Origin: Sphaerodactylus townsendi
Taxonomy: Eukaryota
Length of the DNA: 64,000 nucleotides
Direction: 5' to 3'
Assembly: GCF_021028975.2 (NCBI RefSeq)
Contig: NC_059436.1
Coordinates: forward strand, 31,372,001-31,436,000
Within the stretch, counting starts at the first letter, position 1; every line of letters starts with the position of its first letter. A program made the translations under genes and the position numbers. The notes under the pieces were generated by a model. The model was not told the DNA's origin, made no database searches, and worked only from the letters and a program-made list of their open reading frames with translations. This document shows, piece by piece, positions 1 to 64,000 of the stretch.

Positions 1-3000
1 ACGACTTAAGCAAGGAAAAGTGTTGCAAGCCCAACAGAACTAACCACAAACCGCAGAAGCCAAGGAGAAACCAGGGCTAATGTGACAATCTCAAAAGAAC
101 CAATAATCCAAGCCAAACCAATTTCAGCACCATATACTGATGCCCTCCCAACTCAACTGATGTTATGCCAAAGCATTCAAATCGAGCAAACTGTACTAAT
201 AGTTGGAGGACTTGCCCGAAGATCACATGACATTCGTGAGCTCTGGATCAAGCCTCAGAGGCTGCTCTACAAGATGTTTTAATAGCTGTTCATATTAAAG
301 TTGTTTCAAGGTAGTCCTCATTCTGGTAGTCTTAATCAATGGACCCAGAAATGTTACACTGGAGTTTTTGCAATGATGAAGTAGAAGCATTCTGCACATT
401 CTCAGGGACATTTTTTTTCTTCCAGTATTCCAGGCCTAAGCCCTAGTGGTCTGAAAAGAGTCTGGGTACAAGTCATGTTGAAAGAAGGGGGGGGGATAAG
501 AGGCAAGGAGATTTTGCCTATAATAAGAAAGTCAGAGACATTGTGGGCAAAGGAGCACTGTGTTTCGAGTGGTTGTGCAAGAAGATGGAAAGGAAATGAA
601 GGATGCATTGGGTTGATGTGTAGAAGGAACCAGACTGAGGTTGGATATCCCCATCTTAAAGACATTTGGGAACTTTAAGCAAATGTGTAGGTGAAATTTT
701 TTACCTCTAAGCCTTCTTCATTCTGAATATGCACAGGGAGGGAGGCCACAGTTACAAACTTTGCATTTGTTCACAGGCACTTTATTATCATTTATCTCTG
801 AAATTAAAGACGGTTGACCAATCTGTTCATGCTGTAAGTGTCCTACCACTGAAATTCATTGCAAGTTTCAAATGACTCAGGATCATGTGGCTTTATCATA
901 CAGAGAGTGCCATTATCCCTTCGGGCTAAGTCCATTTGAAAAACTCCAGCCAATTGCCCTGCCACAGACACATGTTGAACGCTTCCAAGACGGAGGGCAT
1001 AGCTTTGGAGAATGAAAGTACTCTGCAGAACCATATCTGTCAAATGGCAAAATGACAGTGTCCTCCATGTTCCTTGTCCTGGCCTTATCCTGTCCTCCCT
1101 TGTCTCAGTCTTTGACATCTGCAGACACAATTCTAAGGGCTCTGGGCAGGAGCCAGCTCTCTTACATCACAGAAAAGGAGGGACCGTGGTATTTTTCAAC
1201 CCATGCGCCAAGCTTGTTCTCAGCCCCTTTTCTTTTCAGAATTTGTTTCCCATTAACTCTCTTAATAGAAGATCATTCTGCAAACCAGCCAAGCGTACTG
1301 CCTCACTTGTATTAGCACATGGTTTCTATTCCTAGCTTGGTAGATCATCCTCTGTTCCTGGGCTTCTCCTCCCCTTGAACTTTGCTGGGTACACATTTTC
1401 AAGGCACGTGCTGGCAATTTGGTCTCCAGCTCTCTCCGGTCAGTCATGAGCCACGGTCCTTTGGGTTATGAAAGCTTCATCAAAAAATGGGTTGGAATGT
1501 TTCACACTACCAATTTTCCTGCCAGATGATCTGATATCTCTGCAAGATTCTACTAGGAAATGTCAATTAAGTTGAAATGTTTCAGTTCAGAGTGCCGAGG
1601 AAAATGAAGCAGGAAAGTGTTGTTTCGCCAGATTAAATCATTGCAATTCAATGGAAAAGCCGTTCGAAATGTACACAGCTTTGTTGGCTTTAAACATTCT
1701 GTGAAATTTCTTGACATTTTGGCTTGTAAAGCTGGTTGGATTTAAAAAAAACCCCATAATCAGTCAGAAAACTGTATTCTCAATGCTGGTTAAAGCAACA
1801 TGCTTTTCAAGTTATAATTTTGAAACACTTATATCAGCTACTGAAAGCTTAGCCATCTTTCTGAATATGCTTTTTTTTCTTGATCAGATAAAAGTTCCCT
1901 TTCTCATGTTCTGTACACTATTATCATGATAACAAGCTTTCACTATGAAGTGCCGTACTACACTACTTCCCTTATAACATGATTAAGAAATGACACCGTT
2001 TGGCACCTTGGTTTTGCCAGAGAACTGTGGAATTTCTCCAACTGTCCCAAGTCACTGGCTCTCAATCAGGAATTTACCGTTCTAGGCCCAGTTTCACAGC
2101 AATAAGAATCCAACCGCCTTAACAATATTTTATTGTGCTGTCAGTAGAAACAGAGCTCTCTCAGGGTTTTGTGTCAATTGGGGAAACATGTATAGTCATT
2201 AAGGAAGTTATTTTTTCATAGTCCTTTGTTCCCATCAGATATTACACTTCAGGACAGCTCCAGAGGCTAAAGTCACCTAGCACAAAATCCAAAGGGAGGG
2301 AGGAACAGAAAGAAGAAACGGTAAAACTGACAACTGTGGACATAAATGGAATACGTCTTCTGGGTGTTGCAACCATAATCTAGGGCTTGGTCCTTCAGGG
2401 TGGTTTCTGTCTTCTTGAAGATATCCAGATATAACCGAAGGATCTGAGGCAAGATCTGTTGCCCACCCAGCCGCAAACACCGCCATGGAACTTACTATGC
2501 ATTTAATCTTACAAGACTGAAAGCCTAGAATTCATTTGCAGCGCCAGTTGCCTGAGCATTGATGGATCTCTTCCCTTGCCAGCCTTCTGCTTTCACGGCC
2601 TCCCCTGGCCTCTTGCTCATTGCATATTGTATCCCCGCAACCATATGAGAAATGTGATCTGACCTCCACTCCAGATGCTGGGGGATGCCACGTCAACTCA
2701 GCGTTCACATCACTAGAACGCTTGACAAGGTTGCAACTCCATTGCTTTCCGCAGCTGCAGAAATCACAGCTGGCCGGCAGGGAAGAACGGAGCAGAAAGA
2801 TTGCTGGGCGTGTCCGGTCCATCATTGATGAGCCATCCCAAGCCACATGTAGATGAAGAACCTATGTGTAGGAATCAGGAGAACTGCTTACAAACAGCCG
2901 CTCACTGCCTGACAGCCTGACAGTATTAATGTCAGTGCAGCTTAGTCATATGTCACTGGGCTCTTTTTGCCCAGTGGCAGTCACTTTTTCCTGGGTCCCT

Positions 3001-3427
3001 CCCATGCCTTCCACCCAAGTTCCTCTCTAGCCATGTGTCCTGTTGGCAGCAACTTCCGTTTATCCACCCATTCACTTTGCTGGCAGAAAGACAGAACCTG
3101 CTCATCAAAAGTGGAGAGAAAAAGGTGGATTTCTGGAGCATCATTCTATTGGTTTTTAAATAGTCGTGTTTTAATTGTGACTGGTAAGCTAGCTGGAGCC
3201 AAAAGGAAAGACAGGATAAAAATATCAACCAATAAATAGCAAATGCACTTATTGATGACCTGTCAAGACAGATGGAGGGTTGTTTTTTTAACTTCTCCTG
3301 AATGCCCCTTTCCTCTGGGGACTGCTCTTTAGAATCAAACGAGAATAAATTCAGCTTTAGCTGAATCAGGAATCACCAGAGAGCCAGTTAGGAATTTGTA
3401 AACATTGAAGAGGTTGCTTCTGAGCAT

Positions 3428-3650
3428 GGGCAGTCTGGTGCAGTGTTGAATGAGGACATGAAAGACTCAGGTTCGAATCCCTACTCTGCCACAGAAATGT
3501 GTTGGGTGACCCAGGGTCAGTCAGACACTCTCAACCTAACCTACCTCCTAGGTTTAGTGTGAAGTTAACATGGAGGACAGAAGAATAATGTGAACTACGC
3601 TGGATCTACACTGAGAGGAAAGGTGAGGTGTATATGAGGTAAATAAGTAA
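3428..3650 (+). mobile_element. Old tRNA-derived SINE (Squam3-like)
   Basis: B-box ggttcgaatccc, body ctcaacctaacctacctc, tail aaataagtaa. Confidence 0.7.
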
Positions 3651-4331
3651 TATTTCCCTCAGCATTGAGTGGCCTAATAAAACATTAATCTGGCATGAGG
3701 TGGCAGGACTTTGAAAGGAGGGGACATGGCTTGATTCCCAGCCCCACTCTCTTGAGAAATCCCTGCTTTTTTATCCCCATAAGGTATGAAACAATTGGCC
3801 AATCCTGTCACAGCTGGAAGCAAAGGACACTAAAATGTATGCACTGCATTAGGTGAAATGTCTCAGTCTCCACCTAGGTGGAATTACTTTTCTATATTTA
3901 AGTTTCTGGGGAATTGGCTGGGTTGCAGGCACCACAGCTGTAAGCATCACAGCTCCATCCAGCAAACGGAGGAGCATATATCCTAAAGGATTAATCTGTT
4001 ATAATTAGACGATGTGGGATGATCTTAGCACACAACTAGCGGTGGTAGAAAGGAAGGGAACCTGGCCAGCAATGACTGAACTGGGCCTAGTGAAGGGGAA
4101 TTGGCTCTGAATGCCAAACAGCTTCCAAGAAGAAACAGCTTCTCTTTCAAAAGAAACCCACCAGCAAAAAGCTCAGATTAAAGGAGAAGGGAAACAATCC
4201 AGGATGGCAACAGTGCTAGCGAAATAAGAATCCTGGAATGCACAAATGACTTTTAAGTGCATCGTTTTCATGGGGTTTGAACATACTTTGGCAGATGGTT
4301 CTCAGGAAAACAAGGGGAGCTCAGCTACTGC

Positions 4332-6236
4332 TAGGGTTGCCAGCCCCAGGTTGGGAAATTCTTGCAAACTTTGTGAGTGGAATCTGAGGAGGGTGGATTT
4401 AGTGAGGGGATGGACTTCAATTCGGTATGACACCCTACAGTCCACTTCCAAAGTGGCCATTTTCTCCAGGCGAATTGATCTCTGTCGCCTGAACATCAGT
4501 TGTAATTGTGCAAAATCTCCAGCCGCCACCTGGAGGTTGATGAAAACAAAGTAAATGCACTACACACAGCTAAGCAGTGATAGCTGGATAAGTTAGGAAT
4601 ATTTACAAGGTGAAAACCCTTTGAAAAGTATTCAGAGCAAGATCCAGCAATTCTTAGGTGTCCATCTGTTTACAGACATACACTCAAAAGCTCCATCGCA
4701 CCAACAGTGCTTCACAGTAATAGCACCCTTCAAAAATCAGTTTAAAGAACTCAGAAGAACATGAACATTCCTCACTAAGGATTGTTTTCTCTTTACAGGT
4801 AAAAGCACCCACTAAACATTGCCGGTGTTCGGATATAGTCTGACTTCATACAAGACTTCAAGGTCAAGTGGTATCGGTTTAAAAAAAATGGAACAAATAG
4901 ATTGTTTTAATTATTATTGTTTTATTTTAAACAATTTTTATCAAATAAAAATGGAACAAGGGATCGTGCTGCCTTGTGCAAATTACCAACAAAACACCTA
5001 CAGAAAGCAACTCACATCGCATTGTCCAAAATCTATGTCAGCTCTAGCAAGACAGTTGTTTCACCATTGGAACAGACTCAGTCCAAATAACTGCTGGTGT
5101 GAGTGGGCTGTCAGAGAAACGTCCACAAACCTTTCCACCCCCACCCCACCCTGCTTTCCAAGGTCCACAAGCCTTGGAAAGTAGGGTGTGGGCATGATTT
5201 TGTTTGTGGGAGGGATCGTGCTGCCTTTTCCCCCACCCTGATTTTTAAGGCCCACAAGCCTTGGAAAGTGGGGCGGGGGCATGATCCTGCTTGCAGGAGG
5301 GAGCACACTCCCTCCCACCATCAAGATCATACTGCCTTCTCCCCCTCACCCTGTCTCTGCTGTCCAAGTCTGAAAAGACTGGGACAGTAGAGTTGTGGGG
5401 GGCAATCTTCCATGCCGGGCAATTTAGCCCGACATAGAGGATTGCTTTCTCTCTCTCCCCCGCTTGCGCTGTCTAAAAGCCGATAAAGCTGAAACCGATA
5501 AGGGTTTCTTCGAGTGTTTCGGGTGATTCGGATTTACCGAATCACCAAGCCTAGTAGCGAACAGTTTTCTTGTTCATTTGTACAATGGCCGTCCCTGCCT
5601 GCAAGGATTATAAAATACTAAACTGAAGGAGAGCAGCATTGTGAGTTCCTCTAGCAGACTGCCCTCGCCAGCACAGCTATTTGGGCTGAGTCCGTTTCAA
5701 TGGCGGAACAACTCTTTTATTCGCGCTGACATAGATTTTGGACATTAATGCGACGTGAGTTGCTTTCTGTAAGTGTTCTAGTTGGCAGTTTGCACAAGGG
5801 GTATGAGAATCTTATTTGTTTCATTTGTTACCGATACCACTTGCCCTTGAATGAAGTCAGACTATATTTGGAAAGCGACGAGGTTTAGTGGGTGTTCTTA
5901 TCTGCAAAGGGAAAACAATCCTTAATGAGGAATTTTCATGTTCTTCCGTGTACTGAGTTCTTTAAACCGATTGTTTGAAAGGGTGTTATCGTTCTGCAGC
6001 ACTGTCAGTGTGCTTGAGCTTTTGCGCGTACGTTTGTAAATAGACTGACACCTCAGAAGTGCTGGATCTTGCTCTGAATGCTTTTCAAAGGTGTTTTGCC
6101 TTGTAAATATTCCTAACCTACCCAGTTATTGCTGCTTAGCTGTGTGTAGTGCGTTTACTTTGTTTTTATTTATGTTGCATTAACCCCACTCGCTTATTAT
6201 TTATGATGGGAAACCACCTGGAGGTTGGCAGCCTTC
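4332..6236 (+). mobile_element. TAGGGTTGCC-type non-autonomous DNA element, interrupted by a 1.67-kb insertion (4540-6213)
   Basis: Starts tagggttgccag and runs to ccacctggaggttg (4526-4539). It resumes at ccacctggaggttggcagcctt (6214-6235). An uninterrupted relative lies at 34695-34916. Confidence 0.75.
4540..6169. repeat. Long imperfect inverted repeat (arms ~4540-5128 and ~5639-6169)
   Basis: For example, atgaaaacaaagtaaatgcactacacacagctaagcag versus ctgcttagctgtgtgtagtgcgtttactttgtttttat. Collinear over ~550 bp, roughly 80% identical by eye. Confidence 0.95.
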
Positions 6237-6814
6237 CACTACTGCAAAAAACTGAAGTTCGCTGTGGAGGTGAGAGGAAACCTGCCTAGAAAAAGAGGTG
6301 CCTTGGCTCTAGTCTGACCAGAAACAAACCGTCCCTCTCATCTGGGATCCTTTCCCCAGCCCTCGGCTTACTGCAGACGGGTAGTGCTTTCATCTGTTCT
6401 TTCTTAGCATGTTGTAGATTGAAGCCTGTGCGCAGAGAACAGATGCTGGGCCTGGGCTGCAGTATGAATGAAGTCCTGTCACTGTCTCCGGATGAGTTTG
6501 CCGAACTGCAACCTGGATCTAAGGCTGCCACTTGAGAAATTCCTGGAAATTCAGGGGCAGGTCTTGGGGAGTCTGGAGTTTGCCAAGAGGAGCAAGTTCT
6601 GCATGAATGTGATGCCATTGATTCTACCCTCAACAACTGCCATTTTCTCTAGGGGATCTGAGTGGTCTGAAGAGCAACTGCAATTCCAGGAAATTTCCAT
6701 GCCCCACCTGGAGGCACTTAGATCCCCTGAACTATATTTTCATCCCCAGGCTATGGCTGGGCACTGACAAGTGGAATTGGTCTCACTCAAGAGGGTGTTT
6801 TGTGAAAGCAGTAG

Positions 6815-7124
6815 GAGCAGCAGTGGTGTAGTGGTTAAGAGCAGATGAGCTCTAATCTGGAGAACCGGGTTTGATTCCCCGATCTGCCACTTGAGCTGTG
6901 GAGGCTTATCTGGGGAACTAGATTAGCCTGTGCACTACAACACACACCAGCTGGGTGACCTTGAGCTAGTCACAGTTCTTCGGAGCTCTCTCAACCCCAC
7001 CCACCTCACAGGCTGTTTGTTGTGGGGGGAGAAGAGAAAGGAGATTGTAAACCCCTTTGAGTCTCCTTACAGGAGAGAAAGGGGGGTATACATCCAAACT
7101 CTTCTTCTTCCTCCTTCTCCTCCT
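6815..7124 (+). mobile_element. Full-length tRNA-derived SINE (Squam3-like, gecko type)
   Basis: A-box tggtgtagtgg, B-box ggtttgattccc, (CTT)n tail. Close relatives at 15181-15503(-), 28270-28570(+) and 56275-56575(+). Confidence 0.85.
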
Positions 7125-9049
7125 GATCCCCTCCCTGGAAAGCCTCAACAACTCCAGGGTTACTTGCATGCCTTCCCTCCCTCTTTTCACAGGCCCCTCA
7201 GAATGGCTGTTCTGAAGGCCCCTCCAACAGTAGGAGCTGTTAGCTAAGTGAACCTCTGTTGCATACAAGCATATCCCAAAGGGAGCTAGCAGTCATCTCC
7301 CGGTGCATCCTCTGCTTCCTCATTTCCAGACAAAAAACAGTGCAAGTGTTCAGGACAAAAAACAGTGCAAGTGTTAACCCACATGTGTGCACACTCACAT
7401 ACTGTAGCAGCCCCACTCAAATGGGGCCCCTGTGCACTTGATTTTTACAGGAAAAAATCCCACTATCTGTTTAAGCCCTACATTTTCCCTGCAAAATGAG
7501 AGAATTCTGCAATTTGTTGGAAGGACAACAAAGGGGAAAATCAGTGGTCTTGCTACATACTGATGACAATATTCAATTTTGTTAGGGGGCAGCCAGGAGT
7601 TCGGCTCCCTTACGTGTGGGTACATTCTATAGAAAACAACCTGGGGTGAATGGAAAGGTAGAGGGCACCTTGTTGAAAGAGACTGTGAGATTATAAAATT
7701 TGACATTCTAAGAAAATGAAGGCAAAATGCAATCATAGAGTATGGAGCTTATATGTTAAAAGAGTGGATTTTGACAAGCCCTCAGCAAAGCCTTTGGGAA
7801 AGATGCAAAATGCAATAAGGATTCAAGCCAGCCAGTAGAATTTGCATTTCTCAATGTTCAGGCCCAATAGTAAACTGCATTTGGAAATAAAATAATGGGA
7901 AGAATTACAGTAGGCTGACGTGGCAGTGCAGATTTTTAATAACCTGAGAAGCATGAAGGGAAGTTATGGAAAGAAAGGTTGCTGATCTTGTTGCTTACCT
8001 GATCATCTCCAGCGAGTAACTTTCAGACTCCATGGTATCTATTGCAGGTAAGGGAATGTTTTTTCTGCTCCCAAAATTTGCTTTGCTGCAGATTATGGAG
8101 GGTTTTTTACCCAGTGACCTATGCAATCCTATCAAACTCTAATATTCTGTGGCAGAGCAAGGAGGGGGGTGCAGAAAAGCAATACCCGATTTGATTTTCA
8201 AATCTGATGAAATGATGACCCTTAATGAGACGTCTGACCGGGAGCCGAGTTTTTACACTCACTCTAATGGCTGCAGAAGCCCGACCAAAGCAAACTCGTG
8301 CCCTGATCAAAGTTCTTTGACGAGCTGATTTACAACTGGAATCAAGTTGCAGAATTTCCAAGCAATGCCTCAATCAAGGTGAAAACCAAAAACATTCAAA
8401 ATGGAAATCCAATATAGTGTTTGCTTTAAGTAAAATTAAAATACATCTTCTCAGCATATTATTCATCATTTCTTTACAATTCAAACTGTTATTAGGCTAC
8501 AGTGAAATATTTATTCCCCCAATACAGTATCAAAACAATTACTGAATCAAAATGGAAACAAAATTATCTATGGGGTATAAATTATTGAGGAGACAGTCTC
8601 CTGACATCCTGAATAATTGTTTACTGGTTCTGTACCACTTAAAGTAAATACATATTTCATTACTGTATTTCATTTACTTGGTGTAGTTAAAGAAGCCTAC
8701 CACTGCTTTTTTCTTTTCAAAGAACACACAGATTAATGATAAATTAACTAAGTATTTTGCTTCCAAGGAAGCAAACACACACAGCCATACCAAACCCTGT
8801 CCCTACGTAGTTTGAAAATCAGATGACTTCTTCAACACTGACTGTTTTTAAGCTTCTCTGCATTCAGGCACAGGACAAACTTCGATACATTTGTGACATC
8901 AACTTGTGGGTGAAGTGAGCATGCTCCCCCCTTCCTCCCTACCCATCCAAGGCGTGGCAAGCGCTAGGTAGGGGCTGGTGATCTCCAAGAATTAAAACTA
9001 ATCTCCAGACTGCAGAGAGTGATTCCCCAGAAGAAAATATTGGATGTGG

Positions 9050-10100
9050 AAGAAGAAGAGTAGGCTTTATACCCCCTACTTTTCTCGATCTTAAGGAGTC
9101 CCAAAGTGGGTTATAATCACATTCCCTCTCTCCCCACACAGGCACCTTGTGAGGAAAAATCATAGAATCTTTGGCCCTTTCCGCACAGGCGGTAAAGAGT
9201 GCCCCAGGGATGCTAAAAACCGCGTCCCTGGGGAGGGGTTCGCACAGCTGCCGAGCGGCGTGAAGATGCTGCTTTCGAACCTTGCTCCCTGAACAAGGTT
9301 TTTTGAAAGCAGTGGCTTCCAGCAGCTGCCATGCGAATGGCAGCGGCTGGAAGGCGCCATTTCTCCCTCTTCCCCGAACGCCTAACCATCCCCTCCAGCC
9401 TTCCGGCGCGTCGCACAGGCCTGGGGACATGCCCCCCCCCGCCCTGTGACTCCAGAGCTGTTGCTCAGGGCAGGGGGGCGTGTCCCCTGGCCTGTGTGAC
9501 ACACCGGAAGGCCGGAGGGGATGGTAAGGCATTCGGGGGATGGCGCAGCCTCTGTGCAGGTTGCACCGTCTTCCCCACCCCTACCGTGCGAACAGTCCCG
9601 GGGGGTGCATCGGCGTAAATGACGCCGATGCACCCCCAAAGCGTGGCTGTGCGGAAACGGCCATAGAGTTGGAAGAGACCCAAAGGGCCATCAAGTCCAA
9701 CCCCCTGCAATGCAGGAACACACAATCAAAGCACTCCTGATAGAGCCTCTCTTAAAAACCTCCAAAGAAGGAGACTCCACTACATTCCACTGTTGAACAG
9801 CCCTTACTGTCGGGAAGTTTTTCCTGATGTTTAGGTGGAATCTCTTTTCCTTCACCTTGAACCCATGACTCCTGGTCCTAGTCTCTGGAGCAGCAGAAAA
9901 CAAGCCTGCTCCCTCACCAACATGACATCCCTTCAAATATCTAAACATGGCTATTATGTCACCTCTTAACCTTCTCTTCATCAAACTAAACATACCCAGC
10001 TCCCTAAGTCCCTCCTCATAGGTGGGGCTAAGAGAGTTCAGAGAGAACTACGAGTGGTCCAAGGTCACCCAGCAGGCTTCATGTGGAGGAGTCGGGAATC
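9050..10100 (-). mobile_element. Nested cluster: SINE (9050-9154 plus 10021-10100) interrupted by a CR1 3' fragment (9155-10020), itself interrupted by a Harbinger-type MITE (9173-9662)
   Basis: SINE halves rejoin at ttgtgagg/ggtggggctaagag. CR1 ORF2 C-terminus FSLMKRRLRGDIIAMFRYLKG and catagaatc tail. MITE TIRs ggccctttccgcacag/ctgtgcggaaacggcc. Confidence 0.85.
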
Positions 10101-10149
10101 CCATCATGTTCTGGCTTTTGCCCTCTGCATTGCACTGGAAGTGCCTTCC

Positions 10150-10450
10150 CCAGAATCACAGATGGATCTCCTCCCTGCCAAAATCTAAAATCTTTTGTCC
10201 TCTTTGACCTTTCAGCTGCATGTGATACAAATGATCTCTCTCTTCAGCCTGACTCCTTTCAGACCTTAGCTTCCATGTTCTCTTCCTTCCAGTCTAATTG
10301 CACCAATCAATATTTCTGCCTCTGCTTTCTCTCTTTCTGCCAGGGTACCCCAGGGATCTGTCCTTGGCTCTCTTCTTCTCTTTCCCTGCTCAGTCCCCGG
10401 AGAGCCTCGTCAAATCCCATGGCATTCATTACTTGTTATGTGCTGACTTA
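10150..10450 (+). mobile_element. Ancient L2 LINE reverse-transcriptase fragment
   Basis: Degenerate RT motifs: FDLSAACDTND (~LDLSAAFDTVDH), cagggtaccccagggatctgtccttgg (~GVPQGSVLG), SHGIHYLLCAD (~YADD). Confidence 0.7.
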
Positions 10451-13400
10451 ACTAGCTGTGCTTCTCCGTTCCTGAATTCTGGGTGAGATCTGAATGCTAG
10501 ATTCCTTTGTAAGTTCTTGGATTTACTGAAACTGATGTCCTTTGATTTCTGGATGTCTGTTTCTATTCAGCTATGTTTATTGGCTGTTCAGTTTTAATTT
10601 CTGTTGGAGGTGATTCAATGAATTGTTTTTAACAACGTTGGATGGTTTGTATTGTTTTAATCTTTGCTGTTAACGACCCCGAGTCCCTTTGAAGGCCTGG
10701 ATATAAATATTTCAAGAAACAACTGAACCACACGCACTATTGTCTGAAAGACGAATGCCTGGCTCACCCACACTACTTTCTGACTTGTCAGAACATCAAC
10801 ACACAAATCTTGTACAAAAAAGGGGCTGATGCATCTCAGAAGTGACCCTCAGAATCCCTGTATTCCACATGCATATAATAGGGATGATGCCGAGGTTCAA
10901 GGTTTGTGATGATATTTTGCTCCACAAGCCTGCTGTGAACAAAGCCTACAGTTCTCCTCAAGGTGTAGCTTAGCTGGACTTGCCATCATCCAGTCCTCCC
11001 TGTTGGTTCTCATTGGGAGCAGTGATGAGGGCTGGCAGGGTTTTACAGTCCTCGTGAGAGCTCCAGACAAGGCTAGGCAACCCCTGCCCTCCCCCAGCAT
11101 GTGTGCCAACAGCATCATTCCAGATCACTTTGCTTGTCATCCAGAGCCAGATTTCTACCCAAACAACAGAAGCCTTGGCCATATTACCGGTGTCCGTGGT
11201 GCAGAGAAAGCAACAGGCATGGTTTATATCCATCATCACCTCCTAGGCCTGCACAGCCGCCTGCTGAATCCAAAGCAAATCCCTGAGATTTTGGCTTGCT
11301 TCAACCACGCCTGGCTAAGTACAACCTTCACCTTGCCATCCTCTGCCATTTTGTTTGATGGAGACACCAGCATTTTCACAAGTAGACATTGTATTATATT
11401 TGGTACTTGGGCCAAAAATGTTGCCTATCCAGGTTCCAGGACATGCTTAAGAATATCTGTTGCCATTGGGTTACATGATGATTGCCATTTCCGTTGGAGT
11501 TTCAAACACACAGGTGGGACCTGATGTCTCCTGGAAATAGAACTGGTCTTCAGATTACACAGAGGAAATGGAGTGCAGGTTCTATGGCATTGCATCCCTG
11601 CTCAGATCCAACCCCTTCCCAACTTCTGCCCTCACAAATCTCCAGGAATTTGTCAAGCTGGAATCAGTAGCCCTACATCCAGTGAATTCCAGCACAATCC
11701 ATTGAATCAAGAGGCATGATACAATGCCCATTTATCTCTTCAGCAGTGAATATAGCTGACCACACTCAAGGGCATCTCTGCCACAAACTTGTTTGGTTGA
11801 GAAAAAGGGAGCAGCGGGAACCTTCCATAGGTTCACCAATTATTGTCTGGAAAATTCTCAGTAAAAATCAGGCAGCTTTTCAATAGGTGCTTTATGAGAG
11901 CTCAGGAAAACTAATCTAATTAGGTGGCAAAGGAGGGAGGGAAAACTCACCCATCGCTAGAACAGGGTAGAAAATCACTGCCTTTGGAGTGCTCTGTATA
12001 GAGATGATCATGATTACCTTTGCCTTACTACCTGCAAAACATGCATCTTGCTCTCTGTAGCATGCCCACCACTTTGCACACAGAAAGCTGGTCGCATTGC
12101 CCTTTGCAAGAAGGTGCTGCCTGTGCCAGCTGTGTTGCTGCCTGGCCTTTTGTATACAGGTACAATGAATGCAATTGCCTCACCTTGCTCAGATCTGTGT
12201 GCAACAAATTGTAGAGACTAGCATTTAATAGGAAGAGGGACACTGCTAATAAAAAACCGCAGCAGAACATGAGTGGTTTCGAGAGCATTTCTTCCTTAAT
12301 TCTGAGCAACTGGTGTTGTTTATTGAATCCCTAACATATTTGCATGTGCAGGCGGGGGGGGGGACCTTCTCCCAGACACTCTGGCAGGCGAATAATTCCC
12401 TTTACACAGAACTGTGAGAAGAATGCAGGTCGGGCAATTAATACAGGTTTTGTGTCTCCCACAAGCTTAAGGAAATGTTCTTTCTTTGTTTCAATCATGA
12501 GAAGGAAACTGGCCACTCTCATAAGTCCGCACACTCCCATCTGCTTCACAGTTTATATATCACTGCTTGAGAAGCATCGGGAAAGAAGGAATCAACACAC
12601 CCAACTGGAGTGACAAGACTTTGACATTTTTTTTGTTAGTCGAGCACAAGGAATTGGTATGGCAGTGGGAGAGAAGGTCAAGTTATGCATCCCAGAGTGA
12701 CAGAATCCGGCCTGTGCTGTGTGGTCAAACCAGGGAGGGGGAGGAGGAGTCTGATATTGGGTAGATTCTGCCATCCATGATCTGGGGATATTCCTCCAAT
12801 CACTTGAGCTGGCCTGCCTCCTCAGAACAAATAATTATCTCAAAACAAAGGCCCCTTCCGCACATGCAGAACAATGCACTTTCAATCCACTTTCAATGCA
12901 CTATGCAGCTGGATTTTACTGTGCGGAATAGCAATACCACGACCCATCAAGGCCAGGAAAATCTGAAGAGCCCTGTTGGCACTCTAAGCAAACCAAGTTT
13001 TAGTGGATAGTTGGTTCCAAACAGCACTTTTTTTTTTAACATGAGCAATGGCCAAATCAGTCATGAGCTATACCACAGCATTTTTCAGTGGTTGATGGGA
13101 AAGCTAAGGAGAACACGGGACAGATTTTCATTGCTAGGTTAAAAAAAACCAAACTTCTCTTTTGCCAGAGTTTTAAGATCTAGCCTTTGCACCTGTCATA
13201 TTCCATATATTCAGTAACTGAACAGATTCCCCCTACAAACCATCCTCTGCAGTCAGCCTAATTAAAGCCAACCTAAACTGAATTACCTGTTTGTATGACC
13301 ATTGACTTCAACTGAATTAGAAGGCTCTAACTATTTTTAGGACACCACTGTCCAACCATTCCATGCATGTGTCTTGTGGAACACTCTCCACATTGCTGAA

Positions 13401-14931
13401 AACTGGCCACAAAAGATTATTTACTGTGATACTGGGAAAGAGATGCTCATGGTTGTTGGTTCGATGCAAAACATGCTGTTTCTAATGTGCAATTTTAGGA
13501 GATGGGAAAAACCACCAACTGCTGAACGCATCTAACTTCCCGTTGAAATTCGATTCATTTTCTCCATTTTCTGAGTTAAAATGGAAAAAATAGAATACCT
13601 TTAACGTTTTTCTGGACAGCTGTTTTCTTTCCTTCTTTTTAACCATTCCTTTGCTCTCCTTTAAAAGAAACCTCTTTTGAATGCATCTTTTGTTTGTTAA
13701 GCTTCCATGTTGAAATTGCTTTGTGGAAGAGAAATGTGCTAATCAAGTTTCCCTTTCTAGACTGCAACAGTATTTTAAAAACTATTCTATTTTACCCGAC
13801 GTCAAGGATTGTTTTGCAATACACACAATAGTTTCACAAAGCAAATAACTTTATGTTTCTTATCAAGGTTTACAGTGTCAGCGGAGTATGTAATTTTAGA
13901 AATGCGATTGTGCAGACTTTCTTACATGAAATACTTTATTGGCAATGACCAATGACACATATATACTTTAAGCCAGTTAATATTTCTATCCCAGCCTGCC
14001 AACATTTCTTTTGAAAATGTAAAGTATCCTCTTTGTTTGTTGAACTGCCATCCTACAAATGCGCATGTCTTTCTGAAACTTCCCTGCCTTCTACTCACCT
14101 ATCAAAAACAGTGTAAGTCAAAGGCTGTCACCAATGTGGCTCACAGCCTCGGCCACTCGGCCTCGGCTGTGAACCACATTAAAACAAAAGAATTGCACAT
14201 AATGTGATTGTTGAAAAACCTGGTGGGGGGGGACTCAGAGCAGATCCGTGCAAAATGCCCCCCTCAACCCTGGTTTTTCACCCGTGTTTCCCGGTTTATT
14301 TGGCTCATGTGGAAAGGGCCAAAGCAAGACTCCTTGAACCTTAAATAAACCCCAGCATTTAAAGGTATGGACAACTCTACTGTGTTGCCATATCTGGATA
14401 CAGGCAGGATTCTATCCTTGGCATGGCTGAAGAAGAGATGGGTGGCTGTTTGGGCTTCTTTGCACATAATTTGGGCTTTGCTCAGCAATGCCAGGAACTG
14501 CAACTTCCCCGTGCCGTCCCCTCATCCCCACTAATCTTGCTTCTCCACTGATGCACTAAAGAGCAAAAGATGTTCTCTGATGAGTTCCACATTGCTGCAA
14601 ACAGTCTTGAATCATCAGCAATTTGCAGTGCGATCCTAAGCACAGTTCAGCCATCAGAGCTCATTGTCTTCAACCGACTTAGAAGGTTTAACTTTGCTTA
14701 GGACTAGTGCTGTCAGAAACCAAAGCAAAGACAGGCACATTGCTGTTTAATGAGCACGGAGGAGAAAAGGCATTGAGAAGGGCCTCTCAAAGCTGAAGTG
14801 GTCTTAATTATGCTGAAGGGTACTCCAAGAACTTGTCAACAGAGACTCAGAGCCACCTGGATCATGCTCTGGCTCCCACCTCTCTTCCCCCACCTGATGG
14901 CTGTACTGCAGCAGCAAGGCAGGATCTGGAC

Positions 14932-15079
14932 CAGGGGTAGGGAACCTGCGGCTCTCCAGATGTTCAGGAACTACAATTCCCATCAGCCCCTACCAGCATG
15001 GCCAATTGGCCATGCTGACAAAGGCTGATGGGAATTGTAGTTCTTGAACATCTGGAGAGCCGCAGGTTCCCTACCCCTG
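14932..15079. mobile_element. Palindromic hAT MITE
   Basis: TIR caggggtagggaacctgcggctctccagatg; perfect 8-bp TSD atctggac (14924-14931 and 15080-15087). Confidence 0.9.
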
Positions 15080-15180
15080 ATCTGGACAAACTGAAAGAGG
15101 AAGCTTCTACCTAATGAGGGGGGGAAGTTTTAGAAAAGCAGACATGATAACCCCACTGGAAGTCCTTCAGGAAAACCCTA

Positions 15181-15503
15181 GAGGAGGAGGAGGAGGAGGA
15201 GAGTTGGATTTATATCCCCCCTTTCTCACCTGCAAGGAGACTCAAAGGGGCTTACAAACTCTTTTCCCTACACCCCCTCACAACAAACACCCTGTGAGGT
15301 AGGTGGGGCTGAGAGACCTCCGAAAAGCTGTGACTAGCCCAAGGTCACCCAGCTGGTGTATGTTGTACTGCACAAGCTAATCTGAATTCCCCAGATAAGT
15401 TTCCACAGCTCAAGTGGCAGAGCCGGGGGTGGGGGGAGGATCAAACCTGGTTCCTCCAGATTAGAGTACACTTGCTCTTAACCACTATGCCACTGCTGCT
15501 CTG
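15181..15503 (-). mobile_element. Squam3-like SINE
   Basis: Reverse complement of the 6815-7124 family, with (GGA)n tail on the plus strand. Confidence 0.85.
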
Positions 15504-15959
15504 CTGAGGGTGAGAGTCTCCTGCAGCCCTGGATATGCTCTTTGGCCCATGTGACCATAACAGTATTTCACCTCTCTGTGTTTCACCTTCCCATCAGTGT
15601 TCATTGACTGACCACTTCCTTTTTGTCTTCCTAGTCAGTCTTGATAGAGAACTGGCTGTAGCTCGTGTGATTTGTTGCACTGGTACAGAAGAAGCAACTG
15701 AAAGCCCCCCCAAGGCTATCACAGTGGCTCAGAAGATTTATAAAAACAAACACAATTTCAACAGTCCTCCATTTACAAACTGACCTGCATTCCTCTCAGA
15801 ATCTCTTCCAGCTCAGCCCCCATACTGCCCATAAATTCCACCTGACCATCTTGGGTTAGTTCACTCTCTCAGCAGTAACATCTGGAATCTATCTGCGGTA
15901 TTTGTTGGAATGGAATCCATGATTTTTCCGTCAACCTCGATCATAAGTTAGCAGCCTCG

Positions 15960-16049
15960 TCCTCCCTCCCTCCCTCCCTCCCTCCCCCCTCCCTCCCTCC
16001 CTTCCTTCCTTCCTTCCTTCCTTCCTTCCTTCCTTCCTTCCTTCCTTCC
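15960..16049. repeat. (CCCT)n(CCTT)n microsatellite
   Basis: Pure pyrimidine tetranucleotide run. Confidence 0.95.
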
Positions 16050-16501
16050 AAGAACCTCAGGGTAGTGTATCTAGTTTTCCACTCCTGCATTTTCTTATAA
16101 AGAATCCTATGAAGCAGGCCAGGTTGAAAAATACCAATTGGTTCAAGATAACCCTATAAATTCCAGAATAAATTGGTGATTTGAATCCATATCTCCTCTT
16201 TCCCAGTGTGATACTTTAACCCCTGTGCCATGCTGGCTATCAATTCATATACCTGTCTGTCAATACATGAGAATAAATGACCAGTCCCTTCTCCTCTGTC
16301 ATCCTAATCCTATTGTTTGATTCCTCACTCCTTCACAGCGAACTCTAATCTGGTGAACCAGATTAGTTTCCTCACTCCAACACATGAAGCCTGGTGGGCG
16401 AGTGTGGGCTAGTCATACTTCTCTTCAAACTGTCTCAGCCCCAACTACCTCACAAGGTGTCTATTTTGGGGAGGGGAAGGAAGGTGATTGTAAACCACTT
16501 T

Positions 16502-16642
16502 GGCCCCTTCCACACATGCAGAATAATGCACTTTCAATTCACTTCCACAACTGTTTGCAAGGGGATTTTGCTGTTCCGCACAGCTGCAAAGTGCACTGAA
16601 AGTGGATTAAAAGTGCATTATTCTGCATGTGTGGAAGGGGCC
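16502..16642. mobile_element. PIF/Harbinger-type MITE inserted in a SINE (16335-16700)
   Basis: TIR ggccccttccacacatgcagaataatgcactttcaa. 3-bp TSD ttt; removing the MITE restores the SINE sequence aaccactttgac. Confidence 0.88.
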
Positions 16643-17098
16643 TTTGACAGTCTCCTTAAAGGTAGAGAAAAATGGGGGGTAAAAACCAACTCTTCTTAGC
16701 CTGGTGGGAATCCTTGTCCTGACTGCAGATATGAGTTCTAAATGCACAGAACTTCCCCCTTCCATGCTGGTGTGATGTTTCTCTCCCCTTCAGACACTAC
16801 CAGTTCCTGTAGAAGATCTGTTCTCCCCAAGGATCTGAACTTTATTGAATGCTAACTCTGTGCAGCTGTTAAAGAAGCTGCTTGTGATCATCTCATTAAA
16901 CTCATCTTTCCCAGAGGAGAATTGGAAAGGCAGCCTTGATGGATTAGGAAAAGTGTCCAAGGAATCATCCGAGGTGCCAAACAACTTCCCCAAAATGTGT
17001 ATACAGTTATCCAGAGTGTCTGGAAATATGAAGTGATCTAATCCACAATGAATACCTGGAGGGACCTGATGTTTCTTGTGGGCGAGAAAGTGATGTTT

Positions 17099-17239
17099 GG
17101 CTCCTTCCGCACATGCAGAATAATGCACTTTCAAACTGCTTTCAGTGCTCTTTGAAGCTGTGCGGAATAGCAAAATCCACTTGCAAACAGTTGTGAAAGT
17201 GGTTTGAAAACGCATTATTCTGCGTGTGCGGAAGGGGCC
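17099..17239. mobile_element. PIF/Harbinger-type MITE
   Basis: Same TIR family; 3-bp TSD ttt. Confidence 0.88.
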
Positions 17240-17274
17240 TTTGTGAGTTTACTGTCCCAATAACAATGCCCAAG

Positions 17275-17455
17275 GGAGGGCCAAGGCTCAATGGAAGAGC
17301 CTCTGCCATGCATGCAGAAATTCCTGGCTTCAGTCCCCAGTACCTTCATTTAAAAGACCTGAAACCCTGGAGAGCCACTGCCAGACTGAATAGACAATAC
17401 TGACCTTGGTGGCCAAAGGTCTAATTCAGTATAAGGTAGCTTCATGTGTATTTCA
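17275..17455 (+). mobile_element. tRNA-derived SINE with CR1-like 3' tail
   Basis: Head ggctcaatggaagagc...ttcagtcccc; tail agacaatactgacctt...cagtataaggtagcttcatgtg. Relatives at ~47095-47305(+), ~49560-49750(+) and ~59255-59440(-). Confidence 0.7.
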
Positions 17456-18011
17456 TGTGTCTCAGGAGCATTAAGGGTGTCCGTGCTTTGGCTGCTGCTT
17501 TCAAGTTCCTTGTCATGCTGAGTTCACAATCCTCCCGCTGTGGTATTTCTCACTGTATATTTGAAAAGGAAGCAGAGCCCTGAGTTTGTAGCGAGAAATC
17601 CTTCCCTCTGGCCATTTCCAGGTCACAACCTTTAGCGACTGTAGACAACTTTCTTTTCATTTTTGATTATTTTTCCCCTTGATTTAATCCATTGCTAATT
17701 TATTGCCACAATTATATCAGGGAACCAGAGTGCAACACACAGGAATCCCTTGAAGGTTGCTAATTGTAACTGGAACGATGCTGTACAAGAAGTTAATTGA
17801 GAGGAAAGCTGTAGCGCCTAAAAGCCACAGGAGGAAACAGGGAAGCTCTGCAAATTAGAAAAGCATCTGCAGTTCCCCAACACAGAGATTTCCCAATCCC
17901 CCAGCCCCTGCTTGCTGCTTACTGGTTTGTAAGACAGGACATAAATGGGAACTGCAACATATCAGTATGATATGTTGTTAATTGTTGCCGTGACCAGTAA
18001 TGTCAAGCTTA

Positions 18012-18162
18012 GGGCCCTTCTGCACATGCAGAATAATGCACTTTCAATCCATTTTCACAATTGTTTGCAAGTGGATTTTGCTATTCCGCACAGTAAAATC
18101 TAGCTGCAAAGTGCCTTGAAAGTGGATTGAAAGTGCATTATTTTGCATGTGCAGAAGGGACC
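18012..18162. mobile_element. PIF/Harbinger-type MITE
   Basis: Same TIR family; flanks tta/tca. Confidence 0.85.
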
Positions 18163-18311
18163 TCAGAGTATATGATGCAATACTGTATATGTTTTTATCT
18201 GGTATTTTTTTTTTTGTATCCCGCCCTTTCCCCACAGGGCTCAGGGTGGGTTTTTTATGATTTGTTGGCTCTAATTATAGTTTTTATATTGACTTTTATG
18301 GTTTTATTTTA

Positions 18312-18452
18312 GGCCCCTTCCGCACACGCAAAATAATGCGTTTTCAAACCACGTTCACAACTGTTTGCAAGTGGATTTTGCCATTCCGCACAGCTTCAAA
18401 GAGCACTGAAAGCAGTTTGAAAGTGCATTATTCTGCATGTGCGGAATGAGCC
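18312..18452. mobile_element. PIF/Harbinger-type MITE
   Basis: Same TIR family; canonical 3-bp TSD tta (18309-18311 and 18453-18455). Further copies at 12850-12935 (partial), 34986-35136, 50261-50401 and 52953-53127. Confidence 0.9.
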
Positions 18453-19310
18453 TTATTTCACTGTGTGAGCCACCTCAAGCCTGTCTCTAGAGAGGCAATA
18501 CTGAAATTTTCTGAATCAGTTAAATTCAAGAATTGGTAGCATATCATTCAGAGACACACAATGCTGCATTCACACATCACTGAATATTATAGCAATTGCT
18601 GACCTGGATTCTCTTCACTGTACAGGAAAATCCATCCATAAATTACTGCTATTGCACAACAGTTGTACAATATCCATGGAGGTATAGATGCAGCTTGCTT
18701 TTCCAGCAAGGACTATTTCCAGCAAGGACTCATGTTCTGTTGCTTCCAACTACTTTGATAAATGTGGGCCAAAATATGAATGCTCCTGTCTCTACCTTTG
18801 TTGCAGTTCAGCATTTGGGGATAGAATTCTGCTTTTGTTACCCTCGTCAGAATTCATTTGCACCAGTGATTGAACCGTCAGGATGAGTCTAGAAGGCTGG
18901 AGTTATTTTTGGACACATTTCCAAGAAAACCCTTCTGCCATCTCATAGTCTATGAGACCCATGTGAAAGAAGATCATTGGAAGCACTGCATGTGGGAAGG
19001 CAATGGGTTCAACCTGCCTCCAAGACTGGGACCATCACAGGCCAAAGTGCTAATCATCCAGAATTATTCATCAGAACACCGTCGTGTTATTCAAGGAAGA
19101 TCTGACATTCGTTATAGGCTGCTGTGACAAACTATCTCTAGACCTATAAACTAGGGATTTAAAATTTTACAAACCGCAAACTTCTTTTAGCTTTTGCCCT
19201 CTTTTATACTTTTTATAACTAGGGCTTTTGGGACGATGTAATCTGCTGGTCCTCAGCGAGGACAATGCCTGATGCTACCCAGTATTCATTTGGGCTATTA
19301 TAGAGGGATT

Positions 19311-19717
19311 AACGCTCTCCCTCCAGCTGTCCGGGCCCTGCGGGTCCTCGGTGAGTTCCACAGGGCCTGTAAGACGGAGCTGTTCCATCGGGCCTTTGGA
19401 GGAACCGGCCACTGATGGTGCCACCACCACCCCCCCCCCCCCGGCCCCTTACATCTGGGCCGTTTGTCACCTAATGGGACTCGCCGTCCCTCCCTCTTGG
19501 GGAGAGGACTTTGAAAATGGAGCTGTCGGATGCCACTTATATTTATACTTGTATTTATTACACTTATTATACTTAGTTTTTACTGTTCCTATCGCTGCTT
19601 TTAAAGGTTTTTAGCTATCTTATGACTATATTATGTTTATATGTTGTGCACCGCCTGGAGCCCCTCGGGGATAGGGCGGTATAAAAGTTTAAAGAATAAA
19701 TAAATGAATAAATAAAT
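19311..19717 (+). mobile_element. 5'-truncated L2-clade LINE 3' end (relatively young)
   Basis: Encodes NALPPAVRALRVLGEFHRACKTELFHRAFGGTGH*, the L2 ORF2 C-terminal pattern. 3' stem-loop ccgcctggagcccctcggggatagggcgg and (AAAT)n tail. Related tails at 27680-27890 and 55395-55648. Confidence 0.8.
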
Positions 19718-19789
19718 TATAGGCTTGAATGAACCACACAGTAGGCTTCATGAAAACTGCTAACAAACAGGTTTATTTGATATGTATAC

Positions 19790-19960
19790 CAGGGCCTTGG
19801 CAGATATTGACAGCTAAGCAGGATCATTACTTGGATGGGAGATCACCAAGAAAGACTTTGCAGAGGACAGCAGTGGCAAACCACCTCTGCTTAATCACTT
19901 GCCTTCAAACCCTACAGGGTCCCCACAAGTCAGCTAGGACTTGACGACACTTTACACACA
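19790..19960 (+). mobile_element. 5S-derived/Sauria-type SINE with RTE-like tail
   Basis: 5S-like agctaagcagg...tacttggatgggag; tail aagtcagctaggacttgacgacac. Relatives at 22995-23180, 26735-26970 and 44790-44980(-). Confidence 0.65.
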
Positions 19961-20164
19961 CATTTGTATGACTTAGTTGTTTCTTTGTTTTCCTTTTCTT
20001 CAGCCTTCTCAGTATTACAGTGGCAAAGTTGTTGGAGAGCTGGTGCCTAAACAAACATTAACAGTTACAAAGCAGGTTTCTTGTTTGACTTATTCAGACA
20101 TATGACATGGTCATAAAGGCATTTAACTTTTAACTATTTTTGACAGGAACAGCACCCAAACAGT

Positions 20165-20662
20165 GGCCCATTCTGCAGAAGTCATTTAAAATGTTTTTAA
20201 AACATTTGCAAAACATTTTAAATCCCCCTGTTTGTTTGCACTCACCCGCTCGAAATGATTCCTGGCCGCTGTTGTGTGGTTGTCCCATTTTGTTTTGGGT
20301 TTTTTTTGTTTGTGGATCTGATGCTATGAAACTTCAAAGCCTCATGCGGTGATTCTCTAGAGTCTAGGGGTTGTGTCTTCGAAGCTACAGAGACACAACC
20401 TGCACAATTTAAAAAAAACTGATGAAAATACAGCATGAGACAGCCGGCGCAAACTCAGAAAATGGCACCAATGAGGAAGTCTGGGAAGCATGGGAAACAT
20501 CTTAAAGAGATCACACAGCAAGTGAAAATGTTTTCAAAAAAAGTATCGGAGGGAATGGGATGGAAATAAAATATCTGGGGTTAAAAACGTTGTGGAATGT
20601 CAGGGAGGAAATGTTTTATTTCTTGCCTCAAAACATTTTATTTGGGTTGTGCAGAATGGACC
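20165..20662. mobile_element. Longer Harbinger-type MITE
   Basis: TIRs ggcccattctgcagaa and ttgtgcagaatggacc; repeated subterminal aaaacatttt/aaaatgtttt motifs. Confidence 0.6.
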
Positions 20663-20728
20663 AATACATTTCTTCAAAACACCTAAATCCCCAATGAACT
20701 CCCTGCCTAACCAGCAGACCTTCTAACC

Positions 20729-21205
20729 CTGTGATGACGAACCTATGGCACAGGTGCCAGAGGTGGCACTTGGAGCCCTCTCTGTGGGCATGCACACACA
20801 GAGTTCGTCATGTGTGGGGCGGAAAATCACCCCCCCACACACACACACACACACATCTAGGCTGGCCTGGGCCACTGAGCACAACGTGCGCACACCGTGG
20901 TGAGCAGGGAGGACTCGCCTGGCGGGCCTGGTGCCTGTGCTCTAGGTGGCTGCTGCCTGGGGAGGGGGTGCAGAGGAGGCAGAGATTCTAGAGAGGCCCA
21001 GAGTAGTGCGCTCAAGACTTGCTGGAGGCTAGAGCAGGCTGGCCCCTTCTCAAGCTGGTGGGGCAGAGGAAGAGGGAGCCAACCAGTTTTTACTAAACTA
21101 AAACCTCAGCATTCAGGGTAACTGCCGAGTTGGCACTTTGCGATAAATAAGTGGGGGTTGGGTTGCAATTTGGGCACTCGGTCTCAAAAAGGTTCGCCAT
21201 CACTG
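20729..21205 (+). mobile_element. Non-autonomous hAT transposon (CAGTGATGGCGAACC-type TIR)
   Basis: TIRs ctgtgatgacgaacct and aggttcgccatcactg; perfect 8-bp TSD ttctaacc (20721-20728 and 21206-21213). Confidence 0.9.
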
Positions 21206-24200
21206 TTCTAACCCATCTCTAGCCAAAATCCAGCAACCCCAACTCTGTCAGTTGACCAGCAATTAAGCTGCCAAGCTCCTTTTCTTTTTCAGCATTCCAA
21301 CCCACCCTTTGAAAGTGATTGTCTGAAGCTCCTGCGGGAGGCAGGCAAACCATCTATCACAGCATCCAATAACAAAAGAAGACAAAACCAGCGGTACAAG
21401 GCCAGGTTATTGGCAGGACATTTACAAAATTTACCAATTAATCATGTTGTCGATAGACCTGCCTTGCATCAAGAGTTTTTTCTTCACTTTGCTGTACAAC
21501 ATGCCTTTCTGTGGCTGCTGGGTGTCCAATACGCACAACTTCACATGTCACTGGAACTGCAAATAAAGAAGCAGGTCACATCTTTTCTTGCTCACGCAGT
21601 CAGCAGACCCTAGTTGTGTTTGGCTTTTGGTGCAGGATTGCCTCAAGTGAGACGGTCTGAAGAAACTTAAGGAGGAGGGAGGAGAAAAACAATTATGGCA
21701 ACTTTTAAGAAATTAAGCTGAGCCTGGCAGAGTTTCCAAGAACGGCATCTCTCTCTGTGTGTGTGTGTGTGTGAATAGCTGGTGATTCCCTTCAGCAAAA
21801 CAATCTTCTGAAGGAGCAGCTGTGTCACATGGTCAACAAATCTGTGAAGACCATCTGATCTATTCAGCCAACACAATTCTTCATGAATCAGCTAACAGTC
21901 CTGGATTACTATACCTAAAACTTCCAATCCTTTTGTATTTCATGTCTCCCCTGGGTCTGAATAAAGCCCTGAGCTTCATCTGCTCAAAATATTGAAGATA
22001 AGCACAGAAAGCAGTCATGGCTTTCCCCCTTGAGAACTCATTATGGGTGATTCTCTCAAGAGGCATTATTGGGGCAAGACTCAAGTTAACTTGTTTCCTT
22101 TGATTCCCTGAAGACATTTTCATTTTCTGTCTTCTCAATAAATGGGCTCTCACAATAAGTGGAATCAACATATCTCCCCTTTGTTTGTTGTAGTGGCACT
22201 ATACAGGCTGCAATTCAGGAGGAGGGGGGGTCTTTAAATTCACAGCAAAGAGGGGGAGGCTAATAAATAAATCTTTGCACTCTTTACCAAAACTTCCCTA
22301 CTGCTGTGTTGGTTCGCTAAGCTTGCTCTATCATAGGCCAAGATGGCTACCTGAAATTTAAAACATGGTGAGGGGTGGAAGGGGTGGGGCTGGAATATAT
22401 GGCTGATTAACCGATTAATCAATGAAAAACTTTTCAATCAAGTAAAACACTGCTCTTCATCAGGCAGCAAAAGTTTTGATCATTTTATACATGTAGGGTT
22501 GGATCCAGACTAAATTTTCTACTAGTAGAAGGACAGGTGTCGATTTTGCCAGTTCTCCTGTTGCAGAGGGTTTGCCTCATTCTATGCCCGATGGTCGGTA
22601 GACCTCCCAAAAGCTACATTTCAGTGAGATCAAGAGCAAAGGAGGGGAAAGCATGAAAGTTCTGTTTCACTAACAGAAGAAATTTTGTCTGAGTCCAGAC
22701 CATGCTAATTATAAACAGAAGATAAGCATCATCTTAGAAAGGGCCAGAGGGAGGCTATTCTGCTAGGTATTTACAGTGACATTAATGTGTATCACTTGAA
22801 AACAAAATCTATACCACTGTCTTTAATATGAGTGGTTTTATTATGCGATTTCAGCAAACTGAACTGATTTCACTTATCAAGTACAAATCACATGATTACA
22901 AAATCTTTAATCAGGTGACAGCTATAACTGAAGTTTCCCATCGCTAGGCTGGTAAAAGGTAATACTAAATGAGCAGCTTAGGAGTCCCCAGCTTAGCCTG
23001 AAATTGTCAGAGCTTGGAAATCAAGCAGCATTGGCTACAGCTAGCACTTGGATGGGAAACCACCAAGAAAGTCGGGGGCTGATCGGCAGAGGAAGGCAAT
23101 GGCGAACTACCTCTGTTTCTCTCTTGCCTGGAATAGCTCATGGAGGAGGTTGCAGTGAGACTATTATGACTTGACAGCATCTTTTTCTTCTTCCCCATCA
23201 GCCTGTTTCAGGCACTTATTAAAAAAAACAAGGTCTGGTTTGTAAACAAACCTAGGTGCGCATACATTTGAATGCATTCACTTGGGCAAAGGACAATTGC
23301 AGCTTGAGTTGTAATTACATTGTACATTTTCATTTATTAGCCACCTTTCTTCTTTGCAGAACTCAAGGCAGCTCACAGGATAAACAAAACATTATAAAAA
23401 CGGAAGAAAGCAATGATAATACCCACAAAAGTCACAGTTTAAAAGCTCTAATTAGGACTTTCTTTCAACCCTCCTGTTCTTAGACCAAGATCTTGAACAA
23501 TCAAATCATAAAACTTAAATAAGACCTTTGTGTAAAAACACCTCCCCTCAATTCATCTCTGCAGCCTCTAAGAAACGAGCAACAAAATAAGTATGATGAG
23601 GGTTAAAGTCCTCAAAGAGGAACTGAAGCTTTTGCTCCAAAATTGCTTGAGAAAACATGGACCATTTTCCATTTATTAAAACATGGTACAATCCATTTTA
23701 GCCTCAATTGAGATACATCCTGGCATTGCAAAAGGCTATATACCAAGGACTGAAATGAAGGGGACGGGTCACAGCCTGTCTGTCTGAAAAGGGGATCTTT
23801 GGCAGATGAACCAGCAAAACCATTGAAAAGGGGCAATTAAATCTCGCATGCCTAAATGTTCTACATATCTTTAAACTAACCAGAGAGTCCAAATAAGGAG
23901 GAATATTGTCTTCAGCCTGAAGGTCTTTCAAGCATCAAAATGTGTGTAACTCTTTCTTCTAAGTGTAGATCAGTTTGGCCAGATGTTTTATACACTGATC
24001 TGCAGAAAAAGAGAAAAGGGTCCTTCACTTTCAGATTTCAGGTGATAAGTTGTGTTTAAAAAGCTGGAGCCGGGGGCCATTTATTTATTTATCACATTTA
24101 TACCCTGCCAGTCTCGCAAGAACTCAGAGCCTCACAAGAGCCTTGGGGGTGTCCTGGAGACAATTGTCTCCGGGTGCCATTTACCCCAGGTACGCCTCTG

Positions 24201-25138
24201 TCTCAGGGTACATTATTTGTCCCATTTTAAAGCTACTTGTGCATCCTCCCACCCCATGGACCACGTAACACCCTCCTGGAGCTATTTTGGCTCAGGAAAA
24301 TGGCACAGCAGGGAAAGCTGACTCATTTGTGAAAGTCGTGTTTTGTTTGGCTCTGGCTTCCCCTCGTCCAAGGGGAGGCTGACTCATGCCCACGACCAAA
24401 GCACCTTCCAAGACCCCCTTTTTGTCCAGAAGCCACACACTTTGCCTTAAAATTGCTTGCAGAAATACATTCTCTCTCTACTCCCCTGCCAATCTCCACC
24501 AGCAGGCGGAACAGGTGAAAGAAGGCAATTATCATAAAGGAAGCTGCAATAGGCAATTTTATAAAGTTGTGTTTATTCTCTGGGCACATCAGAATCTTTC
24601 AATTTCATCGTCCTCCCGAGATTCTATCTATTTCCTTCTCCATTTGGAGAGGCGGCTGTTGAGCACATATATAATGGGCCTGGTTTATTTCTAAGCAGTG
24701 CTTCGGCTCTTCCACCAAGCCCCTTCCAATCAGCCACCTGAGCAAGCAAGCGCACAAGTCTGTTATTTTATTTTTCTTTTAGTCAAGGAAACCATTCTGT
24801 TCCTCTTGCACCTGGACTTGCCTTAACCCCATCATTGCCGCTGCAATGAAGAATCAAGAGAAGATGGCCTGAAACAGCGTCCGCATTCATTGACACACAC
24901 ATAACGGAACTTCTCTTATGCCTTTAGATTTGAAAGGCCTGTTACTGAAGTTGCTGGCCTTTGCCTGAGCCAAATAAATATCTTGCAAGATCCCCAGAGT
25001 TTCAGTGTGTTGCTAAAGTGAAACAAAAGAACTCCATCCCTAACCTACACGCTCTAAGAGTCAGGTTACATGATATACCCAGCATGTTTCAGGTCACAAG
25101 TGTGCAGCTGGACTTGCAGTCAGACATACACTAAGATC

Positions 25139-25670
25139 CAGTGAGGTGGTGAAGCCCACATGGCACAGGAGTGCCAGAGGGTGGCCTCAGGAAGCCCTCT
25201 CTGTGGAGCGCTTGCACAAAAGGAGTGCCCCCCCTACACAACTAGGCTGGCCTGGACCGCTGGGCTCAATTATTAGCATTAAACCTAAGACCTAGTTTTG
25301 GGGAAGGAGGGTAGGTAACCCTGTTAAGTGCTGTTAAACCCCACTGATTTTTTCGTATAGTCGAAGGAACTAAAAAAGCACTATCCTTTACCTGGAAGGA
25401 AACTCGGTTGCTGGCAATGGGGCTTGCTTCTGAGTAAACCCTCCTAGGGTCGTGATTCCCCCATTGGAAGAGTTGCACGGTTGCTTCAAAGCAAAGCCAC
25501 CGACTACCACCAAGCTTACTCCTGAGTAACACACGCCTCGGAGCCAACCATTTTTTCTAAACTGAAACCTCAGTATTCAGGTTAAATTGCCGTGTTGGCA
25601 CTTTGTGATAAATAAGTAGGTTTTGGGTTGCAATTTGGGCACTCGGTCTCAAAAAGGTTCGCCATCACTG
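25139..25670 (+). mobile_element. Non-autonomous hAT transposon, same TIR family with a different interior
   Basis: Right ~120 bp nearly identical to 21090-21205. Flanks cactaagatc and cactagat form an imperfect TSD. Confidence 0.8.
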
Positions 25671-28269
25671 CACTAGATGGCCGGACATACACTTGATATA
25701 CTAGTCAGACATACACTCACCTCAAAGGGGGGGCATTCATTCAGTTCTGCAAGGGGGGAGCTTCAGATTTCCCTCCAAGCCTTTCACCAACAGTGGGATG
25801 AAAGAGCTGAGCGGGGGGGGGGGGGGGGGTTCTCCCTTTTTTTTCTCTGACTCCATGAGCCCTAAGAAGGCAAAATGTCCCATCCATACACACTGCCCTT
25901 CCTGCTGGCAATAGCAAGGTGCTCCTTCACAGTACCAAGTGAAGAGGCAAAGGCATGTACCTCCTGTGTACATCTGACTGCAAGTCTGGCTGCGCACCCA
26001 TGTTGTGCACCTATAACATCATGTAATTATACCCTGTGAAAAGCAGCTCACCATGTGAAGTGTGCCAGTGCGACACCAGCCCAAGCAACTAGTCTCTGGG
26101 TCTGATGAGTTGGGGGTGAGGAAAACCCCATCGCCACTTTTGTCTGACATGTGACTGCCATTCACTCACAACATAGTGCGGGTGGGGGAATGGCTTCTGT
26201 GTGCCTGCACAGGGGCAGGAGAAGCTTTGGCACTCCCTCTCTTCTAACTAGTATGCTTTTGAAAACAAAAAAGGACCATGCGGGGGAGGGCGGGGGCTGC
26301 TATTTCTGCTTTTCTGCCCAGGAAACCTGTGGAGCCAGCCGTAAAGTGCCACAACCTTCTTCTGCCATCTCTCCCCCCACCCACCCCCGTATTTATTTGC
26401 TCACAGCTTCAGCAGATTGGCTGCCGCATCTCTTTCCCTCCCTTACTTGCTGCATCCTCTCCTTCACTCATTCACCCATTGGCTGTGGCTCTCTTCTGTT
26501 CATCTGCCATGGCCACTGCCTCTTTCGTAGCCAGCCGTGTTTGTGGGTTTGCTAAGCGCCACTCAAAATTATAGCAGGGATCTACAGATGTTGCTTTTCT
26601 TCTCCAGTTATTATAGTTTGATCTAGATATAGATGGATTTTAAAAAAACTGCTAGTTTTTTTTTCCATTTGTGGACTTTTCAGCAAATTTGGGGGTTCCA
26701 CCAGGCTTGCTGAAAACCTGTCTATCTTTGCCATTGTGGTGTAGTGGTTAAAGTGCGGGACTAGAACCAGGCTGAAATCTCCACTTGTGCCATGGAAGCT
26801 TGATCAGTGACCCTGGACCAATCACATACTCTCAGCCATGGCCCTGGCTAGTATTTGGATGGGAGACCACCAAGGAATTCCAGGATCCTGGCAGGGAGAC
26901 AGCCAATGGCAAACCACCTCCAACCATCTCTTGCCTACAGGGTCACCATAAGTCAGCTGTGACTTGACAGCAAAAAAAATCTGTGTGGATCTTTTGACTT
27001 ACACTGAAGGAGAAGGGGCACTATTTAGAATTAAATATAATGATAGACATGATCGCTTCCCAAACACAAATACTGCAGAGTGGCTTGACCTCTCCTTCTA
27101 CCCAGACCTACAATTGACTCTCTGGTGTCAGTTCTCCATCTGAGTACTCAGGACATCTGACTTCCTATTTCTGGTGCCTGCCAGCATCTACCACAACTGT
27201 CTGTTTGGCGTCTGAGTCATACTTTGGCTTAGCAGAGTGATTCTATCTCAAGATCTAACATATTTTCCCTACACCCGTTTCTGCATCAGCGTTCTGGAGG
27301 TTTACATTCACAGCAGTACCTCTGCTGCCAATGTCCCACATCTACTCCTTTCAAGTTCCTAGCTACAACACTGCCTAGGAAATATGAGCTGCCTTGCATG
27401 CCTCCATTACGCATTCTTGTTAGCACTAAGAAGTGCAAACGTGAGGACAAATTGTGAGATACAGATGGAGATATTGGCTCTGGCACGTGTTGCTAATGCT
27501 CTGCGAGCCATATTTAGGAGACAAGTGAGGGGCAGTTAAGGCTACTAGTGAACATGCACATGTCTATAGCACAGGGACCCTCAATGTCCTCACTGGTGTC
27601 CATTTGCTTCTTGGGGATGGAGAAGGGGAAAAACAGCTACTAGAGGGAGTGCAGAGGTTTACCAAATTGGGGGTGAGGACGCTAACTTTTATTATGTATT
27701 GCTTATGGTTTTGCTTGTTTTATGGAGTTTTTAAGCTTATTTTATGGGATGGAGACCTATGTGTTTATATTTGGTAATACGTAATAGCTCCTGTGTGTGA
27801 TGTTTTAGTGAATGTTGTTGTTCACCGCCCGAGCCCTTGAGAGGATGGAGGCGATATAGCTCAAATTAAATAAAATAAATAATAATATGTAATAATAATA
27901 GCCATTAATAATAATATCATAGCTGCATGCAGCTTGGCCGTATGCAAAGCTGGCCAAAAACAGACTTTTGAAAGTCACTGGATCTAGAAAGCTATCTGCA
28001 GCTATATAGATAGGAAACCCCAACCTTTCAAAATTGAAAACAAACAGCGTCTCTTCTACAAAAAAAGGAGATGGCCCTGGCTTTCCACCACATATAGCAC
28101 AAGAGTTATTTCAGGGGAGCCAAGGAGGCATCACCTTGGCATCAGCAGGGAACACCCATTCAGAAGCCTTTAGCCTGGAGTGAGGCTTGACTTGAACATT
28201 TCCAATATCTTATCAACACTTTGAGATTGGTCCTGTATCCATGGCAGCATTTTTGTGGTGGCACCTCAC

Positions 28270-28570
28270 GCAGTAGAAAACTGGGTTTGATTCCCCGCTC
28301 TGCCACTTGGGCTGTGGAGGCTTATCTGGGGAGGCTTATGGGGGCACCTCAGATAAGGAAAATAGTCTAGATTTGCCTGTGCACTCTAACACACACCAGC
28401 TGGGTGACCTTGGGCTACTGAAGGAGCACAGCTCTTCGGAGCTCTCTCAGCCCCACCCACCTCACAGGGTGTTTGTTGTGGGGGGGAGGGTGGAGAGGAA
28501 AGGAGATTGTAAGCCCCTTTGAGTCTCCTTACAGGAAAGGGGGGATATAAATCCAAACTCCTCCTCCTCC
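28270..28570 (+). mobile_element. Squam3-like SINE, 5'-truncated, with a short foreign insert
   Basis: Matches the 6815-7124 family except for extra bases at ~28333-28366. Confidence 0.85.
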
Positions 28571-29823
28571 AAATTCAAAAAGTGTCTACATGTTCAACAG
28601 AGTCAGTGACCATCTAAAAATAATTCACAAGCCCAGTCTGAAGTATCACAGTCTAGGTCCCTGTACTTTTAGTAATGATAGCATTTGTACTCTGCTTAAC
28701 ACGAGCATGGGACATGGTAGATCACACCATCTTTATTAACCTTCCAAAAGTAGCTTGAGAGAAGCCATGATCCAGAACTGGAAAGTGTTCTTCAGCTCAC
28801 GTCCCAAGAGGTCAATGGCTGGAACCAAAGCCTGAAATGCAGTAGACGGAAGGTCCTATTCAGCCGACCAGGCCAAATTCATAGCCTTTGTGTTGCACCT
28901 GGCCACAGGTCCAAATTTTCACCAGTTGTAGAAGCTGATGTTGCACATACAGCATCCTCAGATAAATCTTATGTGCAAACTAACAGCCTGTTCAAGCCTG
29001 AGGGACCTGTGTGTGTATTACACATTTTATGAGTCCATCTTGGATCCCATCAGACAGACAAGTTCCCAGATGAAACTTAGATTCTCAGACATGGGGATTA
29101 TAGTGTTTGGGGCAAGGAGAGTTTAGGGATCATAGCATTTAAAGCAACTCTATGCCAATAAAGGCTTGCTGTTGCTGCTGCATTTAAAGCAAGGAGCCTG
29201 AAGTTTCCCCCTGGACCATCTCCTTGAATCAGCCCCAGAAGGCACTATTTGTCCTGTTGGGGAAATGTATATGTACTGACAGACCACATGTAAGTTGCCC
29301 AGTGGGACAAATAGCTCTATGGGGGCACTTCAGATAAGGAACATATTTCAAGGTTGAGCCCCTTCTTCTCACAGATCACACTTCTCATCTGAATTGGGCC
29401 CTGACATGACTCAGAATCTAAGTTTCAACCAGGATCTCCTAGAACCCAATGGCTGGACAGGATCCAAGTGTATCTATCAGCGGTGACACGCATAGTTAGG
29501 TTTTGTGTCCTTCAAAATAGGATGCAGGCATCATATCAGATGAATTCATCCAGCGATTTGTAACACACAGTTATGGCATGCAACCCCACCCCTCCCTCCA
29601 CCCCCTCTCTAAGGTGGGTATACATACTAAGAAGCAAACTAGAGGAGCACCTGCACTCTCTTTCTAAAAAGCAACTCACAGAGGGACAGGAGGGTTTCTT
29701 TCTGCAAGTCCCACATCTGCTTTACGCCCCAGAGTCCATGTTTTTCTTCTTCCTTGCAATGAATCTGGGACTGTGTGGAAGGGGCCAGTGAACAAATCAG
29801 CACACAATTTGCATCTGGTTATC

Positions 29824-29829
29824 TTTATT
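29824..29829 (-). terminator. Candidate polyadenylation signal (AATAAA) of GFRA2
   Basis: Plus-strand tttatt; minus-strand context AATAAAgataaccagatgcaaattgtgtgctgatttgtt. Confidence 0.55.
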
Positions 29830-30947
29830 TTAGCTATTGATTAAGCATTCTGGTTGCTCCTCTTTTGCCATCGCCCCAGAGTCAACGGGGTGGCGAAGAT
29901 CCGTGTATTGTCCCGGGGGGTGGTTCCCCACCCCTGCCCCCATGGTAGACTGTTTACAAAAAAATAAACTTTACAATAATACACTTTTGTTGTTGATACT
30001 GTTGTTGCTTTTTATCATTTAAAAAAAGGAAAGGAAAAGAAAAGAAAGCCATTTGGTAAATGTATATGGTTATGTATATACATACATATATGGAGATATA
30101 GGTCTCTGTATATATACATATGCTAGATATGTATATAACCAGTGGGAAGGGAACTCTAGAGAGTAAAGTACATTTGGCTGCCACACATGGCTATTTCCAT
30201 CCCACCAGAATTCTAATGAAGGGAAAAAAGACTTCCCCAAGGACATCACTCTGGGGCAACCGTACAACAGAGGGTGCTTTTTTCCACTCTGATTTTAAAA
30301 CATTAGAAAACAGTGTATAATGGGGCAGAAGTAATAGTAGAAAGAGACTCTCCCTAAAAACCGGCAAATGTTCTCCTTGTTTCACAAGGGACGGCTGTGT
30401 TCAGTGGCAGGATTTCCAGCCTGTTGGTTGCCACAGCGGCAGAAGACCAGGATCCTGCTCAAGTCTTCATCTGACTGAAGGATCCCCCAAGATGCACTGG
30501 AAAGTTAAGACACTTCTGTGGGTCCCCTGGGGATCAATGAAAGCCAGATCTGATTTAGGGCAGGAAGGAAACCAAATTCTCAAGCAGCAGAGAAGGACTG
30601 GATGAGGGTGGGCGACTAGACAAGGGGATCGCTGCCTTTGGCTCTGCAGAGCAATGTGACAAGTCGAGATTCTTCCGGTGCACTCTGCTAAGTCTCCCCA
30701 ACGCAGACGCATCCATTTCTGGCTGATTCCAAAGGCAGTTGCATTTTTCCAATATACAGGATTCCCTTTTGACATGACTCCTGCTTAGGACACTTGAAAC
30801 AAACAGTGCTTAGAAAGGAAACAAGCCAAAATTCCCAGGCTGGGGTCTCCCCACATTTTCGGGTCGCACTCTGTGTAGCTCTTCTTGCAGAGTTTAAACG
30901 TTCCTGGCGCAAACCTCTGCAGATGTTATGCCTTCTCAAAAGTCGAC

Positions 30948-31138
30948 NNNNNNNNNNNNNNNNNNNNNNNNNNNNNNNNNNNNNNNNNNNNNNNNNNNNN
31001 NNNNNNNNNNNNNNNNNNNNNNNNNNNNNNNNNNNNNNNNNNNNNNNNNNNNNNNNNNNNNNNNNNNNNNNNNNNNNNNNNNNNNNNNNNNNNNNNNNNN
31101 NNNNNNNNNNNNNNNNNNNNNNNNNNNNNNNNNNNNNN
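30948..31138. other. Assembly gap (N run) inside the GFRA2 3'UTR
   Basis: 191 N. The right side abuts tgtgtatgtgta, which suggests a collapsed TG/CA microsatellite. Confidence 0.99.
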
Positions 31139-31197
31139 TGTGTATGTGTATTTCATTTTGTTCCCCCTTGAGCATCCTCAATCCATTTTTTTTCCTT

Positions 31198-31326
31198 TTA
31201 TAATGCCACTTTCACAAAGAGGAAGGGGAGAGCAGAGAGGGTTCCAGTAATGGAATGTCGGCTGCTGGATCTGTTTTTGTCCACAAACGTCTTCTGTTCT
31301 GGCATGAGATCGGTGGTCAGCGATTT
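31198..31326 (-). CDS. GFRA2: GFRA2 terminal coding exon, GPI-anchor signal
   Basis: Acceptor ccttttcaccccccag|AAA. Encodes KSLTTDLMPEQKTFVDKNRSSSRHSITGTLSALPFLFVKVAL*, with TAA at 31200-31198. Small-residue cluster followed by a hydrophobic C-terminus is typical of a GPI signal. Confidence 0.93.
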   Translation of the reverse strand, partial: KSLTTDLMPEQKTFVDKNRSSSRHSITGTLSALPFLFVKVAL

Positions 31327-32460
31327 CTGGGGGGTGAAAAGGAGAGGCAAGAAAGACAGGATCAGCTCAGCAGTTTCCTTGATGGGTCTGCACATTTACG
31401 GAAAGGGTTGTTTCTGCCTTTGCACAGGAAAGTATTCCAAAAGGAGTAGTCATGTTAGGCAGACAAACTTCCTGGTTCTGCTGCAAAGGAACTGACACCG
31501 GTTGTAGCTTTGACTGACATCAGAGGCCACCTGAAGGGAGGAACTAATGTGGAAAACTTGGCATGACTGTAGCTGGTCTCACCTCATTGCTAAACCAAGG
31601 GAATGGTTTCAGACTCAACCACGCGGGACAGCCAGAGTCTTTATCACACCCAGCAGTGAACCAGGCAGATTCAAGAGATCAGCAATGACAAAGGCGCAGA
31701 TCTCTCTATGACCAAGAATGGCCAATTCAGGATCTGGAAGATCCTGGACTGCATCTTTTAATTTCATCTAAATCGCAGATGCTACCTTTTATCATATTGT
31801 GTTGGGCGTGACCAAAAGCAAGGGGAATATTGGATTATGATACATGATGAAATGCACAAAGATATTGAAAGTCAAGTTTGTATTAGATCTGAAAAACAAC
31901 TTACGAAATACTTTGCCAAATAATTACCAAAAGCGTAGAATGAACGGTGGGGCAGCCCCATCCAAAGCCCTCGGCAGCAGGATGCAGAGTCTCTACAGGA
32001 TTGTCCTGCTGCCTCCAAAAGGGTTTTCCAGTGGCACAGGAAGCGAAAAAAATGCAACCCCCTCCCCACACATTGCAGGACAGCCCTCCATAGGTCTTAC
32101 AAGACTTACAAGTCTGAAGGCCAGGGCATTACGTTCCCAGCCTTAAACCGTGGGTGGGAGCCAATTAACATTAGCTCCACACTGGGAATCCCCCAGCCTG
32201 CCCTGCCAAATGCTGGCATCCAATTTGGATGCCAGTGCAGCCGCTCATGGCCCAGACATCTGGGTTTTGTGGCAATGGGGCTGAAGAGCATCTGCCTCCT
32301 CCGCCACAGTAAGTGCCCCAGGGAGATCAAAAGTGCACAGTGCAAGGCTGCCCTGTTCTCTCAAGGCCTTCTTACACCCCCAATGAGGCTGTAAATATAT
32401 GGTGACAGCAGATGCAGCAAGATGGAAAGCAGACCATCACTCAGATCTTACTGAATGGAT

Positions 32461-32568
32461 CAGGGGTCTGCAACCTGCGGCTCTCCAGATGTCCATGGAC
32501 ATGCTGGCAGGGGCTGATGGGAACTGTAGTCCATGAACATCTGGAGAGCTGCAGGTTGCAGACCCCTG
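32461..32568. mobile_element. Palindromic hAT MITE
   Basis: TIR caggggtctgcaacctgc; perfect 8-bp TSD gaatggat. Confidence 0.9.
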
Positions 32569-34694
32569 GAATGGATGAACAAACTAATGGAATAGTCAAC
32601 AATGACATTAACCAGGGACTACAAGGGTCACATGTACTAGAATAAAATGTTTTATTTAGATCTTAGGTCTTATTTAGACTTGAAAATTCCAATCAGAATT
32701 CAAGAAGTTATAAGTTCAGATGCAGAGGCGGATGCAATGGGGACATCCGGGGCAGCTCGTCCTGGGCATCGCCATTGTAGTCACGGAGGGGGCGTGGTGG
32801 GGATGTGGCAGGGGAGGACATGTGGGAATTCATGACCCAGTGCAGTTTCCTCTCCTATTATTTAGAGGTTTAAAAATCCCCCTCTCATATTTTTTTTAAT
32901 TCATACTTTTCTGCAAACTGGGGCTTTCCCCAGGTTTGTAGAAATATCTGTCTTGTCTGTTCACGGCTCCAATCTTCGAACTAAACGGTCCATGGATTTG
33001 GCTTCACTGAAAATTAGATATAGTGATTCTTTTCAGCAAGGAATGTACATGGGAGGTAATAAGAGTTAAATGTAGGCTGCCAGGTAGGGTATTAAAGCCC
33101 AGGACCTGTAGGATGGTGTTTTAGAAGTGCTACAGGTTCAGAAGTCTCAATGCGTGGAAGAGACAGTGTTGTTAGAAAGAACTTAGATTTATGAGAAAAG
33201 TGGGTGACATTTTGGGACAAACTAAGAAGTTACGGAATGGATGGGCTTCGACTGAACCAAAATGGAACCAGGATGCTTGCAGTTAGCATATAAAAGGTTG
33301 AGAACAGCTTTTAAAGTTCCTCTGGGAAACGCTGACAGAAGTAGTGGAGCTTCCTGTTCAATTAACTCATCCCCAGAGGATGATAGTGAAAATTTGTCAG
33401 ATCATCTTAGTAGAGGTAGAATAAATTGTGGAGGAGTCTACAGTAGAAAATGGCCCCACCCCAAGGAGCCTGAGAACCCAATCCAGAAGGGCTACCCCAC
33501 CGGATGTGGCATCGGCTCGCACCAACAGAGATGTCCACCCTGCCAGCATAAGAGGCACCCCTGCTGGTGGTGAGGGCACCCACACCTCTAGGGGATGCCA
33601 TGGAGTTTTGCAGTGCCTGCTACTGGAAGTGTGAGTGGTCATGGCTCTCATCTGCAGGCTGACAGGGAAGGAGGCATTCTGGGAGTGGACCCAGAGGTGG
33701 AACCTACTGCAGGTGGCTTCCACCAGGCTTTCAGCCCCTGAACGACAACACGGTCGGCTCCAAACTTGCACCATAATTTTCATGGCACAAGTTCCTTTCC
33801 CTATGGGGTTTCTTGGGGGCAGGAGGATTTAATGGTTTTCCTCCTGCCTGTGCCACCAGGGAACCTAATAGGAGGAGAGTTAAAGAAAATAATATATATG
33901 GAGAGAGTGTTTAAAAAGGGACGGGAGATTGGTGTTTATATACCAATGCTAGAAGCCTCCAAGCCAAGATGAGGGCACCAGAGCACTTTTCATTTATTTT
34001 TATTAAAATAGTTATAACCTACCTTTCCTCTGTGGCTTAAGCTAGTTTACAGAGCCAAATATGAAACAAAATACAAAAACAATCCTCTTCAAAATGACTG
34101 CTGTCTCAACCACACAAAAAAAACCCCTAGCAAATAAAATAACATTGAATCACCTCCTAAAATCTTCTAGAGATGCCCCCACCTCTTTAGGGAGCCAATT
34201 CCACAGCTTAGGAGCATCTATAGAAAAGGCATCGCTGGTCAATGCCAGGTGACCAGTGCTACCTTAAGAAGCGGAATAGTCAATAGATAGTTACAGTAGG
34301 GCCATAGTAGGTACACAGGGCTATTTATACAATTGCTTTTATTAATGCATGTATTCAATGGGACGTCACCATGATCAACCCCAAGACATCCCTAGACCTC
34401 ACCAATGATTCCCAGGGTCTAAGATATCAGGGACCTGGTAACCCTGCCCACCCCCACCTCCCAGTGTACTTATGCACCCTTGCCACAGCATTTCTGACTA
34501 GGGGCCTATCCAGGAATAACAGTAGACCTCTAAGTAGAGCTATATCCTTCTAAGTCTGTTGACTTCAACTCAGCACTTTAACTGTTCTTGGAAACAGCCA
34601 TTTGTCATGTCTAAAATATTCACTCTTTCTGTGCCCAAGAAGATTTTGCCATCTAGGCTGAGCTTTCCCCTTCTGCTTAGCCCCACCTGTTGAC

Positions 34695-34916
34695 TAGGGT
34701 TGCCAGCTTTGGGTTGTGAAATACCTGGAGATTTGCGGGGAGAGCCTAAGGAGGGCAGAGTTTGGGGAGGTAAAGGACTTCAACTGGGTATAACACCAAT
34801 TGGGTATAACACCTTCCAAAACAGCCATTTTTCTCCAGTGAACTGATTTCTGAGACCTGGAGGTTAGTTGTAATAGTAGGAGATCTCCAACCACCCCCTG
34901 GAGACTGACAACTCTA
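34695..34916 (+). mobile_element. TAGGGTTGCC-type non-autonomous DNA element
   Basis: Ends tagggttgccag and tgacaactcta; homologous to 4332-4539. Confidence 0.75.
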
Positions 34917-35199
34917 TGATTCACTGATGATGCTATTTAAAAAAGCTTCAACCTGGAGGTACTTCATTTTGCTTGTGGAGACAGTGGCCCCTTCCACACA
35001 TGCAGAATAATGCACATTCAGTTCACTTTCACAATTGTTTGAAAGTGGATTTTGCTATTCCTCACAGTAAAATCCAGCTTCGAAGTGAATTAAAAGTGGA
35101 TTGAAAGTGCATTATTCTGCATGTGCGGAAGGAACCTTAGGGAACACATTGCTGGAAGGAATAGGACAAGCAACAAGAGCTTCTTTAAATTCCTTAGAA

Positions 35200-36730
35200 A
35201 CAGAACAGGTGAAACTGATGGACCATTAGATGTGAACTAGAGAAGCTGATAAACTGGACAAATCCTTTGCTTCTGCCTTCATATGGAAGATATTGGGCAG
35301 GCACCTGTCTCTGAAACAAATTGTTCAGAGGTGTGAAAAGTTGCTGGGAGTCCCAAAAGAAGTTCTAGGACCAATTGAAAGAATAAAAATTAGCAAAAAT
35401 TAGCAAAAAGCAAAAATTAGCAAATTAGCAAGTTCTAGGACCAATTGAAAGAATAAAAATTAGCAGGTCCAGATTTTATGCATCCAAGAATTCAAAAATG
35501 ACACTGCTGATGTAACATCAGCCTCTGTGCAAAAATAGTGGAAAATAGTCAATATCACCATTGTTAATAAAAGGAGGAGGGATTATAGACCAGTTAGCCT
35601 AATATCTATGCTAGGTGAAGTGAAAAAAAAAAACACACAGAAGAATAAGCCTTGCTGAACGGGAATTAGGATTGCTTTTGCAAAGTGAAGCCCAATCTCA
35701 GGATTCTTTGAAAGTGGCAACAAGTATGTAGACAAGGATGACACTGTACACTTGGATTTCCATAAAGCTTTCAACACTATGGCCCTTTCCGCACACGGGC
35801 GGAAATGCATCTCCACCGGCATAATTTATGCCAGCGGAGGCTAAGGGACTGTTCGCATACTAGCGTGCGCACAGCCCTGATGTCCCCTGCAGCCGGAGAG
35901 GTGGCTCCGCGCAGAGCAGCCTCGCGATGGTCTCCCCCCACTCATCTTCTTTTGCAGCGTCCCTCTGGAGGACTGCTTAGACCCCGCTCACACTGCCCTG
36001 CGACCTCCAGAGGTCACAGGGCAGTGTGGGCGGGTCTCTGCAGCCCTCTAGAGGGACGCTGCAAAAGAAGGTGAGTGGAGCCAATGGGGAAAGCAGTGGC
36101 TTCCTGGCGGTGCGGTTCACACCACACCTCTGGAAAGCCGCTGTTTCTCAATAACCTTGCACTTTATTTAAGCTGAAAGGTTTCTTTAGGGAGTGCGGGC
36201 TTCATGTCAGCCTGGGGAAAGCACCAGGACACGTAGCTGCTGCACTAGCCAGCATGTAGCGTCCCTGTATGCTAACGGGTCTCCCAAGGGACCAGCTGCG
36301 TTTTGCCATCCCTGGGATGCTGTATATGGCCCGTGCAGAAAGGGCCTATGCCTCATTAAAAAAAACTTCTGAGTAAATTTAACAAGAGATAATAGGACAT
36401 GAGCTAACACTGATTGGTAACTGGTTACAGAAGAGAGAAAATAAACTGAGTTTGTGCAATAGAAGAATGTGAGCACCAGAGTTCCTGAGATATCTGTGAC
36501 AGGGCTGGTGCTATTTAATTTACTCAGAAAGGATTTGGAACTGGGAATGAGCAGTAAGGTACGAGTGTTTGCAGGTGACACCGGAATGTTTGTGTTGGTG
36601 GAGAAAAGGACTGTGAGGAAGTTTCCAAAGGATAGCTTCAAATAGGGTTGGGTGGGCAAACGAAATGGCAGATAAAATTAAACGTAAATTCAATTTCACT
36701 TACATACTGGTTAATGGCAGTGAAAGAGCA
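35200..36730 (+). mobile_element. Old degraded CR1 LINE ORF2 fragment
   Basis: RT-region relics gattatagaccagttagccta (~NYRPVSL), ttggatttccataaagctttc (~LDFxKAFD) and tttgcaggtgacacc (~FADDT). Split by a MITE. Confidence 0.75.
35781..36346. mobile_element. 566-bp Harbinger-type MITE within CR1
   Basis: TIRs ggccctttccgcacacggg and ccgtgcagaaagggcc; 3-bp TSD tat; internal palindrome ~35935-36078. Confidence 0.85.
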
Positions 36731-36810
36731 AGAAAAAGTCATTGAAGTTGTGATGTATTGCTTGCCAAACACATCATCTAGGCCTGGCTCCAGCTGCCAG
36801 AAATACCTAC

Positions 36811-36864
36811 CTCTGGGAAGCAAGGACTCTGCTCTTTGGACTTGTTTAGCTTCAGCACATGTTC
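36811..36864 (-). CDS. GFRA2: GFRA2 54-bp coding exon (equivalent to human exon 8)
   Basis: Its frame is absent from the ORF track; found by reading. Acceptor ttctgtctccacag|GAA, donor GAG|gtaggt. Encodes EHVLKLNKSKEQSPCFPE, resembling avian EHGQKLNKSKEQSLCYSE and human EQGLKANNSKELSMCFTE as recalled. Phase 0-0. Confidence 0.93.
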
Positions 36865-37309
36865 CTGTGGAGACAGAATAAGACTGGCATTGAAGCAACA
36901 CAAGTATGGGCTGGGGCAGACCTCCATCTCAGAGAGAAGCAAACCACACTACACAATTTAAGACACACTGCACAAACCCTGTTTCGGTGGTGAAAGAGCT
37001 GCTACAAGAAAACTATCAAGCTATTACCTGTTGATCTCACTCAGATCCCTGGAGTTATAAAAGGGGGGCTTATTTGCCCGGCACCAAGCAGGATTTGTTT
37101 GTGGAGGAGATTTAAATAAAAGCACAAAAATAGACATTCAGAAACTAAAGCTTTCCCCATCATTACAACGTCATGTGGGGAAAAAAACACCTTAATCTGC
37201 CTGTCGTGTGGAAAAATACTGGTCACCTGATTCCCTGACATGGTAAACACATGTCCAAAGCAACAAGGATTGTGACTCAATCTGTTTATCTCAAGAATAT
37301 ACAAGAGAA

Positions 37310-38035
37310 AGGCCTTCTGTTCAATCTGGATTCAGAAAAGGAAAGGGCACAAATTAACATTGGATACTGGACCATATGAGAGAATTTCAGAAGAACATTC
37401 AGCTTGTGTTCATAGATTACAGCAAAGCTTTTGACTGTGTATTATGAAAATCTACAGTTGGTTTTAAAGGAAATGGGTGCACCAAAGCCATCTGATTGTT
37501 TTGATGCGCAACCTGTACTCAGGACAAGAGGCTACTGTTAGGACAGAACATGGAGAAACAGAATGGTTTCCAATTGTCATAGGTGTCAGACAAAGATGTA
37601 TTTTATCTCCTTGTCTCTTCACATGCAGAACATATCATAAGGAAAGGTGTATTAGATTTAGATGATGATGGAGGAACATTAACAATTGGAGATATGTCAG
37701 TGATACCACATTACTGGCAGAAAATGGCAAAGACTTGAAATGACTACTGATAATAGTTAAAGCAGAAAATGCCAAAGCAGGTCTACAGCTGAACATCAAG
37801 CAGACTACTGGAGAATTACTCAACTTTAAGGGTCACAGTGAGGAAATTGAAATTGTTCTGGACTTTCTTTTCCTTGGCTTCATTATCAATCAAAGGGGAG
37901 ATCACAACCAAGAAACCAGAAGGAGATTGAAACTGGGAAGGGCAGCCATGAAGGAGCTAGAATTGACTCCTAGGTGTAAGGATGTGTCACTGGAGACAAA
38001 GATCAAGTTAGTTCACACCACAGTATTCCCTATTA
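37310..38035 (+). mobile_element. RTE-clade (Bov-B-like) LINE RT fragment
   Basis: FIDYSKAFDCV and HLIVLMRNLYSGQEATVRTEHGETEWFPIVIGVRQRCILSP; frameshifted. Confidence 0.88.
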
Positions 38036-40402
38036 CCAGGGGTGTAACTGACTAAAATGGCACCCGGGGGAAGCACAACTGCCCACCCCACCCGCCATTT
38101 GGCCAGGTCATGCATGGGAGGACATGTTGTCGAGTCACCCTTCCCCCCAAACTGCATCCCCACCCAAACTCCTCATAGAGTTGGGAGCAGGGACACAGTT
38201 GAATGCTGAGCTGGCCGGTGTAGACTAGCCATGCCCCAAACTCCACGTGGAGTTTAGGGTTGGGGGGCATTCAGTGCTGGGTTTAGCTAGGCTCAGCCCA
38301 AGTCACACAGAGCCTAGGTTTAAACTGAGCAGATGGGCTGACTGGCTCCAACTTTCTACTTTGGCTCGGCCTCCAAGTTCCAGCTCCGGTCAGAAATCCA
38401 CTAAGCAGATCTTTTCTCCAGCTGACTCTGATATCTGTCACCTGGAGATCAGCAGTAGTAGAGGAGCTCTCCAGCCACCACCTGGTGGTTAACAATCCTA
38501 CCAATTACATATTGCTCCATGCAGGCTTAGCATCATTTTTTCATGTAGGAGGACCTCTGCCTCCCAGCCCCCCCCCCCCAACATAAAACAGCCTGAGGTC
38601 CTGAACAGCTTACAAGATGCTATGAAAAAAAATCCTTGGTTTTTGGAAACTTGTACAGATAAAAAACTTAATTTCCAGGAACCACTTGTAAAGGAATTGT
38701 GCATTTAGGGTGAAACCAGCGAAAATGCGCATCAGCACAGCACGAGGTCAGCCAAGTTAATTAGTTCCTTTGTTAGTCCTTCCAACTGCCACAAAAGATA
38801 AGATTAAAAAATACAGGATATTTACAACAGAGCTGAAAATGATCCTAAGTCACTTGCATTCCCGGCTTTAAAAGGGATTTGTGCCTTGAGGTAAACATCA
38901 GTCAGCTGATGACCCCTTCTTTCCTACTTCAGCTGCTCATTTAGGAAATTAATTGCCAGCCTGTCGTTTTGTTTCCGAGAAGGGTGGTGAGTGAGATATC
39001 TCTTACCACGACACTTGGATTGCTATGAGGAGTATCAGTTTGGGTTAACTATGGCCCAGTTCACAGACAAAAGAGGAAAGGATAGGGATTCAAAAATGAC
39101 CTGATATGAAAGAAGTGTGACAAAATTCAGCATGGTAGCCAGAGGCGTGGGGGGGATGGAGCCCAGGGCAGTACCTGCTACGGGTGTGTGTCCCCCACGC
39201 CCCACTTACCTTAGCCAGCAGGAGCCTACTGTGGGTTGCCCCTTGGTCTGGCCCCACCAGGTTGTTCTTGAAGGAGCAGCCTGGCAGGGCTGAGGGGAGG
39301 GGCGTGGGGGCAATTTTCTACTCCACACATGACCAGCTGGCATGCACCCGGAGACATGTGACCCCACATGTCCTTGTGAGTGCTCCATCTCTAATGGTAG
39401 CAATTCCCCCCAGAAATTGTCTCTGTGACATCAGAACTGCAAACAGGAATCTCACCAGTAGTGTTTCCATAGTGTAAAGCTAAGGCTGCCTTTCCAATGC
39501 TGCCTCACCTGTCATTCACCTTCCCTTCCTCCCTTCCCACTCCTCTTCTTCCACCTTCCCACTCCCCTTGCCAGTGTCCATCCTTTGCAGTCAGCCCTAT
39601 TCCTGGTCAGGCCCTGTTGCCACAACACTCCTCTTCCCAGGTAGGAAGACCATAAGGGTATTTGGATTTTAGTAAGTCAGACAAGAGAGCTGAGAGATCC
39701 CAGTAAAGTTTTTTCTTGAGCTGGAAAAAATTAGGGATTCACACACCTTGGATAAGAACCAAGGGGCCTCTCTCCCTGCCTTGTTCTAATTTCAGGAGAG
39801 TGACCTATATACAGTGGTGGAGACAGGGGTAGATGTTGAACCCATTCACTTGCAGAGGGAGTAACTGCTGCTCTTCCAATGCAAGAAGGGGAAAGGAGCC
39901 ATTGGGATATGGCCAAAGAAAGGAATAGGAGGTGCAAGGCCTCTGAACCAACATTGTCCCTGATGGAGTGGCCACTTGGAGACATTTTGGGCAATTTTCT
40001 CTCTGCCCCCTTCCTTGTTTCTTAAACATGGACAGATTCTTTCCTTTCAAGAGGTGCAAATGCTTGTCAGAGAGAGCATCACTGTATCCTTCAGCTGAGA
40101 CTTCAGAGCAACCCAAGCTTTGAAAAAAAATCCTCTGAAGGCAGAGAAGGAAAGGACAGTTGTGATTCACATTCAAAGTATCTCTTTTATGTTTTGCTAT
40201 CGGGAAGCCTCTGAGTAAAGTGACAATGAGAGTGACACCATTTTGTGGGGAACCATCAAAAAGGCATCTCTTGCCCTCCTTTTTTTTCCCAAACTCAGAT
40301 TAATTTTGGTCTCAAGAAGAACCCCATTAAAATCCTAAAAGACCGATGTCCTTCAAAACTTCTACCAGCTATTCACCAAAAAATGTGATGTTAGTGTGTC
40401 TA

Positions 40403-41036
40403 TGGCCATTTCTGAAAGGTCAAAATATCCTGGGTTGAGCAAGAGAAATGCACCGTTCTGTACAACAATTCCACACGGTTCCTGGTCCTAAAGCGGATTT
40501 GCCCCATGATATTTCTTTATCCCAGGGTATTCAAAACCACCAAATTTAAAAAACTCCAGGGTGAGCCTGCTAGAGCCTGCTACAGTGCAAATACCAATCG
40601 GGAGCAGGACCAGTTGATTTTTCCTACCCAGCCACCTGATCTCCTGGCCTGCAGTTCATTCAAGCTCCCAATCAAAAACAACAGCCAATCAGAATGTGGG
40701 ACACCGCACATGCTCAAATAAGCTTGCAGCTCCCAATCAAAAACAACAGCCAATCAGAATGTGGGACACCGCACATGCTCAAATAAGCTTGCAGCTGCCA
40801 CTCAAAAACAACAGCCAATCAGAATGTGGGACACCAGGCATGCTCAAATAAGCTTGCAATGTAAATACAGAAGTCCCAGGCTTGTGCGAAACAAACTGGA
40901 GTATTTCCTCCCGGTCTTCACTGGATTCCTTCACAAAATGGGCAGCCATGCGAATGAACACCCCGGGATAAAAAAGACCCAGGTTTTTTTAAAAATGGTG
41001 GTACACAGGTATGATTTTTCAGTGCGGAAACGACCT
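40403..41036. mobile_element. Probable Harbinger-type non-autonomous element containing a tandem repeat
   Basis: Degenerate TIRs ggccatttctgaaagg and cagtgcggaaacgacc resemble the ggccgtttccgcac family. Confidence 0.5.
40663..40857. repeat. 3 x 65-bp tandem repeat with CCAAT boxes
   Basis: Unit agctcccaatcaaaaacaacagccaatcagaatgtgggacaccgcacatgctcaaataagcttgc; units 1 and 2 identical. Confidence 0.95.
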
Positions 41037-41986
41037 GCATTGAAACTTCCCCTCCATTTCATGAAATTTTATTTGGGGAAAATTCAGTAGCAAATAATGC
41101 CCAGGTGTGAGAGGTAGGTGATTCCTCTTGAAAATTCTGAGATAGTGTTCTTCCTCTTCCGTTTCCAATTTGCAGAATGAAATATTTTCCCCTGCTATCT
41201 GGTTGGATTCACACAGGTCATTCTGTTTTTCAGCAAAATCTGTCAAGTGGCGCCTACATTCTGACTGGGGCTCCTCGTGGGGCTAGCCTTGCCCTTGAAA
41301 GCAGCCATGACCCTCTCAGCCATTCCTTCAGCCCCCAGTTTCCACTGTCCTTGTGCAGCTGGCTGCACAAGGGCACTGGACCATTTTCATTCTCATCACA
41401 GACCTGCAATTACAAGGCACCTGCACTGGCGGGGGAGGGACAGAGGCAGTCTGCTTGTTTAATGTGCACTACACACACAGTGGAACAGTCAGAAAAGGTT
41501 TGCAGGGAAAAGCAAAAGGAAAGGCTCCCTTTTTTAGAGAAAAAAAGGACAAAGGCATTTATTGCACCAAGACTGGAAGTTCTTCATCAATGCAGTGACA
41601 CTTGCAGTGGTAGGCAAATGGTGTTAGCCCAGTTCACATGTTACAGTGAACATCTGCTTGTAAGAAACTGCCACTGTGTGCTCACATCGGAAATTAAACC
41701 AGGGACAAGTACCTGGATAAATGTGCAGATTCAATCACATGTTCACCCATACATGCAATGAATGTAACATATGAATTACGTGACCCATGTCTAGGAAAAA
41801 TCATACTGTAAAGAACTGTACATGCATTCATTGTAAGTTATGAAAAGGCTATCATAGAGTAAGAAGACTGAAAAAGGATCAAGTCATACCCTGCCCAAAG
41901 GAGGGACAAATTTGGTATTCCGGGGCGGGGGGGAGAACACTTTGCTGGTGCAAGAGTGAGGCACAGCTGGAGCAATGAATATAGAG

Positions 41987-42109
41987 CATAGGTGTCAAAC
42001 TCTTGGCCCTCCAGATGTTATTGACTACAGTTCCCATCATCCCTGCTGGCAAGGGATGATGGGAACTGTAGTGCATAACATCTGGAGGGCCGAGAGTTTG
42101 ACTCCTGTG
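41987..42109. mobile_element. Palindromic hAT MITE
   Basis: TIRs cataggtgtcaaactc and gagtttgactcctgtg; perfect 8-bp TSD atatagag. Confidence 0.9.
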
Positions 42110-43224
42110 ATATAGAGCTAGGGTAAGGAGAGAGAACACTCATTGAAGAGAACCTTCCTCTCAACCCAGGAAGTGAGGATACAGCTCTAGAACTGAATTA
42201 CAGGTTTCTTGATAAGCTTCTTGATAAGTTTTCTGCCCCCAGTTAGAATCACACTCAATGTTAAGAGGTAGATTTTGTTGCCCTTTCCACTTCATATTAC
42301 CTTAGTGATTGCCAGTGCTACCTGAGTATTTGTTGAGGAGAGTAAGGTAGGATCTTGTGGAAGCATGTGGCACCAGTAATCTAGACACCGAGAACTGGGC
42401 GGGGGGAGTTCCTGCAAGGCTGATTCCTATGTCATGGGAACCTCTCTCTGAAATGGACTAGGCCTCTCCCCTTCCTCAAGAAGGAGCACCAGAAATGGGA
42501 ACAGCTTAACAGTTTAAACGAACATCCACGTATGATGCTGATGATGGCAGGGGATGCTGGCAGGGGATGCATGATGCTGGCAGGGGATGATGGGAACTTT
42601 AGTCCATAACACCTGGAGGGCCGCAAGTTTGTCACCTGTGGGTTAAGGCATCCAGTTTGCTGTAACTGAGTTGGATGGGTTTGAGTGGGACAGCCATTTG
42701 TTGAGAGCAAAGGTTCAAACAAAGCAGAGATAAAACCATGATTACTGGGGGTTAGCCTAGCAGAGCTCCCTCATAACACCTTTGTAATAAATGCCCCCAT
42801 TTCCACAGCAGGCAGTGAATCAGACGGCCAAGCGGGCAAAAAAAATGGTGTTAATGGATAGAACGATTCTGCATCGCACAAGACTTGCTCTTTAGGAGGA
42901 GGCCTGATTCTGCCACCAAAGGCAGCAGAGGTGCCCACAAAAGCAGCGCTGGGCCCGTGATGCACTGGAACTCTACCATGAAATTGAGCTGCTGATTGTC
43001 TCATGCAGCGGTAACGAGAAACATAAGATGTAATTTCTCAGGCATGCCGGATCTAATTAGAGGCTGCCCAAGGGTGACATTGCTGCCTTCGCATCTGCTT
43101 GCCAGGCTGAGGAAAGGATTCTGCTCCCACAGCAAACAAGAACACTCAAACGGCCAACAAGGCCATAGAGGGCAAGTGGAGCATCTTTCAGTGCCCGTCT
43201 CCTGAGGGAATTTGAGCAAAGGAT

Positions 43225-43345
43225 CGGCTGCTAGGGAGGTGGCGAGCTCCCCCGCCCTGGAAGCTGTACAAACATTTGTCAGGGACGCTGTAAGCTGATC
43301 CCGTGTGGAGCAGAGGGTTGGACTTCCAACTCTATCATTCTATGA
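43225..43345 (+). mobile_element. CR1 3' end fragment
   Basis: Ends agagggttggacttccaactctatcattctatga, a CR1 octamer-type tail. Confidence 0.65.
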
Positions 43346-43899
43346 AGTCACACCTTGGCTTTAGCTCTTGAGAACTAACACGCTACAGGTACTAAGCATT
43401 TGTGTCATCCACTTTTTGGGAGGGGGGAATCCTTCTGCTCCTTCTGTGTTCTGAAGCTTCACACTTTGGATGGAAAGATCCAGATACCCCTGGCGGGACT
43501 CTGGAGCCCACGCTTTCTCTTGCTTTTCCTGTCGGAAGGGCAAAAAACTCTGCTCTAAGGGCAGTCACCAGGCTGATGATTAAAAATGCTGGCTTGGGAG
43601 AGCGGTTTTGAAAGACTTCCGATATCATTATTTCTTTCAAAGGGCATGATTCCAGGAGGGGCACAGAAGCAGAAGAGACTTTATTCTTTGAAGTCTGTTG
43701 AAAAGACATTACATACATCTTGTCAGGCCCAGCTCAGAGCTGACACGTCACCCTTGGCAATAAAAGAAATAGCCTTGCTGGCACCTGCAAGGCTGGAGGA
43801 TGTCTGAGATGGCTGCTTGGATTTGTTAAAACGATCGGTTTGTGCCTTGGGCAGCGGAACAGCTTAGGATCTACCTGGGCACCATCACAGTGGTCTTAC

Positions 43900-44072
43900 C
43901 TGAATGGAGGTGCAGGTGGTGATCATACTCGTGTCATAGATGGTGTTGCTGTCATTGATGTCATCTGGCAAAGGGTTCTCCATCTTGGGAGTGGGGTTGA
44001 TGGGGGGCAATGGGGGGATCTTGGGGGGAGGGCTGATGTCTGTGCCATTGCCAAAAGCCTGAATTGCATTTC
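43900..44072 (-). CDS. GFRA2: GFRA2 coding exon (equivalent to human exon 7), end of D3 and Pro-rich stalk
   Basis: 173 bp; acceptor tcttgcccag|GA, donor CAG|gtaaga. Encodes (R)NAIQAFGNGTDISPPPKIPPLPPINPTPKMENPLPDDINDSNTIYDTSMITTCTSIQ. NAIQAFGNG is the family hallmark and includes the NGT sequon. Confidence 0.97.
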
Positions 44073-45332
44073 CTGGGCAAGAGAAAGAGGACAGAACAGG
44101 CAACATTACAGGGGGGAAATTCGAGTGACTAGAAATGTATGGTACAGAATTCACCCATTAGGGTAGTCATTGGTAGCACCAGACTGCTACAATTCATCAG
44201 CTTCTATTCAGCAAGGATCCGAAGGCCTCTCATAGGCTGCCTCGATTCACATACATACATAATACCCACAATATAGAAGCACGGATGTGCAAATATTTGC
44301 CATTTTAGCTCAGGTACTGTTCTCCAGTTGCAAACAGGGAGCCAATTTTTGACAGACTATTCATTGATTGGTTCATGGCTGTTGGCCAGCTTGCTTCAAT
44401 GTATTGTTTCCTAACAATGCAACTGGCTTTTTGTTGGCCTGATAAAGATCCACTTCCCTCCCTGCCGTCTTGCTATGTTGTTGCTCTACTCAGTGGACAG
44501 TTGCTTAAATAGGCAGTTAAATCAGCCACAAATCATATAAACGAGACACACACACAAATTCTGCATTAAACAAGAATTCTGTCATTTGGTACTCGTTGCA
44601 GTAGTCCTCAGCAGTACAAATGGCTACCTATCTGTCTGGATCAGCAGAATTTTTGTGCAACAGAATTGTTATGCAAAACTGTTTGGCAGCCATTTGAGTA
44701 ATTCAGAACTGAACAGACCTTATGATCAGCTCAAATCTGATCATCACACTACATATACACGTACACAAACTCACACATTGTCTGTGTGTGTGTGTGCAAA
44801 CACCATCAATTATCAAGTGACTTAAGGCAACCCCATTAAAGGAATGTCAAGGCAAGTGAGAAGCAGAGATAATTTGCCGTTGCTTTGCTCTATTGAGTCT
44901 TCCTTGGTGACCTCCCATACCAGCACTGACTCTACTTAACTTCCAAGATCTGACTAGATCATGTTATACCATACCATCTTTCCTCGCAGCAGTTACAGCC
45001 CAGCATAATAAATTCAGCTGTTGAACACATTCATGATGAAATTCAAAGCATCCCTATGAAGGAGGTGTGGTGGGCTTTACACAGAATGTAGATCCCTGGG
45101 CAGACCAAACAGCCTCTCACCTGTTGCAGCCACCAGTTGGCTTTTCATCTTAATGCAGTAATTAGACCCACCATCTAGATACACCCACACACAGATTTTT
45201 GGCCTACTACCATTTGAATCTCAAGCCTGTGGAACTCAAATGATGCAAGGAAATGACGTCGTTGCCTATCATTCCCTTACCACCACCTTGCCACATACTC
45301 ATGGCTACATACATAAACAAAGAGTGATGCTG

Positions 45333-45755
45333 TATTGTCGAAGGCTTTCATGGCCGGATTCAGCTGGCTGTGGTGGGTTTTCCCGGCTGTGTGGCCGTGG
45401 TCTGGTGGATCTTGTTCCTAATGTTTCACCTGCATCTGTGGCTGGCAGCTTCAGAGGTGTAAGGCATCTCCAGAGGCTTGTTAATGAACATCTGGAGCAG
45501 TGGTTGTCTACCAGAAGTTTTGTTTATAGGGCTTAGACTTTGCATAGCAAGTTCCACCCAAACACTTACTGATTGGTTCTCCACCCAGGGACATGACAAT
45601 ACATACCCCACTAAAACATTCCCTTCTCACTGGACACAATGTGTAACAGACTTCCCTCTGTGATACACCTCTGAAGATGCCAGCCACAGATGCAGGTGAA
45701 ACATGAACAAGATCCACAAGACCATGGCCACTCAGCCCGGAAAACCCACCACAAA
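45333..45755. mobile_element. Penelope-like element remnant with inverted pseudo-LTR pair
   Basis: 45333-45460 is the reverse complement of the pLTR seen at 45661-45755 (cctctgaagatgccagccacagatgcaggtgaaac...cccggaaaacccac). Confidence 0.8.
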
Positions 45756-47837
45756 GAGTGACACTGTTGATGAAAACAACACATTGATCAATTAAAGCAA
45801 AAATCCAGTTGATTTCTAAAATGAGTAAAAGAAAAGACCAGTGTGCAGACATTCCTTCTGGGCCAGGTGGGGAAACTTGGTTTGCAATAAATTTAGAGGA
45901 GTGGTGTGAGCGCCAGTGGGAAGATCATTTTAAGTCTCATTGATTTGAAAAGAAAAGACTGACATCTCTTCTAGTCCTGCAATAAGGAAGTCAAAACAAT
46001 ACAGGCTGATGGCAGCCTGTTCACAACTTGGGGAAGTAGATTTTTTATTGTAAGAAATTCACATATAAGAAGGCTATTCGGTCGATTAAAAAAAGGTTGA
46101 ACCAGCCATTTAAAATGTATAAAATTAAATGTATTAGTAGCATTAAAGAATCAGCTGAATTCAGAGATTTGGAAAAAGAATTCAGGGAGGAATGCAGCAG
46201 GCTTCCTTGAATGTTTAAAAAGGTACTTACAATTTATAAGTTTGTTCAACCCTGACATTAATTAATATTCCTTTGGAGTTGCCATTTTGAGCCTGAGGGT
46301 TTCGCATTCAACCTTCTATATGTTGCTGTTAGTCATGTTATCATGATTAAACCCAGACAATACTGGGGTTCTTTTGTACTTTTTACAAGAAAACTTCAAG
46401 GCATCTCCAGAGGCTTGTTAATGAACATCTGGAGCAGTGGCAGTCTACCAGAAGTTTGGTTTATAGGGCTTAGACCCTTGGGATTATCGGTATGAACTGA
46501 GAGTCATGGGACAGAAGTCTAAAAAAAACCTCTATGTAAATCCTGTCCTTCACAGCAGGCAGTTAGAGAGGGGATTGGGGGCCAGAAGATTGGTTAAGCA
46601 ACTACGAGAAGTAAGGTACAAGAAGTGATCATTAGAGGCTGCCCTGAAAAGCAAGTGGGTCTCCCCATGTTCTGCAAGTGATCAGAAAACAGTGAGACTG
46701 GAAGGCTGGGGAGGTGACAGGATCAACTTTTAAGTCAATAAGACCATTCCAATAAATTGCCATAAGAAATGGAAGCTGTAGGTACCGAGTCCCTTCCTCC
46801 CATCCCAGCCAAAACCACCACAGCTTTCAGCAGTCCTTACTTTTGAAGTATGATTTAAGCACCATTCCCTTTTACCTACTGGCCAGAGTACAGTAAGGAA
46901 GAGTAAGGAAGACTGGAGAGTAAGGAAGACTGGAGGAAGTAAGGAAGACTGGAGATCCAAGTCCACTGAACCAACCAGACACGGGTGCAAAGACTATCTT
47001 ACATATAGATAGGAATTGCCGTGTTTCGTATATAAATATAGCCTTTGGTTAGGGAGTGCCTGTCCTCATAATAAGACTGTTGGAAAGATAACCCAACAGC
47101 AGGCATAGCTTAATGGCAGAGGGCAAGCTTTGCAGGCTGACAGTCCCAAATCCAACTTCTGGAATCTCCAGTCACTCAACAGGATCTCTCAGTTGTCTGA
47201 GAGACAACATGTTCTGAATTAGTGACCACAGATAGCCACTGCAGGTCAGAGGAGATAATATTGGAGTAGGGTCTATCTCAGTATAAAACAGCCTGAAATG
47301 TTCAGACTCCTTTGGTCCTATTCAACTCAGCCTCAACTCTAAGCAATTAGCATTTGCACATAAATATATATAACACAAGACGTATTATTGTATATATTCG
47401 TGTGTGTGTGTCTGTGTGTATTTGTGTGTGTGTATGCATTAAGTACTGAAAAGTCAGAAGTGGTTGGCATTGCTGTTATAAATTAAAACAATTTACCTCT
47501 GACACAAACTGCATGTGACCATGTCTAACTTCTGGCCTTTTAGAATCTAATGTGAGAAACTGAAATGGCACCCCCTGTCCATGCTTTTCAAGCTCTCACC
47601 TTCCAAAGGGAACAGTCCAGGAGCTCCTGATTCCTGCATATATTACAAAATCAGGATAACACAAGAAACATTTGCAATCATACAGCCTTTCTTTGCTCTC
47701 TTTTATGTACAGGCAGGCACAACTGTCACACAGGCAGGCAATATGGGGACGGGATGGCATGAGAGCAGCTACAAGCTCCCTGCAGTTCATCCCGCCTGAT
47801 CTGTTCAGGTTGACCCAAGGACGAAAGGATGCCTTAC

Positions 47838-47978
47838 GGAGACAGGGGTTTTCTGTGAAGTCTCTCAGGAACCTCTCACAGTCTTCCTCCATGTTGCCAC
47901 TGCCCCGGCAAGAGCAGGACGGGGACACGGTGAGGCTGGTGATGCTGGCGTCTACGTAGTTGGGTGTAATGTCAAACC
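47838..47978 (-). CDS. GFRA2: GFRA2 coding exon (equivalent to human exon 6)
   Basis: 141 bp; acceptor tttttggacag|GG, donor CTCC|gtaagg. Encodes (G)FDITPNYVDASITSLTVSPSCSCRGSGNMEEDCERFLRDFTENPCL(R). Phase 1-1 joins the flanking exons in frame. Confidence 0.97.
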
Positions 47979-50877
47979 CTGTCCAAAAAAGAAGAGAAAA
48001 ACAAAAGGCTAAATTGGCAGTCACCCAGCGAGCAAAATCAGTTCTCAGCATGCTGAGGTAAGAATACAACAAAATTCCTGCTGGGTCAGACGAAAATCCA
48101 TCTAATTCACTATGCTGGTTTCTGCAGGGACCAACTACAGGCTTTAAGGAAGCCTGGGGGATGAATCCTCGCTGGCTCCTTACTCTTTATGAAAGCCCTC
48201 TTCCAATGCAGCCCTTTAGGCCAGTGGTCTCATACCCGTGGGTCAGGAGCCCCATGTGATAAGTTGTGGGACCCTTGTGGAGACACCATTTTAAATCCTT
48301 TTTGAAGGGTCATGTAATGTTGCTAGTACACATGCATTAAAAGCAATGGTTAAATGCCCCCATCTGTCTTTGCACAATGAAAGTAAAACAACAGAAACAC
48401 AACAGAAACACAAGTAAAAACAATACAAGATTTTTTAAATGTCCAGTCTAGATTTGGTAAAGTTGTTCCAAACTCCATTTTGAGTGCAAAAATTCTTTTC
48501 TTAAGTCCCTCCCCTTCACCTATCAAGTATGTGACATGAGGAACTGTTAAGTATAAGAAATGGGAAATGAGGAATGTTCCAGTGTGTGAAATGTTTACCA
48601 CTCTCAGCAATGCTCTGGAACTTCCCCCTTTTTCTTCTTGCATAAATGTTTACATTGCCAGGGACTTCCTTCCTTCTTGCCAGACCATCTCTTGGTATGA
48701 ACGGTCAACCATCCCTGTTTTTTTTTAACTTTGATGTGCTTGCCGTTCATAGCCGCTTAGTCTGAATGACCTTCCTGTGCCTTGTGACCAGCTGTCTTAA
48801 TTCTTTCTCTTATTTGCTAAAAAGGAATGCTGGCCAGTCAGCACAAAAAAAAAAAAGATTTCAATTTGCCTGGGTGTATCAATTTGGCTGTCTTATTTGT
48901 GTGGAAGGAGGCACTGAATTGAAATGCCCAGTGTTCCGGAGGGAGTCTCCTCAGCACACCTAAACTTCCTGCCTCTTTTAGCTGGAGAAGTCACATAGGT
49001 GAGGCTATCTTGGAAATAATCTAAGAAGAAAGCACTGTGCCTGCAAGTAAGCTTACAGTGCAATCCTAACCATGTATGGGCAAAAATACAGCCCAGTTAA
49101 TTCAATAGGACGTATTCCCTAGTAAGTGAGTTTAAGATTGCAGAATCCAACTGGGATTTATATTTGGCACAAATCACAGAAACGTTTTTATTTTTATACC
49201 TTTTGCCATTTGTTTAAATTTTTCTGCTTTCTACCCTTTTAAAAGAGCCATGTAAATCTCCTGGTTTTCCTTGTACAGTTTATTTTACTTTTGATTACAA
49301 GGATCTGTTTGCGCAATAGCACTTTGCCATCCTATATCGCTTTGTTTATGCCTACCAGGTTATTTGGCTCTTAAGATCTGGGTTTTTTCACTGTTTTATA
49401 TGACAGTTGAACATCCATCTTTGGAAGTCTTTAACATCTAAAGTGGTTAAAGGATGCCTTTGATCTGAAGTCGTGTCTTTTGTCCCTTATTTGACAAGCT
49501 TAACCATCAGAAACATGTGGAGGGTTTTTGAGGGTCGTTTTAAGGATCAGATGGGAAGGCCGGCTGAGGAGTTCAGTCAGAGAGCATCTGCTTCATATGA
49601 GGAAGATTCCGGGTTCAGTCCCCAGCATCACCAGTTAAAAGGATCAGGTGCTACAAGATGTGAGATCCTGGAGATCTACTGCCGGTCAGAGTAGACAGTA
49701 GTGACCTTCACAGACAAACTAGACCCATGTAAAGCAGCTTTATGTGTTCAACTGAATCTGAGCAGAAAAGAGTTCTCAGAGGAGAGCTGTCAACCTCCAG
49801 GTGGTGGCTGGGAATCTCCTGGAGTTAAAACTCGTCTCCAGGAAACACATATCCACAATATACCAGGAAGCATACCGGGAAACAGATCAGAATCTATTCA
49901 GTGGGAACAACTGCATAGGAGCGGATCATGACAGGTTTGGTGTTAGGTCTTCAGCCTCCACAGATGCTTCCTGAGCCAGCATTTCTTGCGGATGCCCCTG
50001 TTGGCTAGCATGCCACTTGTATCCCTCTCAGAAGACAAACAACTGGAGACGTAGCTCCAAGGGGGCTGGGGGTGCGCGATGCACCAGGCGCTCACCCCTG
50101 TGGGGGCGGGGCAAGGCGAGGGCATTTCAGGGCTGGGCAGAGGACACACCAGTGCACCAGACGCTTTCCCCCCTTGCTACACCTCTGCAAACAACCCAGT
50201 CATTATCAAGGGAGGACAAACTGGGAGAAACGCTGCTGCTAAGTGTAACACAAGGACAGAGGCTCATTCCGCATATGCAGAATAATGCACTTTCAAACTG
50301 CTTTCAATGCTCTTTGAAGCTGTGCGGAATGGCAAAATCCACTTGCAAACAGTTGTGAAAGTGGTTTGAAAACGCATTATTTTGCGTGTGCGGAAGGGGT
50401 CGAAGTTTTTGTTTTCCATTCCTGTCTCCAGGTATAATGTTTGGGCATGGCAAGAAGCAGAAGCCCTTGGCCACTCCTGGGCCTTGGCTGGCAGCTCCTT
50501 CCTAATCCCCTGTAGCCTTGGATAAGCTGGCCCACTGAATCCAGGCCTAGCTCCAAAATATAGCTAGGTTTTTTAAATTTAAATTGTACTCTTTTTAACA
50601 TATTTTAATTGTATTTTTGCTTTTGGTTCCTTTGAAGAGAACAAGTATGAAATTCATGTTCTAAGTAAGTATTATATATGCTCTGGAAATCTCTTCAATA
50701 TAGTTGTATGATATACTTGAGTTGTGTTTGAAAAGAGTCTAGAAACTCTGGTCTTTTTTGGTTTTCTGTACCTAAGGAATGTCTTAAGGCTTAGTATTTT
50801 TATTGTAGTTAAGGTGAATTGGCTAGTCACCATTTGAGACTTTTAAATTGTTATGTAATTTATGATTTTATTGCTCA

Positions 50878-51431
50878 CTAGCAGGGCCCGGCCACATGTT
50901 GCTGTGGCAATTGTCCTTCTCATCACAGTCCGCAACCCACACAGATGTCCATGCAGGTCCAATGATCCACAGCATAGTCTTTAGGGGTGGTCAAATGGAA
51001 TCCCTCTTTCCCTTTTCAATTCACATTGTTATATGGTGGTGTCTTGTTTTTTTAGTATAAGGTAACCCTTTCCATTCCACAATGGAACTGTCCAGAGTGC
51101 GAATCCCGGTGTCTATGAGGCTGGTTGACATGCATAGTCCTGGCTTGGGTAAGGCAGAACTGGGGCAAGGAGGCTATCCCAGTCAGGCAGCAGAGGCAGG
51201 GTGGTGAGGCACTCAGATCGAGGCCAGCTCCCTGGGTTCTTAAAGGGCCATGTGCAAAAGAAGCAGAGCCATTTTACCTGGCTCAGGTATGGACTTTTGG
51301 CAATTTGAAGGTCCGATTACCTGCCCGCAACAGGGAGGAACGTCATGTGAAAATTTGGGGGCGATCCATCCAGCCGTTTCGGCGTTAGGGCATGACTAAC
51401 AAAGTCACTGTTAGCTTTTTATATAGATAGA
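50878..51431 (-). mobile_element. Non-autonomous Helitron (554 bp)
   Basis: Minus strand begins A|TCTATCTATATAAAAAG and ends GCCACAgcaacaTGTGGC-cgggccctg-CTAG|T: 5' TC, subterminal hairpin, 3' CTAG, A|T target, no TSD. Confidence 0.88.
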
Positions 51432-51586
51432 TTATATGTTGGAAGCCTCCCTGAGCCCCTGAAGGGAAGGGCAGTGTACAAACTAAATAAAGAAATAAAT
51501 AAACTTCCACCACTCCAGACTTTTCAACTCCTGGTGAGAAAAAAGGTTGACACACTTGGCAACAAGGACAATGTCAAAAGACTTAC

Positions 51587-51696
51587 CAATTAGGCCAGCA
51601 TAGGAACCCAGGCATGCCTGATAATTGTCCCCAGGGCAGCTGGTAAGTGACTGGGAAGATGCTTGACAATTTGTGTGAAAATCTGCCAGTCGTGAC
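51587..51696 (-). CDS. GFRA2: GFRA2 coding exon (equivalent to human exon 5), start of Cys-rich domain 3
   Basis: 110 bp; acceptor ttctaaccag|G, donor ATTG|gtaagt. Encodes (R)SRLADFHTNCQASSQSLTSCPGDNYQACLGSYAGLI(G), matching the GFRA2 motif SRLADFHANC...CPADNYQACLGSYAGMIG. Confidence 0.97.
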
Positions 51697-51776
51697 CTGG
51701 TTAGAAAAGACAATGGAGAAAGCAAGATGTTTTTTTAAAAAAAATACTACTTGCCTTGAGAAATGGTAAGCCCATT

Positions 51777-51778
<2 letters not shown>

Positions 51779-51819
<41 letters not shown>
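51779..51819. repeat. (GA)n microsatellite, ~80 bp upstream of the GFRA2 exon acceptor at 51696
   Basis: About 20 GA units; reads (TC)n on the gene strand. Confidence 0.95.
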
Positions 51820-51823
<4 letters not shown>

Positions 51824-52789
51824 AGCTCAGTTCTTACTGAGCTAAGGGCAGTCAAAGGTTGAAACTGCAATTTCACAATTTACTTAATGCTGCCCTTTGT
51901 TGCTCTCAGATTTCTGAGCCTTGTGCCCTGAGCAAGAGCAAGCAGAGAGGTCTTGCCACAGGAAGCACTCAGGATGAGTCGCCCACCTAGGTGTGATGTG
52001 TATCACACTGGGAAGCAGATTTATAGAGCAGGGCTGAAACTGTTCGCACTTTTCAAAAAATATGTTCAGCCCTGCTGAAAAACCACTTCCTTTTCAAAAA
52101 ATGTTTTCCAGCGCACCTGGTGAAGAGGTTTGCTTGCTCGTCAACATTGCCCTCACTTGCCCTCATTCTCAATTGCCCTCCCTCACTTTCACTGACAGCA
52201 TCTTATAGGTAGAGCTGGGGAAGGAAGGCATCACTCATCCAGACAGGAGGAATCAGACACAGCAAGAAGGCAAAAAAAAAATGGTTGAACAAGACTGAAA
52301 ATAAAATTCAAAATCAAAGTGACATTCAAGCAAAAAATCGAAATTATCGACATTGCTAGTTTTAACCTGAAACCACCCTGGAAGAATATTTGGCACATCA
52401 GAGCAGTGAGGGCTGGTCTCTTTACAGAATGAGTGCATGCATGTCTCCCAGCTGCTCCCTGCCACACCTCACATTCAGTAAGACTTGCATTAACTGCAAA
52501 GTGAGAGCACGTAAGGATTTACCCATTTCACTGATCGATAAAACAATCTTCTGGAAACAGCAACTTTGCCAAGAAGGGCAGAATAAACCTGGGCCAAGTT
52601 CTAATCATTTCACTATTTGCTGAATGTATTTATTTAGTACATTTTTAACCCCACAATTTCTCCACGGAGGTCAGGATGGCATACCATCCTCCACTTTGCT
52701 CTCACAACAACCTTGAGGGTAGGTTAGGCTGAGAGATGGGCCCAAGACTGAGTTTCACAATTAGATGGGGAACGAATCTGGGTTTTGAG

Positions 52790-53232
52790 CAACGAACTCT
52801 AATCTGCAGAAACGGATTTGATTCCCCACTCCTCCTCCACATTGGCAGCGGACTTTAATTTGGGTAAATGGGTTCCCCCACCCACCCACCCTTCTACATA
52901 TGAAGCCTGCTCGATGACCTTGGGCTAGTCGCAGTTCACATAGAACTCTCTCAGCTCATTCCACACATGCAGAATAACACACTTTCAAACTGCTTTCATT
53001 GAGGCTGTGCGGAATGGCAAAATGGCAAAAAAGTGCTCATTGAAGCTGTGCGGAATGGCAAAATCCACTTGCAAACAGTTGTGAAAGTGGTTTGAAAATG
53101 CATTATTTTGCGTGTGCGGAAGGGGCCAAGATGTCTGATGTGGGGAGAGGAAGGGAAGATGATTGAAAGCAACTTTGAGACTCCTTAAGGGCAGATAAAA
53201 GTGGGGTATAAAAACCAACTCTTCTTCTTCAA
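52790..53232 (+). mobile_element. Squam3-like SINE interrupted by a Harbinger MITE (52953-53127)
   Basis: Head gaactctaatctg...tttgattcccc; tail ggggtataaaaaccaactcttcttcttc. Confidence 0.8.
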
Positions 53233-53268
53233 CCACTATACCCAGTTTCTTATCATATTCACTAGAAT

Positions 53269-53414
53269 CAGTGGTGGCAAACCTTTGGCACTCCAGATGT
53301 TATGGACTACAATTCCCATCAGCCCCTTCCGGCATGGCCAATTGGCCATGTTGGAAGGGGCTGATGGGAATTGTAGTCCATAACATCTGGAGTGCCAAAG
53401 GTTCGCCACCACGG
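53269..53414. mobile_element. Palindromic hAT MITE
   Basis: TIRs cagtggtggcaaacctttggc and gccaaaggttcgccaccacgg; flanks cactagaat and cactagat. Confidence 0.85.
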
Positions 53415-54002
53415 CACTAGATTGTGTGAGCTGAACCCCCATCACTGCTGACTCACAGCAGTTCCCAGGAGAAGGTTTCTTGACAAATCAGTAAGAATTA
53501 GGAAAGCAAGTCTGGTTTGTGCTTGGTAATTTAAATGGAACATTTATTTCATCCGCGTAAGGAACTGCCTACAGATGCTCTGTGTTTTGTTTTGTTTTTT
53601 CGACACCGAGAGATATCCTTATTTATTTCCAAAGAGATACATCTCCTTGGATTTCCACATGTTATTTTGTTCACTTGTTAATCGTCACTTGTCTGTAGTG
53701 ATAAATGACAATGCCACTAGCTGAAAGTCACCAGAATGGATCAAAAATATAGGGTGGGAATTGTGTTCTGCAAAGCAAGTGGCAGCTTCCCCTGGTGAGA
53801 ACTCCACATCAACATTCACAGTTCAGAGGAGAGTGTGTGAGTGGAACAGATTTGCTTACACAGGCAACAGGACTCCATTTGTCGCCAAACTGCGGCTGTT
53901 TCTGGGATGAAAAAAATCTAGCAGTGCATGGTACGTATCTGCAGATACTGTACCACAATTGCTGATACAGTCATGGCAGCATTGAAGAGGTCAGAGAGTG
54001 CT

Positions 54003-54843
54003 CATAAGAACATAAGAACATAAGAACAAGCCAGCTGGATCAGACCAGAGTCCATCTAGTCCAGCACTCTGCTACTCGCAGTGGCCCACCAGGTGCCTTT
54101 GGGAGTTCACATGTAGGATGTGAAAGCAATGGCCTTCTGCGGCTGTTGCTCCCGAGCACCTGGACTGTTAAGGCATTTGCAATCTCAGATCAAAGAGGAT
54201 CAAGATTGGTAGCCATAAATTGACTTCTCCTCCATAAATCTGTCCAAGCCCCTTTTAAAGCTATCCAGGTTAGTGGCCATCACCACCTCCTGTGGCAGCA
54301 TATTCCAAACACCAATCACACGTTGCGTGAAGAAGTGTTTCCTTTTATTAGTTCTAATTCTTCCCCCCAGCATTTTCAATGAACGCCCCTGGTTCTAGTA
54401 TTGTGAGAAAGAGAGAAAAATGTCTCTCTGTCAACATTTTCTACCCCATGCATAATTTTATAGACTTCAATCATATCCCCCCTCAGACGTCTCCTCTCCA
54501 AACTAAAGAGTCCCAAACGCTGCAGCCTTTCCTCATAAGGAAGGTGCTCCAGTCCCTCAATCATCCTCGTTGCCCTTCTCTGCACTTTTTCTATCTCTTC
54601 AATATCCTTTTTGAGATGTGGTGACCAGAACTGAACACAGTACTCCAAGTGTGGTCGCACCACGGCTTTATATAAGGGCATGACAATCTTTGCAGTTTTA
54701 TTCTCAATTCCTTTCCTGATTATCCCCAGCATAGAGTTTGCCTTTTTCACAGCTGCCACGCATTGAGTTGACATTCCCATGGAACTATCAACTAAGATGC
54801 CCAAATCCCTTTCCTGGTCTGTGACTGATAGCACTGACCCCTG
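54003..54843 (-). mobile_element. Young 5'-truncated CR1 LINE (ORF2 C-terminus plus 3'UTR)
   Basis: 152-aa open frame containing ERDLGILVD...VRPHLEYCVQFWSP...LERRRLRGDMIEVYK...TRG; (TTCTTATG)n tail. A 3'UTR-only copy lies at 62202-62355. Confidence 0.95.
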
Positions 54844-54999
54844 CAGCCACTGACCCCTGCTCCACTGCTGACAAGGAACAGAAGAGGCTGAGAAATGAGC
54901 ATTTTTATTCAGAGCCAGCTTGGTGCAAAGGTAACAATAGGGTATGTTGACCTGTTGTTTTCAGTCCTTTGTACCTCTGAGGAAAGCCTTGTGGCCCAA

Positions 55000-55272
55000 A
55001 TGTGTGGGTTTGCTGTGGGTTTGCCGGGCTGTGTGGCTGAACTCTGGTATATCTTGTTCCTAATGTTTCACCTGCATCTGTGGCTGGCATCTTCAAAGGT
55101 GTATCACAGAGAGAAGTCTGGGTCTTAGACTTCTCTCTGTGATATACCTCTGAATTTGCCAGCCACAGATGCAGGTGAAACATTAGGAACAAGATCTACG
55201 CCAGACCACGGCCACGCAGCCCGGAAAACCCACAACGAACAGTTGAATCCGGCCGTGAAAGCCTTCGACAAA
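55000..55272. mobile_element. Penelope-like inverted pLTR pair
   Basis: Palindrome centred at ~55123 (gtatcacagagagaagtct-gggtctt-agacttctctctgtgatat). Right arm ends ccggccgtgaaagccttcgac. Confidence 0.8.
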
Positions 55273-56274
55273 ATGTGTTTGGTTTCAATTAAAATCCTCT
55301 TACTATGTTGATGCATTAAATTTTTAGATTATTTATCAAATGTAACCTGTTGGTATCCATTCTATCATCAGGCCTGTGGTCAATCTCTATATTCGATTAC
55401 CACCATATGCTACCCTCTTAGAGGGGAGTCCGGCCGTTCCCTTTCCTTAGGGAGGCCTCTAATTAAATTGGGTCTTGGGGCGCCTGATATCTCTGTACTG
55501 ACCGCTGCTTTTAATAGATTTTAATAGATGTTATTGGTTTAATAACTTTACTGATTGTAATGAATATTGTTGTGCACCGCCCAGACCCCCCCGGGGATGG
55601 GGCGGTCTACAAATACAAGAAATAACTAAAATAAATAAATAAATAAACCTTCCTGGTTACCAGCTTCTTCAGGGGTTGCTGCAAGGTTCCTAGCTGCATG
55701 ATACCATATCACTCTTTACATGACAGTTCATCTGTTCTGTCTTTGCAGACAGCGTGGGGAGACACTGGTGTCAGAGGAGAAGCTCTGAGTCTTGCGACTG
55801 GAACTAATTTGGCTGCTACAGAGAAAATCTTTCAAAAAGGAGGAAAAACAAATTTCTGCCTCCACCCAGCCGTCGTTTCCCCCATCCCTATTTCCCAGCA
55901 GGCTGCGAATACTGGCAGTTCTCGGGAGACGAGGAGATGCATATTTCAGACAAACCCCCTAGTCTAGATTCACAGCCAGATTCCAAATGGAGAAAACAGG
56001 CTGGTTCCAATCTAGTGTTCTTTGTTGCTTCTTTTTTTTCCCACTCGACCTGCACATCGTAATGTCACGTTTGAATGAATATCCCAGCTCCTTTCCAAAC
56101 TCCTTCCAAAGCTCCTGAAAATGTTCTACCAGACCTAACTAGAGGTTCAGATTGTCCAGCAGACAAAGATTTGAGAAGATAAAGCACAAGCATATTGTTT
56201 CAACTGTAAGGGCCCTGAAAAGCAGGGATGCCACAGATGCCATTTTTACTGGCTTGCAACCCATGTAAACAGTT

Positions 56275-56575
56275 TCAGCACTGGTGTAATAATTAAGAGC
56301 AGGTGTACTCTAATCTGGAGGAACCGGGTTTGATTCCCTGCTCTGCCACTTGAGCTGTGGAGACTTATCTGGGGAATTCAGATTAGCCTGTGCACTCCAA
56401 CACACCTTGGGTGACCTTGGGCTAATCATAGTTCTTCTGAGCTCTCTCAGCCCCACCTACGTCACGGGGAGTTTGTTGCGAGGGGGAAGGGAAAGGAGAT
56501 TGTAAATCCCTTTGAGTCTCCTTGCAGGGAAGAAAGGGGAGATATAAATCCAACTCTTCTTCTTTTTCTTCTCTA
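56275..56575 (+). mobile_element. Squam3-like SINE
   Basis: Same family as 6815-7124. Confidence 0.85.
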
Positions 56576-59500
56576 TAAACCCAGCCAGGATCATCCAATC
56601 GGATAAAGAAGCTATTCTCTTCACTCCCATTTTTAGTGCAAAAATGTTCTGCTGGATCACAGCTGGAGTATCCTAGTATGCCCCAGTACAAAGAATCAGA
56701 CAAGGCTACTGTACAGTCATCCCACTAATGGCCAGGCATACTTCAAGTGGCTCACAAGTGGTATGGAAGGCAAAGTTTCCTTCTTACCAACCTTGGTCAA
56801 GCCTTCTTTGTTACCCTGAGCACATATCTTTCTCCATTATCTGCCAGATGGGGAAAGGTTTGGTGTCAAAACAGAAAGAGACAATCCAAGTGGTTGTAAT
56901 CTCACAAATGTGCATGTTCAGACCAAAATGTGCATGTTCAGGTGGCTAGTCCAGCATCCCTTTTCCAATAGCGGCTAGCCCCAAACCTCTAGAAAGTCAA
57001 CGGGGAGGACAGAAAAGCAAAGCACAGAGAATGTGCAGGGAAGGCTGCCAAAGGAGAGGGGAAGTCAGGACAGACGCTGGTGTGAAAGCTGTTAAACCTC
57101 GTCACATCAGCAGCAAACATTTGCAGTGGCAGTTTCTAGAAAGGGATCATGAATGCCAGCTTGCATCACGCTGATGGGTCTGCTGAGCCCTCTGGTTATC
57201 TTGCCGCAAGTTCTGGACATCAGCTCCGGGTGTGAACAATGACAAAAGGCCTTGACTAGGACTGGAGAGAATGAAACGCAGCTTCGGTAATCTCTGCTGA
57301 CTGCATTTCACAGGGATGCTGCCATCAGGTAAAGCACGGAGATTAGGAGACATGGCTTTGCAAGTCTGCTCTTCACACCATTAATAGCCTTGGGGACTCC
57401 TCGCTTCCCAATATGCATCCCCTTAACTTCGCCTGAGATATTAAAATATTCATCAAGGCCGAAACTACATAATACATTTTTTTCCCCATGAGTTGGGTTT
57501 GGGATTTGCCCAACCTGGCTCACACCCCTGCAGCTACACAGCAATTTCAAGGAATTTATTTCCCTAAGCACTGTGCAGTCTGGTTCAGACAGTCACTGCA
57601 GTACTGCAGAGATATGGGGCTTCATCTATCCCTTCCGTGCACCACTTTCTCCATTTAAAATGCCCCCCCCCCCGGAGCATTATTTCCCCATTGGCAGGGC
57701 TGCACACGTCACATCCAGACCCAGCTAATGGAGAAGCCTGGCCCAGATCATGCAAAGACACAATGTGTTGTTCAGGCCTGAATTAAGTGAGGGCACCTAT
57801 TTGTTTTGGGTTTTTTTCTGGGGTAGGGAAATAGAGGGAGCTGTAAGGTCAGCTTTAACCATACACACCCCCAAACCCCAACAAAAGCATGGTCAGAAAT
57901 GCTGCCCAAGCCCATGTAACGGATGCAAGGAAAGAGCCAAAAAGGAGCCGGAGATCAGATAATACCATGAGCCTTCTTCACTGGGTTCTCGAGATCCCTG
58001 AGATATAATTAGTGAAACGTTTTAAGCACCCATTAGAACAAGACTAAGATTTATGATAATTCAATCATGAGGCTTAGCTGGATTTTTTATTTTTTATTTT
58101 TTTGTTTGCCAAGCTTTCGACAGCATCCAGGCAAGTAGGCTGAATTATCACTTATTTGCTTAAAACCAGAATCCATCATAAACTAAAGGACGCCTGGAAT
58201 AAACCACACTCCAGATGGAACGAGGTCTCCTCTTGTATCAGTTCTAATGGAATAAAAGAAAAGATCAATGCAAGACATTAATTCAATTTCGTCAACAGGC
58301 AGGTGGAGAAATGCTGGGATTCTGCTGCCTACCCCGTCCCATGATCTGAGTCAGATTGCCTTGAAGAAGTGCGGGAAGTTCATTGCCAACCCTGATGGAA
58401 ATTTGTCACTGCGGTCCCTCGGGTCCTGCTCCTGGCTTGTAGCATCCTCCAAGGCAAATGTTATTCTTTTCATAATACATGACAAGCCAGCTGGTAATCT
58501 TTTCATAATATTCAAGCCAGATGTCGCTCTTTCCATTAGATACGAATAAATCCACAGTGATTGGACGAGGTTTTAACTGCCAGAAATAAACCTTACTGGA
58601 ACTGTCCCAAAGCTTCTCAGGTTTCTGTCTTTCTAAGTGCCTCAGTCGAGAGCGCCTTGGCCAAACTGCCATTCACAGCTCCGGGGACAGGTGGTCCTGT
58701 CCAGCCGACAAGCTGAAACCAGACCTGGCAAAGAATCTGGAAAATGGGAGGGAGGGAAATGACCAGCTTGGCTGTGCTATTTTCTTGAAATGCTTTGAGG
58801 AAAAGTATAAATAATAGATGAAAATCACAATCCTGTTCCCCAAACCCATTGCAAGGGCTCCATTTCCAAATGAAACCCCCTAGTCACTCCTCTGATGAAG
58901 AGTCCATCAAATAAACTTGCATTCCTTCTGGAGAAATATATAGCTGAGCTTGGGATTCTTGGCTTGGGATTCTTTGATTATGTTTCTTGGCAAATGGATG
59001 GTATGGAATGCTCAGAGAAGCCAGGTTCCCCCTTCACCTGTGAACAGTGGCAAGACAGGGCCGTTTTCAAGAGCTATTAAATACAGTCAGTAAGTATTCA
59101 TCGTGTAATGCCAGACAAGGTCTGGCACAGAAGAATGCAAAACTGGCCTTCACAAATAGTAGAAAGAACTTAGTAACGTTATCTGAAAATACAACAGTAT
59201 AGCTACCCCAGAAGGAGCTGAGTGGAGGAAATTTGGAAATAAATAAACTGAAATTGAAACATGAAACTGCCTTCTGCTGAATCAGACTCTAAGTCCATCA
59301 AAGACAGTATTGTTTACTCACTGGCACCAGTTTTCCAGGGTCTCAGGTCTTTCCCATAATATTCTATTGGATCCTTTCAACTGGGGAGGCTGGCGCCTGA
59401 ACCTGGGACCAAGCAGAGACTCTATCACTGAACCATGACCTGTTTAGTACCTATTTATCACCTGACAACCATGATGGGGTGAGGCAGTTTGTACAGTGGT

Positions 59501-59869
59501 CATAGACAGGGCCAGATCTACATTTTTTGAAGGGGGGCAAAGATTCAAAATGATGTCCCCATCTACTATATACATTTTTATATCGATGTATATAATCAAC
59601 AATACTTTCAAATGGCAGAACAAATTATGTTGACCTCCATGAACTATTAATGAAAAGTTACACTTTTATATTATTTTATCTAGTTAACATGTTTGCACCT
59701 CAACCTCTCTGCACACGTACAAACCCAACACAAGGAGACGGTTTTTCAGCCTAGCCTTTTTAAAAAATACAGCACACCTAATGTTGACATGGGAAACACC
59801 AAATACACCTCATGCTCTTTCATAGCCTGATAAAGCACAGCCCCCAAAAAACTTTATCTGGTAATTATG

Positions 59870-60110
59870 CTGCTAGAAGCTAAAATGACTAAACTGAAGC
59901 GACTGTAGCTTAATCGACTGTAGCTTAAGACGATAATGCTAAGAAACATTGAAGACTGTGGGAAAAGAGGAAGACCTGCCATGGCAGGGAATAACTCAAC
60001 AGAGGAAGTCAGAGCCCTCAGTTGGCATGACCTGGTTAAGGCTGTTAAAGGAGGACATTTGGGAGGCCATTGATTCATATGTCAGAAGCAACATGATGGC
60101 ACATAAGGCA
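59870..60110 (+). mobile_element. RTE-clade LINE 3' fragment, degraded
   Basis: ctagaagctaaaatgactaaactgaag ... gaaaagaggaagacctgcc resembles the RTE/Bov-B ORF end. Confidence 0.6.
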
Positions 60111-62201
60111 TGTGAACAGACTCTCTCTTCTTGTCCCCCTCCCTTCCCAAGGTGTAAAATCAGGCTGTTGGGTAAAAGCCAAGCCTATCAGATGAGGGGG
60201 CAGGCCTATTGCTAGCTTTTGACAAAACCAAGCATAACATAGCTCTGAGTTTAAAGTGGCAGGGAGGGAAGAAAAGAGCCTGTCCTCTTCCTTTCCACCC
60301 TATTCAACTCCAGGCTGCTCCAGTGCTTGCAGTATTTCAGCAGAGCACAAGGCGGAACTCTCACATGCCCAAAGGCTACCAGGGTCACTATCAACACACA
60401 GCTCTTGAAAGGGGGGCAGGAAAACAAGCAATTGGAATGTCCGGCAGGTGGAAGAGCAGAGGGTGCTCAGTCAAAGGAAGGAGGGAGATTAGCAAGATCA
60501 AAGAAGGTTGCCTGTGGATTTATGTCTCCCACTGCACAGAATTTGGCCTTTTCAAGCATCACCTTGGAAAGCTTTAGCTCCCGCTTTTCTTACCGTAACT
60601 TGCCATAGTCTCACTAGTAGCTTCTGTCTTTTCAAGGGCTGTGACTCCATTCTGAGGCCTGGGTTCTCCCTGTCTTCCCACCAACCTCCTAGCAGCTGCC
60701 TATTCAGGAGAATGAGATGCATGCACTGCCGAACAAGCCATCTTTGCTGAGTCTCCCGAAGAAAGCTAAATGCATGCTTTCCCTGAGAAGGGAGAGGAAA
60801 AGTCACACTTCCAGAGTTTTTGGAAACTGTGGGGATTCTCTGATCTGAAGTGCGGGGTGACTGCCAAAGAGGAGAAAACGCGTGTAACCAAGAACTGAAC
60901 CCAAAGGGAATGTATGCTAATGCGAAGGCCAGTACAAGTGCGTAAATGGCCAAAATCTGCTCAGTTTCCCAGGAAAGCATTGTCTTGCATTGTTCATTTA
61001 GAGTCATACAGCTAAAAGTACATTGTCTCCCTTCCCCACCAGACTAAACGGTGTCCTAGCTTCTCCCACCCTGCATAGATCTTGTGTGAAGTTCAACAGA
61101 TTGTGCTGTGATTTTTCCAGGTGCAACTCATTAGCCACTGTTGGCAGCAAAATATTGGACCAGGAAGACTTAGGAAAGGAGAGACATATCCTTTGAAGAA
61201 GATGGCTATCAATGGATATCAAAATAAATTGCCAGGAATAGTTCCGACAAACAAAAGGCACACTCTCCCAGGAAATTCTCCTGTGCACTTCTCACTGAAG
61301 TGAAAGGGAGTTCTAAAACAGCATCCCACACTATACCCATCTATTTCAACTGTGCTTGTATGGAAGACCTTCCCAGGGGCTCTTGTCCAAAGCCTTTTCC
61401 TCCACCAGCTCAGTCTACTCTTTGCATTGTGAACTGCCGTATTCTTTTTGAGAATCCATGTTTTGATTCACTGTGCTTAAATGCACTTGAAGGTGTGTGT
61501 GTGTGTGTGTATCTGTGTCTGTGTTTTCTGCTGTATCCCTTCACCTAGGTTCAAAGGCTATTATTACCAGGTAAGAGAAGGGAAGAATTAAAGGCATGCA
61601 TCATTTGATTTTAATTGAAGGAATGTTCTATTCCATTGAACTGCTAACTAAGCTGAACAGGAGATTGTGTTTACATAAGCAAACCCTGAACCGATATAGA
61701 CTTGCTGTCACATTAAGTCAATACTTATGAAAGTTTGCTATTTAATTATTCAGCAAGGATTGACTTATTATTGTGTTAAGATTGTGGTTAGCCTTGAGCA
61801 AGGCAGCTGAAGAACTGAAAAGATTTCTTTCAACTTGATTTCTTTCAACTCCAAATGGTCGTGCGTTTTCTGTGAGGTCTCTTGCCTTCCCACCCCTGGG
61901 CTAGTTTGGTTCAGGCACTTCTCTGAGGATGGAAAGTGGGAATGGCTGGGTATGGAGACCAGGAGGCATCATTTCGGGCTGCCCAATTCTCGTATCTCCC
62001 ATATCTGTTCTTCCCTTCACATCACTGCCATATCCTACCCAATGTAAAGATAGCTGAGGTCAGCATATGGGCTTCCTCAGCCCTCTAATCCCAATCACCA
62101 CTCTTGTTAGTGACTGACTTGTGAACAGCAGATGCCTTGGATAATAAACAATAGGTATCCAAAGGTGACTGGAAAGGAGAAAGGAAGACACAGGTTATTT
62201 T

Positions 62202-62355
62202 TAAGAACATAAGAACTAGCCTGCTGGATCAGACCAGAGTCCATCTAGTCCAGCACTCTGCTACTCGCAGTGGCCCACCAGGTGCCTTTGGGAGCTCACG
62301 TGCAGGATGTGAAAGCAATGGCCTTCTGCTGCTGCTGCTCCTGAGCACCTGGTCT
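62202..62355 (-). mobile_element. CR1 3'UTR fragment
   Basis: Near-identical to 54012-54165. Confidence 0.9.
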
Positions 62356-64000
62356 TGACCTGGTTTCTCAAATTTTGTCGCTTCAGAGAATATTGCCAGG
62401 ATAAACATGTCTATCACTGTAATGCTGAGAGGCAGGCAAAAAAATAGAGAAGACTAACTACATTTACTAAGTAAAAAAATCAATTATAACCATTAGTAGA
62501 GCAATGCAATAACCACAAACTAATCATTATTGCACAGGAGTTCCTGGATCCAAGCTTAAAATGTCACCTCTCCCTGCTTGATACCTAATGTAGAAGCTTT
62601 AGTAACTGCTCAGTATTTCACAGAAGTGCCTAGAAACTGTCCTAGACTAGGAGTCCACAGTGGTATAGTGCCAGTGGGATTGGGTGGGGCGCAATGCCTC
62701 AAGTGGAGCAGCGTGGTGGGGCAATCTGGGGGCGTTCTGGGGTGTGGACAGACGGTGCTGTGGCAGGGGCGCAGGGTGCGCGCACACTCCGGGAGCAGTT
62801 TCCCCTTGCTTTGCCTCTGGGAGTCCATGATCTTAGCAGGGTGCTCCCTTACTTTGTCCAGAAGCTGCATCTCCAGTCTTCTGTGTTGTCAATAAGATGC
62901 CAGGATTCTCTCTCTTGCACTTACTCCTCATAACAAAACCTACGAGATAAGTTTGCATGATTCTTAGGCCAGCGACAATCCATCAGCCCATAGCCAACTT
63001 GGATCTGAACCCAAGTCCCCTTTGTCCTAGTCTACTGCTATACAACATTCAAAGCTTTTAAACTTTGCCCTCAAAAACCATTACTTGACTCCTCCTTTCC
63101 CCTTTCCAGTCATTCCACTCCCTTCCTTCCCTCTCTTTGTACCTCCCACAGCTATATGGAGTCTTATTGGTTGTTAGGCCTCTGTCTGAGATCCCCAGGG
63201 CTACTGCCAATTGTGATTACTTGGATATATTTCAGGGGAAGACTGGCCATTATAGTTATCAGGAAACATCCCGCCAGGTTGATAGCCTGAGAGTAATGTT
63301 ACCAACAAGCCTGGAGCCAAATGTCCTGTGACTTTAATATAAGCTTAATATGTAGAAATGGGCAGGCTGAAACTTTCCATGGCATGGAGGTTAACACCAT
63401 CACCTGATAATTAACACCCCACTAAGCCTCTACTAAAAGGGCAGGACATTTTTTTCTCCAGACAGTTGGCAACCCTACCTGGGAACCACTTCATCCAAGC
63501 CGCCCCCTCCAGTCAAGAGACTAGGCCAAGCACAAGCCATTTGCACAGCAGCACCTGCTTGGCTGCAACATCACGAGGCAAGTTGCCCAGGCTGGGCAGA
63601 TAAAAGTGGTAAAAGTGGTTAAGCAAGTTGCTGCAGCCCAACTGGGCACCACACCTGACTAGCCTGGGCTGGGCCTTGCGCCATGAGGGGGGGCAGGGCA
63701 GGCAGCCAATGTCTCTTTCCCAGGTCACTTTGCCCCCTCAATCCATCCCTGATTAATTTACACAGATTTCATGTTAGGAAGCAGACAAGGCACTTGGTAT
63801 GCAAGCTTGAATGAACAGTTGCCCTCTTGGTTTTAGTCCATCATGCCCGGCAACTTTGAGATGACTTAAACTGGCAAATACTACCAGCCTGATTGTGCAT
63901 GCTGCTCCTGTGGGAGGTAATTCTTCCACACTTCCAAAATAAGCAGTCTTGCCTTCACTTCTTTCTTTTTTAAAAAAAAAAAGCCATCATTAGACACAGC

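What the first reader, a model, noticed from the sequence alone, without database searches (positions are those of the whole stretch)
4526..6227. 1.67-kb foldback insertion with ~550-bp inverted arms and a perfect 14-bp target-site duplication
Seen: a MITE is split at ccacctggaggttg, which is duplicated exactly (4526-4539 and 6214-6227). Between the copies lie two long inverted arms (~4540-5128 and ~5639-6169, about 80% identical by eye) around a ~500-bp spacer. The left arm starts immediately at the TSD, but the right arm stops ~44 bp short, so these are not symmetric TIRs. There is no ORF and no poly-A. Known: a 14-bp TSD does not fit hAT (8), Harbinger (3) or Tc1 (2), and is more like target-primed or repair-mediated insertion. 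Inference: either an undescribed foldback-type element or a captured genomic segment with inverted duplication. If transcribed it would form a very long dsRNA hairpin (endo-siRNA or ADAR substrate).
Basis: partly seen in the sequence, partly recalled or inferred. Interest (0 to 1): 0.7.

Follow-up and report, generated by a model that had tools for sequence, protein, structure and literature searches.

The report
Penelope-type retrotransposon foldback, nested fragment
This 1.7-kb mirror repeat is real and is an old, cut-down copy of a Penelope-like jumping gene in the head-to-head form already described for that class, with half of an unrelated small DNA transposon in its middle that likely jumped in later and was partly deleted; it is likely an inert relic.

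Summary
The structure is real: exact 14-bp duplication, arms 84% identical, right arm followed by 44 extra bases; contigs of related organisms tile both junctions. It is not a new foldback element. The arm is an interspersed repeat (137 candidates). Longer copies carry, just upstream, a decayed reading frame for reverse transcriptase, a CxxCxxC linker and a GIY-YIG endonuclease: a Neptune-type Penelope-like element (PLE). Family copies end at two sharp points about 40 bases apart (the PLE 'tail'), 32 of 69 loci hold an inverted piece, and 10 of 69 have 12-17-base duplications. All 11 loci with both outer ends intact have one tailed and one tail-less arm, as here. This layout is published for PLEs, and this scan has reported it before on other DNA of this genome. 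Only the spacer is particular: the right part of a hAT-like miniature transposon plus 38 unassigned bases, the one case among those 11 loci. Later insertion plus deletion (about 0.6) is favoured over capture during retrotransposition (about 0.35). The site lies about 25 kb past the last coding exon of GFRA2; nothing shows transcription or function.

The parts
4332..4539 (+). Host miniature DNA-transposon copy (begins TAGGGTTGCCA), left part, interrupted near its end; older than the insert
   Evidence: profile 1-207; very high summed contig depth; other copies run on through the same 14-mer; median 27% mismatch to 5 other copies
4526..4539 (+). Target-site duplication, left copy (14 bp, exact)
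4540..5123 (-). Inverted, tail-less copy of the PLE 3' non-coding end (inverted pseudo-LTR); outer end exactly at the family's first 3' end point, inner end at profile position 58, where many copies begin
4905..4975 (+). About 60-70-base patch inside the left arm, absent from other copies: local 16-base duplication plus an exact 17-base copy of spacer 5211-5227; likely later templated repair
5130..5553 (+). Right part (profile about 300-734 of 734) of an unrelated non-autonomous DNA transposon with TAGGCTTG-type ends and 8-base duplications (hAT-like); left part and left duplication missing
5554..5591 (+). 38-base linker of uncertain origin; weak likeness to the PLE ORF end or to the inside of the arm; 5562-5687 is deleted in some contigs of organism A
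5592..6169 (+). Direct, 5'-truncated PLE copy: non-coding 3' end (pseudo-LTR); in longer copies it follows the RT/GIY-YIG ORF
6170..6213 (+). PLE 'tail': optional 3' extension, present on 26-31 of 50 mapped family ends
6214..6227 (+). Target-site duplication, right copy
6228..6235 (+). Last bases of the interrupted host miniature element

Best explanation
The insert is a 5'-truncated copy of an endonuclease-bearing, Neptune-type Penelope-like retrotransposon, with an inverted second copy of its 3' end, and it was likely made in one target-primed insertion and is likely inert now. Shown: both arms belong to a repeat family whose longer copies carry an RT, CxxCxxC-linker, GIY-YIG frame; one arm ends at the family's short end and the other at the tailed end; a 14-base duplication encloses both. 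Inferred: the element's GIY-YIG enzyme nicked the two strands 14 bases apart inside an older miniature transposon, and reverse transcription started from both nicks at the two start points of the RNA about 40 bases apart (two such start points were shown in vitro for the anole Poseidon element, PMC11167929; priming from both strands is inference), giving two 5'-truncated copies joined head to head. Inferred, less sure (about 0.6): a hAT-like miniature transposon later landed at or near the junction, and a deletion removed its left part with the centre of the palindrome. The arms then drifted to 16% apart.
For: Family: 137 candidates, 40 scored, on 15 large contigs. ORF: copies L024, L042, L043/L053, L047/L052 share upstream sequence; the L052 copy matches full-length 650-819-aa proteins from N-terminal part through RT to EN (tblastn E to 7e-31); of 12 long relatives scanned, 9 hit Pfam RVT_1 and 7 GIY-YIG at E<=0.01; they come from a gecko, a lizard, a newt, axolotl and a frog (5 of 6 looked up were named). 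CxxCxxC linker in P0001. Two sharp 3' ends: 19 tail-less, 26 tailed, 5 uncertain of 50. Pieces on both strands at 22 of 51 and 10 of 18 held-out loci. Duplications of 12-17 bases (<=1 mismatch) at 8 of 51 (window included) and 2 of 18 loci against 0 of 400 mismatched flank pairs; exact 14, 14 and 13 at L063, L158, L025. The arms share 27 non-consensus variants (0.40 of the smaller count; 2144 different-locus pairs: median 0.13, 95th percentile 0.33). For the nested spacer: spacer and arm families are equally diverged (median 19.4% and 20.0%); no other locus joins this miniature element to the PLE (0 of 50 and 0 of 18); a 126-base deletion at 5562-5687 is seen in contigs of organism A, so the centre does erode.
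Against: An exact 14-mer beside arms 16% apart has about 8% chance, though other loci show the same. No hammerhead ribozyme was found, which canonical PLE pseudo-LTRs usually carry (Rfam: none in the window stretch at E<=10, none in 20 loci at E<=1; core-motif scan). Pfam on the family's own decayed fragments was weak (GIY-YIG E 0.078, no RVT_1), so the RT call rests on relatives. One other locus (L010) is closer to the left arm (14.4%) than the right arm is (16.2%), so shared variants partly reflect subfamily. For the spacer: the left arm's inner end (58) lies in the cluster of natural 5' ends (15 of 73 at 40-59), which a random deletion would rarely hit; the linker's likeness to the ORF end is not significant (81 of 1000 shuffles; 77 of 1000).
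Confidence: 0.93

Rival explanations
1. Same PLE insertion, but the spacer (half miniature element plus 38 bases) was captured at insertion: the RT jumped to another RNA, or a donor copy was transcribed with its 5' flank, so host DNA was carried between the inverted pseudo-LTRs. This changes only the spacer step of the best explanation.
For: The left arm ends where family copies naturally begin; the miniature element lacks its left half and left duplication; the linker is not clearly PLE; unrelated DNA between solo pseudo-LTRs inside a duplication is reported in a rotifer (PMC3846280).
Against: No donor: none of 19 of 19 candidates for 5440-5680 spans the linker; the spacer family is not older than the PLE family; the linker scores above most shuffles against PLE sequence (2-14 of 500 against arm or consensus, several comparisons, post hoc); none of the other 10 complete inverted loci holds foreign DNA.
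Confidence: 0.35
2. Two independent insertions of the same PLE family in opposite orientation, the 14-base repeat being chance or belonging to one of them.
For: The arms are about as far apart (16%) as the closest unrelated copies (14-17%).
Against: One duplication encloses both arms and restores the host element; tail-less and tailed ends face outward as at 10 other loci; shared variants highest for this pair; the family has only some hundred copies in 1.8 Gb, so two within 500 bases by chance is very unlikely (inference).
Confidence: 0.03
3. A mobile foldback family of its own (the whole 1.67 kb moves as a unit) or a repair-made inverted duplication of unique DNA.
For: Long inverted arms inside a perfect duplication.
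Against: No second locus holds arms and spacer together (40 of 137 candidates scored); arms are PLE 3' ends; the asymmetry is the family's tail.
Confidence: 0.02
4. An exapted hairpin: the relic is transcribed and kept as an siRNA or ADAR substrate.
For: Predicted long duplex, -669 kcal/mol for 4700-6010, no shuffle control at this length; uninterrupted runs of 48, 32, 24 and 22 pairs when G-U is allowed on the + transcript.
Against: It lies about 25 kb beyond the last coding exon of GFRA2 and no flanking exon was found (short exons could be missed); the longest perfect run is 21; differences to organism D are about 2% in arms, spacer and flank alike (low power); part of the right arm is deleted in some contigs of organism A; most same-locus arm pairs elsewhere are as similar (13-28%).
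Confidence: 0.04

Closest known systems
Endonuclease-bearing Penelope-like elements with inverted pseudo-LTR, tail and duplication (Adineta vaga Pen2a/Pen2; PMC3846280, passages read)
   Same: Inverted pseudo-LTR completes the insert; 30-40-base tail on one arm; enclosing duplication; 5' truncation.
   Different: Duplication 14 here (12-17 in this family) against 8-10 there; no ORF left in this copy; a foreign fragment between the arms.
Neptune clade of PLEs (diagnostics as given in PMC8557442, passages read)
   Same: RT, then CX2-5CxxC linker, then C-terminal GIY-YIG with CCHH residues in family copies; relatives in squamates and amphibians.
   Different: No hammerhead found; no tree against named Neptune, Nematis or Poseidon references was possible; no Repbase/Dfam name could be checked.
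PAc / Poseidon of Anolis carolinensis (PMC11167929, parts 1-2 of 4 read)
   Same: Two 3' ends about 40 bases apart that define a tail; shown there to be two reverse-transcription start sites.
   Different: Different clade (no linker zinc finger in Poseidon per PMC8557442), carries a hammerhead, prefers AT-rich cuts; the target here is GC-rich.
hAT-like miniature transposons (spacer and host elements)
   Same: Short terminal repeats and 8-base duplications at full-length spacer-family copies.
   Different: No transposase was linked; superfamily rests on duplication length and recalled hAT traits.
Foldback (FB/Galileo/MuDR-like) DNA elements (recalled)
   Same: Long inverted arms around a spacer.
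   Different: Their arms reach both ends symmetrically and belong to a DNA transposon; here the arms are retroelement 3' ends with an asymmetric tail.

Membership tests
EN+ Penelope-like element | Single ORF with RT and C-terminal GIY-YIG endonuclease (in the family, not in this copy) | tested here: met
   L052 copy matches full-length RT+GIY-YIG proteins along their length; YIDD-like and DKG-like motifs in decayed form; own fragments weak in Pfam
EN+ Penelope-like element | Frequent 5' truncation with inverted 5'-truncated partner | tested here: met
   22 of 51 and 10 of 18 loci with pieces on both strands, some of them simple 5' inversions
EN+ Penelope-like element | Optional 30-40-base tail, often on one end only | tested here: met
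   Two sharp ends; 11 of 11 complete inverted loci have one tailed arm
EN+ Penelope-like element | Target-site duplication of variable length | tested here: met
   12-17 bases at 10 of 69 loci, 0 of 400 controls
EN+ Penelope-like element | Partial-tandem 5' pseudo-LTR ahead of a full ORF | tested here: inconclusive
   Not found upstream of the one near-full copy, L052, whose 5' side is filled with other repeats
EN+ Penelope-like element | Hammerhead ribozyme motif in the pseudo-LTR (typical, absent in Naiad/Chlamys) | tested here: inconclusive
   None found, but copies are 12% from consensus and minimal motifs can escape Rfam models
Neptune clade | CX2-5CxxC linker between RT and EN | tested here: met
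   CxxCxxC in P0001, aligned to the same motif in P0006; shared with Nematis per PMC8557442
Neptune clade | RT phylogeny with named Neptune elements | not testable with these tools
   No named reference set on hand
Foldback / TIR DNA transposon | Symmetric terminal inverted repeats and further copies of the whole unit | tested here: not met
   44-base asymmetry; no second unit among scored loci
DIRS-type retrotransposon | No target duplication; tyrosine recombinase | tested here: not met
   Exact duplication; family ORF ends in GIY-YIG; DIRS traits as in PMC8969392
hAT-like miniature transposon (spacer) | Short terminal repeats and 8-base duplication | tested here: met
   Both ends found in 9 of 17 copies; 7-8 of 8 matching flank bases in 6 of them, read by eye
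hAT-like miniature transposon (spacer) | Partner hAT transposase with the same ends | not tested
   No search made

The most novel reading that the evidence does not exclude
A vertebrate Neptune element carried 460 bases of unrelated host DNA between its inverted pseudo-LTRs in one insertion (capture by template jump or flank transduction), and the family re-used one site of a common miniature element as a target hot spot (the window copy and 3-4 of 66 other mapped ends). That would show in a reptile the host-DNA mobilisation reported for rotifer PLEs.
Probability: 0.3. Interest if true: 0.4.

Novelty: new member of a known kind. Interest (0 to 1): 0.15.

Why it matters
Little beyond repeat annotation: it explains a striking foldback as an ordinary PLE insertion and gives clean end, tail and duplication statistics for an old Neptune-type family in a gecko-like genome (two 3' ends about 40 bases apart, duplications of 12-17 bases), which extends the two-start-site signature shown for Poseidon to a second clade. 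It would matter more if the spacer proved to be captured at insertion, or if the shared target site proved to be a true hot spot.

Tried and rejected
Rfam: only sub-threshold microRNA-hairpin matches, no hammerhead. Pfam on the family's own open fragments: 9 fragments, best GIY-YIG E 0.078; P0001 no relevant hit; word-based protein search with an RT fragment found nothing among 42 candidates. Donor search for the spacer-linker-arm junction: none. Age test of spacer against arms: the first attempt (median 28% from consensus) was spoiled by mixed subfamilies and misalignment; the pairwise test (16 of 25 spacer loci had 150 aligned bases, 50 of 50 arm loci) showed no difference, so age does not decide. 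A target motif ACCTG(G/A) noticed after the fact in 9 of 50 ends failed in held-out loci, 0 of 18: rejected as a general preference. Shared arm variants are a mix of A>G, T>C and C>T, no sign of editing in the template. Expression: no RNA holder listed; this says nothing either way. No empty site among the four labelled organisms laid, which are only about 2% apart; joints that skip the insert had sides of 19-21 bases and fit other host-element copies. Host gene: 55 of 83 long stop-to-stop frames were scanned, one real hit (GFRA2 exon). Literature: 4 searches; no listed title or abstract start describes this family, a miniature-element target preference or vertebrate PLE capture, but only six papers were opened, no supplements, and Repbase/Dfam are not searchable here, so the family may already be named there.

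Full report
Observation. The 14-base direct repeat at 4526-4539 and 6214-6227 is exact. The arms align as 4540-4903 with 5808-6169 (80%) and 4972-5093 with 5674-5799 (83%); globally 430 of 511 aligned columns are identical, with 89 gap columns. The right arm's pairing ends at 6169. Removing the insert and one repeat copy restores a common miniature element that begins TAGGGTTGCCA. Overlapping contigs of public runs tile the insert: X1 and X4 throughout, X6, X7 and X8 across the left-arm/spacer junction and from the spacer end to the right flank. No contig spans the whole, and X1 may be the sample the window came from, but organisms B and D are separate labels with 1-2% differences. The structure is real.

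What the arms are. A search of the own genome with the insert gave 137 candidates, 40 scored, matching the arms at 70-83%. None of the scored loci matched the spacer. Copies that reach further upstream share sequence with each other and read as a decayed frame ending in a GIY-YIG-like domain, preceded by CxxCxxC. The longest copy (L052) matches full-length proteins of 650-819 aa from the N-terminal region through RT and thumb to the endonuclease (5 proteins tested, E to 7e-31). Of 12 long relatives from the search, 9 hit Pfam RVT_1 and 7 GIY-YIG; two hit nothing and one is a chimera with LTR-element domains. Five of six looked up are named from a gecko, a lizard, a newt, axolotl and a frog. 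The genome holds 1195 candidates for related frames, 150 scored; one open 390-aa frame hits GIY-YIG at E 4e-4. Pfam on the family's own broken pieces was weak. RT with a C-terminal GIY-YIG defines endonuclease-bearing PLEs, and the linker motif marks Neptune and Nematis (PMC8557442, passages). Neptune is the likely clade for a vertebrate (Neptune and Poseidon were the PLE groups found in vertebrates in bioRxiv 10.64898/2026.07.22.740005, passages); no tree with named references could be built.

The odd ends are family traits. With a profile of the non-coding end (657 positions) on 51 loci, window included, 3' ends pile up at 600-619 (20 of 73) and 640-659 (29 of 73). At base level one end falls right after GTTTTCAT and the other 38-44 bases later: 19 tail-less, 26 tailed, 5 uncertain of 50 mapped. 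The window's left arm stops at the first point and its right arm at the second. Pieces on both strands occur at 22 of 51 loci and 10 of 18 held-out loci; some are plain 5' inversions. Eleven loci keep both outer ends (L056, L058, L063, L150, L153, L156, L158, L170, L181, L204, window); each has one tailed and one tail-less arm, and 7 have a duplication of 13-17 bases (two of these lengths include bases shared with the element's end). Over all loci, duplications of 12 or more with at most one mismatch occur at 8 of 51 and 2 of 18, against 0 of 400 mismatched flank pairs. L063 and L158 have exact 14-mers, so an exact repeat beside old arms is not special; its chance here is about 8%. The same layout, inverted pseudo-LTR, 31-base tail on one arm and a duplication, is called the typical Penelope structure in PMC3846280 (passages), drawn as the general PLE arrangement in PMC8557442 and listed as a curation cue in PMC8969392 (passages). 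PMC11167929 (parts 1-2 of 4) shows in vitro that the tail lies between two reverse-transcription start sites and that the enzyme cuts and extends both strands.

One event, not two. Both arms are 13.6-13.7% from the family consensus (median 12.5% of 65 pieces) and 16.2% from each other. They share 27 non-consensus variants, a share of 0.40, the highest for either arm; different-locus pairs give a median of 0.13 and a 95th percentile of 0.33, other same-locus pairs 0.17-0.59. Subfamily structure adds to this, since L010 is closer to the left arm than the right arm is. The enclosing duplication and the family geometry carry most of the weight.

The spacer. 5130-5553 is the right part of a second repeat family (49 candidates, 40 scored). 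Full copies are 460-1270 bases, begin TAGGCTTG-like, end as at 5553 and have 8-base duplications (both ends seen in 9 of 17), which fits hAT (recalled). The window copy starts near profile position 300 of 734. 5554-5591 is unassigned: against the ORF end of 8 long copies 81 of 1000 shuffles score as high, against the inside of the arm 2-14 of 500, in several comparisons made after the fact. Among the 11 complete loci only this one has foreign DNA between the arms; L063 has its own ORF there and the rest abut (L170 carries a gap inside one arm that was not examined). No other PLE locus held the spacer family (0 of 50, 0 of 18), and no donor was found (19 of 19 candidates). The two families are equally diverged (medians 19.4% and 20.0%), the host element more (27%). 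Contigs of organism A show a 126-base deletion at 5562-5687: a joint in X1 and X3 with half depth on the undeleted contig, and no cover there in X2, so the centre of the foldback does erode. These points favour a later insertion and deletion (about 0.6). Against it, the left arm ends at profile position 58, inside the cluster of natural 5' ends (15 of 73 at 40-59), and capture between pseudo-LTRs is reported in a rotifer; capture keeps about 0.35.

Function. The longest perfect run is 21 pairs; with G-U, 48 and 32 on the + strand. GFRA2 lies on the - strand with six exons from beyond the window's end down to 31201, so the insert is about 25 kb past its last coding exon; no other exon was found, but short ones would be missed. 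Differences to organism D are about 2% in arms, spacer and flank alike. Nothing here indicates function.

A side lead. Four other loci have a 3' end beside the same 14-base site of the host element family: L050 (split element with a duplication at the same point), L138 and L010 (one junction each) and, less clearly, L157. With 20 such sites in 134 kb, about 0.25 of 66 ends would be expected within 12 bases (Poisson 1e-4 for 4), but all four are from the first set; the held-out set gave 0 of 18 and the broader motif failed there. It is a lead, not a result.

Earlier notes of this scan on other DNA of this genome reach the same kind of reading for other PLE families; none covers this place or sequence. 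I had this reading before opening them and did not check them.

Verdict. A real structure, a new member of a known kind: an old Neptune-type PLE insertion with inverted pseudo-LTR, tail and duplication (0.93), holding a fragment of a miniature DNA transposon of uncertain arrival. Interest 0.15.

Noticed in passing
L050 (about 480-495 and 1660-1680), L138:1976-2059, L010:1874-2073, L157:2563-2580: Other family copies end at the same 14-base site of the same host miniature element as the window copy; L050 splits it with a duplication. 3-4 of 66 ends against about 0.25 expected, but 0 of 18 in held-out loci.
   Followed up: partly
window 5562-5687: A 126-base deletion (three bases in its place) in contigs of organism A: half depth in X1/X3, no cover in X2; likely a segregating allele that trims the linker and the start of the right arm.
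   Followed up: partly
window 4905-4975: Patch in the left arm with a 16-base local duplication and an exact 17-base copy of spacer 5211-5227; other spacer-family copies differ there by 2-3 bases, so it was likely copied in cis during repair.
   Followed up: partly
family profile positions 39-58 (L010, L015, L020, L025, L058, L065-L067, L069, L150, L156 and others): 5' ends cluster at one point, and many of these copies lack about 80 bases inside: possibly a short non-autonomous subfamily or a preferred stop for reverse transcription; no hammerhead found there.
   Followed up: no
L159, L160, L071, L184, L200: Some copies show a non-overlapping 5' inversion, like LINE twin priming, beside the overlapping inverted form.
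   Followed up: no
window 31201-51704 and beyond 64000: GFRA2 exons on the - strand: aa 260-464 inside the window, aa 146-262 about 16 kb past its end.
   Followed up: yes
L052 (G000:C8:23722500-23732400): A near-full-length but broken copy of this family, interrupted by at least two later insertions and many stops and frameshifts.
   Followed up: partly
G000: 1195 candidate loci for related Neptune-type frames, several with open frames of 350-600 aa: younger related families exist in this genome.
   Followed up: no
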